Source: an uncultured Porphyromonadaceae bacterium (GTDB lineage Bacteria; Bacteroidota; Bacteroidia; Bacteroidales; Barnesiellaceae). Taken from it: a DNA stretch of 64,000 nucleotides. Position 1 is the first letter of the stretch; each line of letters starts with the position of its first letter. The stretch covers positions 260,273 through 324,272 of the forward strand of contig UPYI01000001.1 of NCBI GenBank assembly GCA_900538555.1, in the 5' to 3' direction. Shown here one piece after another: positions 1-64,000 of the stretch. The position numbers were made by a program, and so were the translations under genes. A model generated the notes under the pieces. The model made no database searches, had not been told where the DNA came from, and was given only the letters and a program-made list of their open reading frames with translations.

Positions 1-36
1 CGTCGGGATATACCGGAGGGAAATAACTAACAACTA

Positions 37-786
37 TTGCGTATGAAACAAAAGTACGGTTTAATCGGTTTTCCATTGGGACATTCGTTTTCCAAAAGTT
101 TTTTCAACGAAAAATTCCAATCGGAAAATATCCATGCGGAATACATCAATTACGAAATTCCGGAGATCAAGAAATTAAAAAAGATACTCACGACCGAAAA
201 AGAGTTGTGCGGACTGAATGTTACATTGCCTTACAAAGAGGCTGTGATACCCTATCTGGATGAGATCGACGACGAAGCCCGTAAAATCGGCGCGGTGAAT
301 GTCATCAAATTCATTCGTTCGGGGAACCAGTTGAAAACCAAAGGATATAATTCGGATATTATCGGATTTTCCGATTCGATAGAACCGTTGCTGACCGAAG
401 CCCGCTCGCATGCATTGGTATTGGGAACGGGTGGTGCCGCCAAAGCTATCTGCGTCGGGTTGGAGAATCTGGGCATCGAGGTAACCAAAGTCTCGCGCGT
501 ACGGAAACCGGGATGTATCAGCTACGACGATATTACACCCGAAATCATGTTCCGCAATAAAATTATCGTAAACACCACACCTCTGGGCATGTACCCGAAC
601 ATCGAATCGTGCCCCAATATACAATACGACAAACTGACACCGGAACATCTATGTTACGACCTGATTTACAATCCGGACGAAACCTTGTTCTTGAAAAAGA
701 GCGCGCAATACGGCGCGGAAACAAAAAACGGACTGGAAATGCTGTTATTGCAAGCATTCGCCACATGGGATATTTGGCAAAGATAA
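37..786 (+). CDS. aroE: Shikimate 5-dehydrogenase
   Basis: The N-terminal YGLIGFPLGHSFS motif is typical of AroE. A Rossmann GTGGAAKA-like motif (LGTGGAAKAI) follows. Length 249 aa. The alternative start at 43 is equally plausible. Confidence 0.85.
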   Translation: MRMKQKYGLIGFPLGHSFSKSFFNEKFQSENIHAEYINYEIPEIKKLKKILTTEKELCGLNVTLPYKEAVIPYLDEIDDEARKIGAVNVIKFIRSGNQLKTKGYNSDIIGFSDSIEPLLTEARSHALVLGTGGAAKAICVGLENLGIEVTKVSRVRKPGCISYDDITPEIMFRNKIIVNTTPLGMYPNIESCPNIQYDKLTPEHLCYDLIYNPDETLFLKKSAQYGAETKNGLEMLLLQAFATWDIWQR

Positions 787-835
787 AACGAGCCGAATAC
801 AGAGCTAAGTTTATTTAGGCTATGTTAAGGCGAAG

Positions 836-925
836 TTTATCTTATATAAAGATAAAGCAAATCGAGAGCAGAGACATCAAATTTATTTGAACGGCTATGC
901 CGAGTGCTGCCTATCTTCTATAAAA
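836..925 (+). repeat. Family-1 promoter-like repeat, copy 1 (between aroE and the LysR gene)
   Basis: Roughly 88% identical by manual alignment to unit 2 of copy A: TTTATCTTATATAAAGATAAAGCAAATCGAGAGCAGAGACATCAAATTTATTTGAACGGCTATGCCGAGTGCTGCCTATCTTCTATAAAA. Confidence 0.75.
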
Positions 926-935
926 TGGAAAAACG

Positions 936-1823
936 ATGATCGATACCCGACTGAAAGTGTTTTGCAGTGTAGCCCGTAACCTGAGCTTCACCAAGGCTTC
1001 GAGAGAACTGCATATTTCCCAACCAGCTATCAGCAAACATATCCACGAGCTGGAAAACGAATACAATATCGCCCTGTTCGAGCGACTGGGAACACGAATA
1101 GAATTGACCCACGCGGGAGAGTTGTTGCTCAGCCACGCCGAGAAGATCATCGATAACTACCGGTCGCTCAATTTCGAGATGAACCTGTTGTCGGAACAAC
1201 ATGTGGGTGAATTGCGTTTGGGCGCAAGTACCACTATCGCACAATATGTATTGCCGCCTTTCCTCGCATCCTTCGCCCAAAAATTCCGACAGATAAAGGT
1301 ATCGTTGCTCAACGGGAACACCCAAGAGATCGAACATGCCATAGACGAGCACCGGATCGACCTCGGACTGGTAGAGGGGCGAAGCAACCAACCGCACCTG
1401 CATTACATTCCGTTCATGAAAGATGAACTGGTGCTGGTTGTAAACGCACAAAGCAAATTGGCGGCACTCGATGAAATCACGCTCGACGAGTTGAAAGAGA
1501 TGCCGTTGGTCATCCGGGAAAACGGATCGGGCAGCCTCGAAGTGCTGAAACACAAATTATCGGAACACAATATCCGGTTATCGGATCTGAACGTCATCAT
1601 GCAATTGGGCAGTACCGAAAGCATCAAATTATTTATAGAATCGACCGAGTGCGCCGGTATCATCTCCATACAAGCTATCGCACGCGATCTCTACGCCGGC
1701 AAATTCAAGATTATAGAAATTACCGACTTTTGTTGCGAACGCTCGTTCAGCTTCGTACAGCATATCGGGCAAAACGCCGGTATTGTCCGCGATTTCATGC
1801 GGTATGTAACACAAAACTTTTAG
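936..1823 (+). CDS. LysR-family transcriptional regulator
   Basis: The N-terminal HTH region (KVFCSVARNLSFTKASRELHISQPAISKHIHELE) is typical of LysR-type regulators, followed by the usual substrate-binding domain. Length 295 aa. It lies immediately upstream of a YeiH-family transporter, the classic yeiE-yeiH pairing. Confidence 0.85.
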   Translation: MIDTRLKVFCSVARNLSFTKASRELHISQPAISKHIHELENEYNIALFERLGTRIELTHAGELLLSHAEKIIDNYRSLNFEMNLLSEQHVGELRLGASTTIAQYVLPPFLASFAQKFRQIKVSLLNGNTQEIEHAIDEHRIDLGLVEGRSNQPHLHYIPFMKDELVLVVNAQSKLAALDEITLDELKEMPLVIRENGSGSLEVLKHKLSEHNIRLSDLNVIMQLGSTESIKLFIESTECAGIISIQAIARDLYAGKFKIIEITDFCCERSFSFVQHIGQNAGIVRDFMRYVTQNF

Positions 1824-1932
1824 CCGGCAAAAGCTATAACATTCCGTTATAGGGTATGATTTTTTTTGAAGTTATTTTCCGAGAATAATGTTTTACATTT
1901 GCAAAGGATAAGAAACACAAAAAAACATACAC

Positions 1933-2892
1933 ATGACATCTTTTTTTTCTTTCACACACAAGTACAGCCGGGCGATCTTCATCCTATTGGTCTGCCTGTC
2001 GTTGCTGCCGCAAGTAAGTCCGGCAATCGCCTTGTTCGCCGGATTGGTTTTCGCATTCACTTGCGGACAAGCCTACCCTAAATTCAGTAAAAAATGTTCC
2101 AAGTACTTGCTGCAAATCTCGGTTGTCGGGCTCGGATTCGGCATGAATCTGCACGACTCCCTGCAAGCCGGAAAAGAGGGAATGCTCTTTACCATCGTAT
2201 CGGTCGTATCGGTCATGGTGATCGGCTGGCTGATCGGCAAATGGATGAAGATCGATAAGAAGACTTCGTATCTGATCTCTTCGGGAACGGCAATCTGCGG
2301 AGGTAGCGCCATTGCAGCCGTCGCCCCCGTTGTCAAAGCCGACGACAACCAGATGTCGGTAGCATTAGGCACGGTATTCGTACTGAATGCCATCGCCCTG
2401 TTTATTTTTCCCCCGATCGGACATTTTCTCGGAATGACCGAAGAACAGTTCGGCATGTGGGCTGCCATTGCCATCCACGATACCAGTTCGGTTGTGGGAG
2501 CCGGAGCCGCTTACGGACCGAAAGCGTTGGAAATCGCCACCCTCGTCAAACTGACCCGTGCCCTTTGGATCATTCCCCTCGCCCTGATCACAACCGTATT
2601 TTTCAAAGAGAAATCGGGCAAAATCTCCATCCCTTGGTTCATCTTCTACTTCGTATTGGCAATGATCATCAACACCTATCTTTTCCCGAAAATCATGAGC
2701 CCCGAATGGCAATCGACAGTGTGCCATAGTCTGACCTGGTGCGCCAAGAAAGGACTGACCGTCACTTTGTTCCTGATCGGATCGGGATTGTCGCGCGACG
2801 TATTGAAACAGGTCGGAATAAAACCGTTGCTGCAAGGTGTCGCATTGTGGTTCTGTATCGGCATCATGAGCTTAGCTGTAATCATGCTGTAA
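1933..2892 (+). CDS. YeiH/UPF0324-family putative sulfate exporter membrane protein
   Basis: A 319-aa polytopic hydrophobic protein with multiple glycine-rich transmembrane segments. It is adjacent to the LysR regulator as in the E. coli yeiE/yeiH pair. Confidence 0.7.
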   Translation: MTSFFSFTHKYSRAIFILLVCLSLLPQVSPAIALFAGLVFAFTCGQAYPKFSKKCSKYLLQISVVGLGFGMNLHDSLQAGKEGMLFTIVSVVSVMVIGWLIGKWMKIDKKTSYLISSGTAICGGSAIAAVAPVVKADDNQMSVALGTVFVLNAIALFIFPPIGHFLGMTEEQFGMWAAIAIHDTSSVVGAGAAYGPKALEIATLVKLTRALWIIPLALITTVFFKEKSGKISIPWFIFYFVLAMIINTYLFPKIMSPEWQSTVCHSLTWCAKKGLTVTLFLIGSGLSRDVLKQVGIKPLLQGVALWFCIGIMSLAVIML

Positions 2893-3096
2893 CCCGACGC
2901 ACAAAAATCCTTTTTTAATTATAGACGAAAAGAGCAGCATAAAACGAATGTTAATGCCGCTCTTTTCTTATTTCTTACCCTCTCGCCGCGAAACAACCCC
3001 GCCGCACTGTCCTCCCCTCGGCATCGTCAAATATTACGGCAAACTGTATGCCGATTGCAAATAAATGCGTATCTTGCTGATTATTCATCGCATACC

Positions 3097-5196
3097 ATGT
3101 ACACGACACCCCTGTCAGCCGGAAAGACACCGTTCCTACGATTCCTGTTGCCCCTCATTGCAGGTATCGTCTGCTCGGAATACGCCGCCATCACAGTCTC
3201 CGGCTATTTCCTTGCCGGTGGTATCGGTATCGGGGGCATGCTTCTGCCCTACCTTCTTCCACATCGAGCGGATATACAATACCGCATGCGACATGTATTC
3301 GGCATCGGGCTATCCGTCTTTATCTTCTCATTCGGCGGATACCTGTCGCTGTGCCGACAACCCGACACCCGAAACATATCCGCCGACCGCTATCCCTACG
3401 CCCTCGCCGAGATAACGGAAATGCCCCGACAAGGAAAACGATCGTTACAAACGACAGCCCGCATCATCGGGTTACAGAACCATGAACGGGAATGCTTCAA
3501 ATACGAGCGGGATATATTGCTCTATTTCCAGCCCGACTCTTCGGCGGCAACCCTGCGAGCCGGAAGCCGGATTTCATTTCGCACAGGATTACAGCCCATC
3601 CGGACGGACGGGAATCCCGATAGTTTCGATTTTGCCCGGTACATGCGTCACCGAGGCATCGTATTCAGCCAATATCTGCCGGCGGAATCGTGGCTATACG
3701 TAGGAGAAACACCCGACCCGGATCTGAAAATCAAAGCGAAGCTATGGCAACAACAGGGTAAAAGGATATTGCAAAAGTGTCGGCTCAGCGAACGCAACTA
3801 TACGGTTTTATGCGCCATGCTGCTGGGCGACAGCCGCACGATCGATCCGATCGTGCGGGAAAGTTTCTCCGCCGCCGGATTATCCCACATTCTTGCGGTA
3901 AGCGGTCTGCATGTCGGTATCATCGCCGGATTGCTCTACTGGCTGTTTTTCCCGTTACGTCACACCCGGCTGCGACGTATCCATCTGCCGGTCACCCTGC
4001 TTGCTTTGTGGGGATATGCTTTTCTGACAGGTCTATCCGCCTCGACCGTCAGGGCAACGATCATGGCAACTTTCGTATCGGGCGGCAGCTGGTTCCGGCG
4101 GCGCAACGTTTCACTCAACGCCCTGTTTGCTTCGGGGTTCTTCATGTTGCTGTATTCCCCGTCCGGAATATTTCAGACCGGATTCCAGATGAGTTTTCTT
4201 GCCGTGACCGGCATACTGCTTTGCCAACCGCTCCTCGAACAGATGCAACGTCGCGCCCCGAACCGGATTCTCCGATACCTCTACGGTTGTATCGGCGTCT
4301 CCGTAGCTGCACAACTCGGCGCATTGCCTGTGGCTTTGTACTATTTTCATACGCTGCCGCTCCTGTTCTTAGTCGCCAATATGCTGGTACTGCCACTCCT
4401 GCCGGCGGTTATGGGCGGCGGCATCCTGCTGTTTCTCTGCCAATGGCTGTTCGGCAACACAGGAATATTATCTCCGGCGGTCGATACCCTGCTGAACGTA
4501 ATAATGGGCATCGCATCCTTTATCGAACAATTGCCGGGCGCAAGCATCCGGCAAATATGGATTCCCGCTTATGCCCTACTACTCTATTTTGTCATCGCAT
4601 TATGCACCTATCTGGCAATCCGTACCCGCAAAGGGATATATGGACTATCGGCTCTGTCGATAAGCGTAGCCGTAATCGGCACGGTACGGATTTTTTCAGA
4701 ACCGACACCCCAATACGAAATCTGTATTTTTGAAAGCCGATCGGGAACTACGATCCATTGGAAAGAAGAGCAACGATATTATCTGTTCCAATCCGAACCG
4801 ACTTCACCGCCGGAACGGATACCCGGCGATGCCTATCGCCTGAAATCGGGCATTCAAGAGACAGTATATATCGACAACTCCTCGGACTCGGTCTACTATC
4901 TGCCTCCGTTCTGCGATTTCTACGGCTACCGGATGTTTATAGCCGACGGCAATATAGCGGACGAATCCTACCCGAACGATATGGACTTTTTAGTTATCAC
5001 CCGACATTTTGACGGGAACCTGCGAAATATCATCCTGCAAACGAAGCCTGCGGAAATTATCTTCACAGCCGATATCCCGAAGCGGAAAGAAGATTATTAT
5101 ATCCAGCAATGCGCTGCAACGGGATGCCGTTACCATAGCATCCGCCGGAACGGATATTGGTCGTACCCGATATGGAGAAAAAGAGATATCCCATAA
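3097..5196 (+). CDS. comEC: ComEC/Rec2-family DNA internalization competence protein
   Basis: The competence-domain motif LLGDSRTIDPIVRESFSAAGLSHILAVSGLHVGI is present. The N-terminal part is polytopic membrane, with a C-terminal extension. The ORF track starts it at 3055; the internal ATG at 3097 (MYTTPLSAGKTPFLRFLLPLIAGIV) fits a membrane N-terminus better. Confidence 0.8.
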   Translation: MYTTPLSAGKTPFLRFLLPLIAGIVCSEYAAITVSGYFLAGGIGIGGMLLPYLLPHRADIQYRMRHVFGIGLSVFIFSFGGYLSLCRQPDTRNISADRYPYALAEITEMPRQGKRSLQTTARIIGLQNHERECFKYERDILLYFQPDSSAATLRAGSRISFRTGLQPIRTDGNPDSFDFARYMRHRGIVFSQYLPAESWLYVGETPDPDLKIKAKLWQQQGKRILQKCRLSERNYTVLCAMLLGDSRTIDPIVRESFSAAGLSHILAVSGLHVGIIAGLLYWLFFPLRHTRLRRIHLPVTLLALWGYAFLTGLSASTVRATIMATFVSGGSWFRRRNVSLNALFASGFFMLLYSPSGIFQTGFQMSFLAVTGILLCQPLLEQMQRRAPNRILRYLYGCIGVSVAAQLGALPVALYYFHTLPLLFLVANMLVLPLLPAVMGGGILLFLCQWLFGNTGILSPAVDTLLNVIMGIASFIEQLPGASIRQIWIPAYALLLYFVIALCTYLAIRTRKGIYGLSALSISVAVIGTVRIFSEPTPQYEICIFESRSGTTIHWKEEQRYYLFQSEPTSPPERIPGDAYRLKSGIQETVYIDNSSDSVYYLPPFCDFYGYRMFIADGNIADESYPNDMDFLVITRHFDGNLRNIILQTKPAEIIFTADIPKRKEDYYIQQCAATGCRYHSIRRNGYWSYPIWRKRDIP

Positions 5197-5203
5197 AAGC
5201 AGT

Positions 5204-5273
5204 GCGGCGTACAGCGTCCGACCCGACCGTCCGGAGATATGCCGGAACAATCGTCTTTAACGCTGTACGCCGC
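5204..5273. terminator. Nested stem-loop between convergent comEC and the DUF5606-like gene
   Basis: A 13-bp perfect stem (GCGGCGTACAGCG at 5204-5216 pairing with CGCTGTACGCCGC at 5261-5273) encloses an inner TCCGG(AGATATG)CCGGA hairpin. It is positioned between two convergent genes. Confidence 0.45.
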
Positions 5274-5301
5274 CTTGTATTATATCGGTGAAGCCGGTCT
5301 G

Positions 5302-5736
5302 TTATTCGGCTTTCTCTTCCGCTGCTGTTTCCTCATCTTCGGCTTTCGGCAAGAAGTCGTCGTTACCCGAAGCCACCAACAGATTGTACCAGCTGATCAG
5401 TTTCTTCACATCGCCCGGGTGTACCCGTTCTCTGTCGAAGTCGGGTACGATCTCGGCAAAATAGGCAAACAGGGTTTTGTTGTCGGCTTTCTTATATTCC
5501 AACGACGATTGTGCGCCGGATTCTTTTTCTTTCAATTTTTGGAGAACTTCTGCCAAAGGTATTTCTCCGGTCTCGGTAAACATGGCGATATCGCCCAACG
5601 AAATCACTTTATCACGGGCATAAGCCGGAATGCGTTTCCCGTCGGTCAAAGATTCTACGACCAACATGTTTTTTGCCTGAGATACCAACTTATATAAACC
5701 GGGCTTACCGGAGATAGACAAAATCAGTTTAAGCAT
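5302..5736 (-). CDS. Conserved hypothetical protein (DUF5606-like)
   Basis: A 144-aa soluble protein with an acidic C-terminus (EDEETAAEEKAE). I recognise it only by recollection of a conserved Bacteroidales hypothetical family. Confidence 0.45.
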   Translation of the reverse strand: MLKLILSISGKPGLYKLVSQAKNMLVVESLTDGKRIPAYARDKVISLGDIAMFTETGEIPLAEVLQKLKEKESGAQSSLEYKKADNKTLFAYFAEIVPDFDRERVHPGDVKKLISWYNLLVASGNDDFLPKAEDEETAAEEKAE

Positions 5737-5853
5737 AATTTTTTCCGTTTTTATAATTCACAATTCGATTTATTTTTGAAATCTATTTCGTTTTCTTCTT
5801 TCGAAGGCAAAAGTAATATTACTATTTGACTTTCGGGACAAGAATGTTTAAAA

Positions 5854-6441
5854 TTAACGATTTTTTCTTTCGCCCGACTCATTCAAAAGGCGCAGCACTT
5901 CCGGGATCAAAGGTGTGATACCGTCATTTCGGATCACCGCAGGTCGGTACTGCATCCGTTCCGCATCCGACATCTGGGATGCGATACGCTGCCGCACCTC
6001 CGCTTCCGTCATGCCGTTACGGCACATCACCCGATGTACCCGCACCTCATCGGGGGCAGTCACCAACCAGACCCGATCGACCAGATCGTGGAATCCGGAT
6101 TCGTATAAAATCGCCGATTCCATAAATACAAGCGGTGCAGACTGACTGTCCGCCCATGTACCGAAATGCCGACGCACCACCGGATGAACTATGGCGTTGA
6201 GACGTTGGAGCGCTTGCGCATCCTTGAAAACGATTCGAGCCAAAGCCGCCCGGTCCAACCCGTCTTTTGCATACAGTCCCGCGCCGAATGCGGCTTCTAT
6301 ATTCTGCCGTATTTCCGCCGATGTATTCATCAATCGCCGTGCTTCCAGATCGGTATCGTACACGGGATAGCCCATGATGCGCAGCAAATGCGACACCACG
6401 GATTTACCGCTTCCGATTCCACCTGTAATGGCTATCCGCAT
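5854..6441 (-). CDS. coaE: Dephospho-CoA kinase
   Basis: An N-terminal P-loop (MRIAITGGIGSGKSVV) is present. Length 195 aa, typical of CoaE. Confidence 0.9.
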   Translation of the reverse strand: MRIAITGGIGSGKSVVSHLLRIMGYPVYDTDLEARRLMNTSAEIRQNIEAAFGAGLYAKDGLDRAALARIVFKDAQALQRLNAIVHPVVRRHFGTWADSQSAPLVFMESAILYESGFHDLVDRVWLVTAPDEVRVHRVMCRNGMTEAEVRQRIASQMSDAERMQYRPAVIRNDGITPLIPEVLRLLNESGERKNR

Positions 6442-6457
6442 AGTTTCAACAGTCCGG

Positions 6458-7471
6458 TTAATGCGACGCAGAAAGTACGTCCTGTTCGATAATATATTCT
6501 ACACTGTCCTTCGACAGTTGAATGTTCCGTACGTTTTCGGGAGAAGAAAGCACCTGCAACGCCGCTTTTGTCCCGCTCTTTTTTCTCAACGAATTGAAAT
6601 CGACCGATACCAAGAACGACTCCGGTTTTATTTCCGCAAATTTACTGACCGGCATCATACAGGTCAGATTCACCACCGACGGGAACGTAAGCACCGACCA
6701 GTCGCGCGGTGTATTCTGGACAATCACCGGCACGGTAAGCGTTTTCAAAGTAAGTTCTTCAACCGGAACGATGACCTCGACCGAATCGGGTATAATACGT
6801 GCGCCCGGTATCTTCTCGGTCTTTACCGTCAAACGCAATGAGTCGGAAAGTGCCGATACTTCAAAACTTTCGGTTTTCACTTCCGTAAGTTTTTTCAGTA
6901 CCGATGCCGGAGCATAAACGGTCACCGAATCGGACAGAGCACAAATATCGCCGCTCAACACACACTGGGGTATGACAGTCGCCTTTCCTTGTACGACCAA
7001 CGGAAGGCGGCGACCCTCGTCGAGCGAATAAATCCATTGCGCCGTATCGGGCGATACGGATATGAGCGTACTGGAATTGCGCAGGTTGTTGCGCACCATG
7101 CTTTCGATCTGCGACGCATTCAGCGAAAAAGAGTTTCTGCCTTTGCTATATACAGAAAAATCGACGGTTATCGGCGATATGCGATTGATGTAGTAACTGG
7201 CAATTACCATACCCTTGTCGCGTACACGTACATCGACATACGGCTCGGGCTCGGAGATAAAGACCGCTTTGTCGGGTACATTTTCCAAACGGAGCGGTAC
7301 CCGATAGTTCGATACCCCGTCCTCGTTCAACGCGAACAACGCCCAGAAAAAGGTGGAAAGGACTACGAACCCGGCGAACGTAAGTATCTCTTTCGAGCGT
7401 TCTTCTTTCGCCCACCTTTTCACAGAATTCCATCTGTCTTTCAGATAATCGGCAATTTGATTGAATATCAT
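6458..7471 (-). CDS. YbbR-like domain-containing protein
   Basis: A 337-aa protein with an N-terminal transmembrane anchor followed by repeated beta-rich YbbR-like segments. It sits in the conserved Bacteroidetes nusB-yajC-ybbR-coaE block. Confidence 0.6.
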   Translation of the reverse strand: MIFNQIADYLKDRWNSVKRWAKEERSKEILTFAGFVVLSTFFWALFALNEDGVSNYRVPLRLENVPDKAVFISEPEPYVDVRVRDKGMVIASYYINRISPITVDFSVYSKGRNSFSLNASQIESMVRNNLRNSSTLISVSPDTAQWIYSLDEGRRLPLVVQGKATVIPQCVLSGDICALSDSVTVYAPASVLKKLTEVKTESFEVSALSDSLRLTVKTEKIPGARIIPDSVEVIVPVEELTLKTLTVPVIVQNTPRDWSVLTFPSVVNLTCMMPVSKFAEIKPESFLVSVDFNSLRKKSGTKAALQVLSSPENVRNIQLSKDSVEYIIEQDVLSASH

Positions 7472-7594
7472 ATCGTAAGTTCATTGATCGGCATAAAACA
7501 AAGATAAAGTTTTTTATCCGGTTCATAAACGAATGGACAAAAAACTTTATCAATATCTTTTCAGAATGGCAACCTATCCGACTGCCTGTCCGGT

Positions 7595-7921
7595 TTAGCG
7601 TTGCGGTTGTTCGCCGGCTTCGGGTACCGAAGGATATACCGAATCTTTGGCAATGCGGATGCGGGTGTTTTCTGCAATCTCCACTATAAATGTAGTATCT
7701 TTTACTTCTTTGATTTTGCCGTAGATTCCTCCTGCGGTAACGATTTTATCGCCGACCGTCAATGCTTCGCGGAATTTACGAATTTCCTTTTGTTTTTTCG
7801 ATTGCGGACGGATCATGAAGAAATAGAATACGGCTACCAATGCAACCATCATCAGAATACTCATCATACCACCGCCTTGTGTTGCAGCCTGATCTTGTAA
7901 AAGAATAGATAAGAGTGTCAT
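7595..7921 (-). CDS. yajC: Preprotein translocase subunit YajC
   Basis: A 108-aa protein with a single transmembrane segment (MMSILMMVALVAVFYFFMIRPQSKKQKE) followed by a KVGDKIVTAGGIYGKI-like motif. Confidence 0.85.
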   Translation of the reverse strand: MTLLSILLQDQAATQGGGMMSILMMVALVAVFYFFMIRPQSKKQKEIRKFREALTVGDKIVTAGGIYGKIKEVKDTTFIVEIAENTRIRIAKDSVYPSVPEAGEQPQR

Positions 7922-8076
7922 ACTTTTATTGTTTTTCTGTTAATAAATAACGTGTTTCCATTGCCAGAACCTGTCGAGGTTCACCTCTCCGAACGTTTTT
8001 GCAAGATCGGAGACTATACAAAGATAGTGCAAGCCGAATACAGAGCCGAGGTTACTCAGGCTAATGTTGAGGCGCA

Positions 8077-8258
8077 GCCTATCTTCTACAAAGATAGTGC
8101 AAGGTGAGAACAGAAGCAAATGGGAAACAACGTTTCACGATTTGAATATGCCGAACCGTAGCCTATCTTCTACAAAGATAATGCAAATCGAGAGCAGAGA
8201 CATCAAACTTGTTTGAAAGGGCTATGCCAAGATGCCGCTTATCTTCTACAAAGATAAA
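8077..8258 (+). repeat. Family-1 promoter-like repeat, copy A: 2.3 tandem units in direct orientation between nusB and yajC
   Basis: Units begin with CCTATCTTCTACAAAGATA(G/A)TGCAA. The reverse complement of 9408-9590 matches this region at about 90% identity, as judged by manual alignment. Confidence 0.8.
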
Positions 8259-8266
8259 CAAAAATA

Positions 8267-9193
8267 TTATTCTTTTGTTAGAACCCGTTGTTTTTTTAGG
8301 TCATCGACAATGGCATCGAGTACTCCATTGACGAAAACACCGCTTTTGGGAGTACTGTATGCTTTGGCTATTTCGATATACTCGTTCAACGTCACCCGTG
8401 TAGGTATGGCGGGGAAATTGTAGATTTCGCAAAGCGCCACCATCATGATCACGACATCCATGAACGCGATACGTTCGGCTTCCCAGTTTTTCGTGAAACG
8501 ATTGATATAGTCGCGGTATTCCTCGCTTTTGAGAACGGTTCCACTGAACAGTTCGCCGGCAAAGCGGGCATCTTCTTCGTCTTTGTACATCGGCAGAAGT
8601 TTCTGCGAAACACCATTCTCCGGATCGAAACGTTTGATGGTTTTCAGAACGAACGTAGAGATAATATCCAGATCGTCGTTCCAATAAAGGGATTTCGATT
8701 CCAACAATTCGATCAGATCCTCGTCGGTAGAGATAATCGTTTTGAACGTCTTGCGCCAGAACTCGCTATCCGCCTCGTACGAATTGTCGGACGACGACAT
8801 GTATTCGGCATATATATCGCTTTTCAGAATACGATCCAACAAATCGCGGATGAACTCCGGATCATTATCCCACGACACTTTGTGCTCGTCGAAATAAGAT
8901 ACATAATCGAAGCAAGAACGCAATTGCGCGATGAAACGGTTATCGACAAAACGCATATTGGGGTTCTTCTCCTCGGGCGTAGCAAAGAACTTTTGTTTAG
9001 CTGCTTCTACCCGATTGCGTTGCGCATCGGTAAGCGAGACCATCAAAGCCAACAACAAATGATATAACTCATAGGATTTTTCCAGACTGAAAATCAACTC
9101 TTTTTCCGCCGCGTGCAATGTTCTGTCCTTGGTAAGGAAATAGGAATACGCCATTTGAACGACCTTAATGCGGATTAAAATACGATTCACCAT
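8267..9193 (-). CDS. nusB: Transcription antitermination factor NusB (long Bacteroidetes form)
   Basis: A NusB-fold C-terminus (EYIEIAKAYSTPKSGVFVNGVLDAIVDDL) is present. Length 308 aa. Synteny with yajC, ybbR and coaE supports the call. Confidence 0.8.
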   Translation of the reverse strand: MVNRILIRIKVVQMAYSYFLTKDRTLHAAEKELIFSLEKSYELYHLLLALMVSLTDAQRNRVEAAKQKFFATPEEKNPNMRFVDNRFIAQLRSCFDYVSYFDEHKVSWDNDPEFIRDLLDRILKSDIYAEYMSSSDNSYEADSEFWRKTFKTIISTDEDLIELLESKSLYWNDDLDIISTFVLKTIKRFDPENGVSQKLLPMYKDEEDARFAGELFSGTVLKSEEYRDYINRFTKNWEAERIAFMDVVIMMVALCEIYNFPAIPTRVTLNEYIEIAKAYSTPKSGVFVNGVLDAIVDDLKKQRVLTKE

Positions 9194-9407
9194 ATTGAAA
9201 CGAAGTATGTAATGAACTATGTTATATGTTTAAGCATCTTTCTTGCGTTGCAAAGGTAGTGCATTTTTGTCTGTGAGCCTATACTTCCCGCCTCTTTTTT
9301 TCGGAAGGAAGCCCTTTTTTACGGGTTCTGCTTTCATTTTGCCACCGATCGGGAAATAAGTTTTTATCATTTTTTATTTGTTCTGCAAAATAAATTTAAA
9401 TATCTTT

Positions 9408-9590
9408 GTAGAAGATAGGTTGCATCTCGGCAAAGCCATTCAAACAAGTTTGATGTCTCTGCTCTCGATTTGCACTATCTTTGTAGAAGATAGGCTACGG
9501 TTCGGCATAATCAAATCGTGAAACACCGTTTTCCATTTGCTTCTGCTCTCACCTTGCACTATCTTTGTAAAAGAGAAGCGGCATCCCGGC
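9408..9590 (-). repeat. Family-1 promoter-like repeat, copy B: inverted relative to copy A, upstream of nusB and of the DUF3276 gene
   Basis: TATCTTTGTAGAAGATAGG modules occur three times. These provide TAnnTTTG boxes on the plus strand facing the gene that starts at 9700. Confidence 0.8.
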
Positions 9591-9699
9591 AAAGCCATTC
9601 AACAGATTCGATGTCTCAGCACCGGACTCTGCATTCGTTCCGTCCTACCGCTTTTTATTGGGAGGATATATTATTTCATATTGTTTGATCAAGAATATC

Positions 9700-10041
9700 A
9701 TGAAAGACGACACAAAAGAGATCGACATTATTTATTCGAAAACCATCAAGGCTGGTAAACGCATCTATTATTTAGATGTAAAGAAAGACCGGAAAGACGA
9801 GATGTTCCTGACTATTACGGAAAGCAAAAAGGTAGTGAACGGAACGGAAGAAAGTCCGGTAGTCCAATTCGAAAAGCATAAAATATTCCTATACCAAAAG
9901 GATTTCGACAAGTTGCTCGACGGACTTCATGAAGTAATCGAATACATAAAACAACGGCAACCCTATGCCGAAGAAAACGGTTATGCGGCTACGGAAGAGA
10001 AATCTTATTTCGATTCATTCCTCGACGATTTGGAAAAATAG
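9700..10041 (+). CDS. DUF3276-family (PUR-alpha-like) nucleic-acid-binding protein
   Basis: Residues IIYSKTIKAGKRIYYLDVKKDRKDEMFLTITESKKV match the conserved DUF3276 core. The ORF-track start at 9658 adds an unlikely hydrophobic extension, so the ATG at 9700 is preferred. Confidence 0.6.
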   Translation: MKDDTKEIDIIYSKTIKAGKRIYYLDVKKDRKDEMFLTITESKKVVNGTEESPVVQFEKHKIFLYQKDFDKLLDGLHEVIEYIKQRQPYAEENGYAATEEKSYFDSFLDDLEK

Positions 10042-10227
10042 ATCGAGGTTCACCCTCATCGCTTTTTGAAACAGCCCGGACAGACATCCTCTATCCGCAA
10101 AAGGTTTTATTTCCCAGCCCAATAGCCGGAGCTGTCCATACCGCCCCATTCTCCATTATGCCAACCGGACAAAGCAGGAAAGGCAACGTGCCAAAAACGA
10201 AAGGCATTCAGACATTCTAACGCACCG

Positions 10228-10272
10228 AAAAGGGGGTGCATCGAAACGAATGATTTCGATGCACCCCCTTTT
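10228..10272. terminator. Bidirectional rho-independent terminator between convergent genes
   Basis: A perfect 19-bp stem (AAAAGGGGGTGCATCGAAA pairing with TTTCGATGCACCCCCTTTT) with a 7-nt loop. It is flanked by A and T runs on both sides. It forms part of repeat family 2. Confidence 0.8.
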
Positions 10273-10291
10273 CCCGTTTCCGGTCTATACC

Positions 10292-10627
10292 TTATTCCAA
10301 CGTATCTATCTCTTTATCGGGATTCTTGTGATACACTTTTCCTTCCTGATATTCTTGTGCTGCGATCAACGTCGGTTTCGGAAGTTTCTCGTAATAACGG
10401 GAAATCTCGATTTGCTCGCGGTTTTCAAAAACTTCTTCCAAGTTATCGTTGCAAGATGCAAACTCCTGCAATTTCTTTTCCAAATCGTTTTTCATCTCAA
10501 CGGCTATCTGATTTGCACGTTTTCCGATGATACAAACGGTTTCATATACATTACCTGTGTCTTCCGACAAGGCTACCATATCACGGGTCACCGTGTTAGT
10601 GGGGGCATTTGATTTCTTGTAATCCAT
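10292..10627 (-). CDS. rpoZ: DNA-directed RNA polymerase subunit omega (Bacteroidetes type)
   Basis: A 111-aa protein containing an RpoZ/Rpb6 core (VCIIGKRANQIAVEMKNDLEKKLQEF). It lies immediately downstream of bamD, as is conserved in Bacteroidales. Confidence 0.6.
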   Translation of the reverse strand: MDYKKSNAPTNTVTRDMVALSEDTGNVYETVCIIGKRANQIAVEMKNDLEKKLQEFASCNDNLEEVFENREQIEISRYYEKLPKPTLIAAQEYQEGKVYHKNPDKEIDTLE

Positions 10628-10637
10628 TTTTATATGA

Positions 10638-11438
10638 TTAATCTTTTACGTATTTACTTGCTACCTTATATATATTGTTGGCTTCTTTTTTGTACTGGCT
10701 GTCGGGGAAGTCGTTGATGAACGAATAGTATTCGTCCAACACATCGCGGAAGCGTTCACCCCGCCGTTCGGCAATACTTTGCGAAGCCTCCTGATATTTC
10801 GATTTCAGAATCAACATTTCCAACGCCTCCTTGTAACGGGTGTACGGATAGTCTTTCAACGCATTTTCAGCAACGATAATTGCCGAGCGGTAATTGTTGC
10901 CCATGTAGTTACCCATGTTGTAATAGAGTTGGGCATTCAACAATTCCTTATATACCAGTTTGTCCTGCAACTCGAATATCACATCCTGCGCCTGCTGAGC
11001 CTTGTCGCTGTTGGGATAATAATCCAAGAAACGTTGCATTTCGTCTATCGCCTTGTACGTTCCGCTTTGGTCGAGCTTGGCTTCCGGCGAATCGAGGTAA
11101 TATCCGTAGCCGGCATAAAACCGCGCCAACTCCGTGTACTTTCCTTTCGGGAAATTCCGGTAATAGGCTTGAAAATATTCTCCGGATGTGAGATAGTCCT
11201 TATTCAAATAATGACTGCGTGCCAGCAAATAGAGCGACTCTTCCGCCCGTGGCGTTCCTTTGAATATGGCAACCAAATCTTCCAGAATGGTATATGCCTG
11301 TGTGTACTTTTTCTTTTCGAAAGCCGCTTTGGCATATTCATACTTCTGCTCCGTATCCGTGCTTTTGAGTATTTTGTTATACTCCCCGCACGAACTCATC
11401 ACCCCTACCAATACCAACAAACAGAATATCTTTCGCAT
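10638..11438 (-). CDS. bamD: Outer membrane protein assembly factor BamD (TPR lipoprotein)
   Basis: A lipoprotein signal ending in a cysteine (LLVLVGVMSSCG). The protein is TPR-rich and 266 aa long. Adjacency to rpoZ supports the call. Confidence 0.7.
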   Translation of the reverse strand: MRKIFCLLVLVGVMSSCGEYNKILKSTDTEQKYEYAKAAFEKKKYTQAYTILEDLVAIFKGTPRAEESLYLLARSHYLNKDYLTSGEYFQAYYRNFPKGKYTELARFYAGYGYYLDSPEAKLDQSGTYKAIDEMQRFLDYYPNSDKAQQAQDVIFELQDKLVYKELLNAQLYYNMGNYMGNNYRSAIIVAENALKDYPYTRYKEALEMLILKSKYQEASQSIAERRGERFRDVLDEYYSFINDFPDSQYKKEANNIYKVASKYVKD

Positions 11439-11605
11439 TTTCGTTTATTTACCAGTTTGCAAATTTAGGGAATCCCCATAAAATACGAAAACAAAAAAGC
11501 GAATTTTAACGCTACGTGCTCAAAAAGAAGACAAAAAAGTGTTTTTTCCGGACGACACTCCGGTTTTCATATATAAGGAACTCTGATGCGCCGCTTTTCC
11601 CAGAG

Positions 11606-12712
11606 CTATATTTCTACGCCCAGCCTGCGAGAATAGACCTCCCGTATCTGACCGGCGATATGATCCCAATCGTATTTTCCCAAATCGTAGCAGACCGTGC
11701 GGTCTCCGCTACGGGAAAGTTTCGCCAGCAACCTATCGCCCAATGCGGAAGGATCGGCTATGTCGAAATAACAATCCGCCGGCAAACCGACCGCCTTGTT
11801 TGCCGGAATATTGCTGACCAATACATCGGCATCGTAGCTCATAGCTTCCAACAGGGTTATCGGCAAACCTTCGTGCGACGAGGGTAGCACGAACAGTGCG
11901 GTATTCGAATAGAGTTCATAGAGTTTTTCGCCTTTTACCATTCCGGCAAGGACAACGTTCCGTTCATGCGCCAACTGTTTCAACGCCGACGAATAGGCGG
12001 ATTCGTGATCGGCATCGCCGGCTATCACCAGTTTGAAACCGGTATCGGGCAATGAGGCAAAGGCTTCGATCAATTTGTCGAACCTCTTTTCGGGGACAAA
12101 ACGTCCTACCGCCAGAACGTATTTCTTCGGCTCCACCCCCAACGAGGAAAGATAAGCCGATGCCGGAATACGGGGGCGCACGGTAACGCCGTTATATATC
12201 AGATGCACATTTTCGGTGCGATTGTATTTCTGTTTCAATATATCGGAAATAACGGTCGATATGGAGATAATATCGTCCGCCCAACGGGCAGCGAAACGTT
12301 CGCCCATCCGCAAAATGAATTTGGCGAAACGCCCCCATTTCTCCCGGTCGTAATCGGGTCCGTGATGTGTCACGACGACTTTCAATCCCAGCATCTTGGC
12401 TACGGGTACGGTTATCGCCGGACCGATAGCATGTATATGCACTATGTCGGCTTTTACCTTTCGGGCATAACAAATACCGAAGAAGGTATGCAACGCGGCT
12501 TCCAAGCCGACGACTTTCGGAGAAACGATGTCTTTGAACGTTACGCCCTTGTAGGTTTTCATCGGCGGATCTTCCTTGACGAAGCCCTTGCGGCGAACGA
12601 CAGTCACATCGCATCCCTGCGCGACAATGCGCGGAAAGAGTTCTTCGCAATGGGTCTCTACTCCACCCTGTATATTGGGGAATCCTCTCAATCCGACGAC
12701 AACGATTTTCAT
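11606..12712 (-). CDS. Glycosyltransferase family 4
   Basis: A GT-B fold with an N-terminal DUF1972-like region (MKIVVVGLRGFPNIQGGVETHCEEL) and a C-terminal GT1/GT4 domain. Its start overlaps the stop of the upstream radical SAM gene (ATGA). Confidence 0.8.
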   Translation of the reverse strand: MKIVVVGLRGFPNIQGGVETHCEELFPRIVAQGCDVTVVRRKGFVKEDPPMKTYKGVTFKDIVSPKVVGLEAALHTFFGICYARKVKADIVHIHAIGPAITVPVAKMLGLKVVVTHHGPDYDREKWGRFAKFILRMGERFAARWADDIISISTVISDILKQKYNRTENVHLIYNGVTVRPRIPASAYLSSLGVEPKKYVLAVGRFVPEKRFDKLIEAFASLPDTGFKLVIAGDADHESAYSSALKQLAHERNVVLAGMVKGEKLYELYSNTALFVLPSSHEGLPITLLEAMSYDADVLVSNIPANKAVGLPADCYFDIADPSALGDRLLAKLSRSGDRTVCYDLGKYDWDHIAGQIREVYSRRLGVEI

Positions 12713-13788
12713 TTCCGATCTTCTCTTAGGTCGCCCTGCAAAGGCGATTGTCCGACATCATACCATTTCCGATCCAAACAGAGCGGACGCCCCAACATGG
12801 TGTTGGCTTTGTTTTTCAAGACCCAACCCAGCGGATGGCGGATATATTTTTTCATGACAGGCGAAGCCGTTCCCACCATCCAGCAGTTTTTGGGACACGT
12901 ACGTACTTGTTCACGCACCCGCCGGGCTTGTTCGCTTTCCCATATCTCCTTGAAATTTTTCGCCGTCAGGATATTCCCCATGCTCTCCTTCCAATAGCGT
13001 TCTTCCAATCCGTTGCACGGATACACCTCGCCATACGGATCGACAAAGAAATTCACCAGCCCGGCTTCGCAGGGAAGCATGCGGCGATTGCCTTCGATAT
13101 AATTTATCAGCCCGTTATTGAAGAATGCACGGAACCACGATTTAGGCGAGTTTTCTTTTAACTGTAAAGCGATCAGCTTCTCGAAATTCGAAATCACCTC
13201 GTCCTTGTTGGTGATCTGGTTGTCGTATTTGTGGAAATAATAGGAGTTGTGGAATGCCGCTGTGGCAAACTCCAAACCCAATTGCTTTGCCAGATGATAG
13301 AGCGACAGCATATCGTTGGAGTTGTTGTTCGACACCGTGATTCCGAATCCGATATCCTTCACCCCCATATCGCGCAAGGTGAGCAGGGTGCGCAATCCTT
13401 TGTCGAACCCCCCGTCACGGCCACGCAATTCATCGTTTTTCCGCGACAATCCCTCGATACTGATACGGATTCCGATATTGGGAAATTTTTCCGCCAGACG
13501 GATCACCCGATCGTCGAACCACCCCGATGTGGAGATCACCACGCGCGGCGACTTGGAGAAAAGCACTTCGACTATCTCGTCCAGATCTTCACGAATGAAA
13601 GGTTCTCCGCCCGTGATATTCACAAATTTCACTTTGGGCAATATCTCCAAATCCTTGGGTTGTATCTCTTTACTTTTTTCCGTCGGGTTCTGCCAAATAT
13701 CGCACATTTTACAACGCATCGGACAACGATAGGTGGTAATAATGCACATATCGGTAGGTGACGGAATCGTATATTTTTCGTTCTGCAT
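12709..13788 (-). CDS. Radical SAM protein with C-terminal SPASM/twitch-like cysteine cluster
   Basis: Contains a CPMRCKMC (CxxxCxxC) motif and a GGEP SAM-binding motif. C-terminal cysteines (PCEAG...YPCNG...TCPKNCW) form a SPASM/twitch-like cluster. Length 359 aa. Confidence 0.85.
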   Translation of the reverse strand: MQNEKYTIPSPTDMCIITTYRCPMRCKMCDIWQNPTEKSKEIQPKDLEILPKVKFVNITGGEPFIREDLDEIVEVLFSKSPRVVISTSGWFDDRVIRLAEKFPNIGIRISIEGLSRKNDELRGRDGGFDKGLRTLLTLRDMGVKDIGFGITVSNNNSNDMLSLYHLAKQLGLEFATAAFHNSYYFHKYDNQITNKDEVISNFEKLIALQLKENSPKSWFRAFFNNGLINYIEGNRRMLPCEAGLVNFFVDPYGEVYPCNGLEERYWKESMGNILTAKNFKEIWESEQARRVREQVRTCPKNCWMVGTASPVMKKYIRHPLGWVLKNKANTMLGRPLCLDRKWYDVGQSPLQGDLREDRK

Positions 13789-13791
13789 ACT

Positions 13792-14964
13792 CTATCTGTA
13801 AAGTTTTATTATTTCGTCGTAATATGTTTCCGCAGAGAAACGACGAATCGCCTGCGTACTGATATTATCGTAATCGAACGAGGCATTATACATCGTTTCG
13901 ATCTTCGTTTTCAATTCTTCCTTATTTCCCGGTTCGAACAGCATTCCGTTTGTCGGAGCATCGATCAGTTCGGGTATTCCGCCGATATTCGCTCCCAGAA
14001 CCGGAGTTCCCAAGCAATGGGTTTCTATAACGGAGAACGGGTTGTTTTCGTACCATTCCGAAGGAACAACGACAAAACGTGCCCGACTGACAATCGGTTT
14101 CAGCTCGTTCCATTCCTTAAAGCCGAGAAAACGGATATGACCGCAGGTATCGGGCAACGAATCTTTCAACGGTCCGGTACCGACTATAAACAACTGGTAC
14201 GGCAATTCTTTCGCCGCATCGAGCAGGGTTTGCACGCCTTTCTCACCCGACAAACGACCTACGTAACAATAATAATCGGATTTCGTTTCGGATTTACCGG
14301 AGAAGTCGCGATTCATAAAGTTGGGAATCACTTTCACCTGCGCCTCCGGAAACCCGCCCCGCACCATGATCTGTTTCATAAACGAACTGGGAGCGACAAA
14401 GTAATCGGTGTTGTTTATCAGTCGTTCGCGATTCCAATAGACCGACTCCATAAAGGCAAGCAGACTGGCTGGCAGACTGCCTTTCATACACCGGTTTCGC
14501 AACGCAGGAAACGCGCCCCGTTGCAAACATTCCTCACAAGGTTTGCCCGATTTCAGACAGATATAGTTGGGACATACCAGTTTGTAGTCGTGCAATGTCC
14601 ATACGACCTTGACTCCTTTCTGATGCGCCAGTTCGCCAATAACCGGAGATAATTGCGAATGAATATTGTTGAGGTGAAGCACGTCGGGCTTAAAGCGGTC
14701 TACCAATTTCAAGAACCGGGACCTGACCTCACCCGCACCGAATATACGTCCGGCGGCTTTCAATTTCGACGAAATACCGCCCGCCTGAAAATCCACATTC
14801 GACGGGAAAAACTCCGACCATTCCGACGGAAAATTCTGCGGATGCTGCATACTGAAAAATGCCACTTGATGGCCTTTCGCCTTCAACAACTGTTCCAGCG
14901 CGATCGACGCAATGCAATCCCCTCCCCGATTGTAGTAAAATTTATTGGCTATAAGTATATTCAT
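13792..14964 (-). CDS. Glycosyltransferase family 4
   Basis: A typical GT4 N-terminus (MNILIANKFYYNRGGDCIASIA) and a C-terminal GT1 domain. Length 390 aa. A 3-bp gap separates it from the radical SAM gene. Confidence 0.8.
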   Translation of the reverse strand: MNILIANKFYYNRGGDCIASIALEQLLKAKGHQVAFFSMQHPQNFPSEWSEFFPSNVDFQAGGISSKLKAAGRIFGAGEVRSRFLKLVDRFKPDVLHLNNIHSQLSPVIGELAHQKGVKVVWTLHDYKLVCPNYICLKSGKPCEECLQRGAFPALRNRCMKGSLPASLLAFMESVYWNRERLINNTDYFVAPSSFMKQIMVRGGFPEAQVKVIPNFMNRDFSGKSETKSDYYCYVGRLSGEKGVQTLLDAAKELPYQLFIVGTGPLKDSLPDTCGHIRFLGFKEWNELKPIVSRARFVVVPSEWYENNPFSVIETHCLGTPVLGANIGGIPELIDAPTNGMLFEPGNKEELKTKIETMYNASFDYDNISTQAIRRFSAETYYDEIIKLYR

Positions 14965-15137
14965 GCTATCGTTCTCAGGTTACAATACAGTGATGAAAGT
15001 CCTTTTCTCCCATCGCACTCCGGCAAGTTCTTAACCGTTGAAGATCTTACCGAAAGGGGCAAGCCTATCCGCCCCGTAATTCGTACGACCGCGCACTTAT
15101 CTTTACAGAAGACAAGCGGCATTTTAAAACCAGACTC

Positions 15138-15200
15138 TATATTCGGCTCACATTATCTTATGCAAAGATAAGATAAAGCCGATATACAAACAAGTTTATA
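15138..15200. repeat. Family-1 promoter-like repeat, degenerate copy
   Basis: The sequence TTATCTTATGCAAAGATAAGATAAAGC...CAAACAAGTTT resembles copy 1. A TATCTTTG box lies on the minus strand facing the GT4 operon. Confidence 0.5.
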
Positions 15201-15342
15201 ACATCTAAATTTCCCCCGTAGGCAACGTATCGGTCCGAAGCCGAAAATCCTCGTATTTTTCGAGTTGCAAATAATTACTTTTTTATGTACTTTTGCCGGA
15301 TCATGGGTATTTTTTTAAAGATCGACTAAAAACAAATTCACA

Positions 15343-15537
15343 ATGACATATACGAAAAAATTAACCCGCTCGATTACAGATCGTAAAATCGGTGGTGTGT
15401 GCGGTGGTCTCGGTGTTTATTTTGGAATCGACCCGACCGTTCTACGGGTTATCGCTATCCTCCTCTGCTTTATTACCGCAGTGGTTCCCATGACAATCGC
15501 CTATCTGATCTTGTGCCTCGTCATTCCGGAAGAATAA
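15343..15537 (+). CDS. PspC-domain small membrane protein
   Basis: Residues SITDRKIGGVCGGLGVYFGIDPTVLRVIAILL match the PspC domain consensus. A single transmembrane segment is present. Length 64 aa. Confidence 0.7.
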   Translation: MTYTKKLTRSITDRKIGGVCGGLGVYFGIDPTVLRVIAILLCFITAVVPMTIAYLILCLVIPEE

Positions 15538-15556
15538 TTTTCCCCGAAAGCAAGTT

Positions 15557-17584
15557 ATGGATTTCAAAATCGTTTCGCCTTATAAACCTACCGGCGACCA
15601 ACCGGAAGCCATCGAGGAACTGAGCCGCGGCATAGCCGACGGAGTTCCCTACCAGACCTTGTTAGGAGTAACCGGATCGGGAAAAACCTTTACGATGGCG
15701 AACGTGATCGAAAAGGTTCAGCGCCCCACCCTGATTTTGAGCCACAACAAAACGCTCGCCGCGCAATTATACGGCGAATTCAAAAACTTCTTCCCCGACA
15801 ACGCGGTGGAATATTTCGTATCGTATTACGATTATTATCAACCGGAGGCATACATTCCCAGCACGGATACCTATATCGAAAAAGACCTCGCGATCAACGA
15901 AGAGATCGACCGGTTGCGGTTATCTACCACCTCCTCGCTCCTGTCGGGACGTAAAGATGTTATTGTCGTATCGTCGGTGTCGTGCCTCTACGGTATCGGC
16001 AACCCCGAAGATTTCCACAGCAATGTGATCGAAGTGTCGGTAGGCAGCAATATCGGGCGAAACGCATTTCTACGACGGCTGGTAGATGCTCTTTACAGCC
16101 GGAACGAAATAGAACTGAACCGGGGAAATTTCCGGGTAAAAGGCGATACGGTAGATATTTATCTGGCATACGACGAGAAAATCATCCGCGTCATCTTCTG
16201 GGGGGAAGAGATCGAAAGTATCGAGACTGTCGATCCGGCTACGGGATACAGCATTTCGACATTCGACTCTTACAATATTTTCCCTGCCAATATCTTCGTC
16301 ACCACGAAAGAGCGGATAGACCGGGCTATCGGCGAAATCGAAATCGACCTGGGCAAACAGGTGGAGTTTTTCAAATCTATCGGCAAGAACCTTGAAGCCA
16401 AACGGCTCTATGAACGGGTAACCTACGACGTGGAGATGATCCGCGAAGTGGGACACTGTTCCGGTATCGAAAACTACTCGCGTTATTTCGACGGTCGCAA
16501 TGCCGGCACACGGCCGTTCTGCCTGCTCGATTATTTCCCGAACGATTTTCTGACGATTATCGACGAAAGCCACGTTACCATACCGCAGATCCGCGCCATG
16601 TTCGGCGGGGACAGTTCGCGCAAAATGAATCTGGTGGAATACGGATTCCGGCTTCCCGCCGCGATCGACAACCGTCCGCTAAAATTCGACGAGTTCGAAT
16701 CGCTGGCCAAACAGGTCATTTACGTCAGCGCGACACCTGCCGATTACGAATTGGAGAAAAGCGAGGGCGTCGTGGTCGAACAGGTAATCCGCCCGACCGG
16801 ATTGTTAGATCCGGTGATCGAAGTACGACCCAGCCTGAACCAGATAGACGACCTGCTGGAAGAGATACAGTTGCGTATCGAACGCGACGAACGGGTGTTG
16901 GTGACAACCTTGACCAAACGCATGGCAGAGGAGCTGAATGCTTATCTGCTGAAATTAGATATTCGCTGCAACTATATCCATTCGGATGTCGATACGCTCG
17001 ACCGCATACAGATATTGGCAGACCTGCGTGCCGGCGTGTACGATGTACTGATCGGCGTAAACCTGCTGCGTGAAGGATTAGACCTGCCGGAGGTTTCGCT
17101 CGTAGCGATTCTGGATGCCGACAAAGAGGGATTCCTCCGTTCGCACCGCTCCCTGACACAGACCGTAGGCCGTGCCGCCCGAAACCTGAACGGGCGTGTA
17201 ATCATGTATGCAGACAAAATCACGGAGAGCATGCAGCAAACGATCGACGAGACCAACCGCCGGCGCGAAAAACAATTGGCTTACAACGAAGCGAACCACA
17301 TCACTCCGCAAGCGATTAAAAAAGCACAGACCTCCATCCTCGCCCAAGAGAAAAACGGGACGGCTCCCGATCCGCATATTCCGTACAGTCAGGAATATTC
17401 GCACACGGCGAACATTGCAGCCGATCCGGTTGTAAAATATATGAACAAAGAGCAGCTCGAAAAAAGCATCGAACGTACGCGCAAAGCCATGGCGGATGCC
17501 GCCAAGCGCATGGAGTTCATCGAAGCCGCCCAGTTGCGCGACGAACTGCTGAAATTGGAAGAACTGGTTCAGAAAAACCGATAA
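15557..17584 (+). CDS. uvrB: Excinuclease ABC subunit B
   Basis: Walker A (GVTGSGKTFT), a helicase domain, and a C-terminal UvrB/UvrC interaction motif (EAAQLRDELLKLE). Length 675 aa. Confidence 0.97.
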   Translation: MDFKIVSPYKPTGDQPEAIEELSRGIADGVPYQTLLGVTGSGKTFTMANVIEKVQRPTLILSHNKTLAAQLYGEFKNFFPDNAVEYFVSYYDYYQPEAYIPSTDTYIEKDLAINEEIDRLRLSTTSSLLSGRKDVIVVSSVSCLYGIGNPEDFHSNVIEVSVGSNIGRNAFLRRLVDALYSRNEIELNRGNFRVKGDTVDIYLAYDEKIIRVIFWGEEIESIETVDPATGYSISTFDSYNIFPANIFVTTKERIDRAIGEIEIDLGKQVEFFKSIGKNLEAKRLYERVTYDVEMIREVGHCSGIENYSRYFDGRNAGTRPFCLLDYFPNDFLTIIDESHVTIPQIRAMFGGDSSRKMNLVEYGFRLPAAIDNRPLKFDEFESLAKQVIYVSATPADYELEKSEGVVVEQVIRPTGLLDPVIEVRPSLNQIDDLLEEIQLRIERDERVLVTTLTKRMAEELNAYLLKLDIRCNYIHSDVDTLDRIQILADLRAGVYDVLIGVNLLREGLDLPEVSLVAILDADKEGFLRSHRSLTQTVGRAARNLNGRVIMYADKITESMQQTIDETNRRREKQLAYNEANHITPQAIKKAQTSILAQEKNGTAPDPHIPYSQEYSHTANIAADPVVKYMNKEQLEKSIERTRKAMADAAKRMEFIEAAQLRDELLKLEELVQKNR

Positions 17585-17613
17585 TACATATAGCTATTTA
17601 ATATATCCGTACA

Positions 17614-19281
17614 ATGAAATCCGATATTGAAATCGCCCACGAAACAGAGTTGAAGAATATCCGCGAAATCGCCGCGTCGATCGGCATAGACGAAGACGAC
17701 GTATATAATTATGGAAAGTATATCGCCAAAGTGCCCATGAGCCTCATCGACGAGGAACGTGTAAAACGCCACCATCTGATTTTAGTAACCGCCATTACCG
17801 CCACCAAAGCGGGCGTAGGAAAAACGACCGTCAGCATCGGATTAGGATTGGGTCTGAACTACATCGGCAAAAATGCGGTAATCGCTTTGCGCGAGCCGTC
17901 GTTAGGTCCTTGCTTCGGCATGAAAGGCGGTGCTACCGGCGGAGGCTACGCACAGGTATTGCCGTCGGATAATATCAACCTGCATTTCACCGGAGACTTC
18001 CACGCCATAACGGCAGCCAATAATCTGATTGCCGCCCTGCTCGACAATTACATTTTCCAGAACCGTGCCGAAAATTGCGGATTGAAAAAGATTTTATGGC
18101 GGCGGGTATTGGATATCAACGACCGCGGACTGCGGCATATCATCACCGGATTGGGCGGATTGAGCAACGGCATCCCTACCGAAACGGGATTCGACATCAC
18201 TCCCGCCTCGGAAATTATGGCGATCCTCTGCCTGTCGCGCGACTTGCAGGATCTGGAAGAGCGCATCGGACGTATCGTCCTCGCCATACGCCACGACAAT
18301 ACGCCGTTTACCGTTCAGGACTTAGGCGTAACAGGGGCTATCGTCGCTTTGCTGAAAGACGCTATTCACCCGAATCTGGTACAGACCACCGAACATACAC
18401 CCGTATTCGTCCACGGCGGTCCGTTTGCCAATATAGCCCACGGCTGCAATTCGATCATCGCATCGAAAATGGCATTGACCTACGGCGATTATGTCGTGAC
18501 GGAAGCCGGATTCGGAGCGGATCTGGGAGCGGAAAAATTCCTGAACATCAAATGCCGGGCAAGCGGATTGAAACCGGATCTATCGGTATTGGTCGCCTCT
18601 ACGCAAGCCCTGAAAATGCACGGCGGCGTGGCATTGGACGAGATCAAACAACCGAACATCGAAGGTCTTCGAAAAGGATTCGCCAATTTGGACAAACACA
18701 TCGCCAACCTGCAATCGTTCGGGCAGACCGTATTGGTTTGCTTCAACCGTTTCGCAACCGATACCGACGAGGAGATGGAGGCAGTCATGGAACATTGCCG
18801 TACGCTCGGCGTGCGTTGCGTCATCAACAACGCATACATGGAGGGAGGAAAAGGCGCAGCAGAATTGGCTCAGGCTGCCGTCGAACTGATCGAAAACACC
18901 CCCTCCCAACCGATACGCTTCACTTACGCCGACGAAGATTCGCCACGTACCAAAATCATAAAGGTTGCCCGGAGCATTTACGGAGCAGGAGAGGTAACAT
19001 TCAGCAGTGCCGCCGAAAAGAAACTGAAACAGATCTCGGAATGGAATTACGACCGGTTGCCGGTTTGTATCGCCAAGACACAGTATTCTTTCTCGGGCAA
19101 TCCGAAACAATACGGAGCAGTAAAAGACTTCGAACTGAAAATAAGCGATATAGAGATCAACGCCGGTGCCGGATTCATCGTGGCATTAGTCGGTGAGATG
19201 ATGCGTATGCCCGGACTTCCGAAAGTGCCGCAGGCAAACCATATCCGAATCGTCGATGGCGAAATAGAGGGTCTGAACTAA
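17614..19281 (+). CDS. fhs: Formate--tetrahydrofolate ligase
   Basis: The FTHFS family P-loop-like motif [10 protein letters not shown] is present. Length 555 aa. Confidence 0.95.
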
Positions 19282-19304
19282 TTCACTGCAAAAGAAAGGA
19301 ATAT

Positions 19305-21302
19305 ATGGGCAAGACATACCGGTTACAAGACTGGCTGCCGACTACGCAGAAAGAGATCGAGCTAAGGGGATGGGACTACATCGACGTAATCCTGTTTTCG
19401 GGCGATGCGTATGTGGATCATCCGTCGTTCGGTGCTGCCGTTATCGGTCGTACACTCGAAGCCGCCGGGCTCCGGGTGGCGCTCGTTCCCCAGCCTAACT
19501 GGCGGGATGACCTGCGCGACTTCAAGAAATTAGGCGCACCCCGTCTGTTCTTCGGCATCTCGCCCGGTGCCATGGATTCCATGGTAAACCACTATACCGC
19601 CAACAAACGGTTGCGCAGCGACGATGCGTACACACCCGACGGCAGACACGGCATGCGTCCCGACTACCCGAGTATCGTGTACAGCAAGATTCTCCGGTCG
19701 CTCTATCCCGATACCCCGATCTTGTTAGGAGGCATAGAGGCTTCGCTCCGCCGATTGTCGCACTACGACTACTGGCAGGACAAACTGCTGCCCAGCATAC
19801 TGACCGAATGCCCCGCCGACCTGTTGATCTACGGCATGGGGGAAAAACCGATCATCGAGATTGCCCGACGGCTTCGGAATGGCGAACCGATCGGAAATAT
19901 CACCGACATTCCGCAAACGGTCGTACTCCGTCCGTTACAGGAGCTCCCCACCGTCACCGAAAACGAAACGGACATCGTCCTGCACTCTTTCAGCGATTGC
20001 CTTGCCAACAAAAAAGCACAGGCGGAAAACTTCCGTCATATCGAAGAGGAATCGAACAAGATACATGCCAAACGCCTGTGGCAGGCGACCGGCAACCGTG
20101 CCGTTATGGTGAATCCGCCCTATCCGCCCATGAGCGAAAGCGAAATAGACGCATCGTTCGACCTGCCCTACACCCGTATGCCGCATCCCAAATACCGGGG
20201 CAAAACCATTCCGGCTTACGAAATGATCAAATTTTCGGTGAACCTGCACCGGGGATGTTTCGGGGGCTGTGCCTTCTGCACCATATCGGCTCATCAAGGT
20301 AAGTTCATCGCTTCACGTTCCAAAAAGTCCATATTGAAAGAGGTAAAAGCCTTGACCGAAATGGAGGGATTCAAAGGATACCTGAGCGACCTGGGCGGTC
20401 CGTCAGCCAATATGTACCGGATGCACGGAGCCAAACGGGAAGCCTGCGAAGTATGCAAACGTCCTTCGTGCCTGCATCCGGCGGTCTGCCCGAACCTGCA
20501 AACCGACCACCAGCCGTTATTAGACATCTATCACGCGGTAGACGCATTGCCCGGTATCAAGAAATCGTTTATCGGCAGCGGCGTACGATACGACCTGATC
20601 CTGCATCGGCACAAAGATGAAACCCTGAACCGATGCTCGATGCAATATGCACACGAATTGATTGCCCGCCACGTGTCGGGAAGATTGAAAGTGGCTCCGG
20701 AACACACCTCCGACCGGGTGTTGAATCTGATGCGCAAACCTTCGTTCGGACAGTTCGGACAATTCAAACGGATTTTCGACCGGGTAAACGCAGAAGAGGG
20801 ACTGAACCAGCAACTCATTCCCTACTTCATTTCCAGCCATCCCGGCTGCACGGAAGAAGACATGGCAGAACTTGCCGCCATCACCAAAAGCCTGCATTTC
20901 CATTTGGAACAGGTTCAGGACTTCACGCCCACGCCCATGACGCTCGCCACCGAAATTTACTATACCGGGTATCATCCTTATACCGGCGAAAAAGTATATA
21001 CCGCCCGCGATGCCCGGGAAAAATTGGGACAACGCAAATATTTCTTCTGGTATCAGCCTGAACAGCAACACGACATACAACAATCGTTGCAACGGATGCA
21101 CCGTCCCGATCTGCTGAACCGCCTGTACGGACATGCCGCTTCCCCGAAAAACGTCCGGCAAAGCCAATCCGATCCGCGATCGAAAGGCAACGATAAAGAA
21201 CGATACGGCACCGGCAGGTATTCGGACAACCGACCCGCCAAGAGAAGCGGAGATACGACGGCGTTCCGTCCCGACAACCGTAGCCGGAAAAAGCGCAAAT
21301 AA
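19305..21302 (+). CDS. ygiQ: YgiQ-family (UPF0313) radical SAM protein
   Basis: An N-terminal DUF3362-like domain (DAYVDHPSFGAAVIGRTLEAAG), an internal CFGGCAFC cysteine motif, and a C-terminal basic tail. Length 665 aa. Confidence 0.85.
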   Translation: MGKTYRLQDWLPTTQKEIELRGWDYIDVILFSGDAYVDHPSFGAAVIGRTLEAAGLRVALVPQPNWRDDLRDFKKLGAPRLFFGISPGAMDSMVNHYTANKRLRSDDAYTPDGRHGMRPDYPSIVYSKILRSLYPDTPILLGGIEASLRRLSHYDYWQDKLLPSILTECPADLLIYGMGEKPIIEIARRLRNGEPIGNITDIPQTVVLRPLQELPTVTENETDIVLHSFSDCLANKKAQAENFRHIEEESNKIHAKRLWQATGNRAVMVNPPYPPMSESEIDASFDLPYTRMPHPKYRGKTIPAYEMIKFSVNLHRGCFGGCAFCTISAHQGKFIASRSKKSILKEVKALTEMEGFKGYLSDLGGPSANMYRMHGAKREACEVCKRPSCLHPAVCPNLQTDHQPLLDIYHAVDALPGIKKSFIGSGVRYDLILHRHKDETLNRCSMQYAHELIARHVSGRLKVAPEHTSDRVLNLMRKPSFGQFGQFKRIFDRVNAEEGLNQQLIPYFISSHPGCTEEDMAELAAITKSLHFHLEQVQDFTPTPMTLATEIYYTGYHPYTGEKVYTARDAREKLGQRKYFFWYQPEQQHDIQQSLQRMHRPDLLNRLYGHAASPKNVRQSQSDPRSKGNDKERYGTGRYSDNRPAKRSGDTTAFRPDNRSRKKRK

Positions 21303-21404
21303 CCCGTCAAGCGGAAAGGACAAGCCGTATGACAAGTTTTATCAACCGATCGTACGGAAATACCGAAGATTATCACTAACTTTACCTACGGTAAAATTTC
21401 GATT

Positions 21405-21902
21405 ATGGAAATATATCGGCAGAAATGTTCGTGGGGCAAATCCCCTCTTTGGATGAACGGGTTAGTCGTTCTTCTGTTCGCCATACCCTTTATCTGGCAA
21501 GACGAACAGAAGCCACTCGAACCGTGGGTGGCAATCACCATACTAACCGCATTTCTCGCACTGTTGTTCAGCGGTCTGTTCTATTGCCCCCGATACATAG
21601 CCATAACGCCCGATACGTTAGTAATCAAACGTATCGTAGCCAGCAAAGTCATTCCGTTAAGCGAAATCGAATCGGCAGAACCCTATCAACGCACCATGAA
21701 TTTCACACGTACCTGCGGCAGCGGCGGATTCTTAGGCTATTGGGGATGGTTCCACAATCAGGAGTTAAAGCATTTCTTTGTCTACGCCACCAATCTCAAC
21801 CAGTTGGTTCTGGTACGGTTGAGGTCGGGACGAAAATATGTAATCTCATGCACGGATGCCCCAAGCATGGCAACGGAAATCGCACGCCAACTTCGAAATT
21901 AA
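21405..21902 (+). CDS. Bacterial PH-domain (YdbS/DUF304-like) membrane protein
   Basis: Two N-terminal transmembrane helices are followed by a PH-like beta-sandwich region. Length 165 aa. Confidence 0.5.
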   Translation: MEIYRQKCSWGKSPLWMNGLVVLLFAIPFIWQDEQKPLEPWVAITILTAFLALLFSGLFYCPRYIAITPDTLVIKRIVASKVIPLSEIESAEPYQRTMNFTRTCGSGGFLGYWGWFHNQELKHFFVYATNLNQLVLVRLRSGRKYVISCTDAPSMATEIARQLRN

Positions 21903-21957
21903 AAAATAAATCCGGCGGCGGGAAACTGCCGCGACACACATAAATACAGTTTTTTAC

Positions 21958-24054
21958 ATGAAACATTTATTCGTATCGGCTATGGCTGGAACTTTATTAT
22001 TGACAGCCTGTCAATCTTCCTCCACATCGGGAGGCAGTATCATCGAAAAACCTTCGGTGAAGGTTGAAAACGGTATTATGAATACCGATGTGCTGATGGC
22101 TTTCGGACGAATCAGCGATCCGGTAGTTTCTCCGGACAAACAAAAAGTTTTATACGGAGTTTCGTATGTGGATGTAGCCCAAAACAAATCGAACCGGGAA
22201 CTGATGGTCGTGAACATCGACGGCAGCGGACGGAAACAACTTACTCATACCGCCGGCTCGGAACTGAACGGCGTATGGATCGACGGAGGCGATAAAATCG
22301 CATTCCTCTCGGCAGAAAGCGGCAGTTACCAATTGTGGGTGATGAATGCCGACGGCAGCCATCGCCGGCAGATCAGCCACCTCGAACGCGATATACAGGG
22401 CTTCCTGCTTTCGCCGGACGAAACACAAATATTGTTGATCTGCAATATCAAGGCTATCGAAACCGCTTCGGACATCTATCCCGATCTGGATAAAGCGACC
22501 GGCAGAGTGATCGACGACCTGATGTACAAACATTGGAACGAATGGGTGGAAGAGATTCCGCATCCCTACATCGCATCGTTCGACGGAGAGAAGATCGGCG
22601 AACTGACCGACCTGCTTGAAGGCGAACCGTATGAGTCGCCGATGAAACCGTTCGGCGGCACGGAATCGTTCTCATGGGCTCCGGACGGCAAGAGCATCGC
22701 CTACGTATGCCGCAAAAAGACCGGTCTGGAATACTCCTTATCGACCAACTCGGACATCTACCTCTACGACATCGCCTCGAAAACATCGCGCAATCTCACA
22801 GAGGGCATGATGGGTTACGATACCAACCCGAGTTTCTCGTCCGACGGGAAATATCTGTTGTGGACCAGCATGGAACGCGACGGTTACGAATCGGATAAAA
22901 ACCGGGTATTCGTCTTGGATATGGCTACGGGCGAGAAAAATTACCTGACCTCCGACTTCGATTACAGCGCCGACGGTGCAGCATGGGCACCCGACAACCG
23001 TTCGGTATATTTCAGCGCACCGTACCGCGGCGAGGTACACCTGTTCAACGTAACGCTTGCCGACAAAACGATCAAGCAGATCACGACCGGCTATTACGAC
23101 TACGGAACATTCATTCCGGTGAGCGACCGTTGCATCGTGGCTACCCGCCACTCGTTATCGCAACCCGACGAAATTTACACCATCGACCCGACCGACCTGA
23201 GCATCGCCGAAATTTCGTTCGAAAATAAAGAAATACTCGACCAGGTGACAATGGGCCGCGTAGAAGAACGCTGGATAAAGACGACCGACAACAAAGAGAT
23301 GTTGGCATGGGTTGTCTATCCACCGAATTTCGACCCGAACAAAAAATATCCGGCATTGCTTTACTGCCAGGGCGGTCCGCAAAGCCCGGTAAGCCAGTTC
23401 TGGTCGTACCGCTGGAACCTGCAAATGATGGCAGCCAACGGCTACATCGTCATCGCACCGAACCGTCGGGGCTTGTACGGATTCGGACAGGAATGGCTGG
23501 AACAGATCAGCGGCGACTACGGCGGTCAGAATATGAAAGACTACCTGAGCGCAAGCGATGCTCTGGCAAAAGAACCGTATGTCGATGCCGACCGTATGGG
23601 TGCTGTGGGTGCAAGTTACGGCGGGTTCTCGGTTTACTGGCTGGCAGGACACCACAAAGACCGGTTCAAGGCTTTCATCGCTCATGCCGGCATCTTCAAC
23701 ATCGAGCAACAATATTTCGAAACCGAAGAGATGTGGTTCGCCAATTGGGATATGGGCGGCGCTCCGTGGGAAAAGGACAACAAGATCGCCCAACGGACTT
23801 TCGCCAATTCTCCGCACAAGTTCGTAGACCAATGGAATACGCCGATTCTCGTCATACACGGGGAATACGATTTCCGCATCCTCGCTTCGCAAGGCATGTC
23901 GGCATTCAATGCAGCGAAACTGCGCGGCGTACCTGCCGAAATGCTGATCTTCCCGGATGAATGCCACTGGGTTCAAAAACCGCAAAACGCAGTGCTCTGG
24001 CACCGGATCTTCTTCCGCTGGCTCGACAAATGGCTGAAACCGACGGCAGAGTAA
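21958..24054 (+). CDS. S9-family serine peptidase lipoprotein with N-terminal beta-propeller
   Basis: A lipoprotein signal (LLLTAC). A TolB/WD40-like N-terminal half. A GxSxGG nucleophile motif (AVGASYGGF) in the C-terminal alpha/beta hydrolase domain. Confidence 0.8.
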   Translation: MKHLFVSAMAGTLLLTACQSSSTSGGSIIEKPSVKVENGIMNTDVLMAFGRISDPVVSPDKQKVLYGVSYVDVAQNKSNRELMVVNIDGSGRKQLTHTAGSELNGVWIDGGDKIAFLSAESGSYQLWVMNADGSHRRQISHLERDIQGFLLSPDETQILLICNIKAIETASDIYPDLDKATGRVIDDLMYKHWNEWVEEIPHPYIASFDGEKIGELTDLLEGEPYESPMKPFGGTESFSWAPDGKSIAYVCRKKTGLEYSLSTNSDIYLYDIASKTSRNLTEGMMGYDTNPSFSSDGKYLLWTSMERDGYESDKNRVFVLDMATGEKNYLTSDFDYSADGAAWAPDNRSVYFSAPYRGEVHLFNVTLADKTIKQITTGYYDYGTFIPVSDRCIVATRHSLSQPDEIYTIDPTDLSIAEISFENKEILDQVTMGRVEERWIKTTDNKEMLAWVVYPPNFDPNKKYPALLYCQGGPQSPVSQFWSYRWNLQMMAANGYIVIAPNRRGLYGFGQEWLEQISGDYGGQNMKDYLSASDALAKEPYVDADRMGAVGASYGGFSVYWLAGHHKDRFKAFIAHAGIFNIEQQYFETEEMWFANWDMGGAPWEKDNKIAQRTFANSPHKFVDQWNTPILVIHGEYDFRILASQGMSAFNAAKLRGVPAEMLIFPDECHWVQKPQNAVLWHRIFFRWLDKWLKPTAE

Positions 24055-24067
24055 AAACAGTACGTTC

Positions 24068-24694
24068 ATGATTGAATTTAAAGACGTTACATTCTTTTAC
24101 GACCATAAACCTCTGATGCAGCACTTTTCGTGCTGCATCGAACGAGGTGAGAAAGTGGTGCTTTTCGGGCCCTCGGGCAAAGGGAAAAGCACCCTTCTCG
24201 CATCTATACCGGGCTTTGTACGTCCCGACGAAGGACGGATAGAGATTGACGGGAAAGAACTGACCGGGGCGTCGGTAACTTCGATACGGCAACGTATCGC
24301 ATGGCTGCCCCAAGAGTTCACCCTGCCCTACGACACGGTACGGGAAACAATCGAGGCTCCGTTCCGGTTACGCGCCAACCGTAGAAATATGCCCGCACGG
24401 GAAACGGTGCTCGACCACTTCGAACGGTTGGGTTTGGAAGCCGTATTGTACGATAAACGAAACATCGAGATTTCGGGCGGACAGCGACAACGTATCATGC
24501 TGATGATCGCCGCACTGCTCGGCAAAGAGATCGTCCTGCTCGACGAACCGACCTCGGCTCTCGATCCCGAGTCGGTAGAACGGGTAATCCGTTACATCCG
24601 GTCGCTCGAATCGGCTACCGTCGTCATGGTTTCTCACGACCGGCGGGTTATCGGGGCTTTCGACCGGGAAATCGGTATCGGTATTCACGAATAA
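24068..24694 (+). CDS. ABC transporter ATP-binding protein (FetA-like)
   Basis: Walker A (GPSGKGKSTL), an ABC signature (LSGGQRQR) and Walker B (IVLLDEP). Length 208 aa. Confidence 0.8.
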   Translation: MIEFKDVTFFYDHKPLMQHFSCCIERGEKVVLFGPSGKGKSTLLASIPGFVRPDEGRIEIDGKELTGASVTSIRQRIAWLPQEFTLPYDTVRETIEAPFRLRANRRNMPARETVLDHFERLGLEAVLYDKRNIEISGGQRQRIMLMIAALLGKEIVLLDEPTSALDPESVERVIRYIRSLESATVVMVSHDRRVIGAFDREIGIGIHE

Positions 24695-24700
24695 GATATT

Positions 24701-25474
24701 ATGGAGACAATCAACATCGGATATGGGGAAATGGCGATCGGCTTTTTACTGTTGCTGATCCCCGTTTTCTTCTTATACTACTATCGCACAGGCTTGGTAA
24801 AGAGTACCATAATCGCCGCCGCCCGCATGACCATACAATTGTTTTTCATCGGGTTCTATTTGGAGTATCTGTTTGAGTGGAACAATGTGTGGGTGAACCT
24901 GTTGTGGGTACTTATCATGATCGGCATCGCAACCTACACCGTCCTGCAACGTACCCGACTGCCGATCAAAATGCTGGTCATACCGGTAGGAACGGCGTTT
25001 CTGATCTCGTTATTGATTATAGATTTCTATTTCCTCGGATTGGTCGTACGTCCGCCCTACCTGTTCGAAGCCCGTTATTTCGTACCGATCAGCGGCATGA
25101 TACTGGGCAATATGCTCTCGGCTAATGTGATCGCGCTCAATACGTTCTACGGCTCGATCGAACGGGAGCGGCAACAGTATCTTTATCTGTTGGGCAACGG
25201 TGCAAGCCGTAGCGAGGCTCTGGCTCCGTTTATGCGCGAGGCTTTGTTGAAATCGTTCAACCCGACCATCGCTTCGATGGCGGTAATGGGACTGATTGCC
25301 CTGCCGGGCACCATGACCGGACAGATTCTCGGCGGCAGCAGTCCTTCGGTCGCTATCCGCTACCAGATCATGCTGATGGTGACGATCTTCGCCTCATCGC
25401 TCATATCGGTGCTGATTACACTGACCGCTTCGCACCGGAAAGCGTTCGACGCATTCGGTATCAAACGGTTTTAG
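24701..25474 (+). CDS. ABC transporter permease (FetB/YbbM UPF0014 family)
   Basis: A 257-aa polytopic membrane protein in an operon with the short ABC ATPase. It has the size and topology of the FetB family. Confidence 0.6.
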   Translation: METINIGYGEMAIGFLLLLIPVFFLYYYRTGLVKSTIIAAARMTIQLFFIGFYLEYLFEWNNVWVNLLWVLIMIGIATYTVLQRTRLPIKMLVIPVGTAFLISLLIIDFYFLGLVVRPPYLFEARYFVPISGMILGNMLSANVIALNTFYGSIERERQQYLYLLGNGASRSEALAPFMREALLKSFNPTIASMAVMGLIALPGTMTGQILGGSSPSVAIRYQIMLMVTIFASSLISVLITLTASHRKAFDAFGIKRF

Positions 25475-25525
25475 ATCGACCGAAACATCCTCATAGCCTT
25501 TCACCTTAAACATTCTAACGCACCG

Positions 25526-25577
25526 AAAAGGGGCTGCATCGAAAACTTGCATTTCGACACAACCCCTTCTTTCAGTT
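25526..25577. terminator. Terminator-like hairpin (family-2 repeat) between convergent genes
   Basis: AAAAGGGGCTGCATCGAAA ... TTTCGACACAACCCCTT forms an imperfect stem. It is preceded by the conserved ATTCTAACGCACCG module. Confidence 0.55.
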
Positions 25578-25595
25578 TCTAATGTTTATTTCGGA

Positions 25596-25889
25596 TTAGA
25601 TTGTTTCTTCTATCGTCCACGTAAATGCCCGCAAACCTAATTGGGGCGTTGCGACATCCATATCGTGCAATGCTTCAAGCAGCTTTTTTACTTTCTCGTC
25701 GGCTACCACCGTAATGATTGCGGAGCACATCGAGGGCCAGGCATGACTGCCATAATGCGGATCGCCGGTTTTCGACCCACGTCCCTGCATGGTAGGGAAA
25801 TAGGAGAATCCACGACAGCTCTGTTTGTCGAGCAGTTCGATAATCCGATGATAATATGCTTGATCGAACGTGATAAGTACTGATTTCAT
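25596..25889 (-). CDS. Small PII-like / DUF3240-like protein distal to the RND pump
   Basis: A 97-aa soluble protein. The assignment to DUF3240, which accompanies cus/czc-type operons, is from memory and tentative. Confidence 0.35.
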   Translation of the reverse strand: MKSVLITFDQAYYHRIIELLDKQSCRGFSYFPTMQGRGSKTGDPHYGSHAWPSMCSAIITVVADEKVKKLLEALHDMDVATPQLGLRAFTWTIEETI

Positions 25890-25894
25890 ATCTT

Positions 25895-25980
25895 AAATTT
25901 TTAATTTTCAATAAACGCTGCGCCCCGGCAAATCGGTTCAAGTTTCTACTTGACCGCTTCTGCACCCGGCTTGCAGTTTA
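25895..25980. repeat. Family-2 element, 3' module only
   Basis: AAACGCTGCGCCCCGGCAAATCGGTTCAAGTTTCTACTTGACCGCTTCTGCACCCGGCTTGCAG matches 39760-39835. Confidence 0.6.
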
Positions 25981-26042
25981 TCTTTATTCTTTTAAACCGG
26001 CAGAGGAGAAGACTCCCCTGCCGAAATGATTTTGCAACAAGA

Positions 26043-29000
26043 TCAATGTGCGGCTTCTTCCGCATCGAGACGGTTGTGTAGTTTTTTCCGACGACGATTC
26101 ACTCCTACTCCGGCAAATACACAATAGAGAACCGGAACCAGAATCAAGGTAAGAATAGTAGAAACCGTCAGACCGCCGATTACCGCCGTACCCATAGGAC
26201 GCCACATTTCAGAACCCTCGCCCGTACCGATAGCCATCGGCACCATACCGAGTATCGTGGTCAATGTGGTCATGATTACCGGACGCAGACGCGACTTACC
26301 GCCTTGTACTACCGCCGTAACGATACCTTGTCCGCGTTCACGATTCAGAATAATGTAGTCGATCAACACGATACCATTCTTCACCACGATACCGATCAAC
26401 ATGATGGCTCCGATCAACGACATCACGTTCAAGGTGCTGCCCGACAGCCACAGGGCGAGGAACACTCCGGAGAACGAGAACGGAATGGCGAACATGATGA
26501 TGAAGGGATAGGTAAGCGATTCGAACTGTGCCGCCATGACAATGAATACCAACAGGATAATCAATATCATCAACGTGAACAGGTCGCCGAACGAATCTTG
26601 CTGGTCTTCGTATGTACCTGCCAATTGCACGGAGATACCCAACGGAATATCCATCTTTTTCAGTTCCTTGTCCATAGCTTCCACCACATCGCTCATCGGC
26701 ACACCCGAAATCACCGCCGACACGGTATTGATACGTTCACGGTCTTTTCGTTCGATCGTAGGCGGAGCAAAGCGTTCTACGACCGTACCGAGTTCACGCA
26801 CCCGTACGCCTTTGCCTTGCGAGTTGTAGATCACGATATTCTCGATATCCTCGATCGAAGTACGATGTTCGGGCGCATACATGACCTTGATATCGTATTC
26901 GTCTCCTTCTTCGCGGAAAAGCGACGCGGTAGATCCATTGATGCGGTTACGCAGGAAGGTTGCCGCCGTAGAGAGGTTCAAACCGTTCAACGCCAGTTTT
27001 TCCCGATCGAAATCGACTTGATATTCAGGTTGGTATTCACCCCGGCTGATAATTACTTCGGCACAGCCTTTGATAGCGAGCAGTTTTTCCTGCAACATCG
27101 CTGCCACCCGGTCGGTTTCTTCAAAACTGTAACCGTATATCTCGTAGTCGAGAGTAGCCTGTCCGCCCATGCCGGTATTACCTCCACCCAATTTCACTTC
27201 GAATTTGCGGATTTCGGGATAGTGACGCAGATCGTCACGCATCATGTCGCAGATTTCGGACAGCGAACGATCCCGATCTTCGAGATCGATCAAGCTGATA
27301 TTGAAAGTAATGATATGCGTACCGTTGTCCTGCATCGAAGCGAATGCGTTGTCGGTGCTTGCCTGACCTACGGTGAAGTTACAAACTTTGATTTCGGGAT
27401 ATTTCTTTGTCCACTGGTCATAAAGTTTCATGGATATTTCCTTCGAAATCTCGGTACGGGTACCGATAGGCATTTCGATCGAAACTCCGATTCGTCCGTT
27501 ATCCTGAGAGGGGAAGAATTCCGTACCTACCTGACTTACCAAAAACATACTGGCAACGAAAATACCGAGACAGGAGAATATTACCGTCTTACGGTGGCGT
27601 ACCGACCAATTCAATATCGAAGCATAAAAGTCGTCGAAACGATCCAGTCCGCGTTCAATCGGATGATAAATCAGCTTGAAAAGTTTGGATTGCTTGGGGT
27701 TCAACCGCAGCAGTTGCGAACAGAGCATCGGTGTGAGAGAAAGGGCACTGGTCGTAGAAACGATCATGATGATCGTCACCATCCAACCCAACTCCTTGAA
27801 GAAGATACCGGTCATACCGGATACCATAGTGAGCGGGAAGAATACGGCAATCAAAGTAAGCGTAGATGCGATAACCGATATACCGACCTCGTTCGTTCCG
27901 TGGATAGCGGCTTGTTTCGGGTCACTACCCCGCTCGATATGTGTCGTCACGTTTTCCAATACCACAATCGCATCATCGACCACCATACCGATAGCGATGG
28001 AGAGCGCGGAGAGTGAAATGATGTTCAACGAACTGTCGGTGATCGCCAGATAGATGAACGAAGCGACCAACGAAATCGGGATCGTAATTACGACGATAAT
28101 CGTAGCCCGCCAACGACCGAGGAAGAAGAGTACGACCAAAGTCACGAAGAGCAAAGCCAGCATCACGGTTTCGAACAAACTGTCGATCGTGTTGCTGATG
28201 TTGTCGGAGGTATTGACGATAATACCGAGTTTCACATCGGAAGGCAGGTTCTTTTGGAGGCGGGGCAATGCGTCGAGCACCGCTTTGGAAATCTGCACGG
28301 AGTTGGCACCCGACTGTTTTTGAATCACGATCATCGCACCTTGCACTCCATTGTTATAGGCTTCTTGCGCACGTTCTTCCACCGAGTCGTGTACCGTGGC
28401 GACATCGCGCAGATAGATTGTCCGTCCGTTGAACGTACCGACTACAATGTCGTTCATCTGACGGGCATCGGTAAATTCGCCCTGTACGCGCAATGCGTAG
28501 GTATCGGATCCGATATCGAACGTACCGCCGGGAATGTTCCGGTTTTCAGCTCCGATCACGGACGATATACCCTCGACCGTGAGATGATAGGCTTCGAGAC
28601 GTTCGGGATCGACATAAATCTGTATTTCGCGTTCGGGCGCACCGGTAATGGAGACCGTACCTACTCCGCTGATACGAGCCAACGGGTTCGCCACATTGTC
28701 GTCCAATATTTTATAGAGAGCCGGCATACTCTCCTCGGCTTGTACGGAGAGGAGTACGATAGGAATCATATCGGCATCGAACTTGAAAATGATCGGCGTC
28801 TCCGATTCATCGGGCAACGAGGATTTCACCATGTCGAGTTTATCACGCACATCGTTCGTCAGTACATCGATGTCATAACCGTACTCGAATTCGAGCGTGA
28901 TCAAAGACATATTTTCTTTCGACTGCGAAGTAATGTGTTTCAAGTTGCTCACCGCATTCAACGTATTTTCCAACGGACGGGTAAGGTTGGTTTCAATATC

Positions 29001-29171
29001 GGCGGCACTCGCTCCGGGATATGCCGTCATCACCATGATCACATTGCTTTCGACATCGGGATAGAGGTCGATCGGTAATTTTTGTAACGAGAAGAGACCC
29101 AGTATCGCAATCGCCACAAAGCAGAGCGAAGTCATAATCGGTTTCTTCACCGCACCTTCATATAGACTCAT
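26043..29171 (-). CDS. Efflux RND transporter permease subunit (AcrB/CzcA superfamily)
   Basis: A 1042-aa protein with 12 predicted transmembrane helices and two large periplasmic loops. It carries a conserved RND N-terminus (KKPIMTSLCFVAIAILGLFSLQKLPIDLYPD). Confidence 0.9.
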   Translation of the reverse strand: MSLYEGAVKKPIMTSLCFVAIAILGLFSLQKLPIDLYPDVESNVIMVMTAYPGASAADIETNLTRPLENTLNAVSNLKHITSQSKENMSLITLEFEYGYDIDVLTNDVRDKLDMVKSSLPDESETPIIFKFDADMIPIVLLSVQAEESMPALYKILDDNVANPLARISGVGTVSITGAPEREIQIYVDPERLEAYHLTVEGISSVIGAENRNIPGGTFDIGSDTYALRVQGEFTDARQMNDIVVGTFNGRTIYLRDVATVHDSVEERAQEAYNNGVQGAMIVIQKQSGANSVQISKAVLDALPRLQKNLPSDVKLGIIVNTSDNISNTIDSLFETVMLALLFVTLVVLFFLGRWRATIIVVITIPISLVASFIYLAITDSSLNIISLSALSIAIGMVVDDAIVVLENVTTHIERGSDPKQAAIHGTNEVGISVIASTLTLIAVFFPLTMVSGMTGIFFKELGWMVTIIMIVSTTSALSLTPMLCSQLLRLNPKQSKLFKLIYHPIERGLDRFDDFYASILNWSVRHRKTVIFSCLGIFVASMFLVSQVGTEFFPSQDNGRIGVSIEMPIGTRTEISKEISMKLYDQWTKKYPEIKVCNFTVGQASTDNAFASMQDNGTHIITFNISLIDLEDRDRSLSEICDMMRDDLRHYPEIRKFEVKLGGGNTGMGGQATLDYEIYGYSFEETDRVAAMLQEKLLAIKGCAEVIISRGEYQPEYQVDFDREKLALNGLNLSTAATFLRNRINGSTASLFREEGDEYDIKVMYAPEHRTSIEDIENIVIYNSQGKGVRVRELGTVVERFAPPTIERKDRERINTVSAVISGVPMSDVVEAMDKELKKMDIPLGISVQLAGTYEDQQDSFGDLFTLMILIILLVFIVMAAQFESLTYPFIIMFAIPFSFSGVFLALWLSGSTLNVMSLIGAIMLIGIVVKNGIVLIDYIILNRERGQGIVTAVVQGGKSRLRPVIMTTLTTILGMVPMAIGTGEGSEMWRPMGTAVIGGLTVSTILTLILVPVLYCVFAGVGVNRRRKKLHNRLDAEEAAH

Positions 29172-29242
29172 AAGATATATTTTTTATTTGTTAATGATGC
29201 GAGGGAATGCCATATCGAAGCATTCCCGTTCGGAGTATCCGA

Positions 29243-30262
29243 TTATTCGACAACAGTCACGTCCATGCCGTCGCCTAATTTCGCCTGACCGGCAATCACT
29301 ACGAACGAATTGTTCTCCACGCCGGAAATCAGTTCGTAGGTGGTATCGATGTGACGTCCGAGTTCCACTTTGTTATAACTTACTTTGCCGTCGTTATAGA
29401 CATACACGAAACGGTCGCCCGATCCGGCACGTTTGATCACCGCACGATCGGGCACGACCACCCGATTTTCGGTGCCGAAGTCCATATTGACACGGGCAAA
29501 CATTCCCGGACGGATACGCTCCTTAGCATTCGGGATATTGATCTCGACCGTGAACGTACGTGTAGCGGCATCGATCGTAGGATGTATCAACGATACTTTT
29601 CCTTTGAATACCTCATCGCCATAGACATCGAGGTTGATATCGACATTCATACCTACATGTACTTTGCGGAAGTCGCTCTCCGAAACGTTCACCAATACTT
29701 TTACCGGATTGATCTGCATAACGGTATATACAGCCGCACCGCTCGCCATATCGCCTTCGTCGAAATTACGTGCAGTCACCACTCCGGGTATCGGGCTGAT
29801 AAGTACGGTATTTTCCAACAGATTCTCGTAAGCGGTTTTCGTGGCTTCGTATTGCGTACCGAGCTGGTCTACCTGCTGTTGCGACGCGCCTCCTACTTTC
29901 TGCAATTCGACAACGCGGTCGTATTCCAATTTGATATTGTCCAACTGTACTTTCTGTTGCGTCAGATTGGCGGCATCCAGTTCTACCAGTTTCTGTCCCT
30001 CTTTCACATGATCGCCAACTTCGACATAGAGTTTTTTGATGCGGTTGGGCATGGACGAAATGATCTGGTTTCTTTTGAACGGTTCTACCGTAGCCGTATA
30101 GACTGCCACCTGCGGCACAGGCTGCGTATTTACTTTGGCTATTTTCACCATAGGGGTTTCGTCTCCGTCCGAAACCGTCCCCTTCTTTTCACCTCCGGCA
30201 CAAGAGGCAAGCATCACCACGGCACACAAAGCCGTTACATTCAAGAATCTCATTCTTTTCAT
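29243..30262 (-). CDS. Efflux RND periplasmic adaptor subunit (MFP/HlyD family)
   Basis: A lipoprotein signal (VMLASCAGG), followed by coiled-coil, lipoyl and beta-barrel domains. Length 339 aa. Confidence 0.85.
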   Translation of the reverse strand: MKRMRFLNVTALCAVVMLASCAGGEKKGTVSDGDETPMVKIAKVNTQPVPQVAVYTATVEPFKRNQIISSMPNRIKKLYVEVGDHVKEGQKLVELDAANLTQQKVQLDNIKLEYDRVVELQKVGGASQQQVDQLGTQYEATKTAYENLLENTVLISPIPGVVTARNFDEGDMASGAAVYTVMQINPVKVLVNVSESDFRKVHVGMNVDINLDVYGDEVFKGKVSLIHPTIDAATRTFTVEINIPNAKERIRPGMFARVNMDFGTENRVVVPDRAVIKRAGSGDRFVYVYNDGKVSYNKVELGRHIDTTYELISGVENNSFVVIAGQAKLGDGMDVTVVE

Positions 30263-30297
30263 ATTGTTGTTTATTCTTATTTTCCGTGTATATTACC

Positions 30298-31764
30298 TTA
30301 TTTTTTCTCGTCTGTTTTGTACTGGTCCAAGTCGATATTGCCCAGCAAGAGTTCCAGATCGGTCTTTGCCGACAGGAAATCGTAGATTGCCTGATTGTAG
30401 GTGAGCTTCGAGCTCGTCAGTGCCAAATCGGCATCATTGACTTCGATGAAAGTCGCCGATCCTATTTCAAAACTTTTCTGCATGATCGCATAGGCTTTCT
30501 CTGCCTGCTTCACGCCTTCCTTGTTGGATGCAACCTGTTTTACCGATTTTTGTATGTTGTCCATCGACGACTGTACCTGCATGGAAAGCCCGCGCACAAG
30601 GTTGTCGCGCTGGAATCCCATTTGCAACAGATTGGCTTTGGCTTGCTTCTCCTTGAATACACGCGACCCACCCTGAAAGATAGGAACGGACAACGACAGT
30701 GCCACCGTAGAATAGGGCGACCAACGGAAGTTCTTGAACATGTTTCCGTCGGACATCGAAATCCAGTTGTAGCCGGCTGATGCCGCCAATGTAGGACTCC
30801 ACGCCATTTGCTGTACCTTTACGGCTTGTTTCACATAGGCTGTCTGCAAATCCAACTGACGCAAATCGGTGTTCTGATCGAGGGAGGTATCGATCGAAAG
30901 AGTTTGCTCGTACATCGAGGCTTCATAATCCGACAACTGACCTTCGACATTGACCTCGACATCCATATCGACTCCCAGCAATACTTTGAGTTGGAGTTTC
31001 GAAAGGGTTACCGCACTTTCTGCCGAAAGCAACGAAGGTTCGAGGTTCCGCACCTGCACTTCGGCACGCAGCACTTCGTATTCGGAAGCTGTTCCGTGTT
31101 CGTATTTGTTCCGGAAATTCTGTGCGTTCAACTTGGCATTGTCGTAACTCTGTTTGATCACATTGTAAGAATCCTGTGCCAACAACACGCCGTAATAGGA
31201 TTTCGTCACCTGATTGACCATCGACAGGCGCGATGACCTCGCCGCTTCTACCGCCTGAGCCACATCGGCTTTGGACAGGGAGATGCTTTTCCACAACTGG
31301 GGCGCGATAATAGGCAATGTGGCATTGAACCCCAACGAATAGGTATTGTCCAAGCCGACTTTCATCCCGCTGCTCCCGCCTTCGGACTGAGTGCTTCCTC
31401 CGGTTACCGACGACGGATCGAATTCGGGGTGGAGCGCACCGATCACTCCGAAAAGAGGATCGAACATGCTACCCATATTTTTCGTATCCATATACATGGT
31501 CTGCTTCTCGATCGCCCGGCTATAACTTGCCGAACCGTCGATCTTGGGAAACAGCCCCGAAATGGCATCTTTTTTCGAATAGTCTTTTTTCTTCACTTCT
31601 ACATCTGCTACCTTGATCATCGGGTTTTCACTCAATGCTACGGTAATCGCACTCTTCAAATCCAGCGTAAGTACCTGCTCCGCCTCCTGTGCATGTACCG
31701 TCACCGGAACAGAAAACGCCAGCAAACAGATTGCCAACATACGCTCTCTCACTCTCATGTTCAT
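30298..31764 (-). CDS. TolC-family outer membrane efflux protein
   Basis: A signal peptide (MNMRVRERMLAICLLAFSVPVTVHA) and two tandem OEP repeats. The ORF track extends it to 31854, which would overlap the TetR gene. The internal start at 31764 is preferred. Confidence 0.8.
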   Translation of the reverse strand: MNMRVRERMLAICLLAFSVPVTVHAQEAEQVLTLDLKSAITVALSENPMIKVADVEVKKKDYSKKDAISGLFPKIDGSASYSRAIEKQTMYMDTKNMGSMFDPLFGVIGALHPEFDPSSVTGGSTQSEGGSSGMKVGLDNTYSLGFNATLPIIAPQLWKSISLSKADVAQAVEAARSSRLSMVNQVTKSYYGVLLAQDSYNVIKQSYDNAKLNAQNFRNKYEHGTASEYEVLRAEVQVRNLEPSLLSAESAVTLSKLQLKVLLGVDMDVEVNVEGQLSDYEASMYEQTLSIDTSLDQNTDLRQLDLQTAYVKQAVKVQQMAWSPTLAASAGYNWISMSDGNMFKNFRWSPYSTVALSLSVPIFQGGSRVFKEKQAKANLLQMGFQRDNLVRGLSMQVQSSMDNIQKSVKQVASNKEGVKQAEKAYAIMQKSFEIGSATFIEVNDADLALTSSKLTYNQAIYDFLSAKTDLELLLGNIDLDQYKTDEKK

Positions 31765-31813
31765 ATTCTCATTCTTTTGGTTGCTATTTCCGATACAGTA
31801 ATATATTGATATA

Positions 31814-32440
31814 TCATTTTTTTTCTTCCGACCTAAATTTTTCCAAAAATTCATCGATAAAGTTCACACCCTCAGCCGTAGCGATACCACGCATGAAGAT
31901 AATGAATAAAGTTTCGATAATTTCGGAAAATGTGTATTTGGTGGAAAGCAGCCCATGACCTGTTTTCACCGATTCCATGTTATACACCAAATGGCTTGCG
32001 ACTAATTCGAAGTTGATGTCCGGTCGAATAAAACCTTCCGATACTCCCCGTTTCAATATCTCGGTCGTAAAATAGATTTGATCTTCCTTAGTCGCCTTAA
32101 ACTTCGAATCCGCTTCCGGATAAAACCGGACAATATCCGAAAAAAACGCAGGGTTGGCGTTACGCATAAACATGATTACCGCCCGATATTCAGAAAGCAT
32201 GATCTCCATTACATTTCTGCCCTCGGACAATACTTTTTTCCGTTGTGCCTCCCCCCGTTCGCTTATGCTTTCCCAACAAGCATTCAACAGTTCTTTTTTA
32301 TTTTCAAAATTCTCATAAAGGGTACGCTTCGACATCCCCAACTTTTCAGCGAGGAAATCCATCGTTACCGATTTGATGCCATACTGCATAAAAAGCGGCA
32401 TCGCACGATCCAATATTTGTTGCTGTAATTCTGTAAACAT
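31814..32440 (-). CDS. TetR/AcrR-family transcriptional regulator
   Basis: An N-terminal HTH (GIKSVTMDFLAEKLGMSKRTLYENFENKKELL). Length 208 aa. It heads the efflux operon. Confidence 0.85.
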   Translation of the reverse strand: MFTELQQQILDRAMPLFMQYGIKSVTMDFLAEKLGMSKRTLYENFENKKELLNACWESISERGEAQRKKVLSEGRNVMEIMLSEYRAVIMFMRNANPAFFSDIVRFYPEADSKFKATKEDQIYFTTEILKRGVSEGFIRPDINFELVASHLVYNMESVKTGHGLLSTKYTFSEIIETLFIIFMRGIATAEGVNFIDEFLEKFRSEEKK

Positions 32441-32610
32441 AAAAAAACAATCCTTTTTGGACTGCGCAAAATTAGAAAACTTTTTTTGTTTTAAAAGTTT
32501 TCAACTGTTATTTTTTATTATACGTCTTTTAATTAGTCTAAAAACAGAACATACGATCGATTTTTCTACAAAAATTAAATAAAATCGCCTCCCCGTTTTC
32601 ACAAACTACC

Positions 32611-32836
32611 TCTATCTTTGCGCAGAGCGCGAACATAGGAAACGGCTCGGCATAGTTCAAATAATTTTGACTCTGCACTCGCCTTTTGCTATATTTATAG
32701 AATATAGGAGGCGGCTCGGCATAGTTCAAATAAATTTGACTCTGCGCTCGCCTTTCGCTATATTTGTAGAATATAGGAGGCGGCTCGGCATAGTTCAAAT
32801 AAATTTGACTCTGCGCTCGCCTTTCGCTATATTTGC
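32611..32836 (+). repeat. 69-bp tandem repeat array (about 3.3 copies), diverged member of repeat family 1, upstream of maeB
   Basis: The unit AGGAGGCGGCTCGGCATAGTTCAAATAAATTTGACTCTGCGCTCGCCTTTCGCTATATTTGTAGAATAT starts at 32637, 32706 and 32775, a period of 69 bp. Each unit carries a TATATTTG box on the plus strand. Confidence 0.85.
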
Positions 32837-33032
32837 ACCGGAAGTTCGATACGGATTCTCTTGTCCGATAGGATTCCTGCCGCTTCCTTTTGTATATTTA
32901 TCCAACTGTTTTTCAATAGGAAAAGTCCGAACAGATGTTGGTTTAAAAATCGGGGAAACAAGCAACCGCCTTATGACCGAATCCGCATTCGCCACACCTT
33001 ATCTCAAATATTACATAAAAAAAATAAACACT

Positions 33033-35315
33033 ATGTCGAAAGTTTCAAAAGAGGATGCGCTGAGATACCACAGCGAAGGGAAAGCCGGAAAAATAGAGGT
33101 GAACCCTACCAAACCATACAGTACGCAACGGGATCTTTCGCTCGCCTATACTCCGGGCGTGGCTGAACCGTGCCTCGAAATCGAAAAAAAACCTGAAACA
33201 GCATACGAATATACCGCCAAAGGGAATCTGGTGGCTGTGATTTCCAACGGCACCGCCGTACTCGGACTGGGCGACATCGGCGCGCTTGCCGGCAAGCCGG
33301 TCATGGAAGGAAAAGGATTGCTGTTCAAAATATTCGCAGGTATCGACGTGTTCGATATCGAGGTAAACGAAAAAGATCCGGAACGTTTCATCCAAGCTGT
33401 CAAGGCTATCGCCCCAACCTTCGGCGGTATCAACCTGGAAGATATCAAGGCTCCGGAGTGTTTTGAAATAGAAACCCGGCTGAAAAACGAACTGGATATT
33501 CCCGTCATGCACGATGACCAGCACGGTACAGCCATTATCTCCGGTGCCGGATTGCTGAACGCATTGGAGATACAAGGTAAAAAAATCGAGGAGGCGCGAT
33601 TAGTGGTAAACGGCGCAGGTGCAGCGGCAATCTCCTGCACCCGACTGTACATGGGGTTGGGTATCCGTCGCGAAAATATCGTCATGGTGGATAGCAAAGG
33701 GGCAATCACTACCGACCGCACCGATCTGAACGAAGCCAAACGCCAGTTCGCCACGTCGCGTACCGACGTGCATACGCTTGCCGATGCAGTACGCGGTGCC
33801 GATATATTCCTCGGACTCTCGGTTGCCGACGTGCTGACACCCGAAATGGTGCAATCGATGAACGACCGGCCGATTGTATTTGCTTTGGCAAACCCGAATC
33901 CGGAAATCGCTTACGACAAAGCCAAAGCTTCTCGTCCGGACTTGATCTTCGCTACCGGACGTTCCGATTATCCCAACCAGATCAACAACGTATTGGGTTT
34001 CCCTTATATTTTCCGCGGCGCACTCGATGCACGTGCAACCACCATCAACGAAGAGATGAAACTCGCCGCAACGTATGCCATCGCCAAACTGACCAAAGAG
34101 CATGTGCCGGATTTCGTAAATGCGGCTTACGGTTTGGAAAGCATTACGTTCGGACCGGAATACATCATACCGAAAGCTCTCGACCCGAGACTATTGACGG
34201 CGGTTGCTCCGGCTGTCGCCAAAGCGGCAATGGAATCGGGTGTGGCACAACGCCCGATCACCGACTGGGAGGCGTACAACAACAAATTGAAAGAGTTGAT
34301 GGGCTACGACAACAAGATGTTGCGCGAACTGACCGAGATGGCGAAAAAGAATCCGAAACGGGTGGTATTCGCCGAAGCCAACCACGCCAATATGTTGCAA
34401 GCCGCCTACACGGCAAAACACGAAGGGATCTGCCAGCCGATCCTGCTGGGCAACGACGAGTTCATCTCGAAACTAGCGGCACAGATCGGTATCAGCCTCG
34501 AAGGAATGCAGATCATCAATCTCCGTCACCCCGACGAAGAGGCACGCCGCGAACGTTACGCCCGTGCCCTTGCGGCTAAACGGGAGCGCGAAGGGATCAC
34601 CTATACCGAAGCCCGCGAGAAGATGTACGACCGCAACTATTTCGGTATGATGATGGTAGAGGTAGGCGATGCCGATGCATTCATTACCGGCACCTATTCG
34701 AAATATACCGAGACGATACAAATCGCCAAAGAGGTAATCGGCATCCGCGACGGATATAAACACTTCGGAGCCATGCACATCATGAACACCAAGAAAGGTA
34801 CGTTCTTCCTCGCCGACACGCTGATCAACCGGCATCCCGATACCGATACATTGATCGACATCGCGTCCCTCGCCCGCGAATCGGTGAAATTTTTCGCAAC
34901 CGAACCGGTAATGGCAATGGTGTCGTATTCAAACTTCGGCGCAGACAAAGAAGGCAGCCCGCTCCGGGTACGGAATGCGGTGAAGGTAATGCAAGAGCGC
35001 TATCCCGATCTGGCTATCGACGGCGAGATGCAGGTAAACTTCGCTATCAACAACAAGCTGCGCGACGAAAGCTATCCGTTCAACAAACTGTACGGACGTG
35101 AAGTGAACACGCTCATCTTCCCGAACCTGAGCGCAGCCAACACGGCTTACAAAATGATGCTCGAAATGGGTGTGGCAGAGTTCGTCGGACCGATACAAAT
35201 GGGTCTGAACAAGCCGATCCACTTCACCGACATCGCCAGCTCGTCGCGCGACATCGTGAACTTGACGACTATCGCCGTTCTGGATGCCTGCGTGCAAGAG
35301 CAGAAATGCAAATAG
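33033..35315 (+). CDS. maeB: NADP-dependent malic enzyme (malic enzyme domain fused to a phosphotransacetylase-like domain)
   Basis: The malic-enzyme N-terminus YTPGVAEPC, an NAD(P)-binding GAGAAA motif, and a PTA-like C-terminal half. Length 760 aa. The ORF-track start at 32667 runs through the tandem repeat and is rejected. Confidence 0.9.
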   Translation: MSKVSKEDALRYHSEGKAGKIEVNPTKPYSTQRDLSLAYTPGVAEPCLEIEKKPETAYEYTAKGNLVAVISNGTAVLGLGDIGALAGKPVMEGKGLLFKIFAGIDVFDIEVNEKDPERFIQAVKAIAPTFGGINLEDIKAPECFEIETRLKNELDIPVMHDDQHGTAIISGAGLLNALEIQGKKIEEARLVVNGAGAAAISCTRLYMGLGIRRENIVMVDSKGAITTDRTDLNEAKRQFATSRTDVHTLADAVRGADIFLGLSVADVLTPEMVQSMNDRPIVFALANPNPEIAYDKAKASRPDLIFATGRSDYPNQINNVLGFPYIFRGALDARATTINEEMKLAATYAIAKLTKEHVPDFVNAAYGLESITFGPEYIIPKALDPRLLTAVAPAVAKAAMESGVAQRPITDWEAYNNKLKELMGYDNKMLRELTEMAKKNPKRVVFAEANHANMLQAAYTAKHEGICQPILLGNDEFISKLAAQIGISLEGMQIINLRHPDEEARRERYARALAAKREREGITYTEAREKMYDRNYFGMMMVEVGDADAFITGTYSKYTETIQIAKEVIGIRDGYKHFGAMHIMNTKKGTFFLADTLINRHPDTDTLIDIASLARESVKFFATEPVMAMVSYSNFGADKEGSPLRVRNAVKVMQERYPDLAIDGEMQVNFAINNKLRDESYPFNKLYGREVNTLIFPNLSAANTAYKMMLEMGVAEFVGPIQMGLNKPIHFTDIASSSRDIVNLTTIAVLDACVQEQKCK

Positions 35316-35416
35316 GCACATACCGCCGCATGGCGGATACCGAGACAGGATGCCCCGAAGCATCCCAATACAGGAATTCCCTCGCCACAAGCAAAATTGT
35401 GACGGGGGAGTTCTGT

Positions 35417-37165
35417 TTATTGCGGTAGGAACAAAGCGAAATATTGATTTTCAAAAACGATACGGTAATTGTTCTTTTCCATAAACTCATTTACTACACG
35501 GCTCTTTTCATTGCTCTTAAAAGAACCGGATTCCACTCCGCAATCGACCAGATAGTTTTCGTCGGGCAACCCGAATTCCGGTCCGATGCTGTCGAACTTC
35601 TGCCTTAATATCGCCGGAAGAGTTCCTGTATAATTTTCCAATTTTTGTTTCAATAGAGGGAGGCTCAACAATTCGGGCCAGGAACACCCGATAAACGGTT
35701 TCGTCCGCGTCATATAATTGACTGCGGGTATGCTGCCATAGGCAAACAGGCAATCGCCCTCTTTGATGTACGGTTCTATCCCTTCCAACAGATCATTGAT
35801 TATCCGTGCTCTTTCGCGGGTAGTGTAAACATGCTTCGTCCTTTCGTTCCGGACAGCAAAACGTTTTTCAAACAGAGTGCCTCCGTCGAAATATACGCCC
35901 CCGACCGCTGTTTTTGCCACGCAAGCCAACACATATATGCCCAAAGTGAACCCTAACGTTTTTCCGGCGTTTTGTACCGACAACGCAGGAGGCAGAATCT
36001 TATTTTTTACGGAAAAGAAGAACGAGACGGCGAGCGGCAATCCTAACCAATAGATAATGCTCCCGTTGTTGAACATCCCGCCGTCACTGCCCAACGGAAT
36101 GATCAGCATCATGGAAAGCCCCGCCCACGACAACATCTTTATCTCCTTGCTATCAGCTAAAATAATATTTCCGATCAATCCGATCAAGGAGAAAACAGAG
36201 AGGACAATCACAGCATTTTCCCGATAAAAAAGGATAGCGAGCAACAGAAACGCAACCAGCTGCACCGGTAGCCGCAACAGGATAGTTTTTACATACCGAC
36301 ATGTTCCATACAGGACACCATAAATCAAAAGTATTTTCACACCGAACTTAAAGACCCGTCCGTAGATCCTGACCTGTGCCCCTATCATATTGGCAAGGGT
36401 ATGGGCATTCGTCCCACTATCGTCGCCCGCAACGGAGAACAGATCCTGCAAATTGTTCAAAAAATAATCGTAATGTCCCCACGGTTTCATCCATAACAGA
36501 ATGCCGGCAATACCCGCAAGGAACGAAAGGGTGAAGATCGAACACCGAACGACACAACGGCGCACACTCTCTTTATAATACAGCTGATGCAGAATGACAA
36601 TCAGAACAATGCCGTAGTCGAGGAGATTCGGAATCCGTGCAAAAGTATTCAATGCGACTATACATCCGCCGATCACGAAATAGAGGTTACTATCACGCCT
36701 CAACCCCTTGAACAGGCAAAAGAGTGCGAGCAGATATAAAAGGCATGTCAGCAGATCGTTGTAGAATGCCATCGGGAGGGCAGCATAAGAGATAACGACC
36801 AACGACACACCGATGATGATTGCCGAAACGGGTATCCGGTTACGGAGCAAACCGTACACCAAAGCGACAGCGAGCAGATTGGTCGCCACGCCCAACAGAC
36901 GGATCCCGAATATGCCGGCATCGGGAAACAAAGCCATGAATGCTCCGCCCACTACTCCGCTCAGATAATACATAAAGTTGTATTGCACACTTTCGGGCGC
37001 ATCGAAGATGTGATCGTAGAAAGTCATATAAAATCCCGAATCGCACAATTCAAATCCCCAAAAGACGGAAATCAGCTGATAGGCTGTAAGAAAAAGACAG
37101 GTCAATGCAAATGCTTTTCCCGGATTGTTTTCAATAAGACGATATAATCGAGAAAATGTTTTCAT
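35417..37165 (-). CDS. Polytopic membrane protein of unknown function (possible GT-C-like glycosyltransferase)
   Basis: A 582-aa protein with more than 10 predicted transmembrane helices over the first ~400 residues and a C-terminal soluble domain. No recognisable catalytic motif was found. Confidence 0.45.
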   Translation of the reverse strand: MKTFSRLYRLIENNPGKAFALTCLFLTAYQLISVFWGFELCDSGFYMTFYDHIFDAPESVQYNFMYYLSGVVGGAFMALFPDAGIFGIRLLGVATNLLAVALVYGLLRNRIPVSAIIIGVSLVVISYAALPMAFYNDLLTCLLYLLALFCLFKGLRRDSNLYFVIGGCIVALNTFARIPNLLDYGIVLIVILHQLYYKESVRRCVVRCSIFTLSFLAGIAGILLWMKPWGHYDYFLNNLQDLFSVAGDDSGTNAHTLANMIGAQVRIYGRVFKFGVKILLIYGVLYGTCRYVKTILLRLPVQLVAFLLLAILFYRENAVIVLSVFSLIGLIGNIILADSKEIKMLSWAGLSMMLIIPLGSDGGMFNNGSIIYWLGLPLAVSFFFSVKNKILPPALSVQNAGKTLGFTLGIYVLACVAKTAVGGVYFDGGTLFEKRFAVRNERTKHVYTTRERARIINDLLEGIEPYIKEGDCLFAYGSIPAVNYMTRTKPFIGCSWPELLSLPLLKQKLENYTGTLPAILRQKFDSIGPEFGLPDENYLVDCGVESGSFKSNEKSRVVNEFMEKNNYRIVFENQYFALFLPQ

Positions 37166-37494
37166 GAGAGAACGGTTTATTTCCGGTATCCGGTAACGGC
37201 TCGTCGGAATCGATTTTATATTTCTTCAACTGTAATTATACACAAATATAATTAAAGGTTCGGCAGAAGCAAACAGGAGGCGAGAAAAGATGCTTGAATA
37301 TAAAATATCATGATCCGGTTATAGCAGACCGCCTCCCCGATCGGGCATAAAGTCAAATACAGAAACGGGACGTTTTTTTATTATGACGATATTAAAATCG
37401 GTGTTTTTTATGTATGTTTGTAAATGATAAGCTATGCCTCAATATGTTCGGCTGGCTTTCTGTTTGCGATAACTTATCTAACACAAAACCCGAT

Positions 37495-39609
37495 ATGAAA
37501 ATAAAAACTTGCCTTATGATCGCCGGTTCTCTCAGCATGCTATCCGCCTGCTCCTCATCGGACAAAATCGTTTACCCCGAAACGCCGAAAGGCGATGTGA
37601 CGGATACGATATTCGGACGGGCTGTCGCCGATCCTTACCGTTGGCTGGAAGACGACCGGTCGGAAGCTACCGCCCAATGGGTAAAAGCCCAAAATGAAAT
37701 AACGTACGACTATCTGTCGAAAATTCCATTCCGCGAGGCTCTGCGCAAACGTATGGCGGCTTGCGCCGGATTTCCGCAGATGAAAGCCCCGTTCCGTAAG
37801 AACGGGAAATATTATGCGTTCAAAAACGACGGAATACAGAACCAAGATGTGCTGTATGTCATGGATTCGCTCGACGGAGAGAGCCGTGTACTGTTAGATC
37901 CCAATACATTGTCGGAAGACGGTACCGTAGCCCTGTCGAATATCAAATTCTCGAAAGACGGTCGATATTTGGCTTATGCTATTGCCCGGAACGGATCGGA
38001 CTGGAACGAGATATTCGTTTTAGATACCGAAACGGGGAGTGTTCTACCCGACCATATCGAATGGGTGAAATTCTCGGACATCGCCTGGGATGAGTCCGGA
38101 TTTTATTACAGTGCCTATCCCCAGCCGGAAGCCGGACAAGAGATGTCTGCCGCCAATCGGGATCAACGGGTCTATTACCACAAGTTAGGCGATGATCCGC
38201 ACAAAGACAAAGTGGTATTTAAAGATTCCGCCCACCCCTTGCGCAGCGTAGAAGCGACAATCACATCCGACGGACAATATTTGGTTATCAGCCAAATAGA
38301 ATCGACCACCGGCAATGCTCTGCATTTATTGGATGTGAAAAGCAAACGCCCGGCAATGAAAACCGTCGCCGACGATTTCGCATACGACTATGTATTCATC
38401 GACCGCATAGACGGGGATCTTTACCTATATACCAACCGGGAAGCTCCGCGCGGCAAAATTGTACGGATAGATCCGAAACACCCCGAAAAGATGCAAACCG
38501 TCGTAGCGGAATCGGAACATGCGATCAACCGCTACCTGTTCGCCGGAGGTAAACTGATTGTCGGCTATAATGTAAATGCGAGCGACCGGCTGTTTGCCTA
38601 CACACCCGAAGGGACGAAGCTGCACGAGATCGAACTGCCGGGCATCGGCTGTATTCGGGAAATCGAAGGCGACTTCTCGGAAAACGACCTGTTCTACCGT
38701 TTTACCTCTTACATCTATCCTCCGACATTGTACCGTTATGCCTGCGACAGCAACCGCTCGGAACTGGTTCAAGCATCGGCTGCCGACTTCGATCCGGAAT
38801 TATACGAATCGAATCTGGTATTCTATCCGAGCAAGGACGGAACACAGATACCGATGTATATCACACATAAGAAAGGGATAACCCTCGACGGAAAGAACCC
38901 CACCCTGCTCTACGGCTACGGAGGTTTCTCGATCAGCATGTCACCCCGCTTCATCACCTCCGTCGTTCCGTTCCTCGAACAAGGCGGTATCTATGCAGAG
39001 GCTTGCCTGCGCGGCGGAAGCGAATATGGAGAGGAATGGCACCTCGCCGGAACGAAAATGCAAAAACAGAATGTGTTCGACGACTTCATATCGGCTGCCG
39101 AATACCTGATCGGCAAAGGCTATACCAATCCCCGGAAGTTAGGTATTCACGGCGGCTCGAACGGCGGGCTGCTGATCGGAGCCTGCATGACACAACGCCC
39201 CGACCTGTTTGCCGTAGCACTGCCGGCTGTCGGCGTACTCGATATGCTCCGGTATCACAAGTTTACGATCGGATGGGCATGGGCTACCGACTACGGTACA
39301 AGCGAAGAGAGTCCGGAAATGTTCGAATATCTGCTGGGATACTCGCCGCTGCACAATCTGCGGACTGCCGATTATCCGGCTACATTAGTATTGACGAACG
39401 ACCATGACGACCGTGTAGTTCCGGCTCACTCGTTCAAATTTGCAGCCACACTGCAAGAGGCAAACTGCGGCGAACACCCGACCTTGATCCGCATCGGTGT
39501 CAATGCCGGACACGGAGCCGGAATGCCCCGCCACATGGACACGGATTACCGGACAGATATTTATTCGTTCCTGATGTACAATTTAGGCATGAAACCGGTT
39601 TTTGAATAA
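37495..39609 (+). CDS. Prolyl oligopeptidase (S9A prolyl endopeptidase) lipoprotein
   Basis: The catalytic serine motif GGSNGGLL, a lipoprotein signal (MKIKTCLMIAGSLSMLSAC), and a beta-propeller N-domain. The ORF-track start at 37414 is replaced by the ATG at 37495. Confidence 0.88.
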   Translation: MKIKTCLMIAGSLSMLSACSSSDKIVYPETPKGDVTDTIFGRAVADPYRWLEDDRSEATAQWVKAQNEITYDYLSKIPFREALRKRMAACAGFPQMKAPFRKNGKYYAFKNDGIQNQDVLYVMDSLDGESRVLLDPNTLSEDGTVALSNIKFSKDGRYLAYAIARNGSDWNEIFVLDTETGSVLPDHIEWVKFSDIAWDESGFYYSAYPQPEAGQEMSAANRDQRVYYHKLGDDPHKDKVVFKDSAHPLRSVEATITSDGQYLVISQIESTTGNALHLLDVKSKRPAMKTVADDFAYDYVFIDRIDGDLYLYTNREAPRGKIVRIDPKHPEKMQTVVAESEHAINRYLFAGGKLIVGYNVNASDRLFAYTPEGTKLHEIELPGIGCIREIEGDFSENDLFYRFTSYIYPPTLYRYACDSNRSELVQASAADFDPELYESNLVFYPSKDGTQIPMYITHKKGITLDGKNPTLLYGYGGFSISMSPRFITSVVPFLEQGGIYAEACLRGGSEYGEEWHLAGTKMQKQNVFDDFISAAEYLIGKGYTNPRKLGIHGGSNGGLLIGACMTQRPDLFAVALPAVGVLDMLRYHKFTIGWAWATDYGTSEESPEMFEYLLGYSPLHNLRTADYPATLVLTNDHDDRVVPAHSFKFAATLQEANCGEHPTLIRIGVNAGHGAGMPRHMDTDYRTDIYSFLMYNLGMKPVFE

Positions 39610-39644
39610 ACCTTTTCACCGTACAAATCCAACGAAAGCGGTGT

Positions 39645-39838
39645 GTTATCATGCCCAACCTGTTGCGTTACCATCGGAAATCGGGCTAAGTCATTTATAT
39701 CAGTAAACGACCTAGCCCGATTCTTCTGCACATTGCATTTTAAACTTTTAGATTTCAACAAATGCTGCGCCTCGGCATAATCAATCCAAGTTTTCTCTTG
39801 ACCGCTTCTGCTCTCGCTTGCAACCCCCTTTCGTTTTC
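39645..39838. repeat. Family-2 mosaic intergenic element, longest copy
   Basis: Shares the 5' module CCAACCTGTTGCGTTACCATCGGAAATCGGGCTAAGTC...CAGTAAAC with 51236-51290 and 61093-61150. Shares the 3' module GCTGCGCCTCGGCATAATC...CTTGACCGCTTCTGCTCTCGCTTGCAA with 25895-25980. Confidence 0.7.
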
Positions 39839-40480
39839 CAACCATATCTCAGAAACGTATTGCCTTACAGCATACTGAACTTTGATGCGGGTCGTTCTTA
39901 GCCTATCCCGACACCCGATATTTACTTATTGTATTTTTAACTAAAACCATACGGTCGGGACAAGGCTGATCGAAGGTATCATCTCCCTACGGCAGAATGA
40001 CTTCCTGTTGTCTGCCGCAGATGCAACCACCCCAAACATACGCCCGGCATACCGAAGATAAAACGAAGAAAAAAGAGGCGGGAAAAAGAAAAAAAATCGG
40101 TCTGAGAAAATTTTTCCGGAGAGGTCGGCATCCGGCACAAAACATTCGTAAATCGTTCATTCGCAAGAGATAGAAAACGCGGGCAAACCGGTATCCGATT
40201 TTTTCTCCTCAAAAATGAAAATATTTTAATTATCGGCTATTTTAAAATCCAAAATATTGACTTATATTTGAATACCGTATTTCCGGAAACGGAAGATCGG
40301 CAGTTTTTTCCACAATAGGAAAATGTTCTGCCCGGTGCTGTAGAATCTGTTATTCGAATCATACCGAACAGAGAAGTTATTGTATTTTGGCTCTCAAAGC
40401 CTCATTGATGTAGAATGTAAATTAACAACCTTGAATCGAAAAGCACAGTCTTTCGGTTTAATAACAATTTTTAAAAACTT

Positions 40481-43165
40481 ATGAATAAGAAACGATTATT
40501 GGCGTATGTGCTGTTCGCCTTCTCGTTCTGCGGTTTGGGGATAACCCTCTCTGCCGAAGAGCTTCCGGCATTTCCCGGAGCAGAAGGACACGGACGCTAT
40601 ACGACAGGAGGTCGAGGCGGAGACGTTTATCACGTAACTAACTTGAACGACCGTGGAACAGGCAGTCTGAGATATGCCTTGTTACAAAAAGGGAAACGTA
40701 CCATCGTATTCGATGTTGCCGGTACGATCCATTTGGAGAGCGAATTAAAGATCAGCAACGGCGATTTGACAATCGCCGGACAAACGGCTCCGGGCGACGG
40801 TATCTGTATCGCCGATTATCCGGTAAAAATTTCAGCCAACAACATCATTATCCGTTACCTGCGCTTCCGCATGGGAAACGGTAGCGGACAAGAAGATGAC
40901 GCGTTGGGCGGATGGGATCGCCAAAACATCATCATCGACCACTGCTCGGTAAGTTGGAGCGTGGATGAATGTATGTCGGTGTACGGCTCGGATAACCTGA
41001 CCGTGCAATGGTGTATCGTTTCGGAAAGCCTGCGGACTGCCGGACACGGAAAAGGCGCACACGGTTACGGCGGAAACTGGGGCGGAGCCAAAGCCTCGTA
41101 CCACCACAATCTGATGGCACACCACGACAGCCGCTGCCCCCGCTTAGGTCCGAAAGCCGGAACGCAAACACGCGAATACATGGACCTGCGCAACAACGTA
41201 TTCTACAATTGGTCGGGTAACGGTTGCTACGGTGGCGAAGGCATGAAAGTAAACATCGTAAACAACTACTACAAACCGGGACCTGCCACCAAGAGCAGCG
41301 CGACTGCCAGCATCGTCCGTTACCGTATCGCACAAATCGGCGTTCGCACGGAATCGTATGTAACCAAATATCCCGATTTCGCCCCGATGAAACATGTGTG
41401 GGGCAAATACTATATCGACGGCAACGTGATGGAAGGCAATTCCACCGTTACCAAAGACAACTGGACAAAAGGGGTTTATGAACAGACACCCAACGACAGT
41501 TCGGTAGACAAACTGTTCACCCAGACGACGAAAGATACGATCCGCCTATCGGCTCCGCTGGAAACGAACATCGTAACCACCCATACAGCCAAACAGGCTT
41601 TGGGTCGGGTGATACTCTATGCCGGCTGTTCAAAACAGCGCGACATCATCGACCAACGCATCGCCGAAGAGACTGAAATGGGTACGGCAACTTATATCGG
41701 CAGCGTATCGTCGGATGCGGCATCGAAACCGGGGTTGATCGACCTCCCCGACGATGTAAAACCTGCCGGTGCAGCCAGTGCATGGCCCGAACTGTCGGAC
41801 GGAGGTGTAGATCCGGCAGACCTGAAAGATTCGGATAACGACGGTATACCCGATGTATGGGAAATCGCCAACGGACTGAACCCGAACCGCGCACTCGACG
41901 GAAAAGAAACTACCCTCAGTGCCGAAGGATATACCAATCTGGAAGTCTATCTGAACAGCTTAGTTGCCGATATTACCGAGCAACAGAATCTGCCGATCGA
42001 CTACGAACCGATACAATCGACCAATCTGGAATCGCTGTTGAGCACAGCCAAAGCCGGTGACGTACTGTCGGTAACCAGTGAAACGATCAATAAAGAGCTG
42101 ACTATCGACAAGAGTGTGACGATACGGGCTTATCCCGGATTGACCAGGACTCCGGTTCTGGATCGGGTCACTTTCAAAATTACAAACGGCGCAAGCCTGT
42201 CGCTGGAAGGTGTCATCTGCTCTTACGACCAACCGGGCGCAACCCCGACCGACTCGAAATACCTCATTACTGCCACTACCGGCGAACAGACCATCGACAA
42301 GATTTCGTTCAAAGACTGCGAGATCTTCGGTTACGGGCGAGGTGCCGTACGTGCCGACAATGTCAGCAACATCGCCACCGTAAAAGAACTGATCGTGGAC
42401 AACTGTATTTTCCACGACATGTGCTACGCCAGTCCGAACTACTCGGTTCTCGGCTTCTCGGCTTCCAAGTTGCAGAAAGCAACCATCGTAAACAGTTCGT
42501 TCTACAACAACGCCGGCGGTGTATTCGTACACAATACGCATAAAGACGGTGCTTTGTCGGCCCTTGATTTCACCATGCGCAACGTCACGATACTCAACTG
42601 CGGTAGAGACAAGGACGAATCGGATACGAGCAATGCGGGTCGCGCATCGAACGACATCATCGCTACCGGAGCATTCGACGGTTCGACTTACCTGATCGAG
42701 AACTGTATCATCGATGCCCTGCCGTCGAAAAAAGTAGTTCTGAACAACACGGCTTCGATCCGGAATAGCATGATCACCAACCCTGTTAGCGGAACACTGA
42801 CAGAAGATACACGTGTAGATTTCTCCATTTCTGAAATCGACTATTCGAAATTCAGCATGAAGACCTCTCTGACCGCTACCCCGAACCCCGTTATCGGCGA
42901 CCCGCGTTGGGAGCTCGGTATTGTCGGAAGTGTGATCGAACCGGCTGCCGAACATACGATTTCGGTCTATGCCAACGGTAATACGGTATATGTGTACGGA
43001 TTGGAAAACGGTGCACGAATCGAGGCTTATTCTTTCGGCGGCATGTTGCAAGCCGTACAGACCGTATCGGGGCACGAAGCGGAATTGTCGTTACCCGCCG
43101 GTTTGTATATCCTGCGTGTCGTATCGGGCAACAATAGCCACGTAACCAAAGTAAAAATCAGATAA
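40481..43165 (+). CDS. Pectate lyase (PL1 family) with extra beta-helix domain and T9SS C-terminal sorting domain
   Basis: An N-terminal signal peptide followed by the PL1 core (AFPGAEGHGRYTTGGRGG...WIDH...). A second beta-helix region. The last ~80 aa form a Por/T9SS CTD ending in KVKIR. Length 894 aa. Confidence 0.75.
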   Translation: MNKKRLLAYVLFAFSFCGLGITLSAEELPAFPGAEGHGRYTTGGRGGDVYHVTNLNDRGTGSLRYALLQKGKRTIVFDVAGTIHLESELKISNGDLTIAGQTAPGDGICIADYPVKISANNIIIRYLRFRMGNGSGQEDDALGGWDRQNIIIDHCSVSWSVDECMSVYGSDNLTVQWCIVSESLRTAGHGKGAHGYGGNWGGAKASYHHNLMAHHDSRCPRLGPKAGTQTREYMDLRNNVFYNWSGNGCYGGEGMKVNIVNNYYKPGPATKSSATASIVRYRIAQIGVRTESYVTKYPDFAPMKHVWGKYYIDGNVMEGNSTVTKDNWTKGVYEQTPNDSSVDKLFTQTTKDTIRLSAPLETNIVTTHTAKQALGRVILYAGCSKQRDIIDQRIAEETEMGTATYIGSVSSDAASKPGLIDLPDDVKPAGAASAWPELSDGGVDPADLKDSDNDGIPDVWEIANGLNPNRALDGKETTLSAEGYTNLEVYLNSLVADITEQQNLPIDYEPIQSTNLESLLSTAKAGDVLSVTSETINKELTIDKSVTIRAYPGLTRTPVLDRVTFKITNGASLSLEGVICSYDQPGATPTDSKYLITATTGEQTIDKISFKDCEIFGYGRGAVRADNVSNIATVKELIVDNCIFHDMCYASPNYSVLGFSASKLQKATIVNSSFYNNAGGVFVHNTHKDGALSALDFTMRNVTILNCGRDKDESDTSNAGRASNDIIATGAFDGSTYLIENCIIDALPSKKVVLNNTASIRNSMITNPVSGTLTEDTRVDFSISEIDYSKFSMKTSLTATPNPVIGDPRWELGIVGSVIEPAAEHTISVYANGNTVYVYGLENGARIEAYSFGGMLQAVQTVSGHEAELSLPAGLYILRVVSGNNSHVTKVKIR

Positions 43166-43179
43166 ACAACCTAATATAA

Positions 43180-43222
43180 AGGGAACGCCTCACTTATCGG
43201 ATATGAGGTGTTCCCTCTTTTC
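43180..43222 (+). terminator. Rho-independent terminator after the pectate lyase gene
   Basis: The stem AGGGAACGCCTCA at 43180-43192 pairs with TGAGGTGTTCCCT at 43204-43216, followed by a CTTTTC tail. Confidence 0.6.
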
Positions 43223-43271
43223 AACTGTCGAATTTGTAATAATTTATCCAAAATCACTAATCATTTTTATC

Positions 43272-46200
43272 ATGAACAAACAAAAACTTTTCAAAGGGGC
43301 TTTGTCCCTGCTGCTTTGCGCCGCGCCTTTCGGGAAGTCCTTTGCCACAACGGTAAACGATTCGCAAGGGCTTGTCGATGCCGTACAAGCAGCAACCGAC
43401 GGCGAGACTATCCTGTTGGAAACCGCCAATTACACAACCAAATTCAATGTGCCCGGCAACAAAGTAGTGACACTGAAAGCTGCCGAAGGCGCTACTCCTG
43501 TATTGAAATTCACCGCTGAAATCAATTCGGACGGAGAAAACGGAGGTCTGGTATTCGATGGACTGAATATCGAAAACAGCGTAAACTACATCTTCTCGCT
43601 CGGTAACCACAACATCCGGGAGATTACATTCAGAAACTGCCATATCAAAGCCATGAAACGCGGTCTGTATTCGATCGGCAGCAAAAAGATACTTTCGAAA
43701 TTCACCATCGACAACTGTATCATCGATGCAGTGACAGCAACCAGTTACAGCTTTATCTACAACAACGGCGGTACTACCCAAGAGGTAGTGATGACCAACT
43801 CCACTTTCTACAACTATCCGAACGAGCATTTGTATTGGGCCCGCAGTTACGGACAGTCGTTGGATTTCTCGTTCACCTTTACGAACAACACCGTTTATAA
43901 ATGGTCGAAAGGAAACTACCGTCTTTGCCGGATCGAAGAAAACGGCTTTAACGGAACATACGTATTCACCGACAATATTATCGCTGAGCCGTACGTAGCC
44001 GGTGCTTCGGTACGAGTGGCGGAAGTTGCCGGAACCGGAACACTGACTGCCCGGAACAACTTGGTAATCAACTTCGGTGGAGACAACAAATATACCGGAA
44101 ACAGCCTGACGATGGACGTTCAGGATCTGGATGCCTCGCAATACGAACTTTCGTTCCCGCAAGCGGACGAAGGCATCTTCTCGATCTACTCGAACAGCCC
44201 GCTAGCAACCGCATCGACTACGGGTGGTCTGATAGGCGACCCCCGCTGGTTAGTACAGGCTTCCACATTCTGGCAGCTGACCACGGGATGTCTGCTCGGC
44301 AACGAAGCAACGACAGAAGCCGGTAGCGTGAACATCGCATCGACAGAAGTCGCCGACGGATCGGAACTGACTATCGTCGCAACCGAGAACTTCGGGTTCC
44401 ATTTTGTAAAATGGGTAGATGAAACCGGAGCCGAACTCTCCACTGAAAAGAGCTATACATTCACCGTCAGTGCAGATATGACCGTAAAAGCCGTATTCGA
44501 AGCCGTTGAGGTGTACACCTTGAACGTAAATATCGAAGGCGCACAAGGTTACGGAAATGTAACCATTTCGCCTGCCGGTAAAGACGGTAAATACGAACAA
44601 TATGAAGCCGGTACGGTAGTTACCCTGACCGCTTCGTCCAACAAAGCGATTGCATTCAGCCACTGGGACGAAGGTATCACATCCACAGAATATAACGTGA
44701 CCATGGATCAAAACCGGACTGTAACAGCTACGTTCGCCGAAAACGAATACATCGCTGGCTGGGACTTCTCCAACCGCAGCAAAACCGGACCGTATGCCGC
44801 CGACTATCTCTCCAATCGAGAAAGCGCTGCAACCCTGCACGTTTACAAAGCAGACGGATCGGATTCCCGCGGTAAAATCGGCGACCGTTACGACAAGACC
44901 GGAGTACAAGTCAATATTTCAGTGGCTGATGCCCCCAACCGCGACAGCTATTTCCAAGCCGAATTCTCGACGGTAGGTTACAACAACGTACGCGTATCGT
45001 CTTATCTCCTCGCCTACTATTTCAGCTGGCTGACCCAGAAAGTACAATATGCGGTAGGTGACGGCGAGTTCCAAGACATCCAGTCGTTCGACATCAACGA
45101 CCGTAGCTGGACAGCCTGCGACGTAACCCTCCCTGCCGAAGCCAATGGAAAAGAGGTGGTAAAAGTACGTTGGTATCCCGATATGAACGGAGCGAACACC
45201 AACAATACGACCGCCGGAAACGAACTGATGATCGCCGAAGTATTCATCCTCGCCGATAAAGAAATCATTTCGGACAACGAAGCTCCGGTTTTGGTTTCGT
45301 CCGTACCGGCAAACAACGCTACCGGAGCATCGGCTACCGGTCAAATCGTCCTGACGTTCGACGAGAAAGTACAGGCAGGTACAGCCAAAGCTACGCTGAA
45401 CGGAGAAGAAGTGACGCCGAACATCACTAACCGTACGGTTACCTACGCTTATGCCGGATTGCAATACAGTACAGAATATGAATTCATTCTGCAACCGGGA
45501 GCCATCGTCGATATGAGCGACAACGCCTTCGAAGGCACTACGATCCGGTTCACAACGATGGATCGTCCGGTTCCGGCTTTGAAAGCATTCGATTTCATTG
45601 TCGATCCCGAAGCAACTCCGGTAGCCGGCAAAGTAGGCAATACAATCGAATCGGCATTCGCCGCAGCTCCGAGCAACAGCTCTACCCGCTTCTTCATCTA
45701 TGTGAAAAACGGAGAATATGAAGAGATCGTCACTTTGCCCAAAGACAAGAACAAAGTATCATTGATCGGACAAAGCCGCGACGGCGTTATCATCAAAGGT
45801 TTGCAAAACGGTATCAAATCGCCGATCGTAAACATTGCTGGTGCTGACTTCTACGCTGAAAACCTGACCATTCAAAATACACAAGGTATGAACGACGGCG
45901 TAGGCGTAGCCATTACGACCGAAGGTGAAAGAGGGGTGTACAAGAATGTCAGAATGCTTGCATTCCAAGATACGCAAGTAACCGGCGGAAGCCAATATCT
46001 CGAAAATTGCGAGATCCACGGTACTGTCGATTTCATTTGCGGTGGCGGTGACTGCTTCTACGAAAGCTGTCTGCTTTATCTTGAAAACAGAAGCGGCAAT
46101 GTTATCGTAGCCGGTTCTCAATCGCAATCCGAACTGTACGGATATGTATTCAACAACTGTACGATCGACGGAACGGAAAACAACGACGGACAGTACAGTC

Positions 46201-46973
46201 TCGGTCGCCCGTGGCAAAACTATCCGCGTGCCGTATTCCTGAACACAGTCATGAAAGTAGAGCCGCAAACCAAAGGCTGGACCAACATGGGTGCTTTGGC
46301 TCCGGCTCTGTACGCCGAATACAACAGCGTGAGAGAAGACGGATTGATCATTAACCTGTCGAACCGTACCAATGTATTCACCCGTGGAGATGAAACTTTC
46401 GTCGGCGACTACAATCCCGTACTGACAGCCGAAGAAGCGCAAAATTATACTTTGAACAAAGTATTCGGCGAATGGCAACCTGCTTTGGCTACCGAAGCCG
46501 TAGCAGCTCCCGCTGCCGCACAAACGCAAGAATACACGCTGGCATGGGAAGCCGTTCCTTATGCAACGGGCTATGTAATCGTTCGTGACGGAAAAATGAT
46601 CGCATCGACTACCGATACGCATTTCAACGATGCAGATGCATTGGAAAACGGTACATACACCTATACGGTTTACGCCGTTAATGAATTCGGCGGATTGAGC
46701 GAAGCCTCCGAACCGGTAGTTATCTCGATCGGATCGTCGGTAGAACTGAACGACATGGATCTGATCCGTGTATTCGCCCAGAACGGAACGGTATATGTGA
46801 AGAACCTGCCGGCAGGCAGCCATGTAGTTGCCTCGTACTCGTTCGGCGGCGCATTGGTAAATGAAGTTGCAACAACGGCATCGGAAGTATCGTTCGATAT
46901 GCCCGCCGGTAACTACATCATCAAAGTCGTAGCCGGCGAAGGCGTTGCCGTCCGCAAGGTACAGATACGATAA
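43272..46973 (+). CDS. Multidomain pectin methylesterase (CE8) with T9SS C-terminal domain
   Basis: The CE8 catalytic region carries the signature residues QDT, GTVDFICGGG and LGRPW. Upstream are a beta-helix domain and InlB-B-repeat-like modules (FGFHFVKWVDETGAELS). A T9SS CTD ending in KVQIR sits at the C-terminus. The start is moved from 43203 to the signal-peptide ATG at 43272. Confidence 0.8.
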   Translation: MNKQKLFKGALSLLLCAAPFGKSFATTVNDSQGLVDAVQAATDGETILLETANYTTKFNVPGNKVVTLKAAEGATPVLKFTAEINSDGENGGLVFDGLNIENSVNYIFSLGNHNIREITFRNCHIKAMKRGLYSIGSKKILSKFTIDNCIIDAVTATSYSFIYNNGGTTQEVVMTNSTFYNYPNEHLYWARSYGQSLDFSFTFTNNTVYKWSKGNYRLCRIEENGFNGTYVFTDNIIAEPYVAGASVRVAEVAGTGTLTARNNLVINFGGDNKYTGNSLTMDVQDLDASQYELSFPQADEGIFSIYSNSPLATASTTGGLIGDPRWLVQASTFWQLTTGCLLGNEATTEAGSVNIASTEVADGSELTIVATENFGFHFVKWVDETGAELSTEKSYTFTVSADMTVKAVFEAVEVYTLNVNIEGAQGYGNVTISPAGKDGKYEQYEAGTVVTLTASSNKAIAFSHWDEGITSTEYNVTMDQNRTVTATFAENEYIAGWDFSNRSKTGPYAADYLSNRESAATLHVYKADGSDSRGKIGDRYDKTGVQVNISVADAPNRDSYFQAEFSTVGYNNVRVSSYLLAYYFSWLTQKVQYAVGDGEFQDIQSFDINDRSWTACDVTLPAEANGKEVVKVRWYPDMNGANTNNTTAGNELMIAEVFILADKEIISDNEAPVLVSSVPANNATGASATGQIVLTFDEKVQAGTAKATLNGEEVTPNITNRTVTYAYAGLQYSTEYEFILQPGAIVDMSDNAFEGTTIRFTTMDRPVPALKAFDFIVDPEATPVAGKVGNTIESAFAAAPSNSSTRFFIYVKNGEYEEIVTLPKDKNKVSLIGQSRDGVIIKGLQNGIKSPIVNIAGADFYAENLTIQNTQGMNDGVGVAITTEGERGVYKNVRMLAFQDTQVTGGSQYLENCEIHGTVDFICGGGDCFYESCLLYLENRSGNVIVAGSQSQSELYGYVFNNCTIDGTENNDGQYSLGRPWQNYPRAVFLNTVMKVEPQTKGWTNMGALAPALYAEYNSVREDGLIINLSNRTNVFTRGDETFVGDYNPVLTAEEAQNYTLNKVFGEWQPALATEAVAAPAAAQTQEYTLAWEAVPYATGYVIVRDGKMIASTTDTHFNDADALENGTYTYTVYAVNEFGGLSEASEPVVISIGSSVELNDMDLIRVFAQNGTVYVKNLPAGSHVVASYSFGGALVNEVATTASEVSFDMPAGNYIIKVVAGEGVAVRKVQIR

Positions 46974-46993
46974 ACAATAACCTCATAATCGTG

Positions 46994-47030
46994 GAAAGGG
47001 ACTGTCCGAATGCCGGCAGTCCCTTTCTCG
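46994..47030 (+). terminator. Rho-independent terminator after the first pectin methylesterase gene
   Basis: GAAAGGGACTG pairs with CAGTCCCTTTC across a 12-nt loop, followed by TCGTTTG. Confidence 0.6.
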
Positions 47031-47438
47031 TTTGACTAACCGGAATAAAAGCGGCATGCGGCATCGGGACAAACCAACCAGTCGCACATAAGTACTACAT
47101 CATTATCCGTTCGGTCCGCAAGTATCAAAAATTACACGTATTACTGCGCCTCTGCTCTTTTAAAGCGAATTATTACAGCAATGTAAACATAAATTACACA
47201 TCGTATTTTGACCGTTATTTTTATCTTTGTAGAGATGTAAATTGTGTTTCAACTCTCTGTTTCCGACTTCGGGAATAACAGGATTATACCGAGACACAGC
47301 GTTTATTGGAAATGAAACGTTTAAAATAAAAAAGAGGAATGTTCCGGATCGCCATGTCCGACAAACCATACCATGAATGTTCGTATCACGATTATATCAA
47401 AATAAATTATAGTATCACTTTTTAAATTCAACACTATC

Positions 47439-50400
47439 ATGAAGAATAACAAAAATTTATTCCGGATGTGTGCGGCTTTGCTATTAGGGGCATCCCCCCT
47501 GTTTGCGACAGCGCAAACATTCAACAATGAAGCGGTTACAGCCACATGGCCTCTTTCGACCGGTGTCATCGAAACCGCAACAGTTTCTTTGGATGGCGCA
47601 TTCACCAACACCATGTTCGAAATGGGTAAAGATGTTACCGACAAAGGTCTCAAAGCCTATGGCGGCGTAACATTCAACTGTTTCCAACCGGCATCCAAAC
47701 AGAGCGGAGCCACTGCCGGTCATGAAATTTCGTTCACGCTGACACCGTCGAAAGGTCTGACCTTCACCCCGGGCAACGTAACTTTCAAAGCTATGAAAAA
47801 CGGAACAGGCGGCGGTATCATCGACGTTGTCTTTCGTTCTGCCGACGGATCGGAAAGAGAACTCCAAACCGGAATCGAACCGAACCGGAACAACAATAAC
47901 AACCCGGTAAGCGAATTTACCGTACCGGTAACGGACGCTACCGCATTGAGCGAAACCTCCACGATCGTATTCTACATCTACAATCTGGATAACAAAAACA
48001 TCGGTATCAGCGACGTAACTATCGACGGTACGATCAACGGTACGGCGGCTTCGGTCACCAAATACACCTTGACAACCGGTGCGATGCCGGGTGAAGAAGC
48101 CGGAAACGTAACAGTGAAACCTGCCGGTACATCCTTCGACGAAGGTACATCCATCACCGTTACTGCCGAACAGAATTTCGGATTCCGTTTCGTAAAATGG
48201 GTAGATGAAAACAATACAGAGGTATCGACCGCCAATCCCTACACATTCGACATCGCCAAGAACACGACGTTGAATGCCGTATTCGAAGCAGTTACAACTT
48301 ACGCATTCAGCACCCGTTGTATCAACGACTTCGAAATGCCTTTCGGCTCGATCACCTTATCGCCGGAACCGACGAACGGTCGTTACGAAGCCGGAACCGA
48401 AGTAACTGTCACAGCCAACGAAACGCCGGTAGCCCGATTCTGTAACTGGGCTGACGATTTCGAAAACTCGAATCTGACTGTTCCTACCCGTACGGTTACC
48501 GTTACGTCCGATATGGAGATCGTAGCCAACTATACGATCGAGGACTTCATCGTCGTATTCAATGCCGATAAAGAAGAGGCATACGCCAACCGCGGTTCTT
48601 ATCCGTTTGCCGCAGCCTACACTTGGGACAACGAACGCAATGCCAATGCCTGTGTCGTAAAAGTAAGCGACAATACGGTATTGAAAGGCAACGGAAGCTG
48701 TCCGGTAATCCGTCTGCGTAAAAACGCAGTGACCAGCACGGTCAGCGGATTGTTCATCAACGGCTACCGCAGTACCGATATCGCATTTCAGACTCAATTC
48801 TCGACCGTAGGATTTACATCCGCCCGTTTCACCGGTACGTTGATCGCCAAGAATGCCGCTACCTGCGAATGGCAAGTTCTTTACTCGCTGAACGGAACGG
48901 ATTTCAATCCGGTGCTGTTCAATGAAGCTCCGTTGATCATCGAAACCGCAACCAGCGGCGTAAGCGTCGATTTCGACCTGCCGGAAGAAGCGATCGGACA
49001 ACCGACCGTATTCATCCGCTTTACCGGCTACGGCGATGCGATTTTCTCGGAAGAGGGAAAATATCCGTTCAACCAGCTCGACGAAGAGAGCGGTCTGAAC
49101 TACTGTACCAACAGTGAAGCCGGTCTGGGTAATGTATTCGTGTTCGGTTCTCCGATCATCGAAGATGACAACATCGCTCCCGAAGTAAAAAATATCGCTC
49201 CCGCCAACCAAGCGACCGGAGTATCATCGAGCGGTAAAATCATGATCACGTTCAACGAACGTATCTCCGCCGGATCGGGCGAAGCCGTACTGTCTGCTGC
49301 CAATGGCGACAGAATCGTATTGGAACCGACCTACGGAAGTTCGTCCGTTTCGTTCCGCTACAACAATCTGGCTTACGCCACTACCTATACGCTGAACATC
49401 CCCTCGGGCTATGTAACCGACCGTTCGGGCAACAATGCTCCGGCTATCGAATCGACGTTCACCGTCATGGAACGCAACAAACCGGCTGCCCGCGTATTCA
49501 ATGCCATCGTAGACGGCAGTCTGGAAGCCTCTATCGCTCCGAGTGCCGACGCTATCGGTCAATACAAAACCATACAGGAAGCTATCAACGCCGTTCCGAG
49601 CGACAATGCCGCTCCGTGGCTGATCTTCGTAAAAGAAGGATATTACAATGATCTGAATCATCTGTCGTTCCCGACCGGTAAATACTCCAATGGTACAGAC
49701 GGCTCGACCGATGCCAGCGAGGATAGCCGTATCGTATTGGTAAACAAGCCGTTCGTTCACCTGATCGGACAGGATGTAAACAAAGTGACCATCGCCCAAG
49801 ACCGTGTCAGCGGAGGTGCAGCGACCTACCCCGATATGCCGTGGTACAATGTTGCCGAAGGTGCTACTCTGGTTGTTACCGCCAACGATTTCTATTGCGA
49901 AAATATCACGATCGACAACGAATGGTGGACGAAGAAAAAAGAAGAAGGCCCGCAGGCTCTGGCTCTGTATGTGGAAGCCGACCGCGCCGTATTCAACAAC
50001 TGCCGCATCCGTTCGTACCAAGATACTTATCTGAGTTCGAAAACCGGTAACCAGAACAGCGGTAACCAACAACCGCACTTCTACGACCGTCAGTTCATGA
50101 ACAACTGCTTTATCGAAGGTGCAGTAGACTTTATCTATGGCGGCGGTGACGTTTATTTCGACAACTGTACGCTGAACATCGTTCGCGAAAGCGGAGGTTA
50201 TATCGTCGCTCCCTGCCACTATGCCGATCTGAAAGACCAAGGCGGTAATGTAACGGAAGTCCGTACACGCTACGGCTATGTATTCAAAAACACAACGATT
50301 ACCGCACCCGCCGGAAAAGAGGCAACTACGCAAGTTTACTTCGGTCGTCCCTGGCAAAATGCACCGAAAACCGTATTTATCGACACGGAATGCCGTATAA

Positions 50401-51116
50401 AGACTTACGACGGTTTGTGGTACTACCGAATGGGAGCTATCCCCGCCATCTTCGCCGTTTACAACATGTACGACGCCAACGGTTATCCGATGAATACGAC
50501 ATCTATCGAAGACTACGAATATACGGACAACGGTACGGTTGTAAAAGGCAAAGCTAAAAACAGCCTGACCGACGAAGAGGCTGCCGCATATACGATGACT
50601 GCCGTATTTGAAGGAGACAAGAGCGACGCTGTTACCGGTTACTGGAATCCGGCTCCGATGGTGGAAAAAACATCTGTTCCGGCAATCAGCAGTACGAAAG
50701 GCAGCACGACATTCTCGTGGGAAGCCGATCCGTATGCTATCTGCTACGTAGTGACCGTAAACGGCAAAGTAGCCGGATTTACGACCGAAACTTCGTACAC
50801 GGCTAATCTGAACGACATCGTCAGCGTACAATCGGTTAATGAATTCGGTGCCCTGAGCGAACCTTCCGCAAACTTTACCGTAGGCGGCGGATCGAGCAGC
50901 GTCAGCGAAGTTGCCGATGCCCATATCACGATCGACGGTAACCGCGGCTATATCTCTGTACGCGGTATCGAAGAGGCAACCGTTGTCGAAGTGTACAACC
51001 TTGCCGGTGCATTGGTAGAATCGATGAAAGTAAGCCGTAACATCTCCATTGCCATGCCTGCCGGAAACTACCTCGTGAAAGCCGGTGCCGCCAGTGCCAA
51101 AGTAGTGGTAAGATAA
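47439..51116 (+). CDS. Multidomain pectin methylesterase (CE8) with T9SS C-terminal domain, paralog of the upstream gene
   Basis: A signal peptide, then InlB-B-repeat-like modules (FGFRFVKWVDENNTEVS). The CE8 signature residues QDT, GAVDFIYGGG and FGRPW are present. A T9SS CTD ending in KVVVR sits at the C-terminus. Length 1225 aa. Confidence 0.8.
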   Translation: MKNNKNLFRMCAALLLGASPLFATAQTFNNEAVTATWPLSTGVIETATVSLDGAFTNTMFEMGKDVTDKGLKAYGGVTFNCFQPASKQSGATAGHEISFTLTPSKGLTFTPGNVTFKAMKNGTGGGIIDVVFRSADGSERELQTGIEPNRNNNNNPVSEFTVPVTDATALSETSTIVFYIYNLDNKNIGISDVTIDGTINGTAASVTKYTLTTGAMPGEEAGNVTVKPAGTSFDEGTSITVTAEQNFGFRFVKWVDENNTEVSTANPYTFDIAKNTTLNAVFEAVTTYAFSTRCINDFEMPFGSITLSPEPTNGRYEAGTEVTVTANETPVARFCNWADDFENSNLTVPTRTVTVTSDMEIVANYTIEDFIVVFNADKEEAYANRGSYPFAAAYTWDNERNANACVVKVSDNTVLKGNGSCPVIRLRKNAVTSTVSGLFINGYRSTDIAFQTQFSTVGFTSARFTGTLIAKNAATCEWQVLYSLNGTDFNPVLFNEAPLIIETATSGVSVDFDLPEEAIGQPTVFIRFTGYGDAIFSEEGKYPFNQLDEESGLNYCTNSEAGLGNVFVFGSPIIEDDNIAPEVKNIAPANQATGVSSSGKIMITFNERISAGSGEAVLSAANGDRIVLEPTYGSSSVSFRYNNLAYATTYTLNIPSGYVTDRSGNNAPAIESTFTVMERNKPAARVFNAIVDGSLEASIAPSADAIGQYKTIQEAINAVPSDNAAPWLIFVKEGYYNDLNHLSFPTGKYSNGTDGSTDASEDSRIVLVNKPFVHLIGQDVNKVTIAQDRVSGGAATYPDMPWYNVAEGATLVVTANDFYCENITIDNEWWTKKKEEGPQALALYVEADRAVFNNCRIRSYQDTYLSSKTGNQNSGNQQPHFYDRQFMNNCFIEGAVDFIYGGGDVYFDNCTLNIVRESGGYIVAPCHYADLKDQGGNVTEVRTRYGYVFKNTTITAPAGKEATTQVYFGRPWQNAPKTVFIDTECRIKTYDGLWYYRMGAIPAIFAVYNMYDANGYPMNTTSIEDYEYTDNGTVVKGKAKNSLTDEEAAAYTMTAVFEGDKSDAVTGYWNPAPMVEKTSVPAISSTKGSTTFSWEADPYAICYVVTVNGKVAGFTTETSYTANLNDIVSVQSVNEFGALSEPSANFTVGGGSSSVSEVADAHITIDGNRGYISVRGIEEATVVEVYNLAGALVESMKVSRNISIAMPAGNYLVKAGAASAKVVVR

Positions 51117-51135
51117 AAATAGCATTTCATACAAA

Positions 51136-51176
51136 AAGAAAGCGAGCCGAATGATTCGGTCCGCTTTCTTTTTATA
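51136..51176 (+). terminator. Rho-independent terminator after the second pectin methylesterase gene
   Basis: GAAAGCGAGCCGAA pairs with TTCGGTCCGCTTTC, followed by a TTTTTAT run. Confidence 0.7.
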
Positions 51177-51235
51177 AATAAGTTAATTGAGATTACTTTC
51201 CGGTGATACAGTTCCAATACATAAAGGTAAAGTCA

Positions 51236-51362
51236 TAATGTCCAACCGGCTGTGTCGCCATCGGAATTCGGGCTAAGTCGTTTACGCCAGTAAACTCCTG
51301 TCGTCCTCATCCCCGGCGCCTTGCAATCTTAGAGATTCTAACGCACCGACAATACCCCGACA
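51236..51362. repeat. Family-2 mosaic intergenic element
   Basis: Roughly 85% identical to 61093-61220. Contains ATCGGAATTCGGGCTAAGTCGTTTACGCCAGTAAACTCCTGTCGTCCTCATCC...CTTAGAGATTCTAACGCACCGA. Confidence 0.7.
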
Positions 51363-51374
51363 TACCTTCGACAA

Positions 51375-53297
51375 TCAGAAGCGCTTGGCAATTTCATCGG
51401 TAGAGATCACCGTGAATACAGCCTTTCCGTCGGCTGTATAACGGGGCGTTTCGAGTTGCAGCAGATCCCCTGCCAGCCGTTCCATTTCGACCGGCGACAA
51501 AAGCTGTCCTACGGGTATTGCAGCGGCTTCCGCCAATACCATAGCCATCCGTTCCTGCACATCGGATAGAGCATCTCCGCTTCCTTTGCCCGAAGCGGAT
51601 TCGATAATCTGATCGACCAATTGCTGTACATTCACACCTTCGATACCGGAAGGCACTCCATTGACAGCATACGAGTACTGTCCCATATCGGACAATTCGA
51701 AACCCAAAGCCGACAGTTCTTCGGTAACCGTTGCCAGTACTGCCGCCTGCGATGCCGTCAGTCGTATCATCTCCGGGAACAACACCCGTTGCGAAACACA
51801 TTTCCGGGTACGGATACCGGTTATATACCGTTCAAACAGAATCCGGGTGTGTGCCCGATGCTGGTCGATTATCATCAGCCCCGATTTCGTGGAGGTAAGA
51901 ATATATCTACCTTTGAATTGAAGATACATGGCTCCGGCGGCAAAATCACCCGACGGTGCAGCACTATCCAAGCCACTGATAACCGGTGCCGCGGGAGTTT
52001 CGGGAAGATCGGAGAATTGCATCCCGAAGTTTGCCTTCGAAGGGATATTACGCTCTTCCACCGGAGAATCGGCTACGGGAATATCGGCAGATGCCGGTTC
52101 GGTAAAGTTTTCGTACAACTTCTTCCAATCATAATCGGGCCGCGAAGGACGATAGGCAGAAGCCGACGTTCCACCGCCTCCCCCCGATGCCCGAAACGGA
52201 TTGTAGGTAGTATCTACTCCCATTTGAGGTTGCGCGACCTTATCGCCGGGATGATACACGGGAATATCGGGGGCATCGTCGGTATCGAAGTCGATCGAAG
52301 GAACGGCATTGAATTTGCCCAACGATTCACGCACCGCCGCCGAAACGATTTGCCAGATCGGCTGTTCGTTTTCGAATTTGATTTCGGTTTTGGTCGGATG
52401 GATATTTACGTCGATCGTATCGGGATCGACTTTGAAGTTGAGAAAATAATTGGGCATCTCGTCCGCACCGATCAGTTTTTCATAACAACGGGTCACGGCT
52501 TTGTGAAACGCCGGATGACGCATATAACGTCCGTTTACAAAAAAGTATTGCAGGGCATTCCGCTTACGGGCGGCTTCGGGGCGGCATACATAGCCGGAAA
52601 CCGTTATCAGCGAGGTTTCCACCTCCACGCTCAATAACTGGGTGTTCATGCCCTTACCGAAAAGCGAAACGATACGTTGCCGCAAATTGGATGCCGGCAA
52701 GTTGAACAATTCGGTATCGTTGTGGATCAACGAAAAAGCTATACCGGTATTGATCAATGCCATTCGTTCGAATTCATTGAGAATGGCACTCAATTCCACT
52801 TGGTTGGATTTCAGGAAACGTCGGCGAGCCGGAACATTGAAAAAGATGTTACGCACGGCAAAATTGCACCCAACCGGTGTCGATACGCTTTCCTGCCCCT
52901 CACAACGGGATGCGGAAATACGGACACAAGTACCGACCTCGTCTTCTTCGCGGCGGGTACGCAGTTCGACTTGGGCAATGGCGGCTATCGAAGCCAATGC
53001 CTCACCCCGGAATCCCATAGTACGCAGCGTAAAGAGATCGTCGGCTGTACGAATCTTGGAAGTCGCATGTCGTTCGAATGCCAACCGGGCATCGGTTTCG
53101 GACATACCTTTACCGTTATCAATGACTTGGATCAAAGTACGTCCCGCTTCCTTCAACACAATCTGAATGGAAGTGGCTCCGGCGTCTACTGCATTTTCGA
53201 CCAGCTCCTTAATGACGGATGCCGGGCGTTGTATCACCTCTCCGGCTGCAATCTGATTGGCTACCGAGTCGGGCAACAGGTGTATGACATCGCTCAT
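51375..53297 (-). CDS. mutL: DNA mismatch repair endonuclease MutL
   Basis: The GHKL ATPase N-terminus ([21 protein letters not shown]...VIDNGKGM) and a C-terminal dimerisation/endonuclease domain. Length 640 aa. Confidence 0.95.
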
Positions 53298-53312
53298 CGC
53301 AACTTTTCGTTT

Positions 53313-54968
53313 TTAATGTTTGAACTTATGTTTCGTGGTATTCAGTACCGGTGCCTGCACGGCTTCCGGTTTACGGAATATATCGTCCTTATCGGTGGGC
53401 CGCACACGGTCGTACCAAACGAATCCGGGCAAATAGAGCACATCTTCTTTCAATTCCGGAATCGGTGTCATACGTCCGCTTACGGCAGGCCACATGACCA
53501 GCTTATCGAGTTTCTGATCTTTCAGATACATGGACAGGAAACTGCTTTCCAGCCAATTGTGTCCGGTATAGGTAGAATCGCGCTCCATCGGGTAATAGAT
53601 CGTACGCACATTTCCGCTGACATCGATACGCGACATGAGACCGTCGGTAAAATAAATTTTCATTTCCGTTCCGGAAAGCTGGTCATAATAGTTCCCCTCT
53701 TTATGGTCTACGGCAAATGCTGCCGACGGGATAAATGCGTGGTCGATCGTACTGTCGTTGAGAAAGACCTGTATGCTATCGCCGGTAAGCTGCTGGGTGC
53801 CGCTCCACAAAACGGGAGTATCGTAAAGGGTAATCAACGAGTCGCGCGACAGGAAAGCCACCGAATCGCAAACGCCCTGTGCATCGTTCCGGAAAAAACG
53901 GACACCGTGATATGCCTGGACGAGACGGGTGGAATCGGGCAAACGTTCCATCCGGATGGTATCGGCATGCATATACAAGGTATCGGTACCCGAGAACTCC
54001 AATATCCGGGCAGAGTCGGTAGTGAATGCGTATTCGGTCTTTTCGTTGTAAAAGCCGTATTGCCCCTGCAATATGAGGTGGTGTACCGAATCGCGCAGCG
54101 ACATATTTCCGAAGGCTTCGCCATCCCCTTTATTCCGGTCGTAAAACAACGTGTCGCCGGTAAGGGTCTGCGATTCTCCGACCAACCGGGAACGTTTCAA
54201 CAACATCGCCTGATCGGTTTCGGTATTGTACCAGCCCGCCGTGGAGTAAATGGTATTGCTGTCGGAACGGATCACCGTAGGACCTACAATATCGGCGACT
54301 TTGGTTTCGGTATTGTAATGCAGGGTGTCGGACGTAAGCGTAGCCCGCTCGTTTACCAACAGCACGTCGTTGCGGAAAGTGGCAATTTTCGTATCGGGCG
54401 AATAGCGTCCGAATACCGAAGTCAGGGTATTCTCGCCGTTGATGATCTTCCCGCCGGTAAAATAGTATCCGAAATTGGGATCGAGTTCGTAATTGAAACT
54501 GTCGGTATAGAGCGTAACATCGCGGTTGATCATCCGCACCGATTCGCGCAACCGGGCGATCTGCGTCTTGCCGTTATAGATCAGTTTGTCGCCATAAATA
54601 AAGAGAGTATCACCCTGCTCCATCCGCACATTGCCGTACGCATCGAGCGAGTTGTCGCTTTCGTAGAGATATGCGCTATCGCAATACATGTACATACTGT
54701 CCTTACGAAAACAGACATTGCCGCGTATTACCTGATAATCGGGACCGAGCTTTTTATCGAACGACCATTCGTCGGCACGGATCAGATAGACTTTCCCCTT
54801 TTCGTTGCGCAGAGTATCGGCAGCCGACGAAATCGGGCGCAACGGCTCGACGGAGGGTTTCTCGACGGTACGGGTCTGCGCCCATCCGCAAATTGCCAAC
54901 AGGCATAAGATACCCGCAAGTATCTTATGCCCGTGGTGATGAGAAAAAGGTGTTCGGTTGTTCGTCAT
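53313..54968 (-). CDS. OstA/LptA-like N-terminal domain-containing protein
   Basis: A signal peptide followed by repeated beta-jellyroll-like segments (YLYESDNSLDAYGNVRMEQGDTL) resembling OstA_N. Length 551 aa. Synteny with mutL and the SurA genes is conserved in Bacteroidales. Confidence 0.5.
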   Translation of the reverse strand: MTNNRTPFSHHHGHKILAGILCLLAICGWAQTRTVEKPSVEPLRPISSAADTLRNEKGKVYLIRADEWSFDKKLGPDYQVIRGNVCFRKDSMYMYCDSAYLYESDNSLDAYGNVRMEQGDTLFIYGDKLIYNGKTQIARLRESVRMINRDVTLYTDSFNYELDPNFGYYFTGGKIINGENTLTSVFGRYSPDTKIATFRNDVLLVNERATLTSDTLHYNTETKVADIVGPTVIRSDSNTIYSTAGWYNTETDQAMLLKRSRLVGESQTLTGDTLFYDRNKGDGEAFGNMSLRDSVHHLILQGQYGFYNEKTEYAFTTDSARILEFSGTDTLYMHADTIRMERLPDSTRLVQAYHGVRFFRNDAQGVCDSVAFLSRDSLITLYDTPVLWSGTQQLTGDSIQVFLNDSTIDHAFIPSAAFAVDHKEGNYYDQLSGTEMKIYFTDGLMSRIDVSGNVRTIYYPMERDSTYTGHNWLESSFLSMYLKDQKLDKLVMWPAVSGRMTPIPELKEDVLYLPGFVWYDRVRPTDKDDIFRKPEAVQAPVLNTTKHKFKH

Positions 54969-54971
54969 ACG

Positions 54972-56330
54972 CTATTTTTTGATCCAGCCGTCGTACTTGA
55001 ATTCGCAATTTCGCCACCCTTCCTTGATGCTGACATAGGTGTCGCTTTGTTTTTGGGCAATCCACTGTTGTATGGTTTCCTGACGGCGTTGTTCTTCCAA
55101 CAGCGATTTGATGGTCTGGAAGTCGTCCGACAGGTTCGCCTTGTGTCCCGGTATGCGGTTTTTCAACCGTACAATCGCCACAACTTTCTTGTTTTTCATC
55201 TGATCGATCATGACGAAGGGTTTCGAAATGTCCCCTACTTCCATTCGGGAAACGATCTTCGCTATATCCTGCGGCAACTGGCTCATTTCAAATTTCGTAG
55301 TTCCGGTATACGGATTCATCATGATTCCCTTGTTGTTGCGGGTGTCTTTGTCCTGCGAGGCATATTGCGCCACCTCATCGAAGGTAAATTTCTTCTCGTC
55401 CAAATCGACACAGAGGCTGTCGAGACGTACCAAAGCATCGTTTATATCTTTATCCGCCACGGTAGGCCGTAACAAAATATGACGTGTATTGATGCGGTCG
55501 CCGCGTTTTTCGATCAACTGTATGATGTGGTAACCGAATTCCGTTTCCACGATCTTGGAGACTTTCTTGGGATCGTTGAGATTGAAAGCGACATTGGCAT
55601 ATTCCGATACCAGTTCACCTTTGCCCATAAAGCCCAGTTCCCCGCCACGCAACGCCGATTCCCGGTCTTCGGAGTGAAGAATTGCCAGCGTGGAGAAATC
55701 GCGTTCGCCCTTGTTGATCTGTTCGCTGAAATCGCGCAGACGTGCTTTCACGTTGTCGATCTCCTGCTGCGGAATACGGGGATTGATAGATATGATCTGT
55801 ACCTCGACCTGCAACGGCACATAAGGAATGCTGTCAGCCGGCAGCCGGTCGTAGAACTTACGAACTTCGGCAGGGGTTACTTTAATATCCTGTACCAACG
55901 TACGTTGCACCTCTTGCACCACCGCCTGATCGCGAATGATGTCCGCCAGTTCTTCCCGGATTTCGGAAACGGTTTTCTTGAAATATTCTTCCAGTTTTTC
56001 TTTCGAGCCGATGTTGGCGATAAAGTGGTTGATACGAGCCTCTACCTGTTGGAAAACCGTAGCATCGGGCACCGTGATGGTGTCCAACTTGGCTTGATGC
56101 AGAAACAGTTTCTGGACAGCGATCTGCTCGGGTATGACGCAATAAGGGTCGCCTTCGATACGTTGCCCTTCATACTGCATCTGACGGTATTGTTCCTCGA
56201 CTTCGGAACGGTATATCGGATCGTCGCCGATTACCCATACGACTTCGTCGATCACATTATTCTGAGCGGTTCCCGCAAAGAGAGCGAGGCAAAATGCCAC
56301 CGCCGCCAATCCATGTTTTTTCTTCAACAT
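54972..56330 (-). CDS. Peptidylprolyl isomerase, SurA-like (parvulin)
   Basis: A SurA N-domain plus a parvulin PPIase domain (FGYHIIQL motif). The signal peptide begins at MLKKKHGLAAVAFCLALFAG, so the start is moved from 56393 to 56330. Confidence 0.75.
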   Translation of the reverse strand: MLKKKHGLAAVAFCLALFAGTAQNNVIDEVVWVIGDDPIYRSEVEEQYRQMQYEGQRIEGDPYCVIPEQIAVQKLFLHQAKLDTITVPDATVFQQVEARINHFIANIGSKEKLEEYFKKTVSEIREELADIIRDQAVVQEVQRTLVQDIKVTPAEVRKFYDRLPADSIPYVPLQVEVQIISINPRIPQQEIDNVKARLRDFSEQINKGERDFSTLAILHSEDRESALRGGELGFMGKGELVSEYANVAFNLNDPKKVSKIVETEFGYHIIQLIEKRGDRINTRHILLRPTVADKDINDALVRLDSLCVDLDEKKFTFDEVAQYASQDKDTRNNKGIMMNPYTGTTKFEMSQLPQDIAKIVSRMEVGDISKPFVMIDQMKNKKVVAIVRLKNRIPGHKANLSDDFQTIKSLLEEQRRQETIQQWIAQKQSDTYVSIKEGWRNCEFKYDGWIKK

Positions 56331-56410
56331 ATTTTCATCCTTTATATTCGGAGGAAGCGCAGTTCTGCCTGCGATTCCGAATTTTATCAACAAACAGGTT
56401 TCGTCTTTCT

Positions 56411-57271
56411 TTAATAATAACGTTTTATCGAACCGTCCCGCTCGGCTTCGCGATAAAGATTCTGCTGCAATTCCTTATTGAATTTCACACGAAGCCGGTT
56501 GGAGAGCTGCTCCTCGACCAACGGACGGGCATACTCAAACGGCATCACGCTGCCGGGCAACTGATACTCGGTAATGTGCAGGAAATAATATTCGCCGTCG
56601 GAGTTCAGTTCGAGCGTATGTGTCTTTTTCAGGAATGCGGCATGGTCGGTCACTTCCTGCGGAATGTTCGCCAACACATCCGACAAAAGTACCCAATGAT
56701 CGTAAAAGTAATCGTAGTTGATCGCATTGCGCATCCCGTACTTTTCGATGTTCTCGATATCGTCCTGATCGTCGGACGAATACCATTTGCGCAAAAGATC
56801 GATATCGGGTGCCGTTTCGGGTACACGCAACAAGATGCCTTTGATCAATCCCGACTCCAAGATGAAACGGTTCTGATTTTTCCGATAGAAATCGCGCAAC
56901 TGCGCCTCGTCAAAATCCTTTTCCACCCGCTCGGCGGAATAGCGGCGGCGGTATTCGTAAATGACCAAATCGCGTCGGTACTGCTCTACCGCACGGTCGA
57001 TCCGCCCGGCTTCCGAGATATTTTTCCGGGCTACGTCGTACAGCAATACCCCGTCGATCCACTGCCGGATATAGGCATCGGCAAACTCCGCACTGTCCTG
57101 TGCCGACAGGTTCTTGGGCATCGCTTCGCGCAACTCGGTCCGCGACAACGTATTCTCCCCGATCTGCACCAATGCATCATGATCTGCCGGTTTCAGTTCG
57201 CACGAAACGAGCATCACGAGCATTCCGACACAGCAACTGTATTTCACCTTGTTTTTCTTCATCTCTTTCAA
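56411..57271 (-). CDS. SurA N-terminal-domain-like chaperone lipoprotein (no clear parvulin domain)
   Basis: A lipoprotein signal (LVMLVSC). Helical, SurA-N-like composition. It sits between two bona fide parvulin genes. Length 286 aa. Confidence 0.45.
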   Translation of the reverse strand: MKEMKKNKVKYSCCVGMLVMLVSCELKPADHDALVQIGENTLSRTELREAMPKNLSAQDSAEFADAYIRQWIDGVLLYDVARKNISEAGRIDRAVEQYRRDLVIYEYRRRYSAERVEKDFDEAQLRDFYRKNQNRFILESGLIKGILLRVPETAPDIDLLRKWYSSDDQDDIENIEKYGMRNAINYDYFYDHWVLLSDVLANIPQEVTDHAAFLKKTHTLELNSDGEYYFLHITEYQLPGSVMPFEYARPLVEEQLSNRLRVKFNKELQQNLYREAERDGSIKRYY

Positions 57272-57311
57272 GACTTATTCGCTCCGTAAAGATACGACGA
57301 TCGGCGCAATC

Positions 57312-59255
57312 TTACTGCGCATTAACCGTTTTTAGATTATCTTTATAGATAACTACCGGATATTTTCGGTTCAACGCCTTGATCCATACTTTTTCGAGAT
57401 AGGTCTGATAGTCCGCCGTCACCTGTCCGCGAACGTCGGTATAGGCTTCAGGATATTTTTTCAACATTTTGCCCGAAGTAAATACTACCGGATAGGTTTT
57501 GTCGGTTGCAGGAGCCGAAGCATTGAACGAATAATGGTCTACCCAAGCGTTATCGCCCTGCGCAAATACCCCGCGCTGAATACGTACGGCACGTACCGTG
57601 TCGTTGTTAAATTCCCGATACAACGTGGTAATGACCGAATCGGAATCTATCGTCCGGATACGTTCTTTCACGGCATTCGCTACCGAATCGTTTATAGCTT
57701 GAATGACAAATCCCTTGAACCGGGGCGAAGTCCAAGCATAATCCTTACGGTGTTTCTTGAAATATGCCGCCAGACCTTTGGTATCCTGCGAAGCCTTGTC
57801 CCAAACTTCGCGGGTGCTGATCTCGAACAGCATCATGCCGTCGCGATATTCGTTCATCAAGTTTTTGAATTCGGGATATTTCGATTCCAATGTTCCTTTT
57901 TCCCGATCGATCAATGCTTTCTCGACAGAGCGGTTCAGCCAAGTATCGATAAATGTTTCGGGATTGGCAATGGCTCCGCGCACTTTGCCCATCATCGACG
58001 CCGAGAAATCGGCTACCGAAACGGTCTTACCGTCGAACGAGAAGATAGGTGCATCCACCTTGCTCCATTCGTTCCGTATCGAATCCAGCATCGTCGGCTT
58101 TATATTTTCGAGCTGCTCGATCATACGTGCTTTTTCCGGCTCGTTCACCACCAGATGATACTCCTGTTTGAGTTTTTCGATCATAGCTTCGCGAGCCATA
58201 TTGCCGCGTTCGTCGCGAGCCATCATGCCGGTGATTTCGGAACGCATCTGTTCAAACGGTTTCAGGCTGCGCTTATCCAGCAATTTGATGATATGCCAAC
58301 CGTAAGGCGAAGCTACCGGTTCGGAGATGTCGCCGGGATTTTCAAGGGCATAAGCCGCAGTTTCAAATTCTTTTACATAGCTTCCGATGCCGAACCACGG
58401 CAATTCGCCGCCACGCGAAGCGGTACCTCTGTCTTCGGAATATTTTTTAGCCAACTCAGCAAAGTCGCCGCCGTCGCGCAACTCCTGCATGATCTCTTTT
58501 ACCTGCGCCTCTTTCTGCTCTTTTTGTGCGCTCGTAGCTCCACGGGGCAACAGCAACAAGATATGCGATACCAGACGTTCTCCGGGATCGGCACAACGGC
58601 TGTGCAGTTTGATGATGTGATAACCGAACTGGGTCTTTACCAGATCGGACACTTCGCCGGGCTGCAAGGCATAGGCTGCGGTTTCAAAAGCGTAAACCAC
58701 TCGCCCGCCTCTGAATTTTCCAAGATAGCCGTTCTGCATACGCGACCCGTCTTCGGAATATTCTGCCGCCAGTTTGCCGAAGTCTTCACCTTGACGGATG
58801 CGGTCTAATATCGCCTGGGCTTTTTCCCGAGCCTTTTCATCGGCATCAACCACGCCGTTTTCGGGACGAATGAGGATGTGGCTTACTTCAATATCTTCTC
58901 CCATACGGGCATAGGCTTCACGCGCCAGCTTTTCATCGACCGACGAATCGATCAGATAGGGTTTCGCCAACTCGTCGCGGTAACCTTCCAACTCGGTACG
59001 GAACGCTTCGGTGGTGTCGATACCGGCTGCTTCGGCTTCCGCCACTTTCAGTTTATAGTTTACAAACAGTTTCACATATTCGTCGAGCGATTTATTATCG
59101 ACCTGCTGCTGGCTGTTCTTATTGTAGATATACTCAAATTCCGATTTATGAATATCCTTTCCGTTTATTTTCATTACGACAGGATCGTCGGCAACTTGTG
59201 CCGAAACGGAAGAGACAGCGGCTAAGCAAGCCCATAAAAGCCATTTGTTTTTCAT
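57312..59255 (-). CDS. Peptidylprolyl isomerase with two parvulin domains (SurA/PpiD-like)
   Basis: A signal peptide and the parvulin motif FGYHIIKL (plus a WHIIKL variant) occurring twice. Length 647 aa. Confidence 0.75.
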   Translation of the reverse strand: MKNKWLLWACLAAVSSVSAQVADDPVVMKINGKDIHKSEFEYIYNKNSQQQVDNKSLDEYVKLFVNYKLKVAEAEAAGIDTTEAFRTELEGYRDELAKPYLIDSSVDEKLAREAYARMGEDIEVSHILIRPENGVVDADEKAREKAQAILDRIRQGEDFGKLAAEYSEDGSRMQNGYLGKFRGGRVVYAFETAAYALQPGEVSDLVKTQFGYHIIKLHSRCADPGERLVSHILLLLPRGATSAQKEQKEAQVKEIMQELRDGGDFAELAKKYSEDRGTASRGGELPWFGIGSYVKEFETAAYALENPGDISEPVASPYGWHIIKLLDKRSLKPFEQMRSEITGMMARDERGNMAREAMIEKLKQEYHLVVNEPEKARMIEQLENIKPTMLDSIRNEWSKVDAPIFSFDGKTVSVADFSASMMGKVRGAIANPETFIDTWLNRSVEKALIDREKGTLESKYPEFKNLMNEYRDGMMLFEISTREVWDKASQDTKGLAAYFKKHRKDYAWTSPRFKGFVIQAINDSVANAVKERIRTIDSDSVITTLYREFNNDTVRAVRIQRGVFAQGDNAWVDHYSFNASAPATDKTYPVVFTSGKMLKKYPEAYTDVRGQVTADYQTYLEKVWIKALNRKYPVVIYKDNLKTVNAQ

Positions 59256-59415
59256 TGTTTCATTTTCTATTTAAAGAGTGCCGGCGCACTACGACCGGAC
59301 TCGGTTTTTATAAAAAAACAGTACACTATTTTAACGGGTCAAATATAGTAAAATTATACCGGACTCGCTAAAATAGTGTACTATCGAGTGTGAAAATTTG
59401 TCTTTTTTTCAAATT

Positions 59416-60900
<1,485 letters not shown>

Positions 60901-61092
60901 TTAAAATTTTATTGCACGCAAAGGTAATCATTTTTCGCGGAGTGGATCGCATTTCCGTCTGTTTTTTTACAGTTTTTTTCGCCGACAGGCAATCGCCGCA
61001 ACGAAACAACCAGCAATTTCCCTCCGGCGCACCCCGTCCCGACAATACCGCAACCATACTGCGCCTACCTGCACCGACAAGACAATATGCCA

Positions 61093-61252
61093 TAATGCCC
61101 AATCTGTTGCGTTGCCTTCGGAATTCGGGCTAAGCAGTCTCCGTCAGTAAACTCCTGTCATCCTCATCCTCTGCGCCTTGCATCTTAGAGATTCTAACGC
61201 ACTGAAAAGGGGCTGCTTCAAAATGTAAGTTTTGAAACAACCCCTTGTCGAT
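61093..61252. repeat. Family-2 mosaic intergenic element with terminal hairpin, downstream of recQ
   Basis: The 5' module matches 51236-51330. The sequence ATTCTAACGCACTGAAAAGGGGCTGCTTCAAAA(TGTAAG)TTTTGAAACAACCCCTT forms a terminator-like hairpin at its end. Confidence 0.7.
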
Positions 61253-61303
61253 CGGTTATATCAGTCTCCGGAGCGGAGACCGATACATCCCATATTCATT
61301 TTT

Positions 61304-63481
61304 TTAATTGCCCATTTCGGAAAGGAACTTGATCCGGATCAAACGGATCTCCTCCTCGGTGTATTCCCTGCCGAACTCGTCGATCGCATCTTCGATACTG
61401 TCGCTTTCGCTCTCCTTGAAGTATTCGAAAATATCATCGACATGCTCGTCGTCCATGATTTCGTGCAGGAAGTAGTCGATATTGATTTTCGTACCGGAGT
61501 AAACGATTGCTTCGATCTCGTCGAGCAGTTCGTTGAAATCGAGCCCTTTCGATTCGGCAAGTTCGTCGAGGGCTATTTTCCGGTCGATCGCCTGAATAAT
61601 CGAGACTTTCAGTTTCGACTTGTTGGCTACGGTGCGCACCCGCAAGTCTTCGGGACGTTCGATTTCGTTTTCCTCGACATGCGTTTTGATCACCTTGATA
61701 AACTCCTCGCCATAGCGTTTTGCTTTTCCGGCTCCGACACCGGGTATATTCTGCAACTCTTCGAGGGTAATGGGATAGGTTGTCGCCATAGCTTCCAACG
61801 AAGGATCCTGGAAGATGATATAGGGCGGCAGTTCCAACCGTTTGGCAATCTTCTTGCGCAGGTCTTTCAGTATCGAATAGAGCTCCGGGTCTACGGCACA
61901 CGACGCACCGCCTTTCATCGGCACTTCTTCCTCTTCTTCGAAATCGCTGTCTTTTACGATCTTGAACGATACCGGTTTTTTCAGGAACGCCTTGCCGGCA
62001 GGGGTCACTTTCAGCAATCCGTAGTTTTCAATATCTTTATCGAGATAACCTCCGATCAGCGCCTGACGGATCACTGAGTTCCACGTACGTTCGTCTTCGC
62101 CTTGTCCGGTTCCGTACACTTCCAGATCGTCCTGATGATACGACAGGATTTCGTTCGTTTCTTTCCCCAATAAAACGTCGATCACATGATCGGCTTTGAA
62201 TTTTTCTTTTAATGCAATTACCGTTTCTATTACAGAACAGAGTAAATCTTTCGCTTCCACTTGTTTCTTAGGATTTAAACAATTGTCACAGTTTCCACAA
62301 TTATCCACATTATATTCTTCTCCGAAATAGTGCAGCAACAGTTTGCGACGGCACACCGACGATTCGGCATACGCCGCTGTCTCCAACAAAAGTTGTTTTC
62401 CGATCTCCTGCTCGGCGATAGGTTTTCCCTGCATGAACTTTTCGAGTTTCTGCAAGTCTTTATTTATATAGAACGTGATACACTGTCCTTCGCCTCCGTC
62501 ACGTCCCGCACGTCCGGTTTCCTGATAGTAACCTTCCAGACTTTTGGGAATATCGTAATGGATCACATACCGCACGTCGGGCTTGTCGATACCCATACCG
62601 AACGCAATCGTCGCCACGATCACATCCACTTTTTCGAGCAGGAAAGCATCCTGATTCTGGGTACGTGTAGCCGAATCCATGCCGGCATGGTAGGGCAATG
62701 CGCTGATTCCGTTCACTTGAAGTTTTTCCGCCAGTTCTTCCACCTTTTTCCGGCTCAGGCAGTATATAATGCCCGATTTGCCCGGCTGACCTTTGATGTA
62801 TTTGATAATATCGCGGTCGATATTGGCAGTTTTGGGGCGCACTTCATAGTAGAGGTTGGGACGGTTGAACGAGGATTTGAATACGGACGCATCGTTCATA
62901 CCCAAATTCTTCTGTATATCGTGCTGCACTTTCGGTGTAGCCGTAGCCGTGAGCGCGATCAACGGACGTCCTCCGATCTCGTTGATAATCGGGCGTATGC
63001 GACGGTACTCCGGACGGAAGTCATGCCCCCACTCCGAAATACAGTGCGCTTCGTCCACCGCATAGAACGAGATGTCCACCTGTTTCAGGAATTCTATATT
63101 TTCTTCTTTTGTAAGCGATTCGGGCGCTACATAGAGCAGTTTGGTCTTGCCAGACAATATATCGTTCTTGACCTGATCTATTGCCGCCTTGTTCAGAGAG
63201 GAATTAATAAAGTGTGCGACACCGTCGTCTTCACTAAAATTACGCATCGCGTCCACCTGATTTTTCATCAAGGCGATCAGCGGGGAAATGACTATTGCAG
63301 TGCCCGGGAGCATCAATGATGGTAATTGATAGCATAAAGACTTGCCCCCACCTGTCGGCATCAATACGAATGTATCGTTGCCGTCAAGCAAATTCCGGAT
63401 GATAGCTTCCTGGTTGCCCTTGAAGTGATCGAATCCGAATTTTTGTTTTAAGACTTCTGTCAATTTCGATTTTCCCGCCAT
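61304..63481 (-). CDS. recQ: ATP-dependent DNA helicase RecQ
   Basis: Walker A (PTGGGKSLCYQLP), a DEAH box (VDEAHCISEWGHDFR), a zinc-binding domain, and a C-terminal HRDC domain. Length 725 aa. Confidence 0.95.
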   Translation of the reverse strand: MAGKSKLTEVLKQKFGFDHFKGNQEAIIRNLLDGNDTFVLMPTGGGKSLCYQLPSLMLPGTAIVISPLIALMKNQVDAMRNFSEDDGVAHFINSSLNKAAIDQVKNDILSGKTKLLYVAPESLTKEENIEFLKQVDISFYAVDEAHCISEWGHDFRPEYRRIRPIINEIGGRPLIALTATATPKVQHDIQKNLGMNDASVFKSSFNRPNLYYEVRPKTANIDRDIIKYIKGQPGKSGIIYCLSRKKVEELAEKLQVNGISALPYHAGMDSATRTQNQDAFLLEKVDVIVATIAFGMGIDKPDVRYVIHYDIPKSLEGYYQETGRAGRDGGEGQCITFYINKDLQKLEKFMQGKPIAEQEIGKQLLLETAAYAESSVCRRKLLLHYFGEEYNVDNCGNCDNCLNPKKQVEAKDLLCSVIETVIALKEKFKADHVIDVLLGKETNEILSYHQDDLEVYGTGQGEDERTWNSVIRQALIGGYLDKDIENYGLLKVTPAGKAFLKKPVSFKIVKDSDFEEEEEVPMKGGASCAVDPELYSILKDLRKKIAKRLELPPYIIFQDPSLEAMATTYPITLEELQNIPGVGAGKAKRYGEEFIKVIKTHVEENEIERPEDLRVRTVANKSKLKVSIIQAIDRKIALDELAESKGLDFNELLDEIEAIVYSGTKINIDYFLHEIMDDEHVDDIFEYFKESESDSIEDAIDEFGREYTEEEIRLIRIKFLSEMGN

Positions 63482-63587
63482 ACGGATGTGTGTTTAGTGG
63501 TTTATAAAATCAGGTCGTTCGCATAATTGCGCCTAACAAATTTATAAACAACTACCTTATTTTTCCAATTTTTTTCGGCTATTTTTT

Positions 63588-64000
63588 TTACTGAAAAGCC
63601 AATATATTCGATTTTTCCATCTTTGCTTTCGCATATTCGCGCGTAATGCGTATCTCTTTGCAATCGCTCGACGGAGTTTCGTACATGGCATCCATCATCA
63701 CCGTTTCGACAATCGAGCGCAATCCACGCGCACCGACCTTAAATTCCATCGCCTTTTCCACGATGTAATCGAGCATATCGTCGTCGAACGAAAGTTTCAC
63801 GCCGTCCATATCGAACAGCTTGATATATTGTTTGACGATCGAATTTTTCGGCTCGGTCAAGATGCGGCGCAATGCCGTGACATCGAGCGGTTGAAGATAG
63901 GTGAGTATAGGCAAACGCCCGATAATTTCGGGGATAAGCCCGAAGGCTTTCAGATCTTGCGGGGCAATGTACTGCAACAGGTTGTTGCGGTCGATTTCCG
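63588..64000 (-). CDS. clpX: ATP-dependent Clp protease ATP-binding subunit ClpX (3' partial; gene continues past the window edge)
   Basis: The C-terminal ClpX region GLIPEIIGRLPILTYLQPL...LTEPKNSIVKQY...GARGLRSI is present. The ORF is open through position 64000. Confidence 0.85.
   Translation of the reverse strand, partial: EIDRNNLLQYIAPQDLKAFGLIPEIIGRLPILTYLQPLDVTALRRILTEPKNSIVKQYIKLFDMDGVKLSFDDDMLDYIVEKAMEFKVGARGLRSIVETVMMDAMYETPSSDCKEIRITREYAKAKMEKSNILAFQ

Follow-up and report, generated by a model that had tools for sequence, protein, structure and literature searches.

The whole 64-kb stretch of DNA analyzed here (the window) carries five dispersed repeat loci, A–E (Table 1), in the neighborhood of aroE and a LysR gene, nusB and yajC, a DUF3276 gene, a GT4 operon and maeB. 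These loci had been proposed in an earlier note made by reading the sequence, and they are real. The 17-mer TATCTTTGTAGAAGATA, with up to three mismatches allowed, is matched 12 times in the window, where shuffling predicts 0.04, and none of 100 shuffled windows reached 12. A profile HMM built from 148 units recovered all five loci with E values of 1e-5 to 4e-20, except for locus D, the weakest match (E = 0.013). The forward strand of the repeat is defined as the strand bearing TAnnTTTG. Units at the five loci measure 56–84 bp, a wider range than the 70–85 bp first proposed. A possible sixth copy suggested near position 47225 was rejected; the TATCTTTGTAGAGATG box at 47222 has no unit body and no HMM match.

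Table 1. Repeat units, associated -7 boxes and relics in the window
Feature	Position	Strand	Description
Locus A	778-928	-	units A1 + A2 + terminal -7-like box
A1	855-928	-	alpha type; left half of core degenerate, CCATTTTATAGAAGATAGG
A2	786-854	-	gamma type
Locus A terminal -7-like box	778-785	-	overlaps aroE stop codon (784-786)
Locus B	8019-8256	-	B1 + B2 + B3 + proximal yajC -7 box
B1	8181-8256	-	alpha
B2	8097-8180	-	beta
B3	8027-8096	-	gamma
yajC proximal -7 box	8019-8026	-	yajC ATG at 7921
Locus C	9401-9630	+	C1 + C2 + C3
C1	9401-9475	+	alpha
C2	9476-9559	+	beta
C3	9560-about 9630	+	degenerate alpha; continues into leader of DUF3276 gene; ATG about 9700
Locus D	15098-15172	.	single degenerate unit
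Locus E	32613-32835	+	E1 + E2 + E3 + proximal -7 box; upstream of maeB (ATG about 33033)
E1	32613-32689	+	P1 loop expanded
E2, E3	32690-32758, 32759-32827	+	core variant TATATTTGTAGAATATAGG, both arms altered
Locus E proximal -7 box	32828-32835	+	
Relic 1	25917-25977	+	body GCTGCGCCCCGGCAAAT...hairpin...CTGCACCCGGCTTGCAG, then decayed box TTTATCTTTAT
Relic 2	39764-39821	+	body alone, GCTGCGCCTCGGCATAATCAA...CTGCTCTCGCTTGCAA; no -7 boxes; downstream of a gene
Site 47222	47222-47237	+	lone sigma-ABfr -7 box TATCTTTGTAGAGATG; not a member

Loci B–E are oriented toward yajC, the DUF3276 gene, the GT4 operon and maeB, respectively, and the copy between aroE and the LysR gene points at no gene start, as had been reported. 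Locus A runs antisense into the 3′ end of aroE, and the LysR ATG (936) is on the opposite strand. The array at locus B begins 10 nt past the nusB stop; locus C is its inverted copy across nusB, 92% complementary over 147 nt. Locus D has a left core, TATCTTTACAGAAGACAAG, on the + strand, and its right-end palindrome, TATCTTATGCAAAGATAAG, supplies TATCTTTG on the - strand (15170–15163), toward the GT4 operon (start 14964). The two relics are additional to the loci previously described. Both are bodies without cores; relic 1, which lacks the 5′ core, faces the 3′ end of a gene.

The units fall into subtypes. Identity is 84–89% within alpha (A1, B1 and C1), 92% within beta (B2 and C2), 77% within gamma (A2 and B3) and 98% between E2 and E3, whereas window units of different subtypes are 50–79% identical, mainly 55–75%. 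The 80–90% identity initially claimed is thus a fair description within subtypes (77–98%) and an overestimate between them. The unit bodies outside the promoter boxes are homologous across loci, with alpha, beta and gamma common to loci A, B and C. Similarity beyond the 8-bp promoter consensus, on which the earlier note had staked its claim beforehand, was found at 77–92% within these shared subtypes. The window has 13 TATCTTTG boxes, ten of them inside elements; its other -7 boxes vary at “nn.” The units form a genuine repeat family, as the note had held, and not a set of matches to a promoter consensus.

The TATCTT/AAGATA palindrome and TAnnTTTG box that first drew attention to the units are both present, as part of a larger design. 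A unit (64–92 bp family-wide) has the form TATCTTTG-TAG-[AAGATAGG(A/C) - three co-varying bp - CTCGG - variable hairpin with a CAAG-type loop - CTCG - three co-varying bp - (T/G)C(A)C-TATCTT]. From one -7 box to the next, the sequence forms a single long imperfect palindrome, which can fold on either strand. Followed by TG, the right arm of the unit recreates TATCTTTG, so that n units give n + 1 head-to-tail sigma-ABfr -7 boxes; in the repeat model, the last box of an array would be the -7 box of the gene's own promoter. This unit-wide palindrome is absent from the earlier note, as are the order-wide spread and the copy-number polymorphism of the arrays described below.

RNAalifold supported the long palindrome on 32 diverse units. 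In this alignment 93.6% of cells were paired, compared with 80.6% after shuffling and 36–54% in slid controls, and there were 81 double changes versus 29 after shuffling. The corresponding values for 125 covariance model (CM) matches were 94.6% versus 78.7% and 369 versus 115. Every window unit folds into one hairpin on both strands (z = -1.6 to -4.1). Terminal inverted repeats are present; AAGATAGG(A/C) pairs with (T/G)C(A)CTATCTT, and helix 1 is 97% paired. The pair flanking helix 1 co-varies, being A-T in 69 and C-G in 42 of 122 scored cells of the CM alignment (seven unpaired), and A-T in 17 and C-G in 15 units of the 32-unit seed alignment, with none broken. The P1 arms also co-vary (TACCTT/AAGGTA, TATATT/AATATA, TATTTT/AAAATA and TGTCTT/AAGACA), and the helix 2 triplets in the four window subtypes are ATC/GAT, GGT/ACC, GCC/GGC and GGC/GCC. 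The second palindrome, P2, has no fixed sequence and is wholly different between genomes. One array variant (L039) has kept the pairing but no longer has the -7 box TA. Internal loops interrupt the AT-rich stems. The unpaired motifs TGTAG and CTCG/CTCG are conserved, and GTAG, immediately 5′ of helix 1, is conserved to at least 90%. Promoter function does not explain the unit-wide palindrome or these conserved motifs; GTAG is required by neither the pairing nor the -7 consensus. It may alternatively combine the tail of TTTG with start-site sequence.

The box opening each unit fits TAnnTTTG in 89–94% of the HMM-found units at the loci examined. TAnnTTTG is the sigma-ABfr consensus, and the 5′ UTRs of B. 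thetaiotaomicron have a mode of 23 nt and a median of 32 nt (PMC7366714); the median distance from the proximal box to the ATG is 28 nt. The -33 motif is weak across Bacteroidetes generally (PMC7366714); its TTTG is expected about 19–21 nt ahead of the -7 box. Only 29% of units have TTTG 16–23 nt before the box that follows, and 53% have TTG at 16–24 nt. Among the matches listed, the right-hand gene is co-oriented with the unit in 95 cases and opposed in 11 (38 and 6 in co-directional gene contexts only), and for 112 of 130 arrays an ORF in the same orientation begins within 600 nt. The genes downstream of the units are mutually unrelated, a homologous upstream region preceding non-homologous genes. 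By consensus match and context, the upstream boxes are predicted promoters. The orientation bias could, however, stem from a targeting of oriented -7 boxes, not from selection for promoter function, and locus A and both relics are copies outside promoter positions.

The conserved fold could belong to an RNA, with the DNA repeats merely the genes of a structured 5′ leader or RNA element (an mRNA stabilizer, an RNase III/E processing site or a protein-binding leader). Transcripts from an upstream box would then begin at about AGAUAGG and fold into a 5′-terminal hairpin enclosing the next -7 box. Four helices that co-vary strongly, set around unpaired motifs that are conserved, agree with this reading, as does the predicted start at the 5′ foot of helix 1, a consequence of the -7 box spacing. 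Mismatches of the G.T type outnumber A.C by 69 to 41 in the CM alignment, but this excess comes almost wholly from the variable helix (28:10), where CM alignment can favor G.U; the ratio is 41:31 in the fixed helices 1–3. A strand-neutral mismatch count, which has little power, gave 58:54. The bottom strand folds equally well or better, with a slightly lower RNA free energy, and no convincing strand bias of the hairpin emerged from the free energies, the strand-neutral count or the per-helix counts. The units contain no terminator. Searched against Rfam, the whole window gave no match at the gathering score, and positions 7900–9700 gave chance-level matches only at E up to 10. Furthermore, some copies and the relics sit where no such transcript is expected, and sister species are without the element at the same genes. 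With no terminator, no Rfam match and no convincing G.U excess, the small RNA or 5′ leader suggested in the earlier note seems to us rather unlikely. The FopS/GibS small RNA family of Bacteroides was rejected as a relative because FopS has a terminator and an Rfam model, and the units have neither.

A palindrome that is near strand-neutral fits a feature acting on DNA, such as the operator of a global dimeric regulator, also suggested in the earlier note, or a supercoiling-sensitive cruciform switch that gates the promoter. P1 overlaps both the -7 box and the start site, and the 3′ arm of P2 lies at the expected -33 position. Yet the covariation of the P1 arms, with no single sequence kept, and the complete divergence of P2 between genomes argue against one sequence-specific protein. 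The AT-rich, internally looped stems count against a cruciform, and dispersal and copy-number change are both left unexplained. We therefore disfavor a regulatory operator or switch and consider it very improbable.

The units extend far beyond the window. A sequence collection was scanned with a single exact 19-mer as the seed, which biases the sample toward canonical cores. Among the matches listed, more than 115 stretches from many Bacteroidales families contain the exact 19-mer; its carriers include Prevotella, Alistipes, Barnesiella, Tannerellaceae and Muribaculaceae, and it is often in tandem with a period of 64–85 nt. The repeat family spans the order Bacteroidales. Outside the order, contigs labelled Chloroflexaceae, Pseudomonadales, Clostridiales and Flavobacteriales contain the core alone, apparently within coding regions, and the same is true of one Bacteroidales MAG contig (L060). 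These core-only matches amount to about the number produced by chance, roughly 4 being expected in 596 Gb. The core also occurs at two Pontibacter loci, where the hairpin after it is a different one. A phage origin was rejected; only 17 unannotated “Bacteriophage sp.” fecal contigs match, and the two exact 19-mers in IMG/VR both lack the unit body. A plasmid origin was rejected because no plasmid matches. We found no published description of the family in the literature on Bacteroidales intergenic repeats, tandem promoters, MITE/REP and RAYT/REPIN, and a literature search did not find the 17-mer TATCTTTGTAGAAGATA in any paper.

Unit number varies within species. Among contigs with identical NusB, the yajC site has 0, 1, 2 or 3 units, and the DUF3276 site has 0–4 extra units in conspecific contigs that likewise share NusB. 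Conspecific contigs have 1, 2 or 3 units at locus A and 2 or 3 at locus E; locus D is constant in length in four of them. Gains and losses within species are always by whole units. In the sister species, the orthologous yajC and DUF3276 promoters are both without a unit, each having one plain -7 box (a single TATATTTG box at yajC). Judged from these sequences, the units at the two promoters are a lineage-specific gain. Mean unit identity is 0.73 within a genome and 0.61 between genomes, and the nearest neighbor lies in the same genome for 44 of 86 units, where 4 would be expected; units are homogenized within genomes. One array (L125) has the unit order alpha-gamma-alpha, and its third unit is a mosaic.

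Whole-unit gain and loss at 19-bp cores is the product expected of slippage or unequal exchange. A rival explanation is a purely local tandem duplication of ordinary promoters by slippage, in which the likeness between loci reflects a shared promoter consensus and nothing has moved. Such a process does not account for the homology of unit bodies between loci A, B and C (77–92%), for the same architecture before unrelated genes in many families, or for orthologous promoters in the sister species without any unit. No single unequal exchange yields the alpha-gamma-alpha array with its mosaic third unit, and the other -7 boxes in the window vary at “nn.” Convergence of the bodies as required promoter-upstream elements would call for a fixed sequence, which they do not have. 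Local duplication is already largely refuted by the inter-locus homology, and is the least probable of the explanations weighed here.

Presence/absence polymorphism and a dispersed, multi-copy distribution are traits that the family has in common with MITEs. All units are flanked by TATCTTTG(TA), an 8–10-bp direct repeat that is identical everywhere, so a target-site duplication is indistinguishable from recombination at the core. The first box deviates in six arrays (TACC, TACT or TAAT), and leftmost boxes are TATCTTTG in 80% of cases versus 87% of the others, a weak signal that the leftmost box is the resident promoter. Clustering of 1282 ORFs from 115 loci (up to 8 kb each) revealed no recurrent mobile-element protein. 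Over about 1.1 Mb around the copies, a regular-expression search found no HUH...Y motif of the TnpA/RAYT subclasses, and no RAYT gene is flanked by units. Since these flanks contain no transposase or HUH/Y1 motif, we infer mobility from distribution alone. The “mobile promoter cassette (MITE-like)” of the earlier note is favored by the unrelated genes, the varying unit number, the absence from sister species and the homogenization, although a transposase to go with it was not found in these flanks.

We lean toward a non-autonomous REP/MITE-like “mobile promoter” that is also a minisatellite, fused to the sigma-ABfr -7 box and widespread in Bacteroidales, and hold this to be somewhat probable. 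The arrays are minisatellites (VNTRs), with head-to-tail units of tens of bp in variable copy number, and the family is a putative mobile promoter, with a homologous region upstream of non-homologous genes. According to this explanation, a unit would spread to, or recombine with, -7 boxes, and arrays would grow and shrink via recombination or slippage between the 19-bp cores. Each extra unit would be an added upstream promoter, a stackable module, and would place a long hairpin in the promoter DNA and in transcripts begun upstream. Unit number could in this way set strain-to-strain differences in the expression strength of the downstream gene. Because the units occupy promoter positions, rebuild a box with every repeat and vary in copy number between strains, the element probably tunes expression of the adjoining genes. 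We infer all three of transcription from the boxes, the effect on expression and the copying mechanism.

One specific version of the mobility step is a REP/REPIN-type element that a single-copy HUH (RAYT/IS200-like) enzyme moves in the form of folded single-stranded DNA. The enzyme would recognize GTAG, at the 5′ foot of the hairpin, together with the CTCG/CTCG internal loop. GTAG immediately precedes the long palindrome and is highly conserved there, though unneeded for pairing or the -7 consensus, and Bacteroidetes encode TnpA(REP)-like proteins of subclasses 2.6, 2.4 and 1.2 (PMC6006769). The REP/BIME and REPIN sequences of proteobacteria (RAYT) are, like the units, short imperfect palindromes that are intergenic, dispersed and often clustered; they have GTAG at the hairpin foot, form genome-specific populations and keep their hairpin by compensatory changes. 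They differ in being mostly downstream (3′) of genes, with GC-rich stems and head-to-head dimers, whereas the units are AT-rich, head-to-tail, 5′ of and co-oriented with genes, and carry a sigma-ABfr -7 box. The flanks offer no HUH/Y1 motif in about 1.1 Mb and no protein family recurring beside the copies at 115 loci, and no RAYT was found nearby. REPs associated with the subclass 2.6 gene of B. xylanisolvens (CAGCGGATT-TAT-AATCCGCTG) are unlike the unit, the published Bacteroides RAYT-associated REPs having another sequence, and GTAG REPs are not reported in Bacteroidetes (PMC3733652). The RAYT-associated “atypical REPs” of Bacteroidetes (PMC6006769, Table S1) were rejected as relatives, their sequences differing from the unit. 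Movement of the units by such an enzyme strikes us as quite improbable.

Several other systems resemble the units in part. Correia elements (CREE, Neisseria) and ERIC sequences (enterobacteria) are non-autonomous, 70–150 bp long and bounded by inverted repeats; they are strain-polymorphic, can supply promoters to their neighbors and form long hairpins when transcribed. The units are unrelated to them in sequence and host, have no TA target duplication, stack in tandem and have the promoter -7 box as their terminal repeat. Pneumococcal BOX elements and promoter VNTRs are modular, with variable internal unit number, stem-loop potential and strain differences near gene starts. Individual BOX units are not known to recreate a promoter box, whereas every unit junction in the present family is a -7 box. 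Putative mobile promoters were cataloged generally by Matus-Garcia, Nijveen and van Passel in 2012, with one Bacteroidetes genus enriched (PMC3488235). They share with the units the homologous upstream regions before non-homologous genes, within and between genomes, but the catalog is without this repeat family, its palindrome or its tandem behavior (PMC3488235). BrickBuilt, from Porphyromonas gingivalis of the same order, combines an intergenic minisatellite with a MITE; it is a different, species-restricted element, and its abstract contains nothing that matches the unit (PMC4596501).

A bolder form of the mobile-promoter explanation, which we offer tentatively and would sooner doubt than assert, is that the family is an undescribed, order-wide, enzyme-moved element of gut Bacteroidales. 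It would recognize a -7 box, perhaps through pairing of its AAGATAGG end with the target CCTATCTT in single-stranded DNA, then insert and rebuild the box, and its stackable arrays would be fast-evolving, strain-specific “volume controls” of housekeeping and surface genes. If the units are active promoters, strains of one gut species with seemingly identical gene content would differ in expression through unit number. The genes affected would include yajC, maeB, glycosyltransferase operons, methyltransferases and glycoside hydrolases, and the outcome a hidden strain-level variation in Prevotella, Alistipes, Barnesiella and their relatives. The element could serve as a natural modular promoter part for Bacteroidales engineering, and offers a clean system for studying how complementarity is maintained between the arms of a palindromic repeat, and by what route such a repeat reaches new promoters. 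The arrays break short-read assemblies, several of which end inside the array at locus E, and would also confound promoter prediction.

The motif TATCTTTGTAGAAGATA, allowing up to three mismatches, matches the window 12 times against an expectation of 0.04. A profile HMM trained on 148 units and run on the window recovered all five loci of the earlier note, together with two relic bodies, which bears out the claim that this is a genuine repeat family. Ten of the 13 TATCTTTG boxes in the window lie inside elements, and the middle bases of TAnnTTTG boxes elsewhere vary; the copies are therefore more than promoter consensus. Window units are 56–84 bp long. The proposed unit identity of 80–90% holds inside a subtype (alpha, beta, gamma or E type; 77–98%) but not across subtypes (50–79%), and the suspected sixth copy near 47225 proved to be a lone, bodiless −7 box at 47222. 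The arms of the palindrome first noticed at the −7 box (P1, TATCTT/AAGATA) co-vary, reading TATATT/AATATA at locus E and in the fetched stretch L036, and TACCTT/AAGGTA, TATTTT/AAAATA or TGTCTT/AAGACA in other copies.

Profile HMM matches in the window and numbers of units at the same sites in conspecific contigs
Feature	Position	Strand	Units in conspecific contigs
Locus A (between aroE and LysR gene)	778-928	-	1, 2 or 3; one allele alpha-gamma-alpha, third unit mosaic
Locus B (nusB-yajC spacer)	8019-8256	-	0, 1 (gamma), 2 (alpha-gamma) or 3 (alpha-beta-gamma)
Locus C (DUF3276 side)	9401-9630	+	0, 1, 2, 3 or 4 extra
Locus D (facing GT4 operon)	15098-15172		length constant
Locus E (upstream of maeB)	32613-32835	+	2 or 3
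Relic body 1	25917-25977
Relic body 2	39764-39821

Read along the strand that bears TAnnTTTG, a unit has the 19-mer TATCTTTGTAGAAGATAGG at its start, after which the body opens with (A/C)TGC-NNN-CTCGGCA. A mid-unit hairpin (P2) of variable sequence and length follows, with a loop that is mostly CAAG or TAAA, then TGC-N-CTCG-NNN-(C)TT(T/G)C(A/G)C, and the unit closes at the next TATCTTTG. Seeming single copies consist of a 19-mer, a body and a second −7 box without the AAGATAGG extension, and then the gene; arrays contain additional 19-mer and body units. The element is a discrete palindromic unit whose right end, with TG, rebuilds a −7 box. RNAalifold, applied to 32 diverse units, found one long imperfect palindrome spanning AAGATAGG to the next CTATCTT. 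Helix 1 joins AAGATAGG(A/C) to (T/G)C(A)CTATCTT. In helix 2 the base triplet on the 5′ side of CTCGG pairs with the triplet on the 3′ side of CTCG; helix 3 pairs GC with GC, and helix 4 is P2. In the 32-unit alignment 93.6% of cells were paired, compared with 80.6% after shuffling, with 81 double changes compared with 29; the corresponding values for 125 CM matches were 94.6% and 78.7%, and 369 and 115, counts that lean toward the modelled structure because this alignment was fitted to the model. The observed pairing and double-change values were reached in none of 500 shuffles, and sliding the partners by 1–3 columns reduced pairing to 36–54% of cells. Helix 2 reads ATC/GAT, GGT/ACC, GCC/GGC and GGC/GCC across the four window subtypes. 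Since the short and long palindromes both co-vary, AAGATAGG has two possible partners, the TATCTT just upstream and the next −7 box downstream. Folded with DNA parameters, each strand of every window unit forms a single hairpin (−8.9 to −14.7 kcal/mol, z = −1.6 to −4.1). Two conserved motifs stay unpaired: the TGTAG that precedes helix 1, and the internal loop of direct CTCG/CTCG. An array variant in L039 (6647-6805 and 1739-1964), with cores CTGTCTTTG...AAGACAGG, has enlarged P1 loops that hold small hairpins of their own and keeps the palindrome despite loss of the TA of the −7 box.

A function as RNA leader seems unlikely to us. G.T exceeded A.C in the CM alignment (69 versus 41 over all helices; 41 versus 31 in fixed helices 1–3), but the surplus stems mainly from variable helix 4 (28 versus 10), where alignment can favor G.U; a strand-neutral count, of little power, gave 58 versus 54. 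Because the bottom strand is also no worse at folding than the top, the palindromy looks close to strand-neutral. A DNA-level cause (cruciform, single-stranded DNA or arm-to-arm correction) is therefore no poorer a fit than an RNA hairpin. A role of the unit as operator or cruciform switch seems very unlikely to us. At the center of P2, 63 of 148 units have AA and none has TT, so the polarity of the unit is fixed.

Species-representative genomes were scanned with the exact 19-mer, yielding at least 115 stretches; with this single seed, the sample leans toward canonical cores. Alistipes putredinis DSM 17216 has at least eight loci, Prevotella bivia DSM 20514 at least five, and two uncultured 'Porphyromonadaceae' MAGs at least nine each. 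The matches listed also include Barnesiella, Tannerellaceae, Parabacteroides, Muribaculaceae, Rikenellaceae, Bacteroidaceae and many Prevotella MAGs. With the window included, 130 arrays contain 206 cores between them: 78 arrays are single, 35 double and 12 triple, four have four units and one has six. Periods cluster at 64–66, 73–76 and 82–85 nt. Core-only matches in apparent coding regions (four labeled as non-Bacteroidales, one in a Bacteroidales MAG contig, L060) are close to our chance expectation of roughly four. Collections of phage, viral and plasmid sequences contained next to no copies, so we reject a phage- or plasmid-borne element. Full arrays in bins labeled Acidaminococcaceae and Wujia chipingensis (Firmicutes; L012, L015, L020 and L082) are probably binning contamination with Prevotella-like DNA; the six cores of L012 comprise five identical 65-bp units and a terminal core. 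In two Cytophagales, Pontibacter coccineus and P. indicus (L024 7157, L095), the exact 19-mer lies at orthologous sites upstream of a gene, and a different GC hairpin, GGGAGGGATGCCTCCC, stands after it in place of the Bacteroidales unit body. Judged by its NusB, the window organism, which is uncultured, is related to Coprobacter and Barnesiella; the best named matches are a 'Coprobacter sp.' MAG (72%) and Candidatus Barnesiella excrementigallinarum (69%).

Units follow one another head to tail and share the orientation of the genes downstream, which are unrelated. With ORFs called as simple ATG-ORFs, 112 of the 130 arrays in the window and the matches listed have a co-oriented ORF no more than 600 nt away, the median distance from the last core being 101 nt. 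Of the right-hand genes, 95 are co-oriented and 11 opposed (38 and 6 when only co-directional gene contexts are counted). The terminal −7 box precedes the ATG by a median of 28 nt, in keeping with B. thetaiotaomicron, whose 5′ UTRs have a mode of 23 nt and a median of 32 nt and whose sigma-ABfr consensus is TAnnTTTG (PMC7366714). The expected −33 position of the next box is occupied by the 3′ arm of P2; 53% of units have TTG 16–24 nt upstream of that box, and 29% have TTTG. Downstream genes encode a LysM protein, an AraC regulator, MmeI-type and Dam methyltransferases, a thioredoxin-family protein, RmlC, a U32 peptidase, IspD and a GH20 enzyme; those of the window loci are yajC, the DUF3276 gene, the GT4 operon and maeB. 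Gene callers on conspecific contigs also place a 64-aa PspC-domain gene at ∼15343-15537 (+), between uvrB and the GT4 operon and downstream of locus D on the + strand. In six arrays (L004, L010, L015, L025, L061 and L086) the first −7 box is TACC, TACT or TAAT, breaking the local palindrome, and all later ones are TATC; the divergent box could be a resident promoter at the left junction, a signal that is weak overall.

Locus A, described earlier as lacking an obvious target, points into the 3′ end of aroE. Its last box, which is −7-like, overlaps the aroE stop codon (784-786, within 778-786; CAA AGA TAA on the + strand), so the repeat may have supplied or reshaped the aroE C-terminus. In some strains this end reads CAT AGA TAA. 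The two relics also sit at non-promoter positions; together with the orientation of locus A, this indicates that not all copies are kept for promoter use.

Unit number varies within the species, taken as metagenome contigs with identical NusB, LysR or TetR proteins. Among contigs of different human-gut metagenomes with a NusB identical to that of the window, the differences are of complete units and invariably fall at the core. Several short-read assemblies among L136–L140 break off within the 69-bp array that precedes maeB; the repeats thus fragment metagenome assemblies. In sister species the orthologous yajC and DUF3276 promoters have a single plain TATATTTG box and no unit; the arrays are thus lineage-specific additions to existing promoters. 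Units are also homogenized inside genomes: bodies from different loci have a mean identity of 0.73 inside one genome and 0.61 between genomes, 32% and 2% of pairs, respectively, reach 80%, and in 44 of 86 cases (4 expected) a unit has its nearest neighbor outside its own array within the same genome. Loci B and C share an inverted alpha-beta block around nusB (8074-8220/9436-9582; 147 nt, 92% complementary), which implies exchange between them; nusB orientation is constant in all eight conspecific contigs. Purely local duplication is, in our judgment, a highly improbable account of such a family.

We somewhat favor the view that the family is a stackable mobile promoter. Its distinctive trait is that the terminal repeat is the promoter −7 box, so that every insertion or duplication would make another promoter. 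If each box is an active sigma-ABfr promoter, as is putative here, unit number would alter transcription, and RNAs begun upstream would carry the long hairpin at their 5′ terminus. Expansion and contraction of arrays may come from recombination or slippage at the 19-bp cores, and new loci might be seeded through an enzyme that works on folded single strands or through template switching at −7 boxes. The element behaves like REP/BIME-REPIN, Correia, ERIC and BOX elements and the 'putative mobile promoters' of Matus-Garcia et al. (PMC3488235). Mobilization specifically of the REP/RAYT type is very unlikely in our view, since no RAYT was found near copies and the unit differs from that system in position and stem composition; 'atypical REPs' beside Bacteroidetes RAYT genes have other sequences (PMC6006769), and GTAG-tagged REPs are not reported in Bacteroidetes (PMC3733652). 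Inverted ends and polymorphism are shared with MITEs, but the repeat flanking each unit is of one sequence throughout, and no parent element was found near copies. Searches found no transposase or HUH/Y1 motif near copies, no Rfam family matching the element and no mention of the 17-mer TATCTTTGTAGAAGATA in the literature searched. Identity with the sRNAs FopS/GibS was rejected.

The window also holds an unrelated non-coding repeat family of ∼130–160 nt (61089-61247, 51232-51352, 39645-39745 (+); 3′ part only at 10205-10270 and 25503-25568), with no match in Rfam. Its sequence is CATAATGCCCAAyCTGTTGCG...CAGTAAAC...GCGCCTTGCATCTTAGAGATTCTAACGCACyGAAAAGGGGCTGC-loop-GCAGCCCCTT. Copies end in a terminator-like GC hairpin and lie mostly at gene 3′ ends; the family could be an sRNA or a 3′-end element.

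Follow-up and report, generated by a model that had tools for sequence, protein, structure and literature searches.

The inverted repeat around nusB in a Barnesiellaceae bacterium arises from two stacks of a promoter-box hairpin repeat that face outward and vary in copy number

The nusB gene of an uncultured Porphyromonadaceae bacterium (Barnesiellaceae) lies among yajC, ybbR, coaE, DUF3276, rpoZ, and bamD and is flanked on both sides by a long inverted repeat. The question raised by this locus is what the repeat is and whether it serves to flip nusB. The analysed stretch of DNA, referred to here as the window, comprises 64,000 nucleotides of contig UPYI01000001.1. An earlier note on this DNA had described arms of about 90% identity over roughly 180 bp that bracket the nusB coding sequence, and this description is essentially right. 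A repeat search of the window gave ungapped arms at 8074-8220 and 9436-9582 (147 nt, 92% complementary), and gapped local alignment gave arms at 8074-8268 and 9389-9582 with 172 identities in 195 columns (88.2%) and one 1-nt gap. Global alignment of 8077-8258 with 9408-9590, the ends given by the earlier note, yields 81%, because these ends are offset by about 10-20 nt. The nusB coding sequence (8267-9193, minus strand; Pfam NusB, E = 7.6e-23) is enclosed by both arms. The 19-nt core TATCTTTGTAGAAGATAGG occurs eight times in the window at no more than three mismatches, compared with 0.00 occurrences expected from shuffles, so the inverted repeat is not a product of chance.

Both arms consist of 70-84-nt units repeated in tandem, head-to-tail. 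The TAnnTTTG modules that had been claimed for the repeat are present, one closing each unit. The inverted repeat is a side effect of two stacks, facing outward and variable in copy number, of a hairpin repeat that carries a promoter box. The two arrays look like an inverted repeat because the promoters of yajC and DUF3276 face apart with nusB between them.

The yajC-side array lies on the minus strand. Its first -7-type box, TATCTTTG (8249-8256), is located 11-18 nt past the nusB stop codon, and a second box, TATTTTTG, lies beside it at 8259-8266. The first box corresponds to the single ancestral yajC promoter box, as one box is found there in the unit-free allele L004 and in the relatives L132 and L135. 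The box is followed by three hairpin units: Y-A (8173-8248, 76 nt, terminal box 8173-8180; CM R1 74.8 bits, E = 1.4e-17), Y-B (8089-8172, 84 nt, terminal box 8089-8096; CM 69.4 bits, MFE hairpin -20.0 kcal/mol), and Y-C (8019-8088, 70 nt; CM 73.8 bits), whose terminal box at 8019-8026 is the closest to yajC. Among the strain alleles compared, unit Y-A is confined to L001, L005, L006 and the window, unit Y-B to L001, L006 and the window, and unit Y-C is present in all alleles but L004. A unique 5′ leader of 97 nt (7922-8018, minus strand) connects the last box with the start codon of yajC (7595-7921, minus strand; Pfam YajC, E = 2.1e-30), and in every strain the yajC ATG comes 105 nt after the start of the last box.

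The DUF3276-side array lies on the plus strand and begins with the box TATCTTTG at 9401-9408. A TTTG is located 20 nt upstream of this box, and the two together make, by sequence, a full canonical -33/-7 promoter. In allele L003 the equivalent of this box stands immediately before the DUF3276 leader. Two hairpin units follow in the window, D-A (9409-9483, 75 nt, terminal box 9476-9483; CM 80.4 bits, E = 4.2e-19), which is present in 0-3 copies across strains, and D-B (9484-9567, 84 nt; CM 74.2 bits, MFE -20.7 kcal/mol), whose terminal box at 9560-9567 is the closest to DUF3276. The 5′ leader (9568-9699, plus strand) leads to the DUF3276 coding sequence (9700-10041, plus strand; Pfam DUF3276, E = 4.6e-34). 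Sequence comparison shows that this leader opens with approximately 60 nt resembling an A-type unit in decay (TAAAAGAGAAGCGGCATCCCGGCAAAGCCATTCAAC...). Across strains, the DUF3276 ATG keeps a constant distance of about 140 nt from the last box. All boxes of both arrays aim at the flanking gene, those at 8256, 8180, 8096, and 8026 on the minus strand and those at 9401, 9476, and 9560 on the plus strand. A candidate -7 box of nusB itself, TACCTTTG (9251-9258, minus strand), is found 57 nt upstream of the nusB ATG in the unique sequence between the arms.

Related arrays are present elsewhere in the window, at 32629-32835 and 778-920. The former belongs to a plus-strand array (32613-32835) that consists of a box at 32613-32620 and three 69-nt units at 32629-32697, 32698-32766, and 32767-32835 (TRF period 69, 3 copies, 94%; CM 55-82 bits). 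It faces the malic enzyme-PTA gene at 33033-35315 (Pfam malic/PTA_PTB). The latter array (778-920, minus strand) is partly degenerate and contains two units with CM scores of 56.4 and 52.6 bits. Its neighbours are a putative aroE, whose 3′ end borders it on one side, and a putative LysR-type gene, which is divergent and starts on the other side, both named from their ORF translations; the array is not co-oriented with any downstream gene. A decayed unit relic that has lost its 5′ arm and ends in TTTATCTTTA was found at 25911-25981 on the plus strand (CM 31.3 bits, E = 1e-5). In the three intact arrays, those facing yajC, DUF3276, and the malic-enzyme gene, each unit closes with TATCTTTG or TATATTTG, with the one exception TATATTTA.

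Across the family the units measure 59-88 nt, and every unit folds as a long imperfect hairpin in which the 5′ arm (AAGAUAGG) base-pairs with the terminal box (CUAUCUU). The same rod-like hairpin is predicted for nearly all of 79 distinct units. In an alignment of 71 units, 97.3% of the cells are paired, compared with 83.5% in shuffles, of which 0 of 500 reach the observed value, and with 35-54% when the partners are slid. Double changes occupy 151 cells of this alignment where 52 are expected, and one covarying pair occurs as GC in 29, CG in 21 and UA in 12 units. The inner stem of the 82-85-nt size class covaries too. In cases where a unit has unlike boxes upstream and downstream, its 5′ arm complements the downstream one, which shows that a unit consists of a 5′ arm and the box at its own 3′ end. 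A palindrome made of a box and the following 5′ arm was therefore ruled out as the conserved feature. The G·U pairs lean to the sense strand (91, against 43 on the antisense strand). The folding energies are equal on both strands and uninformative for strand assignment, which is compatible with a structure at the DNA level or with an RNA of the opposite strand.

The consensus of the Bacteroidetes sigma-ABfr promoter comprises a -7 element TAnnTTTG and a -33 element TTTG (PMC7366714). The letters of the unit box are invariant in the 71-unit alignment apart from the variable position. A strict TTTG at 20 nt is found in 18 of the 71 units, and a relaxed YTTG/TTTS at 17-23 nt in 47. At least 70 arrays were collected, at least 25 of them with 2-5 units. 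Since most loci were gathered with a pattern that contains the upstream box, the rule that units always follow a box is biased by collection. Among the matches listed from a genome collection, where the species of the window does not appear, carriers of units belong to Alistipes, Rikenellaceae, Barnesiella, Parabacteroides, Prevotella, Muribaculaceae, and Proteiniphilum. Of 61 listed arrays, 50 share the orientation of the downstream gene (p = 4.6e-7), and the upstream gene is oriented at random (31 versus 24). About 18% of the arrays, including the one at 778-920, differ in orientation from the next gene. A same-strand ORF start follows the last box at a median distance of 41 nt, and 49 of 64 arrays have such a start within 100 nt of this box, compared with 13 of 60 in a mirror control (Fisher p = 1.2e-9). 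In their terminal TAnnTTTG, their orientation and this distance from the start codon the units resemble sigma-ABfr promoters. An ordinary promoter of this type, however, is not placed inside a covarying 60-90-nt hairpin and is not repeated head-to-tail in strain-variable copies. The genes beside the window arrays have rather long leaders of 97-197 nt and may therefore possess promoters other than the last box.

The number of units varies between strains. Among strains with identical NusB and constant leaders, the yajC side has 0, 1, 2 or 3 units and the DUF3276 side 0-4. A and B units are present on both sides only in the window/L001 and in L006, and L005 has one unit in common. In the remaining strains the yajC side carries the C unit alone or none at all, or else the DUF3276 side is unit-free. 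Strains also differ by one unit in the malic-enzyme array (2-3 units), and one of them has a TetR-maeB spacer of 592 nt where three others have one of 522 nt. A metagenome scan for further alleles yielded three contigs. The copy numbers were read from short-read metagenome assemblies; collapse artefacts are unlikely because linked SNPs follow the alleles and the units are not identical in sequence. Five contigs terminate in or near the malic-enzyme array.

We propose that the locus contains two separate arrays of one dispersed promoter-hairpin family, one at the yajC promoter reading leftward and the other at the DUF3276 promoter reading rightward, and not a single element enclosing nusB. As a whole, with n + 1 tandem boxes and a copy number that tunes expression, this explanation is probably correct. 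It builds on the observed anatomy and covariation of the units, their orientation and spacing relative to genes, their gain and loss between strains, the plain box in relatives and the constant orientation of nusB. The units are most likely stackable promoter modules that also provide transcripts with a 5′ stem-loop. The 3′ arm of a unit would be a sigma-ABfr promoter, with a -7 box and often a TTTG-like -33 element about 20 nt upstream, and the 5′ arm its imperfect complement. Units stack straight behind a pre-existing -7 box, each closing with a new box, so that n units would give n + 1 tandem promoter boxes, the last of which takes the native position before the gene. Each box may be able to fire. 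Transcripts would start 4-8 nt past each box, the RNA beginning with (A)GAAGAUAGG, and those started at upstream boxes would carry one or more 5′-terminal stem-loops. In other bacteria, 5′-terminal stem-loops shield mRNA from 5′-end-dependent decay. The number of units may therefore tune promoter strength or mRNA stability, and it could itself be altered by unequal recombination or slippage between the identical box regions of approximately 25 nt. If the units work as proposed, gut Bacteroidales would tune core genes such as yajC, DUF3276, malic enzyme, and many others by gain and loss of units, a strain-level regulatory variation that is invisible to gene-content comparisons. The units are also a possible part for expression engineering in Bacteroides.

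A doubtful alternative, which overlaps with the best explanation and differs from it chiefly on origin and selection, regards the units as selfish non-autonomous mobile hairpins (REP/RAYT-, IS200/IS605- or MITE-like) that insert strand-specifically just 3′ of a TAnnTTTG box. The 3′ box of the hairpin itself would regenerate the promoter, so that insertion would be tolerated, and the association with promoters would reflect target choice and not function. The dispersal of the family before unrelated genes in many genera, the subtypes shared by different families at 74-87% identity, the absence of nusB-locus arrays from sister genera and the existence of decayed relics agree with mobility. However, the differences seen between strains all consist in whole units added to or missing from arrays that already exist, and recombination between boxes accounts for them with no need of transposition. 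The arrays are bounded by the same TAnnTTTG(TA) box, which flanks filled and empty alleles in the manner of a target duplication, and the two hairpin arms act as full-length inverted repeats, as might be expected of a MITE; recombination between pre-existing boxes would account for this equally well. A GTAG 5′ of the stem foot, which we take to be comparable to that of E. coli REPs, may also speak for this alternative, yet the arrays are strictly head-to-tail, unlike BIMEs. G·U counts of only 2:1 and symmetric folding energies are compatible with a hairpin of single-stranded DNA. In the DNA covered, the 64-kb window and loci of 3-12 kb, a domain search of the 3 kb on either side of nusB detected neither a transposase nor a recombinase or RT in any strain, and true units are found in only 1 of 11 viral matches. 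On the latter count a phage origin was ruled out. As a tentative idea, the units may be self-propagating promoter cassettes that land behind a -7 box, rebuild the promoter and expand, and that the host may co-opt as expression rheostats. By rebuilding the promoter with its own 3′ arm, such a cassette could colonise promoters without silencing genes. If this reading is true, housekeeping genes may possess heritable, strain-variable rheostats.

Another alternative is that the arrays are small RNA genes, each unit being a trans-acting hairpin RNA of about 65-85 nt transcribed from the preceding box. The -7 box before each unit and the covarying structure could be read in this way, and multicopy sRNA families are known from Bacteroides (PMC11697453). 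However, the units possess no conserved single-stranded seed, no terminator follows each unit, only one apical stem being terminator-like, the spacing to the downstream start codon is tight, which points to a role in cis, and the flanking genes are unrelated to one another. This explanation is improbable. The sRNAs FopS and GibS were ruled out, as their seeds are single-stranded and their occurrence is limited to Bacteroidaceae (PMC11697453).

The model of the earlier note, in which RecA-dependent recombination between the arms inverts nusB with respect to its neighbours, appears highly improbable. The window, L001, and L006 do hold approximately 160-195 bp of inverted homology at 88-92%, but such long arms exist in only two or three of the assemblies, and in most strains matching units are missing on one or both sides. 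DUF3276 is divergent from nusB, and nusB is followed by yajC, in 12 of 12 independent assemblies of the species, at the assembly level, at which minority molecules are not visible. The earlier note had suggested comparing the orientation of the block in related genomes; gene order is identical in Coprobacter and Barnesiella, which lack the repeat, and this argues against inversion. A Coprobacter sp. and Ca. Barnesiella excrementigallinarum are unit-free and carry a single TATATTTG box 11-12 nt past the nusB stop codon. Nor would an inversion change which modules face which gene, as had been supposed: the outer parts of the arrays would stay put, the boxes would still point outward and no promoter box would be re-aimed. 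No invertase is encoded nearby, in agreement with the absence of a recombinase gene remarked on in the earlier note. B-unit variants common to both arms in different strains suggest some recombinational exchange, such as occasional gene conversion between the arms, and rare recombination between them is possible on these grounds, which is one weak argument in favour of the earlier note. The A-type units, in contrast, hold side-specific signatures across strains, indicating that the arms are not being homogenised. The evidence comes close to the other reading offered in the earlier note, which saw the arrangement as a fossil of repeat insertion. Arrays of this kind seem to break short-read assemblies and can be mistaken for borders of inversions or mobile elements, as happened here.

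Least credible of all is a REP-like 3′ stabiliser, terminator or insulator of the upstream gene, or a double-stranded DNA operator array for a repressor: the yajC-side array begins 11 nt past the nusB stop codon, so that read-through RNA of nusB would end in hairpins, and the core is palindromic, but 31 of 55 upstream genes are divergent, often leaving no upstream transcript to terminate, the stems are AT-rich at their foot with no U-tract, and compensatory changes along a 60-90-nt rod point to base pairing and not to a protein site on duplex DNA. Intrinsic terminators were ruled out, a single apical stem having been flagged.

Several known repeats share features with the units. The Correia elements of Neisseria and other promoter-bearing MITEs are small dispersed intergenic repeats that form hairpins when transcribed and can supply promoters. 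Correia elements have terminal inverted repeats and a TA duplication, occur as single insertions, and are not known to be strictly co-oriented with genes or to build head-to-tail arrays. By this description the units are alike in being hairpins that may supply promoters and are set apart by their arrayed, gene-oriented arrangement. Pneumococcal BOX elements and E. coli REP/BIME sequences are structured intergenic repeats with variable internal modules and reported effects on the expression or stability of neighbouring mRNAs. BOX elements are built of distinct A, B, and C modules, and BIMEs alternate in orientation and lie mostly at the 3′ ends of genes. Neither system is known to use a promoter box as a stem arm. 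REPs and BIMEs are moreover alternating palindromes of approximately 20-40 nt at gene 3′ ends, whereas the units are 59-88 nt long, head-to-tail and upstream of genes. The BrickBuilt MITE of Porphyromonas gingivalis is intergenic, contains an internal tandem array and has measurable promoter activity, which is bidirectional; its 23-nt bricks lie between a leader and a tail, and its 19 copies, with IS5-like TIRs (GAGACC...), are restricted to Porphyromonas (PMC4596501). It was ruled out on account of these bricks and TIRs, the latter being absent from the hairpins described here. The ncRNA arrays of UG27 reverse transcriptases are variable-copy tandem hairpin units of Bacteroidota that are gained and lost between loci, with units of about 135-167 nt that contain a pseudoknot and lie in prophages beside an RT and two accessory genes (bioRxiv 10.64898/2026.09.22.753630). 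These were ruled out on size and by the simple hairpins without a pseudoknot, the location at housekeeping promoters and the lack of a nearby RT. A CRISPR array was also ruled out, since the sequences between the cores are mutually homologous and base-pair with the cores.

The 60-90-nt promoter-hairpin repeat has apparently not been described so far. A search of the whole window against Rfam 15 at gathering thresholds gave 0 matches, the permissive mode gave only noise matches (E > 2) in 7900-9720, and the searchable literature, queried with the core sequence among others, contained no description of the hairpin repeat. With strong covariation, an occurrence in several families of the order and no Rfam model, the repeat is a ready candidate for a new family of structured elements. 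A conserved GCGCUCG stretch of the units weakly resembles the boxA bound by NusB/NusE; the units that carry it occur at unrelated genes in many genomes.

The nusB gene (8267–9193, minus strand; Pfam NusB) lies between yajC (7595–7921, minus) and DUF3276 (9700–10041, plus), and the earlier note had placed it between the arms of a long inverted repeat. Both the repeat and the position of nusB were confirmed. A repeat search of the window returned arms at 8074–8220 and 9436–9582 (147 nt, 92% complementarity), which gapped local alignment lengthened to 8074–8268 and 9389–9582 (195 columns, 88.2% identical, a single 1-nt gap). The ends proposed from the sequence, 8077–8258 and 9408–9590, were less exact and gave 81% identity, because they are offset by about 10–20 nt. 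Both arms are head-to-tail arrays of hairpin units. On the yajC side (units A, B and C), TATCTTTG boxes at 8256, 8180, 8096 and 8026 on the minus strand bound units of 76, 84 and 70 nt; on the DUF3276 side (units A and B), boxes at 9401, 9476 and 9560 on the plus strand bound units of 75 and 84 nt. The TATCTTTG box agrees with TAnnTTTG, the −7 consensus of Bacteroidetes sigma-ABfr (as cited in PMC7366714). The 19-nt core TATCTTTGTAGAAGATAGG occurs eight times in the window, with none expected. What reads as an inverted repeat is just unit A (75/76 nt) and unit B (84 nt), which both arrays contain. The unique sequence separating the arms carries the candidate −7 box of nusB, TACCTTTG (9251–9258, minus). 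A 46-aa basic ORF (MIKTYFPIGGKMKAEPVKKGF...; 9230–9370, minus) upstream of nusB overlaps this box; it was called in seven of the eight strain contigs, has no match in Pfam, and could be either a spurious call or an upstream ORF.

The covariance model of the unit revealed two further arrays in the window. Three 69-nt units at 32629–32835 face the malic enzyme gene, and two units, partly degenerate, are found at 778–920 (minus). A putative aroE (37–786, plus) ends on one side of the latter array, and a divergent putative LysR-type regulator gene (936–1823, plus) begins on the other; both names were read from ORF translations. The array is aimed at the aroE 3′ end and belongs to the minority of arrays not facing a gene start. 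Weak matches at 25911–25981 (plus; E = 1e-5), with the 5′ arm lost and the 3′ box mutated, and at 39764–39822 (plus; E = 2e-3) look like decayed units, so the family leaves relics.

In nearly all of 79 distinct units, folding predicts a long imperfect hairpin that starts just past one box and runs through the following box. In its outer stem AAGAUAGG pairs with the following box, CUAUCUU; further in come a 3-bp stem, internal loops that are pyrimidine-rich and conserved, and an apical stem-loop that varies. Covariation, assessed by RNAalifold and pair counting across 71 aligned units drawn from many genomes, was strong. Paired cells amounted to 97.3%, against 83.5% after shuffling (matched by none of 500 shuffles) and 35–54% with slid partners, and 151 double-change cells were counted where 52 were expected. 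Single pairs occur in several compensated states (e.g. GC:29 / CG:21 / UA:12; AU:47 / CG:20), and inner-stem pairs of the 82–85-nt size class also covary. Wherever the upstream and downstream boxes disagree, the 5′ arm tracks the downstream one; the unit therefore consists of a 5′ arm and its own 3′ box. Sense and antisense folding energies are equal. G.U pairs are about twofold more frequent on the sense strand (91 versus 43), a bias that points, though only in part, to a structure acting in RNA transcribed in the direction of the gene.

Reference genomes were scanned with the degenerate core; the window's species is not among the matches listed. These matches include loci from Alistipes, Rikenellaceae, Barnesiella, Parabacteroides, Prevotella, Muribaculaceae, Proteiniphilum and others, with whole-unit similarity of 74–87% between loci. 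The covariance model recovers 98 units from 100 of the loci listed, the majority of which were collected with a pattern containing the upstream box; together with the ten units of the window they form 70 arrays, 25 of them with 2–5 units. Typical units, including a five-unit array, also occur on three contigs labelled Acidaminococcaceae or Wujia chipingensis, both Bacillota (L059, L072 and L084), which probably belong to Bacteroidales and were mis-binned. In 50 of 61 cases the gene downstream runs in the same direction as the array (p = 4.6e-7), and the orientation of the upstream gene is random. The last box lies a median of 41 nt upstream of a same-strand ORF start; 49 of 64 arrays have it within 100 nt of such a start, whereas the mirror control gives 13 of 60 (p = 1.2e-9). 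A strict test detects a −33-like TTTG at about 20 nt in a minority of units; a relaxed test raises this to 47 of 71. The downstream genes are mutually unrelated, so the arrays are not a regulon leader. Opposed arrays stand near each other in other genomes too, at L112 (26–217, minus; 550–677, plus) and L115 (7716–7847, minus; 25–96, plus); inverted pairs therefore arise repeatedly as a by-product of promoters lying close together.

The reading with the best support takes the units for stackable promoter–hairpin modules. An array of n units would supply n+1 tandem −7 boxes, the final one occupying the native distance from the gene. If the upstream boxes also fire, their transcripts would begin at a hairpin foot and carry 5′-terminal stem-loops, and expression could be tuned by unit number. 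In E. coli and B. subtilis, 5′-terminal stem-loops shield mRNAs from 5′-end-dependent decay. Copy number probably changes through unequal recombination or slippage at the approximately 25-nt identical box regions. The main rival, a selfish, target-specific mobile hairpin of the REP/RAYT, IS200/IS605 or MITE kind, partly overlaps with the promoter-module reading. In kind, the units resemble the promoter-bearing or structure-forming intergenic repeats Correia, BOX, REP/BIME and BrickBuilt, but depart from each in defining features. They are distinct from the UG27 RT ncRNA arrays and the FopS sRNAs; Rfam 15 gave no match, and neither the core sequence nor a description of the element was found in open-access papers.

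Strains were compared in eight metagenome contigs with identical NusB and three more found by an orientation-neutral anchor. They differ by whole units, and the leaders are invariant. The alleles, whose copy numbers all derive from short-read assemblies, are none, C, A+C and A+B+C on the yajC side and none, A, A+B, A+A+B and A+A+A+B on the DUF3276 side; among the strain contigs compared, only the window allele (L001) and L006 possess the long inverted repeat. The spacer from TetR to malic enzyme is 592 nt long in one strain but 522 nt long in three others. Five more short-read contigs (L142–L146) end within or close to the 69-nt array, 232–300 nt upstream of TetR; arrays seem to break assemblies. 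The A units retain side-specific signatures across strains. Variants of the B unit (8089–8172 and 9484–9567; L001–L008), namely CATATTC/CATAATC and apical GTTGTTTCCC, GTCGTTTTCC or ACCGTTTTCC, occur on both arms in different strains, a distribution that suggests occasional gene conversion between inverted B units. Positive support for RecA-dependent inversion of nusB, as raised in the earlier note, comes down to these shared variants and the homology of the arms, whereas all eleven contigs keep the order DUF3276 ← / nusB → yajC → ybbR → coaE, and inversion would re-aim no box, contrary to the proposed swap of promoter modules.

The nearest named relatives by NusB identity, Coprobacter sp. (72%), Ca. 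Barnesiella excrementigallinarum (69%) and C. fastidiosus (60%), keep the gene order and have no units at the nusB locus. The gene order is thus ancestral, unlike the arrays. Two of the three carry a single TATATTTG box 11–12 nt past the nusB stop, in a region matching the single yajC-proximal box of the unit-free allele (L004). In the window's lineage, the arrays therefore built up on a plain promoter that was ancestral. On one Coprobacter fastidiosus contig (L137), DDE transposase genes flank the DUF3276–nusB pair and yajC no longer adjoins it; IS elements, rather than nusB inversion, can break synteny at such a locus.

Two other inverted repeats lie near nusB. A perfect 20-bp repeat with a 7-nt loop at 10227–10273 (GAAAAGGGGGTGCATCGAAA / TTTCGATGCACCCCCTTTTC) separates the convergent DUF3276 and rpoZ (10292–10627, minus) and is probably a bidirectional terminator. 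A 17-nt repeat, 94% complementary, at 7503–7551 in the yajC–ybbR spacer may act as a terminator or attenuator within the yajC–ybbR–coaE cluster.
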